DNA from: Mobula hypostoma
Lineage: Eukaryota
DNA: 64,000 nucleotides
Assembly (NCBI RefSeq): GCF_963921235.1
Contig: NC_086097.1
Coordinates: 15,996,001-16,060,000 of the forward strand
Reading direction: 5' to 3'
The notes under the pieces are model-generated. The model had not been told where the DNA came from and searched no databases. It saw only the letters and a program-made list of their open reading frames with translations. Each line of letters starts with the position of its first letter. The first letter of the stretch is position 1. This document shows, one piece after another, positions 1-64,000 of the stretch. Both the position numbers and the translations under genes were made by a program.

Positions 1-918
1 CGCAAATTTGCTGGTACAAGCCTGGGTCGCCAGACTTGAATGCCACAGATCTAGCCTTCAGCAGACGATGTACTTCCCCGCTCATCCACAGCTTTTGGTT
101 GGAGAATGTACAGTAAGTCTTTGTAGGCACACACTCGTCCACACAGGTTTTCATGAAGTTGGTAACAACTGCGGCATTCTCATCCAGGTTCAAAGATGAA
201 TCCCTGAATGCAGTCCAGGCCACCGATTCAGAACAGTCCAGTAGGCGCTCCTGTGCTTCACCTGTCCATACCTTCTTGGTCCTCACTACTGGTGCTGCAG
301 TCTTCAGTCTCTGCCTATATTCAGTGAGTAGAAATATAGTCAGGTGATCGGACTTCCCGAAGTGAGAGCGTGGAATAGCATGGCAGGCATTCTTGATGGT
401 GGTGTAGCAATGGTCCAGTGTGTTGTTTCCTCTGGTATTGCAAGTGATCTGTTGATGGTAGTTGCTTAGTGATTTTTTCAGACTGGCCTGGTTAAAATCC
501 CCCAAAATGATGGTGAAGGCATTAGGGTGCGCTGTTTCATGCACGTTGATCCCATTGCTCAGATCATCTAAAGCCTGCTTGACATTGGCCTGAGGTGGAA
601 TGTACACTGCTACCAAAATGACCCCAGAGAACTCCCTTGGTAGGTAAAAAGGACGGCACTTTACTGCTAAATATTCCAGGTCTGGTGAGCAAAATTGGGA
701 TAGGACTGATACATTTGTGCACCAAGAAGAGTTAATCATGAGGCATATTCTTCCACCTCTGCTTTTGAGAGACTCTATAGATCTATCCTGATGGTGTATA
801 GTAAACCTGTTGATCTGGATCGATGCATCCGGTATGGAAGGGGTTAACCAGGATTCTGTGAAACATAGGACACACACGGTCCTAATGTCCCTCTGATTCA
901 ACACCCTAGCTCTGAGAT
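1..918 (-). mobile_element. Rex-Babar-like LINE fragment, APE endonuclease region
   Basis: Minus strand encodes LCFTESWL, CRPFYLPREF, GDFN and SDH motifs. Confidence 0.8.
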
Positions 919-1101
919 TGTAAAAAGCATGTAAAAAGAAGCGGTCCCAAGACAGACCCCTGTGAAACACTACTAGTCACTGGCAGCCAATCGGATTACT
1001 TCAGGGATTCTAGCACTTTGAAACAAAATGCTTCAGCTAATAGCTTAGCATTATGCCATACAATAAGCAACCACAAATAAGGTGTTCTAAATGATCATAA
1101 T

Positions 1102-2056
1102 TGTCACGTACCCCGTGACAGGAATAAAGAATCAGCAGAGATGGAAAACACTTTGGAGTCCAGTATTGCTATAAACTAATAATATTTATTAGTAACTACA
1201 CAATACAGTTATATAAATGTAGATAAATCAAACAGGTTAGCAATGATTATATGTATATAAGTGAGTATAACAGTAAGTGTGGAAATATATATGATAAACC
1301 AAGCTTCTTCAAGTCTAGGGGTAAAAAGATACAGTCTTACGATAATGAGTAAAGTTCAGTTCATGGTATTTAGTTGAGTAGTGATGGAGAGAGAGAGAGG
1401 GAGAGATCTGAGTCTTCAGGTGAGCTGACGCCGTTGATCTTCTCGTTGTCCTTCGAAATCCTTTAAAAGTCACCGACTGTGACTTTAACAAAGGGGACTG
1501 GTTTTCTGTGGTGGAGCTATCCCCCAGGTGTGGGTGGACACACGGGCAACTCCCTACCAGTCAACCCCTTTCCTCTTTTCACTGCAAGAGCAATGGATCG
1601 ATCCGCCTGATTGGTCCTCCAAAACCCACTTTTCCTGCGGGCACAACAATGCTCATTCAGTGTCCAAACATGTGTCTGAGGTCTATATCATCTGACCTCC
1701 TATTTTATCTTCCCGTGCTGAGCATCAACTGTCATTCAAATAACTCCTCCTTCCTCTCTCTCTGTAAGAAATGCAAGCAGGCAAAAGTCCTTGAGAAGTA
1801 TCAACAACCTGCTGAAAATCATAACATCAATTGTCCATTAAATAATGCCCTCAGTCACCATAGCAACTTACGAGCTGCTCGGTGCTGTCTCCAACTCAGC
1901 AGAAATCCAAAAGTTAACCAGTTCTTTAAATTGACAGTCCAACAGTTAGTCTTCGTCTCTCTCTCTCTCTTTCAAAACAACATGTTGATGTTAATTAACT
2001 CTCTCCCTCTCTTTTCAAAAGCACAGTTCATAGGGGTAATTCAGGACCCCGTCACA
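1102..2056. mobile_element. Solo LTR (Gypsy-like), 955 bp
   Basis: TGTCAC...GTCACA ends with a 4-bp TSD taat (1098-1101 and 2057-2060). Similar to 11855-12762. Confidence 0.85.
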
Positions 2057-2354
2057 TAATAAACAACTTTATGTAGCCTGGGGCCAGATAGCATGGTGCT
2101 GGTTTGTACCATTTTCCGATAAATTGCAGTGGATTGGGCAATCTAGCTAATGGGCTGCAAAAGATGCTACCTGACTTGCAGAGTGTCATCATTATTTTAT
2201 GTATTGTGCAATGGGTAGGGCCTAATGTCAGAAATGTGATATTTGAACCCTCCATCTTAACAAGGATAGGTAATATCAAGCTAATGGATCATGCACCCAG
2301 AAATAAACCCCAAATGAAATGCCGTTTGTGATACAGGTTAAAGGAACCAATTAC

Positions 2355-3213
2355 AAGTACCTCCACCCTTCCCCCTCTCTCCACTTTCTGCCAGGATTGC
2401 TCCCTCCATGATATCCTTGTCTATTCATCTCATGTCCTTGCAAACAATAAAAATGCTATACATACCCATTCACCTCCTCCCTTTCCTCCATTCAAAGCCC
2501 AAGCAGTCCTTCCAGGTGAGGCAACACTTCACTTGTGAATCTGTTGGGGTAATCTAGTGTATCCAATGCTCTTGATGCGGCCTCTTCTGCATTGGTGAGA
2601 CCCGACATAAATTGGGGACACTTTGTTGGTCACATCCTCTCCATATGTCAAAAGCGGAATTTCCCAGTGGCCAACCATTTAATTCCCATCCCTGTCCCAT
2701 TACGACATATTGATCCATGGCTTTCTCTTTTGCAAAAATAAGACCACTCTCAGGATGGAGGAACAACATCTCATATTCCATCTAATTAGCCTCCAAACTG
2801 ATGGCATGAACATCGATTTCTCCTTTCGGTAATTTTTTCCCCTCACCCCTCCCTCTTTTAATATTCCCCACTCTGACCTCTTATCTCTTCTCCTCACCTG
2901 CCTGTCATCTCCCTCTAGTGCCCTTCTTCTTCCCTTTCTCCCATGGTCTATTCTCATCTCCTATCAGATTCCTTCTTTTCCCACCATTTCCCTTTCCCAC
3001 CCATCTGGCTTCTTTTCAGCTAGTCCTCCTTCCCACCACTTTATTTTATTCTAGCATCTTCCCCCTTCCTTTTAAGTCCTGAGGAAGGGCCCTGACCTAA
3101 AATGTCAAATGTTTATTTGTCTTAATAGATGTTGTCTGACTTGCTGAGTACCTCCAGAATTTTGTGTGTGTGTTGCTCTAGACTTCCAGCATTTGCAGAA
3201 TCTCTTGTGTTTA
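2355..3213 (+). mobile_element. Old Penelope-like element 3' part (decayed GIY-YIG region, pLTR and degenerate hammerhead)
   Basis: Colinear with 39830-40734, e.g. cagtccttccaggtgaggcaacacttcac and ggaggaacaacatctcatattcc. Confidence 0.85.
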
Positions 3214-3334
3214 CGAATTCCTATTTGCCTGATCAATATCCTTGGTAGCAATACTTCTCAATGAACTTGCACAAAAAAGTATTGAAGATTTTTATGCATG
3301 TTATTGCATGATTTTCATACTGTAGACCTTTTAC

Positions 3335-3486
3335 CTTAGTTTTAAGAGTTTGCCAACGTGAGCAGAGGAAAACATGGATTCGGAATCCACGTCGTATTCG
3401 AGCCAAGAAATGTGTTCAAAAAATAATGCCTTTAAACTGGTGACATATTGCAGTGCAAGAGGTCTTGAGAAGCCTGCATTATCAAT
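3335..3486 (-). CDS. CATSPERB: CATSPERB-like exon (last in window), IDNAGFSRPLALQYVTSLKALFFEHISWLEYDVDSESMFSSAHVGKLLKL, phase 0-2
   Basis: tttcattttgtag acceptor, aag|gtaaaa donor, 152 nt with only one open frame. GFxxxLAxQ and FxxxHxGK match the recalled GFETALAPQ and FGNIHYGK. Confidence 0.88.
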
Positions 3487-3589
3487 CTACAAAATGAAAT
3501 AAATGGTCATTAAATAACTGCAGATGCAGTAAATCCGAAGTAAAAGCAGCAAATGATAGAAACACTCAGCAAATGGGATGCATCTCTTA

Positions 3590-4275
3590 AGATGCAAATT
3601 GCAGCTTGAGTCAGTGGTGAGAAAGGCAAATGCATTTGTAGCATTTATTTCAAGAGGAGTAGAATATAAAAGCAAGGAGGTAATGCTGAGGCTTTATAAG
3701 GCATTGGTCAGACTGCACACAGAGTATTGTGAGCAGTTCTTGGCTCACAATCTAAGAAAAGGATGTGTTGGCATTGGAGATGGTCCAGAGGAGGTTCTCA
3801 AGAATAATCCCAGAAATGACAGGGTTAATGTATGAGGAGTGTTTGATGGTTCTGCACCCGTACTCACAGGAGTTCAGAAGAATGAGGGTGGATCCCATTG
3901 AAACATATCGAATATTTGAAAGGTCCAGATACAGTGGATGTAGAGAGGATGTTTCCAATAGAGGGGGATTCTAGGACCAGAAGGTACAGTTTCAAAATAG
4001 AAGAAAATACTTCTAGATCATTGATGAGGAGGAATTTCTTTAGCCAGAGGGTAGTAAATCTGTGGAATTCACTGTCACAGACAGCTGTGGAGGCCAAGTT
4101 ATTGGGTATACTTAAAGTGGAACTTGATAGGTTCTTAATTAGTTAGGGTATCAAAAGTTACGGGGAGATGCAGGAGAATGAGGGTGAGAGGGATAATAAA
4201 TCAGCCAAGATGGAATGACGGAGCAGCCTTGATGGGCCAAATGGCCTAATTCTGCTACTGTGTCACATGGTCTTA
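3590..4275 (+). mobile_element. CR1 LINE 3' fragment
   Basis: LYKALVR..EYC and NFFSQRVVNLWNSL motifs, followed by the CR1 3' UTR. Confidence 0.9.
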
Positions 4276-5109
4276 AGATGTTTTGTCTTCCCTGTATTAA
4301 TTCTGTTTCTCACCTGTGCCTCACCTGTTGAGTGTTTCCAGCATTTTCTGTTTTCATTTTAAGTAAATAACCAATATTTTGAGAAATAATTAAAAATATG
4401 TTCACTTCATGGATAACACAACATTATTAAAAACAATTAATTGCTTTGATATTGAGGCTTAAAAAGAAACCACTGTTGAGCAACTCATTCATTTGGATTC
4501 ATTCTATTAATATGGCATGAATGGAGTCTACTTGGTCCATAAAAGATTTCTACAAAAGTAGTCAGCAGTACCAAAATGTGACTTTTTCCTTGTAGCCAGG
4601 TATTTTTCCTCACCCAATTATCATACCAATTTGCTTTTGAAATTCATGACTGAATTGGCTTCTACTTCCCATTCAGAGAATGATTTTCAAATTACAATTC
4701 CTTACTGCATGAGAAAAGTTTTCCTGAAGTCATCCTGTTGTTTTCCAATCATCTTAAAACTGTGGAGACACAGGAAACTGGAAATATGGAGCCTTTAGGA
4801 GGATTACAGCAAGTTACGAGCAAGGAATTGTTGACAATTCCTTTCCTCCCACAAATGCGGCTTGACCTACTGAGTTCCTCCAGCACTAATTGTTCTTTGT
4901 TGCACCTTAAAGCTGTGTATTCTTTTGCCCTTACACTTTCTGCTATTAGGTGATGCTTCTTTACCTATTTTGTTTAAAGACACCCAAACAATGGATCAAT
5001 AATCTATTTTTTGTATTTGCCTATCAGAAGAAGCTCGGTTATTTTACTATGCGGAAATGCCAATATAGTGTACTAAGAATACGCCTTTCTCTGCAATATC
5101 ATTTAGGTG

Positions 5110-5335
5110 ATATTGGAGATGTCAGGGTTAAGTTTTTTACGCAGAGAGTGGTAAGTGCCGGCGACAGTGGTGGAGGCGGATATGATAAGGTCTTTTAAGA
5201 GACTCCTGGACAGGTATATGGAGCTCAGAAAAATAGAGGGCTATGGGTAACCCTAGGTAATTTCTCAGGTAAAGACATGTTTGGCACAGGTTTGTGGGCC
5301 AAAAGGCCTGTATTGTCCTATAGGTTTTCTATGTT
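5110..5335 (+). mobile_element. CR1 LINE 3' end fragment
   Basis: FFTQRVV motif and ttctatgttt tail. Confidence 0.75.
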
Positions 5336-6681
5336 TCATTCTTGCAGAGACTGCAGGTCTCAGGAAGAAGGATCTTGTTCTACGAGAACACTGCTCAGTC
5401 CTTTTGAGAGATTGGGGAAGTGAAAGGTGATATCATTGAAACAGGTGAAATTCTTACAGGGTTTAACAAAATATGCACAGGGATGATGTTTCTCTTGGAT
5501 GGGGTGTCTAGGTCAAAGTCTCAAAATGAAAGGTTGCCATCAGGACTGATATGTTAAACAATTCTTCACTCAGATTATAGTGAATCTGTACAATTCTCTA
5601 CCCAATGGACTGTAGATCCTAATTGCTGAGTCCATTCAAGACAGGGATCAATAGATCTTGAAATATTAAAGAAGTTATAGAATCGGGGCTTAAATTCAAA
5701 AATTGATGAATTCAGAAAATTCACAATATCAATGAGATACAGGATCAGCCATAATTTTACTGAATAGTGGTGTAGACACTGATGATGAATGGTCTCAGTA
5801 TTCTTATTAAGCTACTCATCCGTAATTGCCTTTAAAATGAAGGGAGTAGGGGAAAGCCACATTCTTAAACTTCAGTAGCCTTTCCGCTAAAGGCACTCAT
5901 ACAAAGCTGTGGAGAACAGAATTCCTGGATTCCTATTCAGTAACAGAAAAGGTGAAATATTTTATAACTAATATATTTGTGTTCAAACAGTGGAGTTCCA
6001 AACCTCTTGCCACCTTTAGATTTAATACAGTAGAGATCAAAAGATTGGGGAGTGTTTTGGACTAGTCCTAGGAAGGAATTGTCGTTCAATTTGTATATGG
6101 TACACACTGGAGTCACAATGTGTGTTAGTAGTGGGTATGGATGTTTAAGCTAATACATGGTGTACCAACAAAGAAAGTTGTTTTGTCCAAGAAACTGTTG
6201 AGGTTCTTGATTGTTTTAAATGCAGCCATCTGCAACTAAAATAAATGAACCACAAAGTGTTACTTGTGTGAGACATTCAACTGCTAAGAGTTCAACATAC
6301 CCTGGCAAATTTCTTGTCCACAATAAAAAAAACCCTTGCAGATGTTGGAATTCTCATTAAAAGAAAATAAAATGCTGGAAATACTCAGCAAGTTGGGTAA
6401 CATCTGTGGCAAGAAAAACAGGGTTAATCTTTCAGATCAAAGACAAAGGGTCTCTTTCCACATAGGCTATCTGCCTGTTTAGTACTTCCAGCCTTTTCCC
6501 TCTTTATTTGTAGGTTCAAAACACAGAAGGAATGCATTACTAGTTCTCAAATGTTTCAATTTTCCAGTCCTAAAGAAGCAGTAATATTGATCAGAACAGA
6601 AGATAGTTAAAATTACATAAAGCTACCACACTGATCTTTTGTGTTATCATAATTTTAAAAAACTCACAATTGAAAACTCAC

Positions 6682-6833
6682 CGCTATTAATGATTTGTGA
6701 TCAATAAATTCCACACTCAAGCCAGTTGAAGTACTTTCATTCAAGAATATTCTCATTATATTACCACAATGATCACAGGAGAAAGCCATTGGCCGTCTAT
6801 CCCAAAAGTTAAATAAGGCATATTTGGACAAGC
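6682..6833 (-). CDS. CATSPERB: CATSPERB-like exon, (G)LSKYALFNFWDRRPMAFSCDHCGNIMRIFLNESTSTGLSVEFIDHKSLIA, phase 1-0
   Basis: ttttttttcttccaaag acceptor, gcg|gtgagt donor, 152 nt. Phase completes the Gly codon, and DHCG resembles the recalled YDHLG. Confidence 0.87.
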
Positions 6834-7118
6834 CTTTGGAAGAAAAAAAATCCAGAAATATATCAGATCGCCCCTTGAGCTGAGAAAGGGGACACATTTA
6901 AGGTTTTGGCAAATGCCAGACTGCCAGAATGTTACATAGATAGAGCCTTTAAGAAATGGTGGTATTTTGATACTTTGAGACTGAAGTGAAATTCACATGG
7001 GTCTTATCATTCCTATACTATTAAAAAGTGAATGATATTCCCTGAAACTTCAACGTCAACCAACAGTGAGAGGAAGAAAAAAATTAACAATTGTATATCC
7101 ATAGCTCACGGAGTTTCA

Positions 7119-7370
7119 TGGCATGGTAGCGTAGCACAAAACTTCACAGTACCAGCGACCTGGGTTCTATTCCTATGCTGCCTGTAAGGAGATTGTACAT
7201 TCACTTGGGTTTCTTCTGGGTGCTCTGGTTTCCTTCCACAGATCAAAGTCGTACCGTCTGGTAGGTTAATTGGTCATTGTAAATTGTACCATAGGCTAGG
7301 ATTAAATTAGGGGATTGCTGGGCAGTGCAGCTCAAAGGGCCCAAAGAGCCTATATTTCAATAAATAGAAT
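7119..7370 (+). mobile_element. tRNA-derived V-SINE/HE1-like SINE
   Basis: A-box and B-box-like motifs (tggtagcgtagc, gggttctattcc) plus the V-domain-like gggtgctctggtttccttccaca..ggttaattggtcattgtaaattg. Confidence 0.7.
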
Positions 7371-7606
7371 AAAATCCAGACCATTACGAAACTACTGCAA
7401 GACCACTTTGATTTTTCAATTGCATCCCAAGGAACATACAGCAATGAGCATAGAACGGTACAGCACCAGAATTAGCCTTTGGCCCTCGCCTAATCGATGC
7501 CTAACTAAACTAAATCTCTTCTGCTTACATATGATTTATATCCCTCCAGTCTCTGCATATTCGTGTGGCTTATCTGAAAGCTTCTTAAATGCCATTAACA
7601 TATTTG

Positions 7607-8212
7607 TGTAACCCTCTGGTTCTGTTGGCTGTGTGAGTCTAGGGAAGACAATCTCTGGTCCCACCAAATGTATGAGGTTGAGGTGCGAAGCCTCCTGTTT
7701 GTGTGGATGCTGTGTGATGTGTTACCCTGTTACAAATCAGTACCATGAAATAACAAACAGTACACCATATGCAATTAAACAATTTAGCTTTCTATTTCTT
7801 AATTTGACTAAAGGACTAGTAAAGTAAAACAAAAAGAAAAGGGGTCATTTTAATGAAACAGCCTAATGTGCACAAGTTAAGAACTCACTGTTTCCCTTCC
7901 ACTGCTCCTCCATTGACTTCCCCAGGCTTCATCCACTCCCAGCCCCAATACAAGTCCACTCCATCCTGGTGTCAATGACCTCTCCTTACTGGCATCTTCT
8001 CTCTCCATCTTCCACCGAACAAAAGACTCAGATCATCTCAGTGTCAGGCACACAGCCAGAAAAAAACAGGCCCCTCATTGGATGGTTCACATTCCAAAGC
8101 ATCCGTTATCTCTAACCATAACCCAGACACTGCTGCTACAGAAAGACCATTATATTAGCAGTGTTTCGAAAGACCATTACATTAGCAGTGAAACCTTTCG
8201 CAGGGTGTTACA
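7607..8212. mobile_element. Solo-LTR-like insertion inside a CR1 3' end
   Basis: TGTAAC...GTTACA ends. Flanks are tttg and tctg (one mismatch), and the CR1 sequence resumes across the insertion. Confidence 0.65.
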
Positions 8213-8289
8213 TCTGCTTCCACCGGTTCTAGGCACCTACTACTATCTGCTTAAAAAAACTTGCCCCCTCCTTACCTTAAATGCCTGGG

Positions 8290-10571
8290 AGAAAGTATCA
8301 GAATCAGGTCTATCAGGTGGAATATGGTTTGTGAACCATATGGGGAGGACATTAACAGACTTACTGATTGCATCACTGGCTACATCAACTTCTGTGTGGA
8401 CACTTTAGTACCATCAACGGCTGTTCACTACTTCCCTAACAACAGAGATCAGGAAACAGGGAGGAATTGAAACATGTACAGAGGGAGAGAAAGGAGAAGA
8501 TCAAGGTGGCTAAAGAGGAATACAGGGAGAGAGTGGAGAATAAGCTTGGGCAGGGTAGCACACAAGAGGTGTGGAGTGGCATGAAGAACATCACTGGCCT
8601 CAATCAGCCTAGCTGTAGAGCCTTGGAAAGCAGCCATGAATGGGCTAATGAGTTAAACAAGTTCTTCATTAGGTTTGACAACTACCCTCCTGTTCACACC
8701 ACCCTCAGCACACCAGTCCAGGTACAGAGACACCCAATGCTCACTCAGCACCAATGCCTCCCCTCCTCCATCCTCCCCCACTCCAATTTTATATGTGGAT
8801 GAACAACACAGGTTACCACTGTCTACATCCCTTCCTTGCCCTACACCTACAATCCAGGCTGGATGGTGGCGCAATGGCATCAGCGCTGGACTCCGGAGCG
8901 AAGGCTCCCGAGTTCGAATCCAAGTCGGGCCACCACTCGAGCACGCTTTCCATCCATGCCACGTCGAGCTAGCCACTCGGCCTCGTGAAAAAAAAGGGTC
9001 GAGTCAGGAACGGTCATATCGTGACCCGGTTAATCCGAAAGGAGACCAATCCTGACACCACACACCAGACAAGAATGGCTGATTGTCTGGTGCGACATGC
9101 AAAAAAAAACCTACTATCCACACCTCCACATAACAACTGCAATCGTCCCAATCTTCACGTCTCCCACCTTCTATCAACTCCCCACTCACCTTCACTACAT
9201 GTGAGAAGGGCTCTGGGAAAAGTCAGACACAGCAAAGCATTGGGACCGGATGGCATGAATCCTAAGGTACTGAAGGAGTGTTCTGAGCAGTTGTGTGGAG
9301 TTCTCCAGCACATTTTCAGTCTGAGTCTCAGCCTGGAAAGGGTCCTGAATGTGTGGAAAACATGTGTGGTCCCAGTAACCAAGAAAGGCCAACCAAAAGT
9401 CTCGAATGACCTACCATCCAGTGGCCTTATCTTCACACATCATGAAGACCCTAGAGAAGCTGGTCTTGGCTCACCTCTGACCCCTGGTCAAATCAGCCTT
9501 GATCCCCTGCAGGTTGGCTACAATGACAATATTGGAGTAACGATGCTGTCATCAAACTGCTAAACAGAGCCTAATCCTATTTGAATAAGCAAGGCAGCAC
9601 TGTGAGGATTATGATTTTTGATTTCTCAAGTGCCTTCAATATCTTACAGCCTCATTGCTGGGGGAAAGCTCCATTCAATAGAGATAGGCACTTCCATTGT
9701 ATCCTGGATAATGGACTACCTGACTGGCAGACCACAGTTTGTGTGGCTTCTCAGCTGTGTGTCAGACATGGCTATAAGCAGCACTGGGGCCCCACAGGGG
9801 ACTGTATTGGCTTCCTTCCTGTTTACCCTGTATACCTCGGACTTTAGATACAACACTGAGTCCTGTCATCTGCAGAAATTCTCTGATGACTCAGCAATAG
9901 TTGGGTGTATAAAGGGAAGACATGAGGATGAATACAGGGTCCTGGTGGAGGACTTTGTCTAATGGTGCAAGCTGAATAATCTGCAGCTCAGCATCAGTAA
10001 GACAAAGGAGATAGTGATGGACTTTAGGAAGACAAAGCCTGCATTGCTCCCTGTTACTATTGATGGTGAAAAAGTGGATATGGTGAGGACAGACTTGAGT
10101 AGGCACCAACACAGAGGCTGCTTATAAGAAGGGCCAGAGTCACCTCTATTTCCTGAGGAGACTGAGGTCCTTTGGATTACGTAGGCCTCTCCTTCACACA
10201 TTCTAACAGTCTGTTGTTGCCAGTACAATCTTCTATGCGGTGGTGTGCTTGGGCAATGGCATCAACACAAGTGATGCCAACAGGCTCAATAAACTGATTA
10301 GAAAGGCTGGGTCTGTTATAGGAGTCGAATTGGACATACTGGAGGCTGTGGTAGAACAAAGGACCCAATGGAAAATCCTGGCAACTCTGGGCAATGTTTC
10401 TCACCCTCTGCATGACACCTTGGCTGAACAGAGGAGCACTTTTAGTAATAGATTAAGACAACTGTGCTGATCCAAAGTATACTATATGTGGTCATTCTTA
10501 CCCTTGGCCATTAGGCTCTATAATGAGTCAACCTGTAGCCGGGGAAGTGATGATCTCCTCCTATTAGACTG
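8290..10571 (+). mobile_element. Rex-Babar-like LINE with RT, multiple frameshifts
   Basis: KALGPDG, FDFSSAFN, GAPQGTVL and LQKFSDD motifs. Confidence 0.88.
8857..9108 (+). mobile_element. tRNA(Arg)-like SINE with poly(A) tail, nested in the LINE
   Basis: A box TGGCGCAATGG, B box GAGTTCGAATCC, A9 tail, 12-bp TSD acctacaatcca/acctactatcca. Confidence 0.85.
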
Positions 10572-13075
10572 CAGAGGGTTATAGACTCAGCCAGCCCCAT
10601 AACAAGCACAGCCTTCCTCTCCACTGAGAATATTTTCAAATGGTGTTTCCTCAAGAAGATGACATCTATTATTTAGGATGCTCACCATCCAGACCTTGCA
10701 CTCTTCTCATTACTATCACTGGGAAGAAGATACAGGAGCATAAAGACCAATGTTTTAGAACAGCTTCCTCCTCTTCGCCATCAGATTTCTGAATCGTCCT
10801 CTTTTGCACTATTTACTTAATTATCTTACTGCAACTTATAGTAATTTTGGTGCTTTGCACTATACTGCTGCCGTAAAACAATGTGTATCAGTGATATTAA
10901 ACCTGATTCTGATTTTGACAAACTTTTATGACTCCTCAGAATGATGTATTAACTTTTTTTGGATGCACGTGGAGAGTACCTTGATGACTGCAGCAAGTAA
11001 CATATGACCAAAACCTGTACTCTTGTTCTTCACTTCCTTCATTTCCAATAGATATATTGTACCAGCACTGTTAATGAACTGGCAATAGAACCTAACTGTT
11101 AATGAAATGCTAATAAAATTCTGTAATTTGAGGAATATACATATATTTGCATACTGATTTGAATCTAATTGCATGACAGAAGAATTATTGGTATATTAAG
11201 AATATTAATGTCACAATAGTTTTTCTGTCATGCAAAATATTTATGTTATCATTATTAGTAGTATTATTAGTGGGATTATAAAAACATTGTTAATTTCCTG
11301 CTATTTGAGGATCAGAAGAGTTTGTTATATGGATCAATTACAAATATGTGTGGAGAAATGGCAGGTCTGGGTAAGTGTGAGGTCAAATGTAAGGGAACAA
11401 TCTATAGTTAATGGCAGGATCCTTTACAGCATCAGTACAAATGGATCATGGAGTCCAAGAACATAGCTCCACGAAAGTAGCCATGCAAGTAAATAAAGTG
11501 CTAAAGAAAGCATATGGCATGCTTACCTTTGTTGATTGGGCATTGAGTACAATGGTCATGAATTCATACTGCAGCTATTTAAAATTTTGGTTAGCCTTCA
11601 CTTAAAGTATGCTGTGCAATTTTGGTCACCCAATTAGAGGAAGGATATGGAGATTTTGCAAGGAATACAGAAGCAGTTTCGTAGGAAGCTTCTTCCACTC
11701 CACCAGATTTCTGAATAGTCCATGAACACTACCTTTCTATTCATCTTTAGCATGACTTATTGGCTTTTGTAACTTACAGTAATTTTTATGTCTTGCATTG
11801 TACTGTGGCCACAAAATAACAAATTTCACAACATATGTCGGTGATAATAGATAGTGTTACGTACCCCGTAACTGGGTTGCCAAACCAGCAGAAACGGACC
11901 ACTCAGTTGGAGTCTGGATTACTGGAACTAAGAAAGTTTTATTAAAGAAATAAGCAACACAGTACTCTAACAGTAAGGATATAAATGCAACAGGTTAGCA
12001 ATGAATAAACACACATGTACACAGAACTAGGATAATAGGGTCAATCAAGCTCTATCGCAGTCTAGGGGTAAGATGATCAATCACAAGTGACAGAGTTCAG
12101 TTTAGTTCAGTTCGTAGTAATCGCCGTCATGCCATTGGAGAGAGAGAGTGCGAATGCTGATATTCAAATCGGATTCAACAGACCTTTGATATTCCTTGCA
12201 GTTAGCTTTCGGACGAGCCCTTTGTAATGTCTTCTGAGGTCACCGACTGTGACCCCTCCATTCCAGACACGATCGTTCTTCAGTGGTGAACCCGGCACCC
12301 AGGCAAGGGCGGACACACACCAGGTTCCCGCCGACCGTATCTTTCCACCCTGTGCGTCTATGGCTGGTCCCGCGACCAGACCTCCAAAACTCCCACCGAC
12401 TTGTGGGAGCACACTGCTTCCAGGGTCTTGTTACCTCGTGGTGTCGTGTGTGGTGTCGTGTGTGGTGTCTGTTGCCTTAGCGAATATGTCCCTTTTTATC
12501 CCCCTGCTGGGGTATCGTCTGTCCATCACACTTCAAACAGTTCAGGGTTCAAAAGGAGCCGGTCTTGACAATACTCAGACCGGTGTCTCCTTCCGTTAAA
12601 CTCTCTCGTCTCTTCATTAACATTTCCAAATGCTGCTCCATTGTCTTACTTATCTCTCTCTCCTGAAGACAGGTGGCAGATCAACTGTTGATCCCACTGG
12701 TGCTAGCACAGGACAGTTAACATCTTAGTCTATGTGTACTTTTGTAACCCTCTTTCGTCACAATAGATACTTTATTGATTCCAAAGGAAATTACAATGTC
12801 ACAGCAGCATTAAGAGTGCACAGATATAAATATTAGAAGAGAAGCAGAAAGAATAAAATCTGATGGCGAAGAGGAGGAAGCTGTTCTAAAACATTGGTCT
12901 TTATGCTCCTGTATCTTCTTCCCAGTGATAGTAATGAGATGAGTGCAAGGCCTGGATGGTGAGCATCCTAAATAATAGATGTCATCTTCTTGAGGAAACA
13001 CCATTTGAAAATATTCTCAGTGGAGAGGAAGGCTGTGCTTGTTTTGGGGCTGGCTGAGTCTATAACCCTCTGCAG
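10569..13075. repeat. 220-bp inverted duplication (10569-10788 versus 12856-13075)
   Basis: Reverse-complement match with about 3 mismatches by eye. Confidence 0.92.
11855..12762. mobile_element. Solo LTR (Gypsy-like), 908 bp
   Basis: TGTTAC...GTCACA ends with a 4-bp TSD atag (11851-11854 and 12763-12766). Confidence 0.88.
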
Positions 13076-13325
13076 CCTCTATCAAAACTACACATTGGGG
13101 CCTCCATACTAGGCAGTTACGTAACCAGTCAGAATGCACTCCACCATACATCTGAAGAAATTTGTCTGAGTTCAAAGTTTGAAGTAAATTTATTATCAAA
13201 GTATGTAAATGTTACCATACCCTATGATTCAGTTTCTTGCAGGCATTCACCGTAGAACAAAGGAATACAACAAAATGAAAAACTACACACAAAGACTGAC
13301 AAACAATCAATGTGTATTATAGGGA

Positions 13326-13486
13326 AAAAAACGCAAACAACAGGAATTCTGCAGATGCTGGAAATTCAAGCAACACACATAAAAGTTGCTGGTGAACGCA
13401 GCATCTCTAGGAAACGTCGACTGCACCTCTTCCTAGAGATGCTGCCTGGCCTGCTGCGTTCACCAGCAACTTTTATGTGTGCTTCT
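13326..13486. mobile_element. Miniature inverted Penelope pLTR tail insertion
   Basis: Two oppositely oriented copies of the Penelope tail, with a 13-bp TSD tgtattataggga (13313-13325 and 13487-13499). Confidence 0.85.
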
Positions 13487-13744
13487 TGTATTATAGGGAT
13501 GCAGGTTCGCAGGTTCAGTAAGTGGGACAGAAGACACAGATTATGAATAAGCATATTAACCATGCTTACAGACATACAGTAAAACACTCAATCAAGCATC
13601 TAAGTCAAACAAGTACTCACCTAAGCCATTCTTAGTTACAAAAACTATGACACTAAACATTCAGTAGCACTTCAAACTTAACAGTTACTTTGTTAAGTCT
13701 CCCCAAGTTACACAACTACAAAACTAAACATTTGATCATTCAAT

Positions 13745-14848
13745 AAGCTACAAAACCTGGGCCTCTGTACCTCCCTCTGCAATTGGATCCTCGACTTCCT
13801 AACTGGAAAACCAGAATCTCAATGGAATAGTAATAACATCTTCTCCTCGCTGATGATCAACATTGGTGCACCTCAAGGTTGTGGGCTTAGCCCACTGCAC
13901 TACTCTCTCTATATCAATGACTGTGTGGCTAGGTATGGCTCAAATGTCATCTATAAATTTGCTGATGATACAACCATTGTAGGCAGAATCTCAGATGGAG
14001 ATAAGAGGGCATACAGGAGGGAAATATACCAGTTAGATGGGTGGTGCCGCAGCACAACATTTCACTTAACATCATTAAGACCATAGAGCTGATTGTGGAT
14101 TTCAGGAAGGGTAAGATGAGGGAACACAAACCAATCTCAAGGGATCAGAAGTAGAGAGAGTGAGCAATTTCAAATTCCTGGGTGTCAAGATCTCTGTGGA
14201 TCTAACCTGGTCCCAACATATTGATGCAGCTATAAAGAAGGCAAGACAGCGGTTATATTTCACTAGGAGTGTAAAGAGATTTGTTTTGTCATTTAAAACA
14301 TGAGAAAACTTTTACAGATGTACTGCAGAGAACATTCTGACAGGCTGCATCACTGTCTGGTTTGGGATGGGGGGTGGGTTGTTACTGCACAACATTGAAA
14401 GAAGCTAAAAAAGTTGTAAAGTTAGTCAGCTCTGTCTTGGGTACTAGCTTCCACAGTATCCAAGACATCTTCAAGGAACAGTGCCTCAGAAAGGCGGCGT
14501 CCATTATTAAGGACACCCATTACCCAAGACTTGCCCTTTTCACATTGTTACCATCAGAAAGGAGGAAGAGAAGCCTGAAGACACACACTCAGCAATTCAG
14601 AAGCAGCTTCTTCCCCTCTGCCATCTGATTCCTAAATGGAATTTGAACTATTTCACTTTTTAAAATATATATTATTTCTGTTTTTGCATTATTTTTAATT
14701 TAACTGCTTGATATTCATATATATATTTATTATAATTGATTTACTTGTTACTTTTTTCTACATTATCATGTATTGCATGGTACTGCTCCTGCTAAGTTAT
14801 CAAATTTCATGATACATGCTGGTGATATTAAATCTGATTCTGATTCAA
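13745..14848 (+). mobile_element. Rex-Babar/L2-like LINE 3' half
   Basis: GAPQGCGLSP and YKFADD motifs; (ctgatt)n tail. Confidence 0.82.
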
Positions 14849-14962
14849 CAGAGTTATTTAGCTAAGTGTGTGTTTGTGCCCTCCTATATCTGCAGCACAT
14901 TTTCCCAAAGGTTCTTCAACAATGGTGCCAATCTCTGTGTGAAGATGAGTCCCTGGTGATGA

Positions 14963-14973
14963 AGGGGGGGGGG

Positions 14974-15007
<34 letters not shown>
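14963..15007. repeat. poly(G) plus (GA)n microsatellite
   Basis: Read directly from the sequence. Confidence 0.95.
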
Positions 15008-15009
<2 letters not shown>

Positions 15010-15340
15010 CTTGCATAGCTATTCTGATAACCCTAATTCACCCGAAACCGAGCACCAGGGCCGTGGTGCACAAGGCAACCAATGGGAAAGAGGTGCTGGA
15101 TCCTTTGAATGGGCAAATGAACAATCAGCACAGTGGAAGCGACATTCCACCAGCACATAAGGCAACCTTTCACATTACAATAAATAAATAAATAATGTTG
15201 AGAACATGAGTTATAGAGTTCTTGAAAGTGAGTCTACAAGGTATGGAATCGTTTCACTGTTGAGTGATATAATCCACACTGGTTCACATACCAAATCTCA
15301 TCACACTCCTAATCAAGTAAAGCCACAGATGTGCCTTCTA

Positions 15341-18300
15341 CATAGAATCATAGCAAAGAACAGCACAGAAACAGGCCCATCTTCCCTTCTAATCCATGCC
15401 AAAAACATTTAAATTGCTTACTCCCATTGCCTGCACTGGGACCATAGCCCTCCATGCCCCTGCTATTCATGTACCTATCCAAACTTCTCTTAAATGTTGA
15501 ACTCAAGCTCACATGCACAACTTGTGCTGGCAGCTCATTTCACACTCACGACCTTCTGAGTGAAGGTTTCCCCTCGTGTTCCCCTTTAACTTTTCATCTT
15601 TCACCCTTAACTCATGACCTCTGGTTGTAGTCCCCCCCCCCCAACTTCAGTGGAAAAAGCCTGTTTGCATTCACCCAAATATACCTACATAATTTTGCAT
15701 CTATCAAATCTCAATCTTCTACGTTCTAAGGAATACAGTCCTAACCTATTCAATCTTTCCTTATAACTCAGGTCCTCCAGTCTAGGCAACATCCTTGTAA
15801 ACTTTCTCTGCACTCTTTCAACCTTGTTTACATCTTTCCTGGTAGGTGACCAAAACTGCACACAATACTCCAAATCAGGCCTCACCAACATCTTATACAA
15901 CTTCAACGCAACATCCCATCTCCTGTACTCAATACATTGATTTATAAAGGCCAATGTGCCTAAAGCTCTCTTTACGACCCTATCTACAGGGCTGCCACTT
16001 TCAATGATCCCTTTGTTCTACCACACTCCTCAGTGCTCTACCATTCACTGTGTACGACCTACCCTGGTTGATCCGACCAAAGTGCAACACCTTGCACATG
16101 TCTGCGTTACATTCTATCTACCAATTTGCAGCCGATTTTTTCCAGTTGATGCAGATCCCTATGCAAGCCATGATAGCCTTCCTCATTGTCCACTACACCC
16201 CCAATCTGAGAGTTATCCATAAATTTGCTGATCTAGTTAAACACATTTTTGTCTAGATCATTGACCTATGACAAACAGCAACAGACCCAGCACCGATCCC
16301 TGCAGCACAAAACTAGTCACAGGCCTCCAGTACCATCTACTATGACTCTCTGGCTTTTCCCACAAAGCCAATGTCTAATCCAATTTACTACTTCATTTTG
16401 AATGCTGAGCAACTGAACCTTCTTAACCAACCTCCCATGTGAGACCTTGCCAAATGCCTTGCTAAACTCCAGGGAGACAACATCCACTGCCTTGTCTTCG
16501 ACAACTTTCCTGGTAACTTCCTCAAAAAACCCCATAAGATTGTTAGATATGACCTACCACACACAAAGCCTTGCTGACTATCCTTAATAAGTCCATGTCT
16601 ATCCAAACAGTCCCTTAGAATACCTTCCAATAACTTTCCCACAACTGATGTCAGGGTCACCGGCCTATAAGTTCCTAGTTTATGTTTAGAGTCTTTTATA
16701 AACAGCGGAACCACATTGGCTATCCTCTAATCCTCTGCTACCTCTCCTGTTGCTAAGGATGCTTTAAGTATCGCTGCTAGGACCCTGACAATTTCTGCAC
16801 CTGTATCCCATAGGGTCCGAAGGAACACCTTGCCTCACTTCTATAGACTCTGTGTCCATTCCCTGAGTAAATACAGATGCAAAAAAAATTACTTAAGATC
16901 TCCCCCATCTGTTTAGGCTCTACATATGGGCTACCATTCTGATCTTCCAGAGGACCAATTTTGTCCCTTGCAATCCTTTTGCTCTTAACATATTCATTGA
17001 ATCCCTTAGGAGTCTCCTTTACCTTGTCTGCTAGAGCAACTTCATGCCTTCTTTTAGCCCTCCTGATGTATTTCTTAAGTACACTCTTGCATTTCTTATG
17101 CTCCATAAGCACCTCATTTGCTCCTACCTGCCTATACATGCTATGCACTTCCTTTTTTCTCTCAACCAGGGCCTCAATATCTCTTGAAACCCAAAGTTCC
17201 CAACACTTGTTATCTTTACCTCTTATTCTGACAGGCACATACAAGCTTGTATTCTCAAAAGTTCACTTTTAAAGACCTCCCATTTACCAAGTACAGCTTT
17301 GCTAGAAAACAGCCTGTCCCAATTCACACTTGCCAGATCACTTCTGATATCAAAATTGGCCTTTCTCCAATTTAGATTCTCATCCCAAGGACCAGACCTA
17401 TCATTTTGCATATTTATTTTGAAACTAATGGCACTGTGGTCATTAGATGGAAAGTGTTCTCCTATATAATCTTCTGTCACCTTCTCTATCTCATTGCCAA
17501 ATAGCAGATTCATTATTGCACTCCCTCTCATTAGGACTTCTAAGTACTGAAGAAGGAAACTTCCCTGAACACATTTGACAAATTCTACCCCACTTAGTCC
17601 TTTTACAGTATGGGATTCCCAGGAAAATTCAGATCACCTACTATAACAACCTTATGCTTCTTGTAACAATCCGAGACTTCTCTACAAATGTATTCCTCTA
17701 AATCTTTAGGACTGTTGGCTCGTCTGTAATATTGTACTATTAATATAGTCATACCTTTTTTATTTCTCAGTTCCACCCATAATGCCTCAGTAGTTGAGTT
17801 CCCCAGTCTGTCCTGACAGAACACTGCCGTGATCTTTTCCCTGACTAATAATAACACCCCCCTTTAATCCCTCCCACTCTGTCACGTTTAAAACAATGGA
17901 ACCCCACCATATTAAGTTGCCAGTTCTGCCTCTCCTGCAATCAAGTCTCAATAATGGTTACAGTGTCATAATTCTAAGTGTTGATGTGAGCCTTTCCTCT
18001 GGTACTTCTTGCATTTAAATATACACAGCTCTGGACACTAGTCGCACCATGCTCAACCTTTTGACTGTTGATTTTCTATGCAAGCTTAACAACATCTGTC
18101 TCCACAACCTCTCCACTAACTGTTTTGGCACTCTGGTTTCCATTCCCCTGCAACTCTAGTTTAAACCCTATTGTGCAGCACAAGCAAACCTTCCCACTAG
18201 GAAATTAGTTCCCAATTTCAGGTGCAAACAATCTCTTCTCTACAGAACCCACATTCTCTGAAAGAGAGCCCAACGATCCAACAATTTTATGCCCTCCCTC

Positions 18301-18900
18301 CTCACCAACTCCTTAGCTATATACTAAACTGTATAATCTTTCTAGTTCTGGCCTCACTAGCACGTGGCATGGGTAGAAGGCCTGAGATCACAACCGTGAA
18401 GGTCCTTCCCTTTAACTTAACAACTAACTCCCTGAACTCACTATGCAGAACCTTGTCACTCATCCTACCTATGTCATCGGTACCTACATGGACCACTACC
18501 CCCGGCTGTTTAACCTCCCACTTAAAATTGCTGAGGACTCGATCCGAGATGTCCTGGACCTTGGCATCCAGGAGGCAACATACCATCCGGGAATCTCGTT
18601 CTCACCCACAGAACCTCCTTTCTGTTCCTTAACTAATAAATCCCATATCACCACACCGCGCCTCTTCTCCCCACTTCCCTTCTGAATCACAGAGCCAGGC
18701 TCAGTTCCAGAGACCCTACTGCTGTGACTTTCCTCTCCCAGGTCATTCCCCCAGCAGACGCAGCACCCATCCCTGCAGCACAACACTAGTCACAGGCCTT
18801 CAGTCAGAGAGGTACAGGGACTCCTGTGATGAGGGAGCTAGCCACGGGTGGACTTTTCACTGGCTCCTTAATTCCTTTCCCCTTCCTGACTGTCACCCAT
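15341..18900 (-). mobile_element. Near full-length decayed CR1 LINE (ORF1 SGNH-esterase-like region plus ORF2)
   Basis: ORF1: MVCCL..VVVHVGTDD..ISGLLP. ORF2: VGDLNFP, YRPVTLTS and [15 protein letters not shown], in colinear order. Confidence 0.88.
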
Positions 18901-19369
18901 TTTCCTGCCTGACATCTCTACTGTTCTAACTGATCAAATGTAAAGAATAAATTCATGATTGCATCAATAAGTTGGGTCCAGGATAGATCCTTAGAGATGT
19001 TGATGCCCAGGAACTTGAAGGTGCGCACCCTTTCCATTGCTGCTTTCTCAATGAGGACTGGTATGTATATTCCTGAATCTCCCGTGAAATACACAACTGA
19101 CTTGATTTGTCTTCAAACCTGCTACAGAAGTTCTACATAGTTTTATCTACAGGTTTCTTGTGGGGTTCTATTGTTTCTAAATCTATGTGGCAGAATTAAA
19201 GGTTTCAAAATTCTTGGGGATATCCATGTTTCCTCATTGAAGAATGTGTCATATTATTCTAAGTGTTAGAGCATAATTAGACTGAATCAGGATCAGGATT
19301 ATTGTCACTAATACAGGTCATGAAACTTGTTGTTTTGTGGCAGCAGTATAGTACAGGCATAACAAATCA

Positions 19370-21608
19370 TAGCACTAAAAATGAATAAATTGGATCAGTA
19401 CTTGGAGCTATGATGTTATGGTCATTACAGAGACTTGGATGGCTCGGGGGCAGGAATGGTTATTTCATGTGCCAGGCTTCAGATGTTTCAGAAAGCCCAG
19501 GGAGGGAGGCAAAAGAGGTGGGGCGTGGCACTGTTGATCAGAGATAGTGTCACGGTTGCAGAAAAGGAGGAAGTCATGGAGGGATTGTCTACTGAGTATC
19601 TGTGGATGACAGTTAGGAATAGGAAGGGGTCAATAACTCTACTGGTTTTTTTTATAGACCACCCAATAGTAACAGGGACATCAAGGAGAAGATAGGGAGA
19701 CATATTCTGGAAAGGTGTAATAATAACAGGGTTGTCCTGGTGGGAGATTTTAATTTCCCAAATATTGATTGGCATCTCCCTAGAGCAAGGGATTTAGATG
19801 GGGTGGAGTTTGTTAGGTGTGTTCAGGAAGGTTTCTTGACACAATATGTAGATGAGCCTACAAGAGGAGAGGCTGTACTTTATCTGGTATTGGGAAATGA
19901 ACCTGGTCAGGTGTCAGGTCTCTCAGTGAGAGAACATTTTGGAGATAGTGATCACAATTCTATCTCCTTTACCATAGCATTGGAGAGGGATAGGAACAGA
20001 CAAGTTAAGAAAGGGTTTAATTGGAATAAGGGGAAATATGAGGCTATCAGGCCTGAACCTGGAAGCATAAATTGCGAACAGATGTTCTCAGGGAAATGTA
20101 CAGAATAAAGGTGGCAAATGTTCAGGGGATATTTGAGTGTAGTTCTGCATAGGTATATTCCAATGAGACAGGGAGAGGATGGTATGGTACAGAAACCATG
20201 GTGTATAAAGGCTGTGGTAAATCTAGTCAAGAAGAAAAGAAAAGTTTAGGAAAGGTTCAAAAAACTATGCAATGATAGAGATCTAGAAGATTATAAGGCT
20301 AGGAGGAAAGAGTTTAAGAATGAAATTAGGAGAGCCAGAAGGGGCCATGAGAAGGCCTTGGCAGACAGGATTAAGGAAAACCCCAAGGCATTCTACAAGT
20401 ATGTGAAGAGCAAGAGGATAAGACGTGAAAGAATAGGACTAATCAAGTGTGACAATGGAAAAGTGTGTATGGAACTAGAGGAGATAGCAGAGGTACTTAT
20501 TGAATATTTTTCTTCAGTATTCATTACAGAAAAGGATCTTGGTGATTGTAGAGATGACTTACAGCCAACTGAAAAGCTTGAGCATATAGATATTAAGAAA
20601 GAGGATGTGCTGGACCTTTTGGAACACATCAAGTTGGATGAGTCACCGGGACCGGACGAGATGTACCCCAGGCTACTGTGGGAGGTGAGGGAGGAGATTG
20701 CTGAGCCTTTGGCGATCATCTTTGCATCATCAATGGGGACGGGAGAGGTTCCGGAGGATTGAAGGGTTGCGGATGTTGTTCCCTTATTCAAGCAAGGGAA
20801 TAGAGATAGCCCAGGAAATTATAGACCAGTGAGTCATACTTCAGTGGTTAGTAAGTTGATGGAAAAGATCCAGAGAGACAGAATTTACGAACATTTGGAG
20901 AGGCATAATATGATTAGGAATAATCAGCATGGCTTTGTCAAGGGCAGGTCGTGCCTTACGAGCCTGATTGAAATTTTGAGGATGTGACTAAACACATTGA
21001 TGAAGGAAGAGCAGTAGAAGTACTGTATATGGATTTCAGCAAGGCATTTATTAGGTACCCCATGCAAGGCTTACTGAGAAAGTAAGGAGACATAGGATCC
21101 AAGGGGACATTGCTTTGTGGATCCAGGACTGGCTTGCCCACAGAAGGAAAAGAGTGGTTGTAGATGGGTCATATTCTGCATCGAGGTCAGTGACCAGTGG
21201 TGTGCCTCAGGGATCTGTTCTGGGACCCCTTCTCCTCATGACTTTTATAAATGACCTGGATGAGGAAGTGGAGGGAAGGGTTAGTAAATTTGTTGATGAC
21301 ACAAAGGTTGGGGGTTTTGTGATTAGTGTGGAGGGCTGTCAGGCGTTACAGCGGGACATTGATAGGATGCAAAACTGGGCTGAGAAATGGCAGATGGAGT
21401 TCAACCCAGATAAGTGTGAGGTTTTTCATTTTAGTAGGTCAATTATAATGGCAGATTATAGTATTAATGGCAAGACTCTTAGCAGTGTGGAGGATCAGAG
21501 GGATGTTGGGATCCGAGTCCATAGGACACTCAAAGCTGCTGCACAGGTTGACTCGGTGGTTAATAAGGCATACAGTGCATTGGCATTCATCAGTCGTGGG
21601 ACTGAGTT
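19370..21608 (+). mobile_element. CR1 LINE ORF2 fragment (endonuclease and RT)
   Basis: GDFNFP, SDHN, SGVPQGSVLGP and KFVDD motifs. Confidence 0.9.
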
Positions 21609-21970
21609 CAGAATCAGAATCAGGTTTATTATTACTGGCATGTGACGTGAAATCTATTAACTTAGCAGCAGCAGTTCAATACAATACATAATCTAGCAGG
21701 GAGAGAGAAAAAAAAAAAATAAATAAAATAAAACATAATAATAAACAAGTAAATCAATTACATTTATTGAACAGATTTTTTAAAATGTGCAAAAACAGAA
21801 ATATTATATATTAAAAAATTGAGGTAGTGTCCAAAGCTTCAACGTCCATTTAGGAATCGGATGGCAGAGGGGAAGAAGCTGTTCCTGAATCGCTAAGTGT
21901 GTGTCTTCGGGCTTCTGTATCTCCTATCTGATGGTAGCAGTGAGAAAAAGGCATGCCCTGGGTGCTGGAG
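21609..21970 (-). mobile_element. Rex-Babar/L2-like LINE 3' end
   Basis: (cagaat)n tail; reverse complement of the 14500-14848 type 3' end. Confidence 0.75.
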
Positions 21971-21994
21971 CACCCCACCCCTAAGACACTTTCA

Positions 21995-22672
21995 GACAGA
22001 GTTGGTGGTGAGGAAGACAAATGCAATGTCAGCATTCATTTCAAGAGGTCTGTTATACAAGAGCAGGGATGTGATGCTGAGGCTTTATAAGGCACTGGTG
22101 AGGCCTCAACCTAAATATGGTGAACAGTTCTGGGCTCCAGATGTGCTGGCATTGAAGAGGTTTCAGAGGAAGTTCACAAGGATGATTCTGGGAATGAAAG
22201 AGTTATCATACAAGGAGCATTTAATAGCTCTGGGTCTGTACTCGCTGAAATTTAGAAGGATATGGGGGGATCTCATTGAAACCTTTCGAGCGTTGAAAGG
22301 CCTAGATAGACTAGATGTGGAATGGATGTTTCCCATGGTAGGGGAGTCTAGGACAAGAGGGCACAGCCTCAGGATAGGGAGGCATCCATTTAAAACAGAT
22401 ATTGTGAAATTTCTTTAGCCAGAGGTTGGTGAATTTGTGGAATTTGTTACCACAAGCAGCTGTGGAGGCGAGGTCATTGGGTGTACCTAAGGCAGAGCTT
22501 GGTAGGTTCTTGACTAGACACGGCTTGATAGGTTCTTGATTGGACATGGCATCAAAGGTTACGGGGAGAAGGCCAGTGGGGCTGAGGAGGGAAAATAAAG
22601 GATCAGCCATGATTGAATGGTGGAGCACACTCGATGGGCCAAATGGCCTAATTCTACTCCTATGTCTTATGG
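21995..22672 (+). mobile_element. CR1 LINE 3' fragment
   Basis: LYKALVRP and SRTRGHSL motifs; 3' UTR ending tatgtcttatgg. Confidence 0.88.
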
Positions 22673-23119
22673 AATCCTGGAACACTGAGCTGCCAATCCT
22701 ACCCCTCCTGCAACCAAGTCTCACTAATAGCTACAATGTCATAATTCCGTGTGCTGATCCATAGTTTAAGCTCATCTGCCTTTCCTACAATACTCCTTGG
22801 ATTGAAATATATGCAACTCAGAACATTAGTCCCATCATGCTCAATCTTTCAATTTCAGACTTTCTATGTAGGCTTAACATCTTTTCCCACAACCGCTCCA
22901 TTATCTGCTCTGACACTCTAGTTCCCATCGCCCTGCAACTCTAGTTTAAAACACCGCCACCCTGAGCAGCACCTGCACACCTTCCCATAAGGATATTAGT
23001 CTCCCTCCAGTTCAGGTGGAAACCATCTCCTTAGTACAGGTTCTATCTTCCCTGGAAGTATTTCCCACAATATACGCATTTCATATGAAAGTAACAGCAA
23101 ATTCTAGGTGTAAGCTTAC

Positions 23120-23264
23120 CTGGCTTGGTATAATAGATATTGCTGGTGGAAGTTATGAAGATCACTGCATAGGAATAAGGACATGCAACTGCCTTGATGA
23201 CATAATCATTTTTCAATTTGATTAATAGATCAAATGAATTTCCACCATCCTTTGAATACCAAAC
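23120..23264 (-). CDS. CATSPERB: CATSPERB-like exon, VWYSKDGGNSFDLLIKLKNDYVIKAVACPYSYAVIFITSTSNIYYTKP(G), phase 0-1
   Basis: ttttcctttttcag acceptor, cag|gtaagc donor, 145 nt. Asp-box-like SxDGGxxF motif; matches the recalled IWLSVDGGNTF..VYSTKAG. Confidence 0.93.
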
Positions 23265-23579
23265 CTGAAAAAGGAAAATTGCTGAATTACTTCTGAAAAT
23301 ATTTGTTGTACAATACTGTATTTTCCCAGAACTTCACTGCTGACTTCAGAGGGCTCTGTGCATGAATTCAGAACCAATGTGTTAACTTGAAGTAAGCTCA
23401 CTGTGATGGCTACCATTAGCTAATATCATACCCTTTTTAATAACGTTGTCAGTTTAGTGTCAAATTTGTTTTTCTTTTAATCCTTTAAACAGCTGGAACT
23501 AATGGAAACAACACATATTTAAGACATTTCTATCAGCAGAAACAAGAGATCTTATTTCCATTAATATAGTACAAGGATG

Positions 23580-24130
23580 ATACACCCTGTACCTAACAAG
23601 GTGGCCACTAAATGTATGTCCATGGTCTTCTGATGCTGTAGTCCATCCACTTCAAGTTTCAACATGTTCTGCATTCAGAGATTCTCTTCTACATACCATT
23701 GCTGTAACACATGATTATTTGAGTTACTATCATCTTCCTGGCAGCTTGAACTAGTCTGGTCATTCTCCTCAGACTTGTCTCATTAACAAGGGGTTTTCAC
23801 TCACAGAAAATCCACTCACTGGGATGTTTTGTTTGTTTTTTTGTATCATTCCGTGTAAATTCTAGAGACTGTTGTGCTTGAAAATCCCAGGAGATCAGCA
23901 GTTTCTGAGATACTCAAACCACACCATCTGGCACCAACAATCATTCCAATGTCAGTCACCTAGATCACATTTCTTCCCCATTTTGATATTTGGTCTGAAC
24001 AACAACTGAATCTCTTGACCATGTCTGCATGCTTTTATGCATTGAGTTGCTGCCACATGATTGCCTGATTAGATATTTGCATGAATGAGCAGATGTACAG
24101 GTGTACCTAACAGAGTGGCCACTGAGTGTA
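23580..24130. mobile_element. Non-autonomous Tc1/mariner-like element remnant
   Basis: End motif gtacctaacagagtggccactgagtgTA, with a second internal copy at about 23589-23616. Recognised from memory of Tc1-type termini. Confidence 0.6.
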
Positions 24131-24589
24131 CATAGCAAATAGAGCTTAATGTTAAGCAGCAATGTAGATTAAGACATATCGCTCAGATGATATTATTTTT
24201 GATTTATTGAGAATAATAAAATAACTACTGTAATACATTATTTTAACTGAACACAATTTCTTTAATAGTGATTAGATTAGCTTCATTTGTCACATGAACA
24301 TTGTAACATCAAAACATACAGTGAAATGCGTAATTTGCATCAACGGCCAACACATCCAAGGATGTGCTAGGGCAGCCCACAAGCATCACTATGATCCCAG
24401 CAGCAACACAGTATGCCTACAGTTATTCCATATTAAATAAATTGGCTGCTTATTGCCATATTGAACATTCATCATTGGAAATAAGGCTACATATATAGAA
24501 GACAAGTCAATTTTGTCCATAAGTTGTAAATTGCACAGAAGTCATTTGATATGGTAACCATACCTTAATGCTATTGTTTTGAACGTCAT

Positions 24590-25510
24590 AGAGTTATAGA
24601 CCACTACAGCAGAAAAACAGGCCCTATGGGCCATCTATGTCAAACTATGATTCTGCCTAGTCCCATTGACCTGCTTCCAGACCAGAGCCCGCCATACCAC
24701 TCCCACCCATATAGTTATCCAAATTTCTCTTAAGTTTTGAAATCTAGCCTGCATCCACCATTTCTGTTGGCAGCTTGTTCCACACTCACACTACCTTCTG
24801 AATGAATAAGTGCCCCATCATGTTCTCCTGAAATATTTTACTTTTTACCCTTAACCCATGACGTCTAGTTTTAGTCTCACTTAACTTCAGTGGAAAAAGC
24901 ATTCTTGCATATACTATCTCTATACCCCTCATAATTTTATATACTTCTATGAAATCTTCCCTCATTCTCCTGCACTCCAGGGAATAAACTAACCAAATAA
25001 CATTTTCCTATAACTCAGATTCTCAAGTCATTGCAAATTTTCTATATACTCTTTCAAACTTCTTGATCTGTTTCCTGTAAATAGGTGATCAGAACTCCAC
25101 ACAATGTTCCAAATTAGGTTCACCAACATCTTATGCAACTTCAACATAACACCCCTACTCCTGTGCTCAATACTTTGATTTCTTAAGGCCAATGTGCCAA
25201 AAGCTCTCTTAATGCCCCTATTTACCTGTGATGCAATATTCAATGAATTATGCATCTATATTCTCAGATTCCTGTCCTCCTACACTCAGTGCCCTACTGT
25301 TCACAGTGTAAGTCCTACCCTGGTTTGTCCTCCCAAAGAGCAATGCCTCACACTTGTCTCCATTAAATTCCATCTGCTATTTTTCACCCCATTTTTCCAG
25401 CTGGTCCAGATCTCACTGAGAGCTTTGATAGCCTTCCCTGCTGTCAACTATGCCCCTATTCTTGGTTTCACCCAGAAATTTGCAGATCCAGTTTACCACA
25501 TTATCATCCA
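24590..25510 (-). mobile_element. Decayed CR1 3' half
   Basis: Reverse complement of CR1 RT C-terminus and 3' UTR, similar to 15341-16250. Confidence 0.8.
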
Positions 25511-26898
25511 ATATCATCAAAAATACGAGGCTGATAAAAGAGGAGAGAGAAAGGAAACTAGTTCTGCTGCTATTAGGAGTGAACATATGCAGATACAGCA
25601 GACTTTGAATTTAATAACATGGGAGCTCTTCGAATATAAGTTTGTAAGTCATACACTCTTAATATTATAACTTAAAATTATAAGTACCTTAATATTATAA
25701 TGGTCTTTAGCAAATACTCTGATCACTATTGGTAGAGAAGCAGGTGCTTGAAGCCCGCCAAGTATCCTTATACTCTGTTCCCATTTATTACTTTTGGATG
25801 ACTGGTCTATAAGTGATTGAGGAAATGGGAAATGGTGCTCACTTTATTCAATATTCAAACAATATTGCTTATTCTGTACTAATGTTATCTTGGTATTATT
25901 TCTAACTGTTTTACACTGGTTTAAAAAAGGATTATAGATGCTGCTTCTCTTATTTCTACTTTAGGAAAAAACTATTCTGGAACAACTTATGTTCATACAT
26001 ATTTTTTAACCTCCTGTGAGTTATTACCCATCTCAGACTTCTCTGGGAATTTTTTTCCCTGGAGATTTTCAGTAATTTATTACCTCCTTGCCCCTTTAAG
26101 TCTTAGTTTATCTTACTGCCTTTGCATTATACCATCATCCCTTCAAAACTAATCAATAAGCTCAAAGATCTTGATCCTAGGGCTACAGGGAGGGAGTCAC
26201 CTCTAGGTTGCAGGAAGCAGGTAAATGGGAGTTGGACTGTGTCCAATCCAATCAACAGGAGCACAAGAAGCAGAGATTACATTTAGGTCTGCAACGGAAG
26301 TTTTAAAAAGGCAGTGCTTCGCGGCAGTTTTCAGAGTTGGGGACTGCACCCAATCAGTGAGCAGGAGCATGTGAAAAAGACAGTTGTTCATTTAGGTCTG
26401 TGGCTGAAGTTTAAAAAGGCAACATTTCACAGCAGTTTTAGGAGTTGATCTGTGCCAATCAGTGAAAGAGTCTCATTAGAAAGGGTGAATTTGAAAAAGG
26501 CATGGGAGAAGCTGAAGTCAGATGTATCAGTATTACAGCAGAGTAAAGGGAATCACAGAGGCATGAGCAAGCACTGGCCAAAACTGATTGCAAGGGAACA
26601 CTATCAGGGATGATGGCAGAACAGCAATGTCTGGAACTTCTGGGAGCATTTCGGAAGGCACAGGACAAAATATATTCCAAAGAAGAAGTAGCATTCCAAA
26701 GGCAGTATGTTGCAATTGTAGTTGGCAAGAGAAGCCAACATTAAGATCCAAAGACAGGGCATATAATAAAGCAAAAATTAGTGGGAAGTTAGAGGATTGG
26801 GAAGTTTTTAAAAACCAACAACATGTAACTAAAAAAGTCATAAAGAATAAAAAGATGGAATATGAATGTAAGCTAGCCAATAATATTAAAGAGGATAC

Positions 26899-28575
26899 AT
26901 AGAAACATAGAAAATAGGTGCAGGAGTAGGCCATTCAGCCCTTCGAGCCTGCACCGCCATTTATTATGATCATGGCTGATCATCCAACTCAGAACCCCGC
27001 CCCAGCCTTCCCTCCATACCCCCTGACCCCCGTAGCCACAAGGGCCATATCTAACTCCCTCTTAAATATAGCCAATGAACTGGCCTCAACAGTTTCCTGT
27101 GGCAGAGAATTCCACAGATTCACCACTCTCTGTGTGAAGAAGTTTTTCCTAATCTCGGTCCTAAAAGGCTTCCCCTCTATCCTCAAACTGTGACCCCTCG
27201 TTCTGGACTTCCCCAACATCGGGAACAATCTTCCTGCATCTAGCCTGTCCAATCCCTTTAGGATCTTATACGTTTCAATCAGATCCCCCCTCAATCTTCT
27301 AAATTCCAACGAGTACAAGCCCAGTTCATCCAGTCTTTCTTCATATGAAAGTCCTGCCATCCCAGGAATCAATCTGGTGAACCTTCTTTGTACTCCCTCT
27401 ATGGCAAGGATGTCTTTCCTCAGATTAGGGGACCAAAACTGCACACAATACTCCAGGTGTGGTCTCACCAAGGCCTTGTACAACTGCAGTAGTACCTCCC
27501 TGCTCCTGTACTCGAATCCTCACGCTATAAATGCCAGCATACCATTCGCCTTTTCACCGCCTGCTGTACCTGCATGCCCACTTTCAATGACTGGTGTATA
27601 ATGACACCCAGGTCTCGTTGCACTTCCCCTTTTCCTAATCGGCCACCATTCAGATAATAATCTGTTTTCCTATTTTTGCCACCAAAGCGGATAACTTCAC
27701 ATTTATCCACATTAAATTGCATCTGCCATGAATTTGCCCACTCACCCAACCTATCCAAGTCACCCTGCATCCTCTTAGCATCCTCCTCACTGCTAACACT
27801 GCCACCCAGCTTCGTGTCATCCGCAAACTTGGAGATGCTGCATTCAATTCCCTCATCCAAGACATTAATATATATTGTAAACAACTGGGGTCCCAGCACT
27901 GAGCCTTGCGGTACCCCACTAGTCACCGCCTGCCATTCTGAAAAGGTCCCGTTTATTCCCACTCTTTGCTTCCTGTCTGCTAACCAATTCTCCACCCACA
28001 CCAATACCTTACCCCCAATACCGTGTGCTTTAAGTTTGCACACTAATCTCCTGTGTGGGACCTTGTCAAAAGCCTTTTGAAAATCCAAATATACCACATC
28101 CACTGGTTCTCCCCTATCCACTCTACTAGTTACATCCTCAAAAAATTCTATGAGATTCGTCAGACATGATTTTCCTTTCACAAATCCATGCTGACTTTGT
28201 CCGATCATTTCACCGCTTTCCAAATGTGCTGTTATCACATCCTTGATAACTGACTCCAGCAGTTTCCCCACCACCGACGTTAGGCTAACCGGTCTATAAT
28301 TCCCCGGTTTCTCTCTCCCTCCTTTTTTAAAAAGTGAAAATAATATGGTGGAATTCTTCATTAAGATGGAGAGTGACATAGTTAATTCAGAAACAAAGGT
28401 TCTGAACTTAAAGAGGGGTAACTTTGACCTCATCCCTTTTCCTACCTATGTCATTGGTACCTATATGTACCACGACCTCTGGCTCCTCACCCTCCCACTT
28501 CAGGATATCTTGGACACGATCAGAAATATCCCGGACCCTGGCACCAGGGAGGCAAACTACCATCCGGGTCTCTGG
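26899..28575 (-). mobile_element. Young CR1 insertion (RT to 3' end) with a rearranged 5' end, nested in an older plus-strand CR1 (about 26200-30110)
   Basis: ORFs 27525-28433 (QGSVLGP, KFADD) and 26989-27483, separated by one frameshift. (atagaaac)n tail. The host CR1 resumes at about 28576. Confidence 0.88.
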
Positions 28576-29050
28576 ACAAAAATATCCTTCAGATATATAA
28601 AGTGTAAAAGAAAGGCGAGAGTAGATAGCAGACCACTGGAAAATTATGCTGGAGAGGTAGTAATAGGCAACAAGGAAATGGCGGACAAACTAAGTAAGTA
28701 TTTTGCATCAGTCTTCACCATGGAAGACACCAGTAGTATGCTGGAGGTTCGATAGTGTCGGCGGACACAAGGGGGTTAAGTTACCATTACTAAGGGGAAG
28801 GTGCTTAGGAAACTGAAAGGTCTGAAGGTAGACACATCACCTGGACCAGATGGTCAACACCCCAGGATTCTGAAAGAGGTGGCTGAAAAGATTGCGGAGG
28901 CATTAGTAATGATTTTTCAAGAATCAGTGGATTCTGGCATAGTTCCAGAGGACTGAAAAATTGCAATTGTCACTCCACTCTTCAAGAAAGAAGAGAGGCA
29001 GAAGGCAGGAAATTATAGGCCAGTTAGTCTGACCTCAGTAGTTGGGAAGT

Positions 29051-29735
29051 TTAGATTAGATTAGATTATGAGGACACACAGTCCTCTTTTATTGTCATTT
29101 AGTAATGCATGCATTAAGAAATGATACAATGTTCCTCCAGTATGATATCACAGAAACACAAGACAGACCAAGACTGAAAAACTGACAAAAACCACATAAT
29201 TATAACATACAGTTACAACAGTGCAAGCAATACCATAATTTGATGAAGAACAGACCACAGGCACGGTAAAAAAAAGTCTCAAAGTCTCTCGAAAGTCCCA
29301 TCATCTCACGCAGATGGGAGAAGGAAGAAAACTCTCCCTGCTATGAGCTTCCAGTGCCGCAAACTTGCCGATGCAGCATCCTGGAAGCACCAAACCACAG
29401 TCCGACTCTGAGTCCGTCCGAAATCTCCGAGCCTCCGACCAGCCCTCCAGCACGGAGCACCGAGCATCATCTCTGCCGAGCGCTTCCACCCCATCCACGG
29501 CCGCCAGCAACAGGCAAAGCTGAGGTTTTGGGGCCTTCCCCTCCGGAGATTCTCGATCGCACAGTAGCAGCGGCAGCGAATTGGGCATTTCAGGAGTTTC
29601 TCCAGATGTTCTTCCGTGCTTCTCACGTCTGTCTCCATCAAATCAGAATTGTGCACGGCATCCTACTTACAAATACGATATCATTCACCGGAGAAGCCGC
29701 GTGCGTTGTGTCGCACTGCCATCTTCTCCTCCCTT
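29051..29735 (-). mobile_element. Retroposon 3' end with (ctaat)n tail and CpG-rich body, inserted in CR1
   Basis: ttagattagattagatt tail with an AATAAA signal on the minus strand. CR1 sequence is interrupted at gttgggaag and resumes near 29750. Confidence 0.6.
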
Positions 29736-30149
29736 CTTTATGTTACAGATGTTACAGTTAATTGTTAAGGATGCGGTTTCAGAGCACCTGAAGTCACATG
29801 ATTAAATAGGCCATAGTCAGCATGGTTTCCTTAAGAAAAAAATATTGCCTAACAAATCTGTTGGAATTTTTTGAAGAAATAACAAGCAGAGTAGACAAAA
29901 GAGACTTAGTACATATTGTGTACTTGGATTTTTCAAAAGGTGCCACACATGAGGCTGCTTAACAAGTTAAAAGCCCATGGTACTACAGGAAAGATACTAG
30001 CTCTGACACAACATTGGCTGATTGGCAGAAAGCAGAGTGGGAATAAAGGGAGCCTTTTCTGGTTGGCTTCCAGTGACTAGTAGTGTTCCACTAGTGGAGT
30101 TTGTGTTGGAAACCAGAGGTCTATGAGCCAGTACCACCAAAAGATCAGA

Positions 30150-30945
30150 GGTGAAGGTTGGCAACTTTAAATTCCTCGGTATTATTATTTCGGAGGACCT
30201 GTCCTGGGTCCGACATGTAAGTGTAATTATGAACATAGCACGACAGCACCTCTACTTTCTTAGGAGTTTGTGGATATTCAGTATGACATTTAAAACTTTG
30301 ACAAACTTCTATAGATGTGTAGTTGAGAGTATATTGACTGAGTGCATCATAGACTGGTATGGAAACACCAATGCCCTTGAATGGAAAATCCTACAAATAG
30401 TAGTTGATTCAGCCCAGTCTATCACGGGTAAAGCCCTCTCAACCATTGAGCACATCTACATGAAACATTACTGCAGGAAAACCGCATCCATCATCAGGGA
30501 CTCCTCCCACCACCCAGGGCATGCTCTCTTCTCACTGCTGCCATCAGGAAGAAGGTACATGAGCCTCAGGACTCACAGCACTAGGCTCAGGAACAGCTAT
30601 TACCGCTCAGCCATCAGGCTCTTGAATCAAAGGGGATAACTTCACTGAACTTCACTTGTCCGTTATTGAAATGTTCCCATAACCAATGGACTCACTTTCA
30701 AGGACTCTTCAGCTCATGTTCTCAATATTTATTGCTCATTTATTTATTATTATTATTTCTTCTCTATGTATTTGCACAGTTTGTTGTCTTCTGCACCATG
30801 GTACAACGCCATAGTTGAGGGTCTTTCATTGATTCTGTTATAGTTATTATCATATAAATTTATTGTATGCCCACAAGAAAATGAATCTCAGGGTTGTATA
30901 TGGTGATATATATGTACTTTGATAACTAATTTATTTTGAACTTTA
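30150..30945 (+). mobile_element. Rex-Babar/L2-like LINE 3' end
   Basis: FKFLG..LYFLRSL..LLPSGRRY..NSYY motifs; ttgaacttt tail. Confidence 0.82.
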
Positions 30946-31176
30946 AGTTTTGCTAGTATAGATTATCTTTGTGTCTTAAAATTTCTGAAATCACTTTAGT
31001 GAGCATTTTCTGGAGGGTTTGATTCAGAATTCTCCCTTCTGTCTGCTGCTGTAAATTGTGGACAAAAACTTCTTAGCAGAAGTCGATAAGTTCATACAAT
31101 AAAATTCACTCCACCTAACACAAACTATGAATGCAATCACAACCCTGGACAGCAATAAAAAATATATGATCTTCAC

Positions 31177-31332
31177 CTGGGATCCATATGCATACAGATA
31201 ATACAGGTTTGCATACAAAAACAATCCAATTGGAGAAAATGATGTGTTTGGGAAATGAAATTCCTGAAATGGTTTTTTGGCAATGATATTTAAGTCATTA
31301 TCCAATTTCCACACTGTAATTGTAACAGCAGT
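31177..31332 (-). CDS. CATSPERB: CATSPERB-like exon, TAVTITVWKLDNDLNIIAKKPFQEFHFPNTSFSPIGLFLYANLYYLYAYGSQ, phase 0-0
   Basis: tttttcttcacag acceptor, cag|gtgaag donor, 156 nt. FxFP..SPIG..LYAYGSQ matches the recalled FRFPSSFSSPVG..FLYAYGNQ. Confidence 0.92.
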
Positions 31333-31489
31333 CTGTGAAGAAAAATAAATTAATTTGATTTTGTTTAAATGATTAAGAAGTACATTTCATATACATTTAC
31401 TTTTATTTCAAACAAATGAGGCTGGACAATTCCATGTATAAGGTGAAAAAATAAGTTCCAGTGTTCAACAAATGATCATCAAAAAATGC

Positions 31490-32380
31490 AGATGGAATTG
31501 ATGGCTTTATGGCCAAGTTTGTAGACAATATAAAAGTAAGTGGAGGGACATGTAGAGTTGAGGAAACAGGGTGTCTGCAAAAGGACTTAGACAGAATAGG
31601 AGAATGGGTAAAGAAGATGGAGATGGAATACAGTGTAGGGAAGTGTTTGGTCATGCTTTTTGGGAGAAGGAATAAAAGGATAGACTATTTTCTAAAGGGG
31701 AGAAAATTCAGAAATTAGAGGTGCAAATGAACTTTGAAGTCCTTGTACAAGATTGAGTCAGTGGTAAGGAAGGCAAATGCAACGATTTTTTATTTTGAGA
31801 GGACAAGAGTATAAAAGCAAGGATGTAATGCTGATTTTATAAGGCACTGGTCAGACTACACATGGAGTATTGTGAGCAGTTTTGGGCCCCTTATCGAAGG
31901 AAGGAGGTTCATGAGAACGATCCCAGGATGAAAGGGTTAATGCATGAGGAGTGTTTGATGGTTCTGGGCCTGTACTCACTGGAGTTCGGAAGAATGAGGG
32001 GTGATCTCATTGAACTCTATTGGATATTGAAAGGCCTAGATAGAGTGGATGTGGAAAGGATGTTTCCTATGGTGGGTGAGTCTAAGACCAGAGGGCACAG
32101 CCTTAGAACAGAAAGGTGTCCCTTTAGAACAGTGGTGAGGATGAATTTCTATAGCCAGAGGATTGTGAATCTTTGGAATCCATTGCTACAAACAGCTGTG
32201 GAGACCAAGTCATTGGGTATATTTAAAGTGGAGGTAAATAGATGCTTGATTAGTAAGGGCATCAAAGTTTAGAGAGAGGAAGCAGGAGAATAGATTGAGA
32301 GGGATAATAAATCAGCCAAAATGGAATGGCAAAGGAGATTCAAAAGGCTGAGTGGCTTAGTTCTGCTCCTATGGCCTCAT
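31490..32380 (+). mobile_element. CR1 LINE 3' fragment filling most of a host intron
   Basis: KFVDN, EYCEQFWAP and TRGHSL motifs. Confidence 0.85.
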
Positions 32381-32471
32381 GGTAACGTGATCCACGTGGC
32401 CTACATAGGCACTCAGAATGATAACCAAATAATACTATGGCATTGACTTTATAATCATTGACAGTTAATAC

Positions 32472-32606
32472 CTGGATTGACAGTACAATGATAGTGTTTC
32501 GCTGATTGTCCCACATGGTAGAAATAATTCCTGGAATAGGTTTATTGGGAGGATAGCAAAATTTCCACTTTTTGAACTCAGACATACTATAACGACAATA
32601 TTTAAT
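32472..32606 (-). CDS. CATSPERB: CATSPERB-like exon, IKYCRYSMSEFKKWKFCYPPNKPIPGIISTMWDNQRNTIIVLSIQ, phase 0-0
   Basis: ttttctttctcag acceptor, cag|gtatta donor, 135 nt open. The CxYSxxxFxxWxxC pattern matches the recalled CFYSQEPFLEWVPC. Confidence 0.88.
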
Positions 32607-34109
32607 CTGAGAAAGAAAAAAGATGTAAAGTTTCAAGGATTCAAATGAAATTAAAGGAAATATGCTTCTGAAGTTTTATTTTCTATCACTGTTTCAGCAA
32701 GTTTCCATTTCATACACAGAATATCATAGCCACTTAAAATGTAGGGATTACATACCTATCTTCAACTTATATTTAATTGTCATAAATGTAACCGTGATAA
32801 AATAACATCGTAGCTTTCAGATAGTTGTCTGCGGAGGCCATGTCATTGGGTATATTTAAGGCAGAAGTTGATATATTCTCAATTGGTCAGGACATGAAGG
32901 GTTATGGGCAGAAGGCAGGAGACTGGAGCTGAGAGTGAAATGGATCAACCATGCTGAAATGGTGGAGCAGGCTCAATAGGCCAAAGGGCCTAATTCTGCT
33001 CCTAGATCTTATGGTCTTAACATCTTCTCTTCAATGACTATCAACACAGTGTGCCTCAAGGATGTATGCTTCACCAACTGCTCTACTCTCTCTACAGCCA
33101 TGACTGTGTGGCTAAGCACAAATCAAACAACATCTATAAATTTGCCGATAGCACCATTGTTGTGGTCCTCACTGAGGAGTCAGCGGTGGAAAGGATGAAC
33201 AGCTTCAAGTTCCTAGTATCATCATTTCAGAAGATCTATCCTGGTACGAACATTTTGATGCATCACAAAGGAGGCACACCAGTGGCTCTACTTTGTTAGG
33301 AGTTTTAGGAAATTTGATATGTCACCAAAGACTCTTGCAAATTTCCATAGACATATAGTTGGAGAGCATTCTGGATACATCGCAGCTGAATAAGGAGCCT
33401 CCAATGTGCACAATCACAAGAGGCAGCAAAGGGTTATTGAATCAGCCAGCTCAATCAAGGGCACAACCTTCCCTACCTACAAGGACTTCTTCAAGAAGTG
33501 GTACCTCAAGAAGGCAGTATCCATCATTAAAAAAGGTCTAGGTCCTCACCTTGCAGGACTTGCCCTTCTCCCCTTAGTACAATTAGTGAGGAAGTACTGG
33601 AGCCTAAAGACTCATACGCAGTGATTTAGCAACAGTTTCTCCCCCTTCAGCATCAGATTTCTGAATGCTCCATGAACCCATGAATACTACCTCATTATTC
33701 CTTCTTTTTGCACTACATATTTAGTTTTTTTAATTTGTAGATTTTAAGTCTTTGCACGGTACTGTTGCTGCAAAACAACAAATGTCATATTATACAGTGT
33801 TGTCTGATTCTGATTATGAAAAGGAAAAGAGAAAAGGCAATTCTCAGTGATGAGAAACCACAGTACAGGGGACATAGAGACTGACCTGAATTTAATGTCA
33901 AGTTCTTAATTTAATTTTTTTCCTCTTACTTCCATGAATTTAAATCCACCCACCTAACTTCTTATTTCTCACCCCCTAAGGATTTAAACATTTCCTCATT
34001 TATTTCTCTCTGAATTTCTACTGCTGAGTGAAAAATAATAGGCCAAAATAATTCCATATCATAGACTTGGAAAACTTGTGCATTTTTAACATGAAGGAAC
34101 CATACTTAC

Positions 34110-34150
34110 ATTGCTGCCCCCAGGTAGAACCGTAGTAATGCTCAGATAAT
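34110..34150 (-). CDS. CATSPERB: CATSPERB-like micro-exon, (D)YLSITTVLPGGSN, phase 1-0
   Basis: tttttttttggtag acceptor, aat|gtaagt donor, 41 nt. It completes the Asp codon from the previous exon, and VDYLSIT resembles VDYVTVT. Confidence 0.8.
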
Positions 34151-34887
34151 CTACCAAAAAAAAACAAAGACATTTAAAATATGCGAAAGAAAGGCTAGGA
34201 GATATTGGAACCATTGAAGTGGACAAGGTATCTGGTTCCAGCACAGTACATTCCTCTTTTGACAGGACCACATCAGTTTTCAAGGACACAGCTACTTACA
34301 GAGAGTTGGGAGAGTGGAAAATAAGAAGGGTGGATGGTGGATGTTGGCATTATTGCCAATTTTCATACATATACAAACAATATCCAATTCTTTAGTTATA
34401 AAGGTGCCATCTCTATCATATACCATCTGTACAAATCCTGTTGATCAGCTTCTTATCCATAGCTTTATATTTTTTAGTGATTCAAGTGCTCATCCATTCA
34501 CTTTTTAAATGTTTTGAGAACACCTGTTACCACCACTTCATTGAAAGTGGCAAGTAGATTGAGAAAGAGGTTTAAAACAGCATAGAGGACCTGGATATTA
34601 TCAATAATAACCACAGAAGTTATGACAAACCCTCATTTCATCCAGTTTTGGTCACCTCATTTTAGATTTTGGGAGGGTACAGAACAGATTTATTAAGATG
34701 CTTCTAGGGACAATAGATTTGAGTTCTTTGTGTAGCCTAGAGAAGATAGGGGATCTCTTTGTAAGAGAGGAAATTGTGAGGAGGCCTGATGGAGTATTTA
34801 AAATCATTAAGTCTAGATAGAAAAGGCGAGAAAGAACTATTCCCACTGGGGAAATGGTCACAAACTAAGGGACATCAATGGTTGGAG

Positions 34888-35099
34888 GCAACACACACAA
34901 AATGCTGGAGGAACTCAGCAGGCCAGGCAGCATCAATGGAAAAAGAGTAAACAGTTGACATTTCAATCCTGATGAAGGGTCTTGGCCTGAAACGTTGACT
35001 GTTTACTCTTTGCCATAGATGCTGCCTGACCTGCTGAGTTCCTCCAGCATTTTGTGTGTTTTGTTTGGATTTCCAGCATCTGCAGATTTTCTCTTGTTT
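34888..35099. mobile_element. Hairpin-type Penelope tail element with a central hammerhead motif
   Basis: Inverted arms (cacacaaaatgctggaggaactcagcagg.. and ..cctgctgagttcctccagcattttgtgtg) around ctgatgaagggtcttggcctgaaacgtt. Confidence 0.8.
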
Positions 35100-36606
35100 A
35101 TATTCAACATCTCCCTGGAACACAATCCATTGCTCCCTTGGTTTTCAAGGCAGCAACCATCATTTCAGTGCCAAAGAAGGTGACAGTAACTGTCTAAATG
35201 ACTATCATCCAGTGGCATTAACATCAACCATTATGAGATAATTTGAGTAGCTGGAAATGGAGCACATTAAAGCCTTCCTCCCAGCTACATTGGACTCTGT
35301 CCATTTTGCTTATCGCTCAAGTCGATCCACTGATGATGCAATATTCTCTGTCTTGTCCCACCAGAAAAATGGGGTCTCATATGCCAGACTGCTGTTTACT
35401 TCAGTTTGGTGTTCAACACTACGCCAGAAATTAGGGGAGAAACTGTCCTCGCTGGGTCTCAGCACTCCCTCTGCAATTGGATACTGGACTTCTTAACAGT
35501 AAGGCCTCCCTCAGTCCGTGTGGGCAGCAATGTCTCTAATCCCATTACACTGAGCACTGGCACTCCCCAAGGCTGTGTGTTCAGCCCGCTGCTGTTCACA
35601 CAGTTGATGTATGACCACGTTGCAGGATCCTGCACAAATTGTGTCATCAGGTTTGAGGATTACTCAACAGCGGTTGGCCTTATCAAGACAATGATAAGAC
35701 AGAGTATAGAGAGGAAATGGAGCAGCTGGTGGATTGGTGTGAGCAGAGCAAACTAAGTCTGAATGTGGAGAAGACAAAGGGAAATCATTGTGGACTTCAG
35801 GAAGGTGCAGACAAACCACCCATCTCTGCGAATACATGGCTTCTTTGTAGAGAGAATTACGTGCATCAAGTTCCTGGGAGTTCACATCCTGGATGATCTC
35901 ACCTGGTCTCTTAATATTGCCTCCCTGAATAAGTAGGAACAGCAGTGCCTCCACTTCCAAAGGAGATCGAGGTGATGAAGGCAAGCAAGGCTTCCCCCAC
36001 TCCTGCCACCGATCTTGACTGAATTTTACAGGACCACCATTGAGAGCATCCTGACCTACTGCATCTCCATCTGGTATGGGAGCAGGTGAGCATCGGACTG
36101 GAAGTCCCTACGAAGGACTGTGAGAACAACTAAGAGAATCATAGGGGTCTCCCTACCATCCATCGGGGACACTTATCAGTAGTGCTGCATACATAGGGGC
36201 CTTAGCAGTATCAAGGATACCACCCATCCATCTAGCATCCTCTTTGACTTTCTACTATCAGGCAGGAGAACTATGATGCATAAAAACAAGAACAGTCAGG
36301 ATGAGAAACATTTCTTCCCATAGGCCATTAGGCTTCTGACTCTCTGCTGCATCGTATTCGAAGTGTCACTGGTTAATCTGTTCTGGACCTTACAATATTC
36401 AATATTAATGCACTTTTGCTTGTTAATTATGTGTGATTCATCTGTAGATTTTATCCTTACCTTCACAAGTTATCATGTGTTTTGTGTACTACTGTGCTTT
36501 ACACCCTTGTTCAAAGAAACTTTGTCTCAATTCTATATACATGATATGGTTATATACATTATATACATGTATATAGTTAAATGACAATAAACTTGACTTG
36601 ACTTGA
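35100..36606 (+). mobile_element. Rex-Babar/L2-like LINE RT and 3' end
   Basis: LNDYHPVALTS and [10 protein letters not shown] motifs; (cttga)n tail. Confidence 0.82.
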
Positions 36607-37320
36607 TGTGCTTCTGTGATAAACTGGAAAGTTAACACTGTTTACAGTATTGTACTCCCTCAGTATTCCATTCAAATGGGAGGCTAAATTGTTCACTCAA
36701 GTTTTTAAGTCATATTTAAATTAAATTTCTTGATCATTGAACTCTGATAGTACACATAATTTAATCAATTTATTGTGAACATCTGTGTGTACTTGCATAA
36801 TGTTCACTTTAAAATTAGCACAAATTGAAGCTTGCAATTTCTTATTTTGTGTAAATGATGACCAATTACTTTTGACATGAACACTTTGGTGGGTAGTTTC
36901 AAATGCTGTTCAACTGAACTCCAAGACTAAGAGGGAAATCCAATAAATACAAACTTGTCTTCAGAGGTGCATCTCCACTTTAAACAGATTTATGCTGCTC
37001 CAACTTGGACAATTAGAAATATTACACAAACACAAATAAGGTTCTCCTTCACAGCCTTACTTCTCCATTCTAATGATGGTCTAACCTGCCAAGGTCTTCA
37101 GCAAGCAGATTCTCAAAATAGTTAGCAATTCCATCCAGTGTAGGAATATAGCTGGAAACCAGATTTAGATCAGAAATTATGAAAGGTTCTTAATCGGGCA
37201 ACAGTTGCACATTTCTATGCCAGTTACAGCTCACTATTCTTCAAGCCACCTTTTTTTTAAAGGAAAATAATAATATTTTACATCCTAATTTTCCTTTCAA
37301 GAAGATAAAACTGTTCTTAC

Positions 37321-37387
37321 CTACTAAATCTGCTTTCCAGATGTAGCATAGTTCAGTATACCATAAGAATACATTGTAATTTATTTT
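37321..37387 (-). CDS. CATSPERB: CATSPERB-like exon, KINYNVFLWYTELCYIWKADLV(D), phase 0-1
   Basis: ctttattaacag acceptor, gtag|gtaaga donor, 67 nt. LWYTELC resembles the recalled CATSPERB LWYNERC. Confidence 0.85.
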
Positions 37388-37564
37388 CTGTTAATAAAGA
37401 AAGGTATTTTACTTATTTTGGTTATATGCTAGTAATAAGAGAAATCTGATCTGGAAAAGAAGGATTTAACTCACATTCATATGTGCATACAAATCTATTC
37501 AAAAGTATGTTTTTAAATAGTGGGCATTATTTACTAATTATATTAATGATTCGTCATATAACAA

Positions 37565-37991
37565 ACAATATAACCATATAACAATTACAGCACGGAAACA
37601 GGCCATCTCGGCCCTTCTATTCCGTGCTGAACTCTTACTCTCACCTAGTCCCACCGACCTGCACTCAGCCCATAACCCTCCATTCCTTTCCTGTCCATAC
37701 ATCTATCCAATTTAACTTTAAATGACAACATCGACCTGCCTCAACCACTTCTGCTGGAAGCTTGTTCCACACAGCTACCACTCTCTGAGTAAAGAAGTTC
37801 CCCCTCATGTTACCCCTAAACTTTTGTCCTTTAACTCTCAACTCATGTCCTCTTGTTTGAATCTTCCCCACTCTCAATGGAAAAAGCGTACCCACGTCAA
37901 CTCTATCAATCCACTTCATAATTTTAAACACCTCTATCAAGTCCCCCCTCAACCTTCTACGCTCCAAAGAATAAAGACCTAACTTATTCAA
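37565..37991 (-). mobile_element. CR1 3' end
   Basis: [23 protein letters not shown] motifs. Confidence 0.88.
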
Positions 37992-38230
37992 ACAAAGGAC
38001 ATAAAATTCCTGTTTCTGAATAAAATAGAGTTTGATGCCATGGAGGTATTTTGAAGGGTTTTATTTGGTTGCATCATTTTTTCATTACAAGCCTGCAAAG
38101 TCTGAGCCATCAAAGCCACCAATACATATCACACAAACAACAGGAATTCTGCAGATGCTGGAAATTCAAGCAACATACATCAAAGTTGCTGGTGAACGCA
38201 GCAGGCCAAGCAGCATCTATAGGAAGAGGT

Positions 38231-38270
38231 GCAGTCGACGTTTCAGGCCGAGACCCTTCGTCAGGACTAA
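38231..38270 (-). ncRNA. Minimal hammerhead ribozyme, inverted pLTR copy
   Basis: Reverse complement of 40632-40670. Confidence 0.85.
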
Positions 38271-40631
38271 CCGAAGGAAGAGTGAGTAAGGGATTTGAAA
38301 GTTGGAGGGGGAGGGGGAGATCCAAAAGGATAGGAGAAGACAGGAGGGGGAGGGATAGAGCTGAGAGCTGGACAGGTGATAGGCAAAAGGGGATACGAGA
38401 GGATCATGGGACAGGAGGTCCAGGAAGAAAGACAAGGAGGGGGGGGTTGACCCAGAGGATGGGCAAGAGGTATATTCAGAGGGACAGAGGGAGAAAAAGG
38501 AGAGTGAGAGAAAGAATGTGTGCATAAAAATGAGTAACAGATGGGGTACGAGGGGGAGGTGGGGCCTTAGTGGAAGTTAGAGAAGTCGATGTTCATGCCA
38601 TCAGGTTGGAGGCTACCCAGACGGAATATAAGGTGTTGTTCCTCCAACCTGAGTGTGGCTTCATCTCCACAGTAGAGGAGGCCGTGGACAGACATGTCAG
38701 AATGGGAACGGGATGTGGAATCCACTGCTACCAACCTTATAGTTCCCACACCCCGCACTTCCTGTTTCTACCTCCTACCCAAGATCCACAAACCTGCCTG
38801 TCCTGGCCGACCTATTGTCTCAGCTTGCTCCTGCCCCACCGAACTCATTTCTGCATACCTCGACACTGTTTTATCACCCCTTGTTCAATCCCTTCCGACC
38901 TATGTTCGTGACACTTCTCACGCTCTTAAACTTTTCGATGATTTTAAGTTCCCTGGCCCCCACCGCTTTATTTTCACCATGGATGTCCAGTCCTTATATA
39001 CTTCCACCCCCATCAGGAAGGTCTCAAAGCTCTACGCTTCTTTTTGGATTCCAGACCTAATCAGTTCCCCTCTACCACCACTCTGTTCCGTCTAGCGGAA
39101 TTAGTCCTTACTCTTAATAATTTCTCCTTTGGCTCCTCCCATTTCCTCCAAACTAAAGGTGTAGCTATGGGCACCCGTATGGGTCCTAGCTATGCCTGCC
39201 TTTTTGTTGGGTTTGTGGAACAATCTATGTTCCGTGCCTATTCTGGTATCTGTCCCCCACTTTTCCTTCGCTACATCGACGACTGCATTGGCGCTGCTTC
39301 CTGCACGCATACAGAACTCGTTGACTTTATTAACTTTGCCTCCAACTCTCACCCTGCCCTCAAGTTTACCTGGTCCATTTCCGACACCTCCCTCCCCTTT
39401 CTAGATCTTTCTGTCTCTGTCTCTGGAGACAGCTTATCCACTGATGTCTACTATAAGCCTACTGACTCTCACAGCTATCTGGACTATTCCTCTTCTCACC
39501 CTGTCTCTTGCAAAAACGCCATCCCCTTTTCGCAATTCCTCCGTCTCCGCTGCATCTGCTCTCAGGATGAGGCTTTTCATTCTAGGACGAGGGAGATGTC
39601 TTCCTTTTTTAAAGAAAGGGGCTTCCCTTCCTCCACTATCAACTCTGCTCTTAAACGTATCTCCCCCATTTCACGTACATCTGCTCTCACTCCAACCTCC
39701 CACCACCCCACTAGGAATAGGGTTCCCCTGGTCCTCACCTACCACCCACCAGCCTCCGGGTCCAACATATTATTCTCCGTAACTTCCGCCACCTCCAACA
39801 GGATCCCACCACTAAGCACATCTTTCCCTCCCCCCCTCTCTCTGCATTCCGCAGGGATCGCTCCCTACACAACTCCCTTGTCCATTCGTCCCCCCCATCC
39901 CTCCCCACTGATCTCCCTCCTGGCACTTATCCGTGTAAGCGGAACAAGTGCTACACATGCCCTTACACTTCCTCCCTCACCACCATTCAGGGCCCCAAAC
40001 AGTCCTTCCAGGTGAGGCATCACTTCACCTGTGAGTCGACTGGGGTGATATACTGCGTCCGGTGCTCCCGATGTGGCCTTTTATATATTGGTGAGACCCG
40101 ACGCAGACTGGGAGACCGCTTTGCTGAACATCTACGCTCTGTCCGCCAGAGAAAGCAGGATCTCCCAGTGGCCACACATTTTAATTCCACGTCCCATTCC
40201 CATTCTGACATGTCTGTCCACGGCCTCCTCTACTGTGGAGATGAAGACACACTCAGGTTGGAGGAACAACACCTTATATTCCGTCTGGGTAGCCTCCAAC
40301 CTGATGGCATGAACATCGACTTCTCTAACTTCCGCTAAGGCCCCACCTCCCCCTCGTACCCCATCTGTTACTCATTTTTATGCACACATTCTTTCTCTCA
40401 CTCTCCTTTTTCTCCCTCTGTCCCTCTGAATATACCTCTTGCCCATCCTCTGGGTCAACCCCCCCCCCGTCTTTCTTCCCGGACCTCCTGTCCCATGATC
40501 CTCTCGTATCCCTTTTGCCTATCACCTGTCCAGCTCTCGGCTCTATCCCTCCCCCTCCTGTCTTCTCCTATCATTTTGCATCTCCCCCTCCCCCTCCAAC
40601 TTTCAAATCCCTTACTCACTCTTCCTTCAGT

Positions 40632-40670
40632 TAGTCCTGACGAAGGGTCTCGGCCTGAAACGTCGACTGC
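40632..40670 (+). ncRNA. Minimal type I hammerhead ribozyme in the Penelope pLTR
   Basis: agtc-CTGACGA-agg(gtctcgg)cct-GAAA-c-GTC-gact: conserved core, stem I agtc/gact, stem II and a minimal stem III. Confidence 0.85.
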
Positions 40671-40789
40671 ACCTCTTCCTAGAGATGCTGCTTGGCCTGC
40701 TGCGTTCACCAGCAACTTTGATGTATGTTGGTTGAATACATATCACACATAATCTGCAAGGATTTGTTGCCCTCTCGTTTATTAAAGAC

Positions 40790-41025
40790 ACAGCACAGTA
40801 GCAGACCCTTCTGGCCCAATGAGCCTGTACTGCCTCAATTACACTCGTGACCAATTAACCTACTAATTCTTTGGAATGAGGGAGGAAACTGGAGCATCCA
40901 GATGAAATGCACACAGTCACTAGCACAATATACTGTACAAACTCCTTACAGACTGAGGCAGAATTGAACCTGCATTTCTGGCACTGTAACATTGTTACAC
41001 TAACTGCTACAGTACTGTGCCACCC
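40790..41025 (-). mobile_element. V-SINE/HE1-like SINE, decayed
   Basis: Reverse-complement similarity to 7119-7370 (accaattaacctac, ggaaactggagcatcc, ctccttacag). Confidence 0.6.
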
Positions 41026-41099
41026 CACTTTATTGTTATTGACCCCAGAAGCTTGTTCAACAATAGCCCACAGTAGGTTACCTGATACCCTGAAGCTTA

Positions 41100-43840
41100 C
41101 ATAGAAACATAGAAAAGCTAAAGCACAATACAGGCCCTTTGGCCCACAAAGCTGTGCTGAACATGTCTCTACCTTAGAGCTACCTAGGCTCTATAGCCCA
41201 TAGCCATAGCCCTCTATTTTTCTAAGCCCCATGTAGCCATTCAGGAGTCTCTTAAAAGACCCTATCGTTTCCGCCTCCACCACCGCCGCCGGCAGTCCAT
41301 TCCATGCACTCACCACTCTCTGCACAAAAAACTTACCCCTGACATCTCCTCTGCACCTAAAATTCCAAGCACCTTAAAACTATGCCCTCTCGTGCTAGCC
41401 ATTTCAGCCTGGGAAAAAGCCTCTGACTATCCATACGATCAATGCCTCTCATTATCTTGTACACCTCTATCAAATCACTTCTCATCGTCACTCCAAAGAG
41501 AAAAGGCTGACTTCACTCAACCTATTCTCATAAGGCATGCTTCCCAATCCAGGCAACATCCTTGTAAATCTCCTCTGCACCCTTTCTATGGTTTCCACAT
41601 CCTTCCTATAGTGAGGCGACCAAAATTGAGCACAGCACTCCAAGTGGGGTCTGACCAGGGTCCTATATAGCTACAACATTACCTCTCGGCTCTTAATCTC
41701 AATCCCACGATTGGTGAAAGCCAATGCACCATATGCCTTCTTAACCACAGAGTCAATCTGCGTAGCTGCTTTGAGTGTTCAACGGACTCGGACCCCAAGA
41801 TCCCTCTGATCCTCCATACTGCCAAGAATCTTACCATTAATACTATATTCTGCCATCATATTTGACCTACCAAAATGAACCACCTCACATTTATCTGGGT
41901 TGAACTCCATCTGCCACTTCTCAGTCCAGTATTGTAACCTGTCAATGTCCCGTTGTAAACTCTGACAGCCCTCCACACTATCCACAACACCCCCAACCTT
42001 TGTGTCATCAGCAAATTTACTAACCCTTCCCGCCACTTCCTCATCCAGATCATTTATAAAAATCACAAAGAGTAGGGGTCCCAGAACAGATCCCGGAAGC
42101 ACACCACTGGTCACCAGCCTCCATGCAGAATATGACCCATCTACAACCACTCCTTGCCTTCTGTGGGAAAGCCAGTTCTGGATCCACAAAGCAATGTCCT
42201 CTTGGATCCCGTGCCTCCTTACTTTCTCAATAAGCCTTGCATGGGGTACTTTGTCAAATGCCTTGCTGAAGTCCATATACACTACATCTACTGCTCTTTC
42301 TTCATCAATGTGTTTAGTCACATCCTCAAAAAATTCAATCAGGCTCGCAAGGTATGACCTGCCCTTGACAAAGCCATGCTGACTATTCCTAATCATATTA
42401 TGCCTCTCCAAATGTTCATAAATCCTGCCTCTCAGGATCTTCTCTATCAACTTACCAACCAATGAAGTAAGACTCACAGGCCTATAATTTCCTGGGCTAT
42501 CCCTACTCCCTTTCTTGAATAAAGGGAACAACATCCGCAACCCTCCAATCCTCCAGAACCTCTCCCGTCCACCTTGATGATGCAAAGATCATTGCCAGAG
42601 GCTCAGAAATCTCCTCCCTCGCTTCCACAGTAGCCTGGGGTACATCCCATCCAGTCCCGGTGACTTATCCAACTTGATGCTTTCCAAAAGCTCTAGCACA
42701 TCCTCTTTCTTAATATCTACATCCTCAAGCTTTTCAGTCCACTGCAGGTCATCCCCACAATCGCCAAGGTCCTTTTCCGTAGTGAATATTGAAGCAAAGT
42801 ATTCATTAAGTCCCTCTGCTATTTCCTCCAGTTCCATACACACTTTCCTACTGTCACACTTGATTGGTCCTATTCTCTCACGTCTTATCCTCTTGCTCTT
42901 CACATACTTGTAGAATGCCTTCGGGTTTTCCTTAATCCTGTCCGCCAAGGCCTTCTCATGGCCCCTACTGGCTCTGCTAATTTCATTCTTAAGCTCCTTC
43001 CTGCTAGCCTTATAATCTTCTAGATTCATATCATTACCTAGTTTTTTGAACCTTTCGTAAGCTCTTCTTTTCTTTTTGACTAGGTTTACAACAGCCTTTG
43101 TACACCACAGTTCCTGTACCTTACCATCCCTTCCCTGTCTCACTGGAATGTACCTATGCAGAACTCCAAGCAAATATACCGTGAACATTTGCCACATTTC
43201 TTCGGTACGTTTCCCTGAGAACATCTGTTTTCAATTTATGCTTCCAAGTTCCTGCCTGATAGCCTCATAGTTCCCCTTACTCCAATTAAACATTTCCCTA
43301 ACTTGTCTGTTCCTATCCCTCTTCAATGCTATGGTACAGGAGATAGAATTGTGATCACCATCTCCAAACTGCTCTCCCACTGAGAAACCCAACACCTGAC
43401 CAGGTACATTTCCCAATACCAGATCAAGTACAGCCTCTGTTTTTGTATCTACATATTGTGTCAAGAAACCTTCCTGAGCACACCTAACAAACTCCACCTC
43501 ATCTAAACCCCTTGCTGTAGGGAGATGCCAATTAATATTTGGGAAATTAAAATCTCCCACCACGACAACCCTGTTATTATTACACCTTTCCAGAATATGT
43601 CTCCCTATCTGCTCCTCGATGTCTCTTTTACTATTGGGTGGTCTATAAAAAACACCTAGTAAAGTTATTGATCCCTTCCTATTCCTAACTTCCACCAACA
43701 GAGACTCCGTAGACAACCCCTCCATGACTTCCTCCTTTTCTGCAGCCATGACACTATCTCTGATCAACAGTGATCAACCCCTACCTCTTTTGCCTCCCTC
43801 CCTATCCTTTCTGAAACATCTAAAGCCTGGCACTTGATGT
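41100..43840 (-). mobile_element. CR1 LINE ORF2, most of its length, frameshifted
   Basis: ORFs 43231-43767 (YRPPN, GDFN), 42589-43224 and 41779-42585 (KFADD); (atagaaac)n tail. Confidence 0.92.
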
Positions 43841-44458
43841 AGCTTCTTCTTTTGTACATATAGTAATTAAAAATATAAACTTAATTGAATAGTCTGGAGG
43901 AACACTTAGTAAACAAGGTAAATGCCGCAAAATTTTGTACTTCCACTCCATCTCTCATGGCCATAAGATTAAACTCCATCATAAAACAGCATTGCATAAA
44001 AAAATCAAAAGAATGTCTAGATATATTTAGAAGAGAAGGATATGAAACTGGGTAGAGGACAGGTGGAATGGAATACATGGAAACGCAAATAAAAGTTCCA
44101 GCAGCGAGAAAAGAAACTATTATTTTATTTTTCTCTCCTTATCTTCTCTACTCGTCACCGATCTAATGCCGTCTCCCAAGTCCACCCCTTCTTACTGTTT
44201 CCATCTGCCTATCAGCTTCCTCCTCACCAATTTGCATCTATCACCTGTCTCATTTCTCCGTCACATCTTTATGTTGGCTACCTCCATTTACCCTGAAAGA
44301 TTGTCTATCTCTTTGCTTCCACGAATGCTGCCCGACCTACTAAGTTCTTCCAGCAGCTTGTTTTTTGCTTCAAATGACAGCATTTGAAGTCTATAGAAAT
44401 GAAAAAGAACTGCTCCATGAAACTTTAAAATATTCAACAGAACAAAGCAGGATTTCAA

Positions 44459-44576
44459 GCAACACACATCAAAGTTGCTGGTGAACGCAGCAGGCCAGGC
44501 AGCATCTCTAGGAAGAGGTGCAGTCAACGTTTCAGGCCGAGACCCTTCGTCAGGACTAACTGAAGGAAGAGTGAGT
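44459..44576 (-). mobile_element. 118-bp Penelope pLTR fragment containing a hammerhead (44520-44560, GUU triplet)
   Basis: Matches the 40612-40734 tail; 14-bp TSD aagcaggatttcaa (44445-44458 and 44577-44590). Confidence 0.88.
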
Positions 44577-45616
44577 AAGCAGGATTTCAACTCAGAACGA
44601 CCTAAATAACGTTGGTAAATAGAGCCAAGGAATTCTGTAGTGGGATCAACCAAACCCAGATTTCTTGGGAAGAACTGTCAGTGCCATTTTCAGTTAATCT
44701 GATGAATGAAAGTCCTTTAAATGTTAGGAATGCTATTGCTATTGTCACATTTCTCACCTTTAGATCTATGTATTCAAAAACTAGTTCCCAAATTTGTACT
44801 TCTACTACCACTCAACATCAAATTCTGCATTTGTTCTCTAGGCAGAACAAATAAGACCTTTTGAATGCTTAGCTTCCCAAGTAAAATGTCTTAAAATGAT
44901 GATGACTGCTGAATGTATGACATTCATCTAGCCTGTTCTGATTTCCTATATTTACAGTAAAGTTCTTCTGATACCGAAATAATCCTTCTAATTCCTTTTA
45001 CTTTTTGGACTGTAGCAGCACCCAGTGACTGAGACAGACAAAGTGTACATTGGTTACAGACTCCAGCAAAGATTACTGTATGTATTGCAGCCAAAAGAAC
45101 ACAGGCAGTGTGTGCATTAACCGACGTGCCTGACCAAACCTATCAAGAGATCAATTTGCAGTGCTGGGTCATATAATACAGACTTCACCATATGGGTCAC
45201 AGCTGCTTTAAATTTAGGGTTGGATGGTTCAAGCCATCAAACAGAAGGATGAACTTTAGTAAGTTTAACAACATACCAGAATAATAGGCAATTTTGATAG
45301 AGTCTTGTCAGAATTAAAGGCTTTGTAGACAAGTTTGTAGATGATATAAATATAGGTGGAAGGCCAGGTAGTTTTAGGATGCAGGGAATCTGCAGAAGGA
45401 CATGAACAAATTGAAAGAATGGGCAAAGTAGCAGATGGAACACAATGTAGGAAACTGTATGATCATGCACTTTAGTTGAAGGAATAAAGGCACAGACTAT
45501 TTTCTAAAGCGAGAATGAATTCAGAAATTGGAGGTGAAAGAGACTTGGGAGACCTAGTGCAAGATTCTCTAAAGGTTAACTTGCAGATTGAGTCAGTGCT
45601 GAGGTATAATTGAAGC

Positions 45617-46020
45617 TTACTTGAAGCAGGTGAGTACGCCAGACAGCCGAAGGAAGAGGTTAAAGATCTCAGTGAACACTCCAGCCAGTTGATCAGCACA
45701 CATGTTTAATATTTGGCCAAGTCCCCCATCTGGGCCAAATGCTTTTTGTGGGTTCACCCTGTTGAAGGCTGCTAGCACATCAGCCTCAGAGACTGAAATT
45801 ACAGGATCATCGAGGGCTGTGGGACTTTGTGATGGTTCTTCTGAATTTTTATGGTTAAAGCGAACATATAAGGCACTGAACTCATTTGGAATTGATACCC
45901 TGTTGTTGCCTACGTCACTTGATTTACATTTATAAGAGGTGACATAATTCAAGCCCTACCAGAAGCATCCTTTGTTGATTCAAGTTTAGTCCAGAATTGC
46001 CACTTCGCCTGTGAGAATAC
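45617..46020 (-). mobile_element. Rex-Babar-like LINE fragment
   Basis: VNPQKAFGPDG..CADQLAGVFTEIFN. Confidence 0.75.
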
Positions 46021-47020
46021 TTCCAGATAGACCTCTTTCGAATTACTCTCACTGTAATCTGCAGCATATAATTTCCCTATAAGCAATGTACTTTTAAATC
46101 AACTAAATGTTCTACAAATTTCACGATCCCCTGAATGACTCAGCAGACCAAGCAGATACAGCACCTTTAAGCAAACAAAAGTTCATCGCCATGGCCATAA
46201 ACAAAGCAGGAGAGTGGGGACTCCAAGCCAGGCTGAAATGCAGAAGGATGAGGCCCCCTCCATCCAGCATCTTGTTAGCAGATGTGCAGTTTCTGGAGAA
46301 CAAAATTGAAGACCTGAGGACAAGATTGTTGTTGAGAGAAATAAGAGATTGCTGTATTCTATGTCTGAGCGAGACTTAGCTTTCTCCAGGCACACCAGAC
46401 ACAGCAATCAAACTGGAAGTCTTCTCGATTTACTGGATGTATTGAATTTCTGATTCGGAAAAGGCAAAAAGTGAATGTGTGTGTTTCATGATATACTCTT
46501 GGTGGTGCTCAATGTGGTGGTTTTGTATAACTCATGTTTTCACCAAATTGCACACCTTTCTGACCAGGCAACATTTTATTCTTTCTTCATAGTATTTGAG
46601 TGTAATTCCTGGATTTCCTTACTTAGTAGCATTGTAGGATGGCGAAAGAATTCACAAAGGTGGTTAAAGCACGTCCTTATGAGCAATAAATGCTGTGTTT
46701 GCACCCATATTCTGAAAAATGAATAAAGTAACTACTGAAAGTTATGTGCTGTTGGTGTCTTGAATTAAATATACCAGGTCATGCATTTCTTGCCTTGTTT
46801 GTCAGATTATAGACTGGACATTTGAGGTCAATAACAAGACCTCAGGCAACATACAACAAGGCTATAAAACCAAAGACTCAAAGCAAGTGGAGTCCTTTGA
46901 GTTTTAGCGCTGAGGACAATGAATCATGCTTCGAAACAACGTAGGAAAAAAAATTACTAATCATTAAGGCAAAAACACTAATTTTTAAATGACAAGATCC
47001 ACTGAGAAGTACTCTCTTAC

Positions 47021-47065
47021 CTCAGAAATAGCTGGACTTTTAAAAAACTTAAGCCGGCGTCCACG
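47021..47065 (-). CDS. CATSPERB: CATSPERB-like internal exon (first in window), RGRRLKFFKSPAISE, phase 0-0
   Basis: Minus strand: actatttctcctag acceptor, 45 nt open, gag|gtaaga donor. Phase fits the next exon. Similarity to the recalled mammalian segment RHSLSFSRADFCGFE is weak and positional only. Confidence 0.6.
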
Positions 47066-49552
47066 CTAGGAGAAATAGTAAAGACGTTTAGATCACATTT
47101 GGCCTAATTTGCAAAAACTTTATTAAAGCAGTTTCCATAATAAATGTAGGTACAGAAATTTATTATATTAAATATATCAAGTCATAAAATTTTGTAAGCA
47201 GCCAGGGTATCCATTTTAATAATATGTAAATAGACATATGGAAGGATCAGTTGACTGAATCTTTAAGAGTAGATGGTCTAGAAGAGTACAGAATGGAACA
47301 AGGTTTAGAAAAAGGACGAAGTAAAAGAGCAAGTGAGGTAAAAGTAGAGAATTCTGGAAACACTCAGTGGTTCAAGCACTGGAAAAACAGTCACCATTTC
47401 AGGTCAATAATCTTTCATCAAAACTGAGAAAAGTTAGGAATCAAACAAGTATACAATTGCAAAGAAGAGGAGGAGTGAAGTAAACTACTGCAGGAATGTA
47501 TGTGCTAGAGTAGAAAATCGAGATAGAATGAATGACAAGGGGCAGATTACTAGCCTTTCCCAATTTAAACAGGAAGGACTGCTTATCTGAAGCAATTGAA
47601 TTCAGTGTTAGCTCCTGATAGATGTAATGTGCCAAATCAGAAAATCAGACACAAACATTCAAGCAAAGAAATTAAAAGCAGAAGTAGGCCATCTGGCTCT
47701 TCAAGGCTGCTCTACTATTTAATAAGATCATGTTTGATCTGAGTTTAACGTCAGCTCCATACCCTACCTAATCCCAGTAACCTTTCACATCTGTGCTTAT
47801 CAAGAATCTATCTTATAAATATCCAAAGACACTACCAAAGAGTTCCAAAGACACACAATCCTCTGAGTAAAAAAATCATCACTTTGCTTTCATAAATGAT
47901 AATTCTTTAATTGAACAAAATGATTCTGGGATGCTGTGCCTCGAGGTTACGTTGAACTTTAGTGGAACAGTGTACACCAAAAAGCACCAAGGTCAATGTG
48001 GAAGTGTAGTGGGTACTAGAATGTCAGAGGCATCCTACGAACTGAACTAAGATTTTCTGTGATGTCACTACCTAATCAGCATGTGGTTCCACCAGTGTAG
48101 AGGAGAGTACATTGTGAGAAATACAGTAAACGGACTAAACAGAGTAAACTAAACTGGAAGTAGCGCAAACGAGTCATGGCTTCACCTGGAAGAAATGTCT
48201 GTGTCCCTGAGTGGTGGGATGGGAAAACTTAAAAAAGGTACATGCTATACAGTAATATGCATGCGAAAACAAGCGAATGTGAACTCAAGAAACGGCATCC
48301 GTTTTCTGACTTGGTACATTACAGCCTTCAGGACATAACACCTAATTCAAAATTTTCATATGATCAAATTTTCCTCTGTATATCAGAACAGTTCCTTACT
48401 CCAAAGATGCTGATTGACCTTCTATGTATTTCCAACATTCCCTGCTTTATTTCAGGCTTTCCAGCATTTCAGTTATTTGCTCTTGAAGAGAAAGAGATGT
48501 GATGAAAATAGCAAATGGAGAAACAAAGAGGACAAAAGGAGGAAAGGAGAGAGAAAAGAGAAGACAACAGAGAATGAAAGAAGACAGAAAGGAGGAGATA
48601 TTAAAAAACTAGGAAGGGAGAACATAAAATGCAGCAAGGTGCAACAAATAAATAGGTAAGGGGACTAATAGGTGAGAAGATGAAGACTTCCAAAAATGAA
48701 GAACAAATGGATATACTTTTGCATAGGGAGTTCAGGGAGTTGGATGCTAAGTTAAAAGCCAGGATCTCCAGGACTGTGACATCAGGATTGCATGCATACC
48801 ACATGCTAGTGAGGCCAAAACTAGGAACATTATACAGTTTGGTACATAGCTAAGGAGTTGCTGCAGGAGGGAGGAAATAAGATTTTTGCATCATTGGGCT
48901 CTCTTCCAGAGAAAATGCAACATGTACAGAAAGGATAGTTTGCACCTGAACTGGAGGGGGACAAATATCCTAGCGGGAAGGTTTGTTAATGCTGCAAGGT
49001 GGTGATTAAACTAGATGTGCAAGGGGTTGGAAATCAGAGTGCCAGAACAGTCAGTGGAGAGGTTCTGGAGGCAGTATTGGTAAGATCTCAGACAAAGTCA
49101 GGCTGAGCATGGTTGAGCATGGTGCAACTAACGTCCTCAGCTGCATTTATTTCAGTGCAAGAACTATTGCAGGAAAGGTAGATGAGCTCAAGGCATGGAT
49201 CAACACCTGGAATTATAATGTTGTAGGCATTAGTGAGACTTGGTTACAGTACAGGCAGGACTGGCAGCTCAATATTTCTAGGTTCCGTTGTTTTGGACAA
49301 GCCAGAGTGGAAAGGATTAAAGGAGGAGGGTTGGCATTACTAGTCAGGGAAAATGTCACAGCAGTGCTCTGTCAGGACAGACGGGAGAACTCAACTAGTC
49401 AGGCATTATGGCTGGAACTGAGAAATAAGAAAAGTATGACCACTTTAATAAGGCTATATTACAGATAACCCAGCAGTCCTCGGGATTTAGAGGAATAAAT
49501 TTGTAAAGAGTCACAGACTGTTGAAAGAAACATATGGTTGTTATAGGAGGCT

Positions 49553-50594
49553 GTAAAAATAGGGGACAAGCTCTCCTCTACAATCACTCTGAGCACTGGT
49601 GCCCCACAAGGCTGTGTACTCAGCCCCCTTCTGTACTCACTGTACACCCATGATTGTGTAGCCAAGTTTCCATCAAACTCAATATATAAGTTTGCTGATG
49701 ATACAACAATTGTAGGCCGTATCTCGGGTAATGATGAGTTTGAGTACAGAGAGGAAATTAAGAACCTGGTGGCATGGCATGAAGACAATAACCTATCCCT
49801 CAATGTCAGCAAGATGAAGGAATTGGTTGTTGACTTCAGAAGGAGTAGCGGACCGCATGACCCAATTTAAATAGGTGGTGCGTAAGTGGAACAGGTCAAA
49901 AGCTTTAAGTTCCTCAGGGTCAATATCACAAATGACCTGACTTAGTCCAACCAAGCAGAGACCACTGCTAAGAAGGTCCACCAGCGCCTTTACTTCCTGA
50001 GAAAACTAAAGAAATTTGGCCTGTCCCCTAAAACCTTCACTAATTTTTATAGATGCACCGTAGAAAGCATTCTTCTAGGGTGCATCACAACCTGGTATGG
50101 AAGTTGTCCTGTCCAAGACCGGAAGAAGCTGCAGAAGATCGTGAACACAGTGCAGCACATCACACAAACCAATCTTCCGTCCTTGGACTCACTTTACACC
50201 ACACGCTGTCGGAGCAGTGCTGCCAGGATAATCAAGGACACGACCCACCCAACCAACACACTTTTCGTCCCTATTCCCTCTGGGAGAAGGCTCAGGAGCT
50301 TGAAGACTCGTATGGCCAGATTTGGGAACAGCTTCTTTCCAACTGTGATAAGACTGCTGAACGGATCCTGACCCGGATCTGGGCCGTACCCTCCAAATAT
50401 CCAGACCTGTTTCTTGGTTTTTTTGCACTACCTTACTTTCCATTTTTCTGTTTTCTATTTATGATTTATAGTTTTAATTTTTAATATTTACTATCGATTT
50501 GTAATCCAGGGAGCGGGAAGAGTAGAATCAAATATCGCTGTGATGATTGTACATTCTAGTATCAATTGTTTGGCAACAATAAAGTATAAAGTAA
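49553..50594 (+). mobile_element. Relatively young Rex-Babar-like LINE 3' part
   Basis: GAPQGCVLSP and YKFADD motifs; (aaagtat)n tail. Same family as 54031-54672. Confidence 0.85.
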
Positions 50595-51716
50595 ATTAAA
50601 GTAGGTAATTTTAACTTTCCATATTGACTGGGAATCTCATACTGTAAAATGATTAGATGGGAAAGAATGTCAAGTGTGTTCAGGAAAGTTTCCTTCATCA
50701 GTACATAGACATCCTGATGAGAGAGCATGTGATACAGGATCTGCTATTAGGGAATGAAACAGGGTAGGTTTCAGAAGTTTGTGTAGGAGACACTTTGCAT
50801 CCACTGGCCACAATTCCATTAGTTTCAAAGTAAACATGCAAAGAGATAGTTCTGGTCCACGGGCTGAGATTCTAAATTGAGGAAAGGCCAATTTTGATGG
50901 TATCAGATATGATCTGGCAAGTGTGGATTGGGACATGATGAAATATGAAAGCAAACTAGCAAATAATATCAAAGTGGATAGTAAAAGTATTTTCAAATAT
51001 GTTAAAAATAAAAGAGAGAGTGGATATAGGACTGCTAGAAAATGAGGCAGGAGAAATAATAACAGGGGACAAGGAAATGGCTGAACTAAATGAGTATTTT
51101 GCATCATTCTTCACTGTGGAAGACACTAGCAGTATGTCTGATATTGTAGTGTGTGAAGGAAGAGAGGTGGGTGCAGTTACTGTTACAAGAGAGAAGGTGC
51201 TCAAAAAGCTGAAAGACCTACGGGTATTTGAGTCACTCGGACCAGAGGAACTGCAACCAAGGGTTCTGAAAGAGGTAGCGTTAGAGAAGTGGTGGCAGTA
51301 GAAATGATCTTTCAAAGATCATTGGACTCTGGCATGGTGCCAGATGACTGGAAAATTGCAAATGCCACTCCACTCTTTAAGAAAGGAGGAAGGAAGCAGA
51401 AAGGAAATTATAGACCAGTTAGCCTGACCTCAGAGGTTGGGAAGATGTTGGAGTCAATTGTTAAGGATGAGGTGATGGAGTACTTGGTGACACAGGAGAA
51501 GATAGTACAAAGTCACCATGGTTTCCTTCAGGTAAAATCCTGCCTGACGAACCTGGTGGATTCTTTGAGGAGATTACAAGTAGGATAGATAAAGGGGATG
51601 CAGTGCATGTCGTATATTTAGACTTTCAGAAGGCCTTTGACAAGGTGCCACACATAAGGCTGCTTACCAAGTTAAGAGCCCGTGGTATTACAGGAAAGTT
51701 ACTAACATGGTTAGAG

Positions 51717-52469
51717 CGCAAACACGAGGAAATCTGCAGATGCTGGAATTTCAAGCAAGATGCATAAAAATTGCTGGTGAACGCAGCAGGCCAGGCAGCA
51801 TAGAGGAGGCCGTGGATAGACATATCAGAATGGGACTGGGACGTGGAATTAAAATATGTGGCCACTGGGAGATCCTGCTTTCTCTGGTGGACAGAGAGTA
51901 GGTATTCAGCAAAACGGTCTCCCAGCCTGCGTCGGGTCTCGCCAATATATAGAAGGCCGCATCTTTACTGTCAAGATGAAACCACACTCAAGTTGGAGGA
52001 ACAACACCTTATATTCCGTCTGGGTAGCCTCCAACCTGCTGGCATGAACATTGACTTCTCTAACTTCCGTTAATGCCCCACCTCCCCTTCGTACCCCATC
52101 CGTTATTTATTTATTTTTTATTTTTATTTTTTTTCTCTCTCTCTCCTTTTTCTCCCTCTGTCCCTCTCACTATACTCCTTGCCCATCCTCTGGGTTTCCC
52201 CCCTCCCCCTTTCTTTCTCCCTAGGCCTCCCGTCTCATGATCCCCTCATATCCCTTTTGCCAATCAATTTTCCAGCTCTTAGCTCCATCCCTCCCCCTCC
52301 TGTCTTCTCCTATCATTTCGGATCTCCCCCTCCCCCTCCCACTTTCAAATCTCTTATTATCTCTTCTTTCAGTTAGTCCTGACGAAGGGTCTCTGCCCGA
52401 AATGTCGACTGTACCTCTTCCTAGAGATGCTGCCTGGCCTGCTGCGTTCACCAGCAATTTTTATGAGTG
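51717..52469 (+). mobile_element. Penelope-like fragment with inverted 5' part and hammerhead (about 52374-52412), inserted in CR1
   Basis: 51717-51960 is antisense tail plus GIY-YIG and 51961-52469 is sense. 14-bp TSD taacatggttagag/taacatagttagag. Confidence 0.88.
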
Positions 52470-52630
52470 TAACATAGTTAGAGTATTGGCTAATTGGTAG
52501 GAGGCAGCGAATGGGAATAAAAGGATCCTTTTCTGGTTTGCTGCCAGTGACTAGTGGTGTTCTGCAGGGGGCGGTGTTGGGACCACTTCTTTTTATGCTG
52601 TATATAAATGATTTAGATGATGGAATAGAT

Positions 52631-53407
52631 CAGCGGTCCCCAACCATCGGGCCACGGACCGGTACCGGGCCGGGAGGAAACGATATGAGTCAGCTGCACC
52701 TTTCCTCGTTCCCTGTCACGCACTGTTGGACTTGAACATAGGGATGCCAACTGTCCCGTATTTGCCAGGACATCCTTTATATTGGGCTAAATTGGTTTGT
52801 CCCATCCGGGACTGCCCTTGTTCCGTATTTCCCCCGCTAAGGTAGAGCCTTCCTATGAAACCTTTTGTGCTGAAATGGCGTAAAGCAAAGAAGCAATCAC
52901 CATTAATTTATATGGGAAAAATTTTTGAGCATTCTCAGACCCAAAAAATAACCGACCAAATCATATCAAATAACACATAAAAACTAAAATAACACTAACA
53001 TATAGTAAAAGCAGGAATGATATGATAAATACACAGCGTATATGAAGTAGAAGTAGTGTATGTACAGTGTAGTCGGGAAGATTAAGCCAAAACTGATCGG
53101 CACGTACGCGCATGCGCACATCACATATACGTATGTCACTCATGCATGCGCACACAGGGGCCCGCGCAAGGCTTCATGGTCATGGTAGTCTTTCCTGGGG
53201 TAAACACAAGTGTCCCAGGATTTGACTGCTACTTCAGTCCCTTATTTCGGAGTGAGAAAGTTGGCGACCCTAACTGTAAAAGACATGTTGAGGTGAGTTT
53301 AACCCAACTTGAACACAACCCCCCCCCCGCCCCCTGGGTCGGCCGGTCTGCAAGAATATTGTTAATTTTAAACCGGTCCACGGTGCTAAATCGGTTGGGG
53401 ACCCCTG
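52631..53407. mobile_element. Non-autonomous hAT (Charlie-like) DNA transposon
   Basis: TIRs cagcggtccccaacc and ggttggggacccctg; perfect 8-bp TSD gaatagat (52623-52630 and 53408-53415). Confidence 0.92.
52739..53307. mobile_element. Second hAT (Blackjack-like TAGGG end) nested in the first
   Basis: TIRs tagggatgccaact and agttggcgacccta; 8-bp TSD cttgaaca (52731-52738 and 53308-53315). Confidence 0.8.
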
Positions 53408-54030
53408 GAATAGATGGCTTTGTTGCCAAGTTTGCAGATGATACGAAGATTGGTGAAGGGGCAGGTAGTGCTGAGGAAACAGATAGGATGCAGAAGGATC
53501 CAGACAGATTCGGCAAGAAAGTGGCAAATGAAATACAATGTTGGAAAAAGCATGGTCATGCACTTTGGTGGAAGAAATAATGTGCGGCTATATTCTAAAT
53601 GGGGAGAAAATCCAGGAATCTGAGATGCAGAGGGACCTGGGAATCCTTGTGCAGAACACCCTGAAGGTTAACTTGCAGGTTGAGTAGGTGGTGTGGAAGG
53701 CAATGCCATGTCAGCATTTATTTCAAGAGGTCTAGAATACAAAAGCAAGGATGTGATGCTGAGGCTTTATGATGCACTGGTGAGGCCTCACCTTGAGTAT
53801 TGTGAACAGTTTTGGGACCCTCATGTTAGAAAAGGTGTGTTGGCATTGGAGAGGGACCAGAGGAGGTTCACAAGGATGATTCCAAGAATGAAAGTGTTAA
53901 CATATGTAGAACTTTCGATGGCTCTGGGTCTGTACTCGCTGGAATTCAGTAGAATGAGGGGAGATCTCATTGAAACCTTTCAAATGTTGAAAGGCCTAGA
54001 CAGAGTAGGTGTGGAAAGGATGTTTCCCAT

Positions 54031-54672
54031 ACTTTATACTTTATTGTCGCCAAACAATTGGTACTAGAACGTATAATCATCACAGCGATATTTGATTCTG
54101 CGCTTCATTCTCCCTGGATTACACATATTAAATATTAAAGATATTAAAAATAGTTAAAATTAGTAAATATTAAAATTTTAAATTATAAATCATAAATAGA
54201 AAATAGAAAAATGGGAAGTAAGGTAGTGCAAAAAAACCGAGAGGCAGGTCCGGATATTTGGAGGGTATGGCCCTGATCTGGAACAGGATCCGTTCAGCAG
54301 TGTTATCACAGTTGGAAAGAAGCTGTTCCCAAATCTGGCCGTACGAGCCTTCAAGCTCCTGTGTCTTCTCCCGGAGGGAAGAGGGATGAAAAGTGTGATG
54401 GCTGGGTGGGTTGTATCCTTCATTATCCTGGCAGCACTGCTCTGACAGCGTGCGGCGTAAAGTGAGTCCACGGATGGAAGATTGGTTTGTGCGATGTGCT
54501 GCACCGTGTTCACGATCTTCTGCAGCTTCTTTCGGTCTTAGACAGGACAACTTCCATACCAGGTTGTGATGCACCCTAGAAGAATGCTTTCTACGGTGCA
54601 TCTATAAAAATTAGTGAGGGTTTTAGGGGACAGGCCAAGTTTCTCTAGTTTTCTCAGGAAGTAAAGGCGCTG
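54031..54672 (-). mobile_element. Rex-Babar-like LINE 3' end inserted in CR1
   Basis: Reverse complement of 49983-50590. The CR1 sequence tttcccat|ggtgggagag is interrupted. Confidence 0.85.
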
Positions 54673-57498
54673 GTGGGAGAGTCAAGGACAAGAGGACACA
54701 GCCTCAGGATAGAGGGGCACCCTTTCAAAACAGAGATGCAGAGAAATTTCTTTAGCCAAAGGGTGGCGAATGTGTGGAATTTGTTGCCAAATGCCGCTGT
54801 GGAGGCCATGTTGTTTGGTGTATTTAAGGCAGAGATTGATAGGTTCTCCATTGGACATGGCATCAAAGGTTATGGGGAGAAGGCCGGGAACTGCAGTTGA
54901 GGAAGAGATTAAAAAAAAAGGATCAGCCATGTTTGAATGGTGGAGCAGACTTGATAATTCCGCTCCTATTTCTGATGGTCATATAGTCTTATGGACAGGC
55001 TGTTACTTGGCAAAGGTGTACTCGAAAAGTAGGAGGCCTTCAAAAATGAAATTTTCAGAGTACAGTACAAAGCTTGTATGTGCCCGTCAGAATAAAGAGG
55101 CAAAGGTAAGAAGTGCAGGAAACCTTGGTTTATAAGAGAAATTGAAGCCCTGGTGAAGAAAAAAAAGGAGGTGCATAGCAAGTATAGGCAGGTAGGAACA
55201 AATGAAGTGCTCATGGAGTACAAAAAATGCAAAATAACATTTAAGAAAGAAATCCGGAGGGCTAAAAAAAGGTATGAAGTTGATCTGATAGACAAAATGA
55301 AGGAGAATTCTTAGGGCTCATTGCATCTCTTCTGGGGAAAAGTATGAACTGTACAAAAGTGATGGTTTGCACCTGAACCCAAGGGGGACCAATATTCTAG
55401 CAGGCAGGTTTGTTAGAGCTGTTGGGAAGAGTTCAAACTAATTTGGTAGGGAGATGGGAAGGGACTCAGGATAGGACGGATGGTAAAAAACAAAGACAGC
55501 ATGTAGTCAGACAGTCAGGGAGGACAGGCAGATGATAGAACAAGATGGCAGCCAGATGGGTGAGTATCAATGCAATAGGGATGCAGAATCAAAAAGGGTA
55601 GCAAATACAGTACTCAAAGTTTATATCTCAAAGCACGGAGTATAAGAAACAAGGTGGATGATCTTGTTGCGCTATTACAGATTTGTCAAATTTTATGTTG
55701 TGGCCATCAGTGAATCGTGGCTGAAGGATGGTGAATGTCCAAGGTTACACATTGTATCGGAAGAAGAGGAAAATAGGCAGAGGGGTTAGCGTGTCGCTGC
55801 TGGTAAAGAATTGCATCAACTCAATTGGAAGTTTGGACATAGGATCGTAAGATGGTGAATCCTTGTGAGTTAAGAAACAGCAAGGGTAAAAGGACCATGA
55901 TGGCAGTTATATACAGGGCTCCCAACAGTAGCTGGGATGTGGACCATAGATTGCAATGGGAAATAGAAAAGGTGTGTCAAAAGGGCAATGATAGTCATGG
56001 GAGATTTCAACATGCAGGTCGACTGGGAGGATCACGTTGGTAATGGATCTCAAGAGAGTGGACTTGTTCAATGGCTTTTTAGAGCAGTTTGTCATTGAGC
56101 TAACTAGGGGATCATTGTGTGTTATGTAATAAACCAAAGGTGATTAGAGAGCGGAGTAAAAGAACCCTTAGGAGGCAGTGATCACAATATGATTGAGTTC
56201 AACTTGAAATTTGATAGGGAGAAAGTAAAGTTTGACATAGCAGTACTTCAGTGAAGTAAAGGAAATTACAGTGGTATGGGAGAGGAGTTGGCCAAAGCAA
56301 ATTTGAAGGAGATGCTGGCAGGGATGACAGCAGAATAGCAATGCCACGAGCTTCTGGGAAAAATGAGTAAAGTGAAGGATAGATGTATTCCAAAGACATT
56401 TTTCCACGATCTAATTGTAAATTTTTTTGTATATTTTCTTTTCTTGCTGGCGGTTTGATGTTTATTTTTAGAAGTTTTTGTATGACGCATGGCTCCGGGG
56501 TTGTACACCCAATGGGTTCTTTTTTTTCTCTCACTTTTCTGCTTAGTAGGTTTTTTTTGTTATCACAAAAATTTTTTTAATCTTTAAGACAATTTTTTTT
56601 TGAGGCATTCTAAGTGTTGTTACTTCAATGTACTCATGTTATTTTTCCTGCATAATATAACAATAAAAAGATTTGAAAAGAAAGAAAGAAAAAAGAAGAA
56701 AGAAAAACAAAGAAATACTCAAACGGCAAAATAGTACACCCGTGGCTGACAAGGGAAGTCAAAGCTAATCTAAAAGCAAAAGGGAGGGCATATAACAAAG
56801 CAAGAATTAGTGGGAAGATAGAAGATTGGGAAGCTTTTAAAAACCTACAGAGAGCATATTAAATAATAATAAGGAGGGTAAAGATGAGATATGAAAGCAA
56901 GCTAGCAAGCAATATGAAAGTGGATAGTAAAAGCTTTTCCAACTACGTAAAAAATAAAAGAGAGATGACAGTGGATTATAGGACCACTGGAAAATGAGGC
57001 TGGAGAAATAATAATGGGGAACAAGGAGATGGCAGATAAACTAAATGAGTACTTTGCATCAGTCTCTACTGTGAAAGACACTAGCAGTGAGCTGGATGTT
57101 GAAGGGTAGGAGGAAAGTTACAATTGCAAGGGAGAAGGTGCTCAAAAAGCTGAAAGACCTAAGGGTACATAAATCAAAAGACCAGATGAACTACATCCAA
57201 AGGTTCTGAAACAGGTAGCGGTAAAGGTTGTAGAAGCATTAGTAATGATCTTTCAAAAATTATTGGACTCTGGCATGATGCCAGAGGACTGGAAATTTGC
57301 AAATGTCAGTCCACCCTAAGAAAGGAGGAGGGCAGCAGAAAGGAAATAATAGACCAGTTAGCCTGACCTCAGTGTTTGGGAAGATACTGGAGTCAATTGT
57401 TAAGGATTAGGTTATGGAATACTTGGTGACACAGGACAAGATAGGACAAAGTCAGTGTGGTTTCCTTCAGGGAAAATCTTGCCTCTGAGATCTGTTGG

Positions 57499-57709
57499 TG
57501 TTGTGTATGTGGCCTGGTTACACAACAGTGCTATTAATAAAAATGCTGGAGATGGGAGCTAAGTTTTATGGTTCTTTACTGGCATAATCCAAACTCGGCA
57601 CACGCATACAGATCAATACGCGCCTAATAGCACTTGCAACGACATGTTACTGAAACATAAAGTAGTCCTTTATTATAATGTAGGCTATACAGTACACTCC
57701 TCCCCTTTT
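57499..57709 (-). mobile_element. Short (~198 bp) putative 3' LTR with adjacent polypurine tract
   Basis: The minus strand reads aaaaggggaggag (57709-57697), then immediately TGTACTG...CACAACA (57696-57499). It interrupts a CR1 RT region at ..atctgttgg|. Confidence 0.7.
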
Positions 57710-57807
57710 ATTTTAATAATGTATCAACTATTTTTTTTATTGGGGCATTATGCTACAAATATATGTTTACCCTTAACATATGCCTACCATTTGTTTACTT
57801 AGCAACT

Positions 57808-57884
57808 TAATAATATCAAATTATAACAAAGTAATGTAATAATATCTAATTATAACAAAGTAATGTAATAGTATCAAATTATAA
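57808..57884. repeat. 29-bp AT-rich tandem repeat, about 2.6 copies
   Basis: The unit taataatatcaaattataacaaagtaatg is repeated. Confidence 0.85.
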
Positions 57885-57896
57885 TGCCTTTTTTTT

Positions 57897-58764
57897 ACTT
57901 TTGGTCTAAGACCCATTTATAATTCAAGTCTCGGTGGGGGAGGGGGGTCTTCTCTAGATTGTCTGGCACTGAAGCAAATAGGTCTTCTCTCTATTGTCTG
58001 GAATAAATTGAACAATCCACAAATTGGCAGGTTCCAGCCATAAAGAGTAGTCACCTCCACCTTGCAAAGATGATGAAAGCAAAGTGAAATCCGTGAAAAG
58101 GTGAACGTTATTCTTAAAAATATGTACAATCATCAAAACTGAGATGGCATTGGAAAGTGTCTTCAAATAGTGTGTTCTTCAGTCTGTCAATAAACTTGTT
58201 TGTTTTAATACAGATTTCCATATAAAAGTAATGAAAATTTGACCTCTGAGCATAGGGAGTTAAGAAGATGTGGACCTCCAACTTGCTCAAAATTCTAGGC
58301 AGCAGGTCGCCTCTGTATAATGAAGACTCCTCTGGGCAGCTGTCCTGGATATATATGCATCTTTGTGCTACCACTTGTCTTCCTTACCCATATCTCATTT
58401 GTTCCAACTGAGCCAATCTTCGTATTCTCCTTAGATTCCAAATAGATAGCCTGACCTTTATGATACCATCTCTTATCGTTATATAACTTTCCATCTTCTA
58501 TTTGTGCTTCATATCTTTGTGCTGATGATTCAGCAGGGGTGCTGGGAAGATGCTCAGGAGAAGATGGAGATGCTGATCTTTTTGGAGATTTAAGCTTATT
58601 GAGAGTTCGCAGATCTTCCATTATCTGTTTATCTGTTAACAAGTAATTTAACTGCACAGGTGCAGGCTTTCGTCTTTTGTCTGTAATTGGAGCAGGGTCG
58701 TTAGGTCTCCTCCTTAGTTTCCTAGTCATTATTGGCTTTTCCTCCATAGAATCTCCTGTGAGTT
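57897..58764 (-). pseudogene. SUDS3: SUDS3 processed pseudogene, C-terminal coding part (stop at 58295) and probable 3' UTR
   Basis: [50 protein letters not shown] is the Sin3-HDAC subunit SDS3 C-terminus. No introns; an A8 remnant follows at 57889-57896. Confidence 0.92.
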
Positions 58765-59340
58765 ATAGACAATAGGTGCAGGAGTAGGCCATTCGGCCCT
58801 TCGAGCCAGCACCGCCATTCACTGTGATCATGGCTGATCATCCACAATCAGTATCCAGTTCCTGCCTTATCCCCATAACCTTTGATTCTGCTATCTTTAA
58901 GAGCTCTATCCATCTCTTTCTTGAAAGCATCCAGAGACTTGGCCTCCACAGCCTTCTGGGGCAGAGCATTCCATATATCCACCACTCTCTGGGTGAAAAA
59001 GTTTTTCCTCAACTCCGTTCTAAATGGCCTACCTCTTATTCTTAAACTGCGGCCTCTGGTTCTGGACTCACCCATCAGTGGAAACATGCTTCCTGCCTCC
59101 AGCATGTCCAATTCCTTAATAATCTTATATGTTTCAATAAGCTCCCCTCTCATCCTTCTAAATTCCAGAGTATACAAGCCCAGTTGCTCCAATCTTTCAA
59201 CATATGACAGTCCTGCCATCCCGGAAATTAACCTTGTGAACCTACACTGCACTCCCTCAATAGCAAGAATGTCCTTCCTCAAATCTGGAGACCAAAACTG
59301 CACACAGTACTCCAGGTGTGGTCTCACCAGGGCCCTGTAC
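58765..59340 (-). mobile_element. Young CR1 3' end inserted into the SUDS3 retrocopy
   Basis: [21 protein letters not shown], open to its stop codon; 4-bp TSD agtt (58761-58764 and 59341-59344). Confidence 0.92.
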
Positions 59341-59477
59341 AGTTCCATTGTTAGCCTCTCATTCTTAATCATCTTTTTCTTTTCTTCTAACTCAATCTTT
59401 TTATCTTCAAATTCCTTCACTGCTGCTTTCTTCTCGTTAATATAATTCCTTTCCACTTGTTCTGTCTCCAGTTACAG
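59341..59477 (-). pseudogene. SUDS3: SUDS3 processed pseudogene, middle piece: [45 protein letters not shown]
   Basis: Joins in frame to both neighbouring pieces once the CR1 inserts are removed. It has a TAA at the Gln codon and an in-frame deletion. Confidence 0.92.
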
Positions 59478-62400
59478 ATGTCAGGCAGAGTCGTGGTAGT
59501 AGGGGACTCCATAGTAAGAGGTAAAGAAAGGAGTTTCTGTGGCAACAGGCGGGATTTAAGGATGGTGTGTTGCCTCCCTGGTGCCAGGATTCAGGACATC
59601 ATGGACCGATTGCAGGGCATCCTCAAGGGTGAAGGTGAACAGCCAGAAGTGGTAGTGCTGATAAATCCCCAGGCCCTGATGATCTGCATCTCAGGTTACT
59701 TAAGGAGGTGGCTCTAGAAATCGTGGACGCATTGGTAATCATTTTCCAATGTTCTATAGATTCAGGATCAGTTCCTGTGGATTGGAGGGTAGCTAATGTT
59801 ATCCCACTTTTTAAGAAAGGAGGGAGAGAAAACAGGGGATTATAGACCAGTTAGCCTGACATCAGTGGTGGGGAAGATGCTGGAGTCAATTATAAAAGAT
59901 GAAATAGCGGCACATTTGGATAGTAGTAACAGGATTGGTCTGAGTCAGCATGGATCTACGAAGGAGGAATCAAGCTTGACTAATCTTCTGGAATTTTTTG
60001 AGGATGTAACTATGAAAATGGACAAGGGAGAGCCAGTGGATGTAGTGTACCTGGACTTTCAGTAAGCTTTTGATAAGCTCCAACATAGGAGATTAGTGGG
60101 CAAAATTGGAGCACGTGGTATTGGGGGTAGGGTACTGACATGGATAGAAAATTGGTTGGCAGACAGGAAACAAAGAGTAGGGATTAACGGGTCCCTTTCA
60201 GAATGGTAGGTGGTGACTAGTGGGGTACCACAAGGCTCGGTGCTGGGACCGCAGCTATTTACAATGCACAAGGGGAGTTGAGTATAGGAGCAAAGAGGTC
60301 CTTCAAGAGTTGTACGGGGCCCTGGTGAGACCACACCTGGAGTATTGTGTGCAGTTTTGGTTTCCAAATTCTAGGAAGGACATTCTTGCTATTGAGGGAG
60401 TGCAGCGTAGGTTCACGAGGTTAATTCCCGGGATGGCGGGACTGTCATATGTTGAAAGTTTGGGAGGGTTTAAACTAATTTGCGAGGGGGATGGGACCCA
60501 GAGTGATAGAGCAGTGAAATAAGTGCATGGAGTAAAGCCAGATCTAACATACAGAGAGGCTTTGAGGAAAGAGAAGCAGAATAAATGGTGTAAAGACAGT
60601 AAGGTAGAAGGGCTGAAATGTGTGCACCTCAATGCAAGAAGCATCAGGAACAAAGGTGATGAACTAAGAGCTTGGATACATACATGGAATTATGATGTAG
60701 TGGCCATTACAGAGACTTGGCTGGCACCAGGGCAGGAATAGATTCTCAATATTCCTGGATTTCAGTGCTTTAAAAGGGATAGAGAGGGCGGAAAAAGGGG
60801 AGGAGGGGTGGCATTACTGGTCAGGGATACTATTACAGCTACAGAAAGGGTGGGTAATGTAGCAGGATCCTCTTTTGAGTCGATATGGGTGGAAGTCAGG
60901 AACAGGAAGGGAGCAGTTACTCTACTGGGGGTATTCTATAGGCCCCCTGGTAGCAACAAAGATACAGAGGAGCAGATTGGGAGGCAGATTTTGGAAAGGT
61001 GCAAAAATAACAGGGTTGTTATAATGTGTGACTTTAACTTCCCTAACATTGATTGGCACTTGATTAGTTCCAAGGGTTTAGATGGGGCAGAGTTCGTTAA
61101 GTGTGTCCAGGACGGATTCCTGTCACAGTATGTGGACAGGCCAACCAGGGGGAATGCCATACTAGATCTAGTACTAGGTAATGAACTGGGTCAGGTCACA
61201 GATCTCTCAGTGGGTGAGCATCTGGGGGACAGTGACCACCACCCCCTGGCCCTTAGCATTATCATGGAAAAGGATAGAATTAGAGAGGACAGGAAAATTT
61301 TTAATTGGGGAAAGGCAAATTATGAGGCTGTAAGGCTAGAACTTGTGGGTGTGAATTGGGATGATGTTTCTGCAGCAAAATGTACTATGGACATGTGGTC
61401 GATGTTTAGAGATCTCTTGTGGGATGCTAGGGATAAATTTGTCCCGGTGAGGAAGATAAAGAATGGTAGGGTGAAGGAACCATGGGTGACAAGTGAGGTG
61501 GAAAATCTAGTCAGGTGGAAGAAGGCAGCATACATGAGGTTTAGGAATCAAGGATCAGATGGGTCTATTGAGGAATATAGGGAAGCAAGAAAGGAGCTTA
61601 AGAAGGGGCTGAGAAGAGCAAGAAGGGGGCATGAGAAGGCCTTGGCGAGTAGGGTAAAGGAAAACCCCAAGGCATTCTTCAATTATGTGAATTAAAAAAG
61701 GATGACAGGAGTGAAGGTAGGACCGATTAGAGATAAAGGTGGGAAGATGTGCCTGGAGGCTGTGGAAGTGAGCAAGGTCCTCAGTGAATACTTCTCTTCG
61801 GTATTCACCAATGAGAGGGAACTTGATGATAGTGAGGACAATATGAGTGAGGTTGATGTTCTGGAACATGTTGATATTAATGGAGAAGAGGTGTTGGAGT
61901 TGTTAAAATACATTAGGACAGATAAGTCCCCGGGGCCTGTCAGAATATTCCCCAGGCTGCTCCACGAGACGAGAGAAGAGATTGCTGAGCCTCGTTGTCC
62001 ACGGGAATGGTACCGGAGGATTGGAGGGAGGTGAATATTGTCCCCTTGTTCAAAAAAGGTAGTGGGGAAAGTCTGGGTAATTATAGACCAGTGAGCCTTA
62101 TGTTTGTGGTGGGAAAGCTGTTGGAAAAGATTCTTAGAAATAGGATCTATAGGCATTTAGAGAATCATGGTCTGATCAAGGACAGTCAGCATGGCTTTGT
62201 GAAGGGCGGATCGTGTCTAACAAGCCTGATAGAGTTCTTTGAGGAGGTGACCAGGCATATAGATGAGGGTAGTGCAATGGATGTGATCTATCTGGATTTT
62301 AGTAAGGCATTTGACAAGGTTCTACATGGCAGGCTTATTCAGAAAGTTAGAAGGCATGGGATCCAAGGAAGTTTGGCCAGGTGGATTCAGAATTGGCTTG

Positions 62401-63862
62401 CCTGCAGAAGGCAGCGGGTGGTGGTGGAGGGAGTACATTCAGATTGGAGGATTGTGACTAGTGGTGTCCCACAAGGATCTGTTCTGGGACCTCTACTTTT
62501 CGTGATTTTTATTAACAACCTGGATGTGGGGGTAGAAGGGTGGGTTGGCAAGTTTGCAGGTGACACAAAGGTTGGTGGTGTTGTAGATAGTGTAGAGGAT
62601 TGTCAAAGATTGCAGAGAGACATTGATAGGATGCAGAAGTGGGCTGAGAAGTGGCAGATGGAGTTCAATCCGGAGAAGTGTGAGGTGGTACACTTTGGAA
62701 GGACAAACTCCAAGGCAGAGTACAAAGTAAATGGCAGGATACTTGGTAGTGTGGAGGAGCAGAGGGATCTCGGGGTACATGTCCACAGATCCCTGAAAGT
62801 TGCCTCACAGGTAGATAGGGTAGTTAAGAAAGCTTATGGGGTGTTAGCTTTCATAAGTCGAGGGATAGAGTTTAAGAGTCATGAGGTAATGACGCAGCTC
62901 TATAAAACTCTGGTTAGGCCACACTTGGAGTACTGTGTCCAGTTCTGGTCACCTCACTATAGGAAGGATGTGGAAGCATTGGAAAGAGTACAGAGGAGAT
63001 TTACCAGGATGCTGCCTGGTTTAGAAAGTATGCATTATGATCAGAGATTAAGTGAGCTAGGGCTTTACTCTTTGGAGAGAAGGAGGATGAGAGGAGACAT
63101 GATAGAGGTGTACAAGATAATAAGAGGAATAGATAGAGTGGATAGCCAGCGCCTCTTCCCCAGGGCACCACTGCTCAATACAAGAGGAGATGGCTTTAAG
63201 GTAAGGGGTGGGAAGTTCAAGGGGGATATTAGAGGAAGGTTTTTTACTCAGAGAGTGGTTGGTGCGTGGAATGCACTGCCTGAGTCAGTGGTGGAGGCAG
63301 ATACACTAGTGAAGTTTAAGAGACTACTAGACAGGTATCTGGAGGAATTTAAGGTGGGGGCTTATATGGGAGGCAGGGTTTGAGGGTCGGCACAACATTG
63401 TGGGCCAAAGGGCCTGTACTATGTTCTATGTTCTAAGATTGGAGCGACTGGGCTTGTATTCACTGGAATTTAGAAGGATGAGAGGGGATCTGATCGAAAC
63501 ATATAAGATTATTAAGGGATTGGACACGCTAGAGGCAGGAAACATGTTCCCGATGTTGGGGGAGTCCAGAACCAGAGGCCACAGTTTAAGAATAAGAGGT
63601 AGGCCATTTAGAACGGAGTGGAGGAAAAACTTTTTCACCCAGAGAATTGTGGATCTGTGGAATGCTCTACCTCAGAAGGCAGTGGAGGCCAATTCTCTGG
63701 ATGCTTTCAAGAAAGAGTTAGATAGAGCTCTTAAAGATAGTGGAGTCAAGGGATATGGAGAGAAGGCAGGAACGAAGTACTGATTGTGGATGATCAGCCA
63801 TGATCACAGTGAATGGCAGTGCTGGCTCGAAGGGCCGAATGGCCTATTGTCTAATGTCTATT
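59478..63862 (+). mobile_element. Outer CR1 (internally deleted: ORF1 piece, RT pieces, 3' end) inserted in the SUDS3 retrocopy
   Basis: GDSIVRG..MVCCLPGA (ORF1) is joined to ORF2 RT. The sequence ..gttgaaag|attggagcga.. is split by the inner element; ends in a (tgtcta)n-type tail. Confidence 0.85.
60459..63435 (+). mobile_element. Inner CR1 with near-complete ORF2 (APE endonuclease and RT), inactivated
   Basis: ORFs 60523-60741, 60808-61695, 61702-62034 and 61995-63383, broken by stops and a frameshift. Catalytic FADD reads FAGD; (tgttcta)n tail. Confidence 0.93.
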
Positions 63863-64000
63863 AAAAAGCTCTGCATTTCATATTCTTTCCTTGTATTGTT
63901 GATCTAGTTTCTTCATTCTTTTCTGAAAAGTACTTTCCTGTAAGTGCTGTAGCTGTCTTCTGAGAGATGTCAATTTCTCCTGGTACATCTGCTCTTTTAC
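63863..64000 (-). pseudogene. SUDS3: SUDS3 processed pseudogene, upstream piece running off the window: [45 protein letters not shown]
   Basis: Manual translation of the minus strand matches the recalled SDS3 coiled coil [42 protein letters not shown]. Contains a TGA stop. Confidence 0.9.

What the first reader, a model, noticed from the sequence alone, without database searches (positions are those of the whole stretch)
57499..64000. SUDS3 mRNA apparently captured inside an LTR retroelement
Seen, on the minus strand in order: intronless SUDS3 CDS (64000-63863, 59477-59341, 58764-58295), about 400 nt of probable 3' UTR, an A8 tract (57896-57889), about 180 nt of AT-rich spacer, a polypurine tract aaaaggggaggag directly abutting TG, and a 198-bp TG..CA unit that interrupts a CR1. 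Known: PPT followed by TG is the signature of a 3' LTR, and LTR-mediated retroposition by template switching is described in several animals. Ordinary LINE-made retrocopies end in poly(A) plus a TSD instead. Inference: a non-autonomous LTR element carried a Sin3-HDAC corepressor cDNA as cargo, possibly as a multi-copy family. A transposon carrying a chromatin-silencing subunit would be noteworthy.
Basis: partly seen in the sequence, partly recalled or inferred. Interest (0 to 1): 0.85.

Follow-up and report, generated by a model that had tools for sequence, protein, structure and literature searches.

The report
Jumping element carrying host SUDS3 gene
A defective Ty3/Gypsy jumping element swapped its copying enzymes for a spliced copy of the host chromatin-silencing gene SUDS3 and then spread to hundreds of places in this fish genome, which explains why that gene seems to have so many "retrocopies".

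Summary
The window ends inside a complete non-autonomous Ty3/Gypsy LTR retrotransposon.

- **Ends.** The second 198-bp LTR lies 1.9 kb beyond the window, followed by a tRNA-Ser primer-binding site. A 5-bp duplication (CCAAC) flanks the whole element.
- **Content.** Between the LTRs, gag and protease read in frame into an intronless SUDS3 copy. It has 12-19 nt of 5'UTR, a full CDS with a family-wide 24-nt deletion, and 342 nt of 3'UTR. It replaces RT-RNaseH-integrase.
- **Parent and partner.** The intron-bearing parental gene (at least 59 kb) and the autonomous partner element are both in the genome.
- **Breakpoints.** The 5' one lies in a 7-nt microhomology (GGGCAGC). The 3' one lies in mid-3'UTR, 11 codons before the pol stop.
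- **Correction.** The A8 tract is not the mRNA's poly(A). It sits 57 nt inside element sequence that one autonomous copy also carries.
- **One capture, many copies.** The chimeric 5' junction occurs at least 254 times and the partner's junction at least 179 times. All 39 copies examined share the 3' junction, 10 of 12 complete ones have their own 5-bp duplications, and none has an intact frame.
- **Age and selection.** LTR pairs are about 90% alike. No selection signal was found.

The mechanism, LTR-mediated retroposition, is known. The scale in a vertebrate is unusual.

The parts
57494..57498 (.). 3' copy of the 5-bp target-site duplication (CCAAC on the minus strand). The 5' copy is at L009 2087-2083, window-equivalent 66087-66083.
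   Evidence: Read directly. 10 of 12 other complete copies have their own perfect 5-bp duplications.
57499..57696 (-). 3' LTR, 198 bp, TG..CA.
   Evidence: 180/198 identical to the 5' LTR at L009 2082-1885. The LTR+spacer query had 1543 first-look candidates; 40 were scored and matched at 88-100%.
57697..57709 (-). Polypurine tract aaaaggggaggag abutting the LTR.
   Evidence: The same tract lies before the LTR in the autonomous copy L062.
57710..57916 (-). Element-native 3' untranslated region after the pol stop. It includes the A8 tract (57889-57896) and roughly 33-bp AT-rich tandem repeats.
   Evidence: It aligns to the autonomous copy L062, including TTAAAAAAAAGC. The repeat part also aligns to L064 and L065.
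57917..57952 (-). Remnant of the 3' end of pol: the last 11 codons plus the stop TAA at 57917-57919.
   Evidence: Homologous to the pol ends of three autonomous copies, L062, L064 and L065 (GAAGACC..GAGACTTGAGTTATAA). Present in 39 of 39 family copies.
57953..58294 (-). Captured fragment of the SUDS3 3'UTR, 342 nt, with no poly(A).
   Evidence: Part of a 416/443 (93.9%) gap-free alignment to the parental last exon and 3'UTR (L066). The parent continues differently after 57953.
58295..58764 (-). SUDS3 CDS block 3 (C-terminal 155 codons plus stop TAG). This copy has its own 12-nt deletion at about 58410.
   Evidence: The 12-nt insertion relative to the window is seen in contigs of two runs (table 4) and in alignment A1.
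58765..59340 (-). Nested CR1-like LINE 3' fragment. It is a later insertion, absent from other copies.
   Evidence: Other copies join 59341 directly to 58764. The ORF carries the ..[15 protein letters not shown].. motif.
59341..59478 (-). SUDS3 CDS block 2. It holds the family-wide 24-nt deletion site (GAGTT at about 59393-59389).
   Evidence: The deleted form is in 35 of 40 copies and the long parental form in 0 of 40. The parent has the extra ELKENLIA codons.
59479..63862 (+). Nested 4.4-kb LINE (CR1-like) material, a later insertion. Endonuclease ORF at 60742-61695 and RT ORF at 61989-63383.
   Evidence: Other copies join 63863 directly to 59478. Pfam Exo_endo_phos_2 and RVT_1.
63863..64000 (-). 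SUDS3 CDS block 1. It continues beyond the window to the ATG at window-equivalent 64174-64172. Upstream lie 12 nt of 5'UTR, the GGGCAGC junction (64193-64187), protease, gag, PBS and the 5' LTR (to 66082).

Best explanation
The finding is the 3' two-thirds of one copy of a non-autonomous Ty3/Gypsy LTR retrotransposon family.

- **Layout.** The internal region reads 5' LTR, tRNA-Ser PBS, leader, gag (CCHC knuckles), aspartic protease, SUDS3 mRNA fragment, last 11 pol codons, 3' untranslated region, PPT, 3' LTR.
- **Cargo.** The SUDS3 fragment (12-19 nt of 5'UTR, whole CDS, 342 nt of 3'UTR) replaces about 2.7 kb of RT-RNaseH-integrase. It is in frame with gag-protease, so the ancestral element encoded a Gag-PR-SDS3 fusion of about 725 aa.
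- **Origin (inferred).** During reverse transcription of the autonomous element, the polymerase left the element RNA near the end of pol. It copied a co-packaged spliced SUDS3 mRNA from mid-3'UTR to its 5'UTR, slipping once between two GAGTT repeats, which caused the 24-nt deletion. It then returned to the element RNA at a 7-nt microhomology just after protease.
- **Spread (inferred).** The chimera kept every cis signal, so the partner's RT and integrase copied and inserted it in trans. It reached at least 254 copies, each with its own 5-bp duplication.
- **Fate.** All copies examined are now decayed, and this one later took up two LINE insertions.

Shown here: the structure, both breakpoints, the parent, the partner, the single origin, the copy number and the decay. 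Inferred: template switching inside the particle, mobilisation in trans, and any activity of the fusion protein.
For: **LTR-element anatomy**
- The two LTRs are 180/198 identical and CCAAC flanks both ends.
- The PBS is complementary to 11 nt of tRNA-Ser(GCU)+CCA. The own copy carries one substitution in it.
- The PPT abuts the 3' LTR.

**Gypsy identity**
- The knuckle-protease part is 55-58% identical to gag-pol polyproteins of about 1311 aa.
- Pfam places those domains in the order PR, RT, RNaseH, IN.

**Partner in the same genome**
- Colinear matches to residues 2-1315 of P0005 are present.
- Copy L061/L062 aligns to the own element up to 64187 and again from 57943, and through the LTR.

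**Parent with introns on another contig**
- Exon 1 ends GATGAAG|GTAAC. The last exon starts after ..TTTCTTACAG. Three exons lie 39 and 19.5 kb apart.
- Own versus parent: 416/443 in the last exon and 3'UTR, 119/133 in exon 1.

**Breakpoints**
- 5': the parent reads ..GGCGGGCAGC|TCGGCGGGGAAGATG and the partner reads ..GGAGGGCAGC|AAGGCTAC.
- 3': the parent reads ..AATCTGGA|ACATTTT and the element reads ..AATCTAGA|GAAGACC.., which is the pol end.

**In frame**
- The own ORF runs from the knuckle through protease into SUDS3, 312 + 40 aa.

**Single capture**
- The 5' junction is in register in 33 of 39 copies.
- The 3' junction is present in 39 of 39.
- The 24-nt deletion is present in 35 of 40, with 0 of 40 long forms.

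**Amplification by integration**
- 10 of 12 complete copies have distinct perfect 5-bp duplications.
- Pattern counts: 254 chimeric 5' junctions, 113 chimeric 3' junctions, 179 partner junctions, 549 protease ends. All controls gave 0.

**Published mechanism**
- It is described with the same hallmarks: replaced ORF, microsimilarity of median 6 bp, 3' truncation, no poly(A), secondary retroposition (Tan et al. 2016, PMC5131818, passages read).
Against: - **3' junction.** It shows only 0-3 nt of microhomology. The family has AGA where the present parent has GGA.
- **5' junction.** It could equally have formed at the DNA level. For example, an element inserted upstream of SUDS3, a microhomology-mediated deletion followed, and a read-through transcript was spliced. 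Nothing here tells that route from an RT switch.
- **Pfam.** Hits on the own gag and protease are below the curated cut-offs (20.6 vs 27 bits; 18.4 vs 28.2 bits). The assignment rests on the 55-58% identity to polyproteins.
- **Sampling.** The 39 copies are the best-scoring of 551 candidates, so they are not a random sample.
- **Copy numbers.** They are lower bounds from short patterns.
- **Cargo function.** No evidence that the cargo mattered. Pairwise dN/dS in frame is 0.526, against 0.534 and 0.717 in the shifted frames (34 copies).
- **Mobilisation in trans.** This is inferred only.
Confidence: 0.9

Rival explanations
1. Classical read-through transduction, as for retroviral oncogenes. An autonomous element lay upstream of SUDS3 exon 1. 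A DNA deletion fused protease to the 5'UTR. The read-through transcript was spliced and packaged, and only the 3' junction came from a non-homologous RT switch.
For: The cargo starts in exon 1 just upstream of the ATG and is fully spliced. The 7-nt microhomology would also fit a microhomology-mediated deletion. The 3' junction is nearly non-homologous.
Against: No element remnant was seen in the 203 nt upstream of the parental junction that I fetched (L067), though this is a short stretch. Tan et al. 2016 report microsimilarity at 25 of 29 junctions, including 5' ones, for the two-switch route. The end product is the same either way.
Confidence: 0.12
2. An ordinary LINE-made processed pseudogene of SUDS3 landed inside a pre-existing Gypsy element, and the composite then spread.
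For: LINEs (CR1-like) are abundant here and have inserted into this very copy twice. An A8 tract lies downstream of the cargo.
Against: - The A8 tract is 57 nt inside element sequence that the autonomous copy L062 also has.
- The cargo ends in mid-3'UTR while the parental 3'UTR runs on.
- No direct repeat flanks the cargo.
- The cargo replaces about 2.7 kb of pol instead of interrupting it.
Confidence: 0.03
3. The SUDS3 copies spread by segmental duplication, or are assembly artefacts, rather than by transposition.
For: Many near-identical stretches could in principle come from duplication.
Against: Flanks differ, and 10 of 12 complete copies have different 5-bp duplications. Matches are on many contigs. 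Homology between copies stops at the LTR ends.
Confidence: 0.01
4. The Sds3-like ORF is an original gene of this retroelement lineage rather than a captured host gene.
For: It is in frame with gag-protease.
Against: - The autonomous copies have RT at that place.
- The cargo carries host 5' and 3' UTR sequence identical in register to the intron-bearing gene.
- SDS3 orthologues occur across vertebrates.
Confidence: 0.01

Closest known systems
LTR-mediated retroposition chimeras (Tan et al. 2016, Genome Res, PMC5131818; passages read)
   Same: An intronless partial mRNA replaces part of the internal ORF of an LTR retrotransposon. Both LTRs are kept, there is microsimilarity at a switch point, the cargo is 3'-truncated, and it has no poly(A) or duplication of its own. 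The paper also notes that the chimera can transpose again.
   Different: The published animal cases are single or few copies (two Drosophila retrocopies with more than one site). This one reached at least 254 copies, carries a complete CDS in frame with gag-protease, and is old (LTR pairs about 90% alike).
Bs1 of maize and rice retrocopies inside LTR elements (as cited in PMC5131818; otherwise recalled)
   Same: A non-autonomous LTR element carrying host gene fragments that is transcribed and re-transposed as a pseudo-LTR retrotransposon.
   Different: Those are plant elements with fragments of several genes and low copy number. This is a vertebrate element with one whole CDS in hundreds of copies.
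Acutely transforming retroviruses with Gag-Onc fusions (textbook knowledge, recalled)
   Same: A replication-defective element in which pol is replaced by a spliced host cDNA fused in frame to gag. It depends on a helper for RT and IN, and its junctions lie at short homologies.
   Different: This is an endogenous Ty3/Gypsy element with no env. It spread in the germ line, not horizontally. There is no evidence that the cargo has any effect.
HERV-K capture of FAM8A1 in human (Jamain 2001, as cited in PMC5131818)
   Same: A vertebrate LTR element carrying a processed host gene, with microsimilarity at the fusion points.
   Different: That case is a single untranscribed locus. This is a large family.
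LINE-made processed pseudogenes
   Same: An intronless copy of a host mRNA.
   Different: There is no poly(A) and no duplication around the cargo. The cargo is truncated in both UTRs, flanked by LTR-element sequence, and inserted by integrase with a 5-bp duplication around the whole element.

Membership tests
Ty3/Gypsy LTR retrotransposon (non-autonomous derivative) | Two direct LTRs ending TG..CA, flanked by a short target-site duplication | tested here: met
   198-bp LTRs, 180/198 identical. CCAAC flanks both sides. 10 of 12 other complete copies have perfect 5-bp duplications.
Ty3/Gypsy LTR retrotransposon (non-autonomous derivative) | Primer-binding site complementary to a tRNA 3' end next to the 5' LTR, and a polypurine tract next to the 3' LTR | tested here: met
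   TGGCGACGAGG lies 3 nt after the LTR in 18 copies printed. The own copy reads TGACGACGAGG. It is complementary to ..CCTCGTCG+CCA of a tRNA-Ser(gct) gene of this genome. ARAGORN places the tRNA ends one base further out on each side, so the reading of the discriminator base is mine. PPT at 57709-57697.
Ty3/Gypsy LTR retrotransposon (non-autonomous derivative) | Gag with CCHC knuckle and a D(T/S)G aspartic protease related to Gypsy polyproteins | tested here: met
   CX2CX4HX4C and DTGS read. 55-58% identity over 213-223 aa to gag-pol polyproteins. Pfam hits on the own copy are below cut-off.
Ty3/Gypsy LTR retrotransposon (non-autonomous derivative) | Domain order PR-RT-RNaseH-IN in the pol of the family | tested here: met
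   Met for the partner. P0005 Pfam positions are PR 294-382, RVT_1 508-649, RNaseH 712-843, integrase 955-1145. Genome copies are colinear with residues 2-1315. The element in the window itself has no RT, RNaseH or IN.
LTR-mediated retrocopy (template-switch chimera) | Cargo lacks the introns of a parental gene present elsewhere | tested here: met
   Parental exons lie on contig C78 at about 8439.6, 8400.2 and 8380.6 kb. A GT donor follows exon 1 and a pyrimidine tract plus AG acceptor precedes the last exon.
LTR-mediated retrocopy (template-switch chimera) | Cargo replaces, rather than interrupts, internal element sequence | tested here: met
   Partner and chimera diverge after ..GGGCAGC, just after protease. 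They rejoin 11 codons before the pol stop.
LTR-mediated retrocopy (template-switch chimera) | Microsimilarity at the switch points | tested here: inconclusive
   5' junction: 7 nt, GGGCAGC (9 of 10). 3' junction: 0-3 nt, depending on whether the parent read AGA at the time.
LTR-mediated retrocopy (template-switch chimera) | No poly(A) tail and no duplication belonging to the cargo | tested here: met
   The cargo ends at 57953 in mid-3'UTR. The A8 tract belongs to the element.
LINE-made processed pseudogene | Poly(A) at the 3' end of the copied mRNA and a duplication flanking it | tested here: not met
SDS3/SUDS3 (Pfam Sds3, PF08598) | Sds3 domain and orthology to annotated SDS3 | tested here: met
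   Tested on the cargo of a copy with an open frame. Sds3 scores 28.7 bits against a cut-off of 25.4. It is 88% identical to an annotated SDS3 of 327 aa. The own C-terminal 155 aa alone gave 0 Pfam families.

The most novel reading that the evidence does not exclude
The cargo was not a passenger. The in-frame Gag-PR-SDS3 polyprotein (or SDS3 released from it by the element's own protease) interfered with, or recruited, the Sin3-HDAC silencing complex in the germ line. That would be why this chimera came to match or outnumber its autonomous partner (at least 254 vs at least 179 junction matches). A wider corollary follows: the other top 'retrocopy parents' reported for cartilaginous fishes may also be LTR-element cargo rather than LINE products.
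Probability: 0.1. Interest if true: 0.85.

Novelty: new member of a known kind. Interest (0 to 1): 0.6.

Why it matters
- **Anatomy of a capture.** It is a fully dissected vertebrate example of an LTR retrotransposon transducing a whole host coding sequence. The parent, the partner and both breakpoints are in hand. The chimera then amplified to hundreds of copies, far beyond the single-digit copy numbers in the animal cases I read about (PMC5131818).
- **Annotation and censuses.** It explains an annotation artefact. Several 'SDS3-like' gene models in ray genomes carry the family's 8-aa deletion, and two carry protease-derived residues. A 2026 preprint (10.64898/2026.06.26.734816, passages read) lists SUDS3 among the five commonest retrocopy parents of cartilaginous fishes and ties retrocopy numbers to non-LTR elements. 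Counts of that kind can be inflated by one capture followed by transposition.
- **Choice of cargo.** A subunit of the Sin3-HDAC repressor is a suggestive cargo for a transposon. I found no evidence that it acted.

Tried and rejected
- **Earlier findings.** The word look-up for SUDS3 found nothing and the look-up by place returned nothing.
- **First try for the parent.** Shortened by one letter, it gave 0 hits. Later the reason became clear: the parent shares GGGCAGC with the element.
- **L063.** This was meant to be the 3' end of a fourth autonomous copy. It did not contain it, because my coordinates were off.
- **Far flank.** The far flank of the insertion found no match in the window at E 1e-8. 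The 'interrupted CR1' therefore rests on the near flank and on my reading of the motif.
- **tRNAs.** There is no tRNA gene in the window.
- **Selection test.** Pairwise Nei-Gojobori dN/dS on the SUDS3 part of 34 of 39 copies (5 dropped for under 80% coverage) gave 0.526 in frame, against 0.534 and 0.717 in the shifted frames. There is no signal either way.
- **Expression.** No RNA holder is listed. The laid runs are contigs whose RNA label is a guess.
  - Two of them follow the parental 3'UTR past the breakpoint.
  - One 'RNA?' contig and two DNA contigs bridge the chimeric 3' junction.
  - I draw no conclusion on transcription of the family. Parts without cover mean nothing.
- **Mobulid genome preprint.** 10.64898/2026.10.27.761883 has 0 occurrences of SDS3, SUDS3 or 'retrocop'.
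- **Literature searches.** Searches found no description of this family. bioRxiv supplements are closed, so the retrocopy tables of 10.64898/2026.06.26.734816 could not be checked.
- **Not tried.** I did not test whether the same Gypsy family carries other cargo. I also made no census with a proper repeat library.

Full report
**What is there**

On the minus strand the window ends inside an intronless SUDS3 copy. It lies in three blocks: 64000-63863, 59478-59341 and 58764-58295. Comparison with 11 other copies shows that the blocks are contiguous elsewhere. The intervening 63862-59479 (4384 bp) and 59340-58765 (576 bp) are therefore later insertions. The larger one carries LINE endonuclease and RT ORFs on the plus strand.

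**The whole element**

The genome that holds the window can be searched, and I fetched the 10 kb beyond the window as L009.
- **5' LTR.** A second copy of the 198-bp unit lies at L009 2082-1885 (window-equivalent 66082-65885) and is 180/198 identical.
- **Duplication.** CCAAC stands directly outside both LTRs.
- **PBS.** Three bases inside the 5' LTR, 18 other copies read TGGCGACGAGG; the own copy has one change. That is the complement of ..CCTCGTCG plus CCA.
  - A 21-mer ending so recurs unchanged at 15 of 20 pattern matches in the genome. The total was not above the backwards-read control (41).
  - One such place is called tRNA-Ser, anticodon gct, by ARAGORN.
  - ARAGORN sets the tRNA ends one base further out than I do.
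- **ORFs.** Then follows a gag ORF with CCHC knuckles and an aspartic protease (DTGS). It runs, without a stop and in frame, into the SUDS3 start..IQLDWHTIKALDVSAKEGSSVGK-MSTALLSP... It goes on into the window.
- **Length.** Without the two nested LINEs the element measures 3624 bp. Twelve other complete copies measure 3342-4364 bp.

**Which kind of element**

The knuckle-protease part is 55-58% identical to gag-pol polyproteins of about 1311 aa from fishes, named 'K02A2.6-like' or 'Gypsy retrotransposon integrase-like' by their sources. One of them, P0005, has the Pfam order protease, RT, RNaseH, integrase. Pfam on the own gag and protease is below cut-off. Searching the genome with P0005 found colinear copies covering residues 2-1315 (35 of 73,959 first-look candidates scored).

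**Breakpoints**

I fetched the junction regions of one such copy (L061, L062) and the 3' ends of two more (L064, L065).
- **5' side.** Partner and chimera align up to window-equivalent 64187 (..CAAAGGAGGGCAGC). The partner then continues AAGGCTACATCC.., which encodes ..SKATSERLSQIL and is homologous to the fish polyprotein. The chimera continues TCGG(C/T)GGGGAAG ATG.
- **3' side.** The chimera's GAAGACC(C-run)GAGACTTGA(A/G)TTATAA is the end of pol with its stop codon in all three partner copies.
- **A8 tract.** The A8 tract and the 30 nt before it are also in L062.
- **Consequence.** The A8 tract is not the tail of the SUDS3 mRNA. The 'spacer' is the element's own 3' untranslated region.

**The parental gene**

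Proteins returned for the cargo include a canonical SDS3 of 327 aa. Several 'SDS3-like' models from two ray species lack eight residues, ELKENLIA, and two of them start with protease-derived residues.
- **Internal exon.** Back-translated patterns for the eight extra residues hit one place in the genome, contig C78:8400164-8400205.
- **Other exons.** Patterns for the C-terminus and for an N-terminal peptide each gave a hit on the same contig and strand, at 8380638 and 8439529, among 50 and 23 matches.
- **Last exon (L066).** The exon starts after ..TTTCTTACAG. It aligns to the own copy without gaps at 416/443 from 58395 to 57953. The parent then runs on as ACATTTTTTCCTG...
- **Exon 1 (L067).** The exon reads ..GGCGGGCAGCTCGGCGGGGAAGATG.. 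and ends GATGAAG|GTAAC.
- **5' switch.** The 5' switch therefore lies within GGGCAGC, which the parent's 5'UTR and the partner share (7 nt; 9 of 10).
- **3' switch.** The 3' switch has 0-3 nt in common.
- **24-nt deletion.** In the parent the 24 nt missing from the family lie between two GAGTT repeats within one exon. They were lost by slippage, not by splicing.

**One event, many insertions**

- **Shared junctions.** The 5' junction is in the same register in 33 of 39 further copies; the other six are truncated or disrupted there. The 3' junction is in 39 of 39.
- **Shared deletion.** The deleted form is in 35 of 40 copies and the long form in none.
- **Separate insertions.** Of the 39 copies, 12 had two full LTRs in the span fetched. 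Ten of those have perfect, mutually different 5-bp duplications. In the other two the LTR end is altered.
- **Genome-wide pattern counts.** All controls gave 0.

| Pattern | Mismatches allowed | Matches |
|---|---|---|
| Protease-end 25-mer | up to 2 | 549 |
| Chimeric 5' junction 32-mer | up to 3 | 254 |
| Chimeric 3' junction 28-mer | up to 3 | 113 |
| Partner's own junction 32-mer | up to 3 | 179 |

- **Limits.** These counts are lower bounds. The 39 copies are the best-scoring of 551 candidates, so they are not a random sample.

**State and age**

- **Frames.** None of the 39 copies keeps the full frame of about 725 aa; the longest open stretch is 407 aa. One keeps the cargo frame open.
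- **LTR divergence.** LTR pairs of 13 elements are 86.9-92.8% identical, mean 90.2% by my arithmetic. Different copies are about as far from each other (89-93%). This fits one old burst.
- **Date.** With an assumed rate of 1e-9 per site per year, which no call supports, this is about 50 million years.
- **Selection.** Pairwise dN/dS over the cargo is 0.526 in frame and 0.534 and 0.717 in the shifted frames. No selection is visible.
- **Changes private to this copy.**
  - A 117-bp tandem duplication of the knuckle region.
  - A 12-nt deletion at about 58410.
  - The two LINE insertions.

**Other organisms**

Contigs of public runs from several coded organisms share words with the stretch, the best share being 0.37. 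Laid on the window, two small runs follow the parental 3'UTR past 57956. One contig of another run, and two DNA contigs, bridge the chimeric 3' junction. The RNA labels are guesses, so I make no claim on expression.

**How it most likely arose and works**

The features match the published model of LTR-mediated retroposition (PMC5131818, passages read). In that model RT switches from the element RNA to a co-packaged mRNA and back. It leaves a partial, intronless, poly(A)-less cargo in place of internal ORF sequence, between two LTRs, and able to transpose again.
- **A rival route for the 5' junction.** A DNA-level fusion upstream of exon 1, followed by read-through, is not excluded.
- **Dependence on the partner.** The chimera keeps LTRs, PBS, leader, gag, protease and PPT but no RT or integrase. 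It must therefore have used the partner's enzymes. This step is inferred.

**Comparison and novelty**

The kind is known. The published examples are:
- the animal chimeras of Tan et al.;
- Bs1 of maize;
- HERV-K/FAM8A1;
- by analogy, Gag-Onc retroviruses.

What is new here:
- a whole host CDS fused in frame to gag-protease;
- amplification to hundreds of copies in a vertebrate;
- the cargo being a Sin3-HDAC subunit.

My searches found no description of the family. The only related mention is that SUDS3 is among the five commonest retrocopy parents in cartilaginous fishes, in a preprint that links retrocopy numbers to non-LTR elements. Its supplements could not be read.

**Verdict**

This is a new member of a known kind, of moderate to good interest.

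Noticed in passing
L009 about 800-920 (window-equivalent 64800-64920): This copy alone has a tandem duplication of about 117 bp in the gag zinc-knuckle region. All 10 of the 11 compared copies that reach this region align the same segment twice. It introduces a stop codon.
   Followed up: partly
L032, L046, L047 and others: The family has two LTR length forms, 198 and 223 bp, differing by a 25-bp indel. In at least 3 of 12 complete copies the two LTRs of one element are of different forms. That should not be so at integration, so it points to later conversion or deletion, or to recombinant templates.
   Followed up: no
window 38164-40737 and 10566-13078: Long, nearly perfect inverted repeats. 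Arms of 283 nt at 99% and 228 nt at 97% lie about 1.5-2.1 kb apart. Arms of 223 nt at 98% lie 2.1 kb apart. They may be elements with long terminal inverted repeats.
   Followed up: no
window 13334-13416, 38134-38216, 44423-44505, 51719-51801: An 83-nt repeat (..GCAGATGCTGGAAATTCAAGCAACACACATCAAAGTTGCTGGTGAACGCAGCAGGCC..) occurs four times in the window at 71-100% identity (family D14). It was not identified.
   Followed up: no
window 60742-63383 (+): The LINE nested in the element still has long open frames for endonuclease (317 aa) and RT (464 aa). It is therefore much younger than its host element.
   Followed up: partly
proteins P0048-P0051, P0075, P0143: Public annotations call several family copies 'SDS3-like' genes. 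They share the 8-aa deletion, and two include protease-derived residues. These look like transposon cargo, not gene duplicates.
   Followed up: partly
L009 2192-2689 (-): The LINE ORF in the far flank hits Pfam ALKBH8_N (33 bits). This is probably a LINE-derived segment within that Pfam family rather than a real AlkB relative.
   Followed up: no
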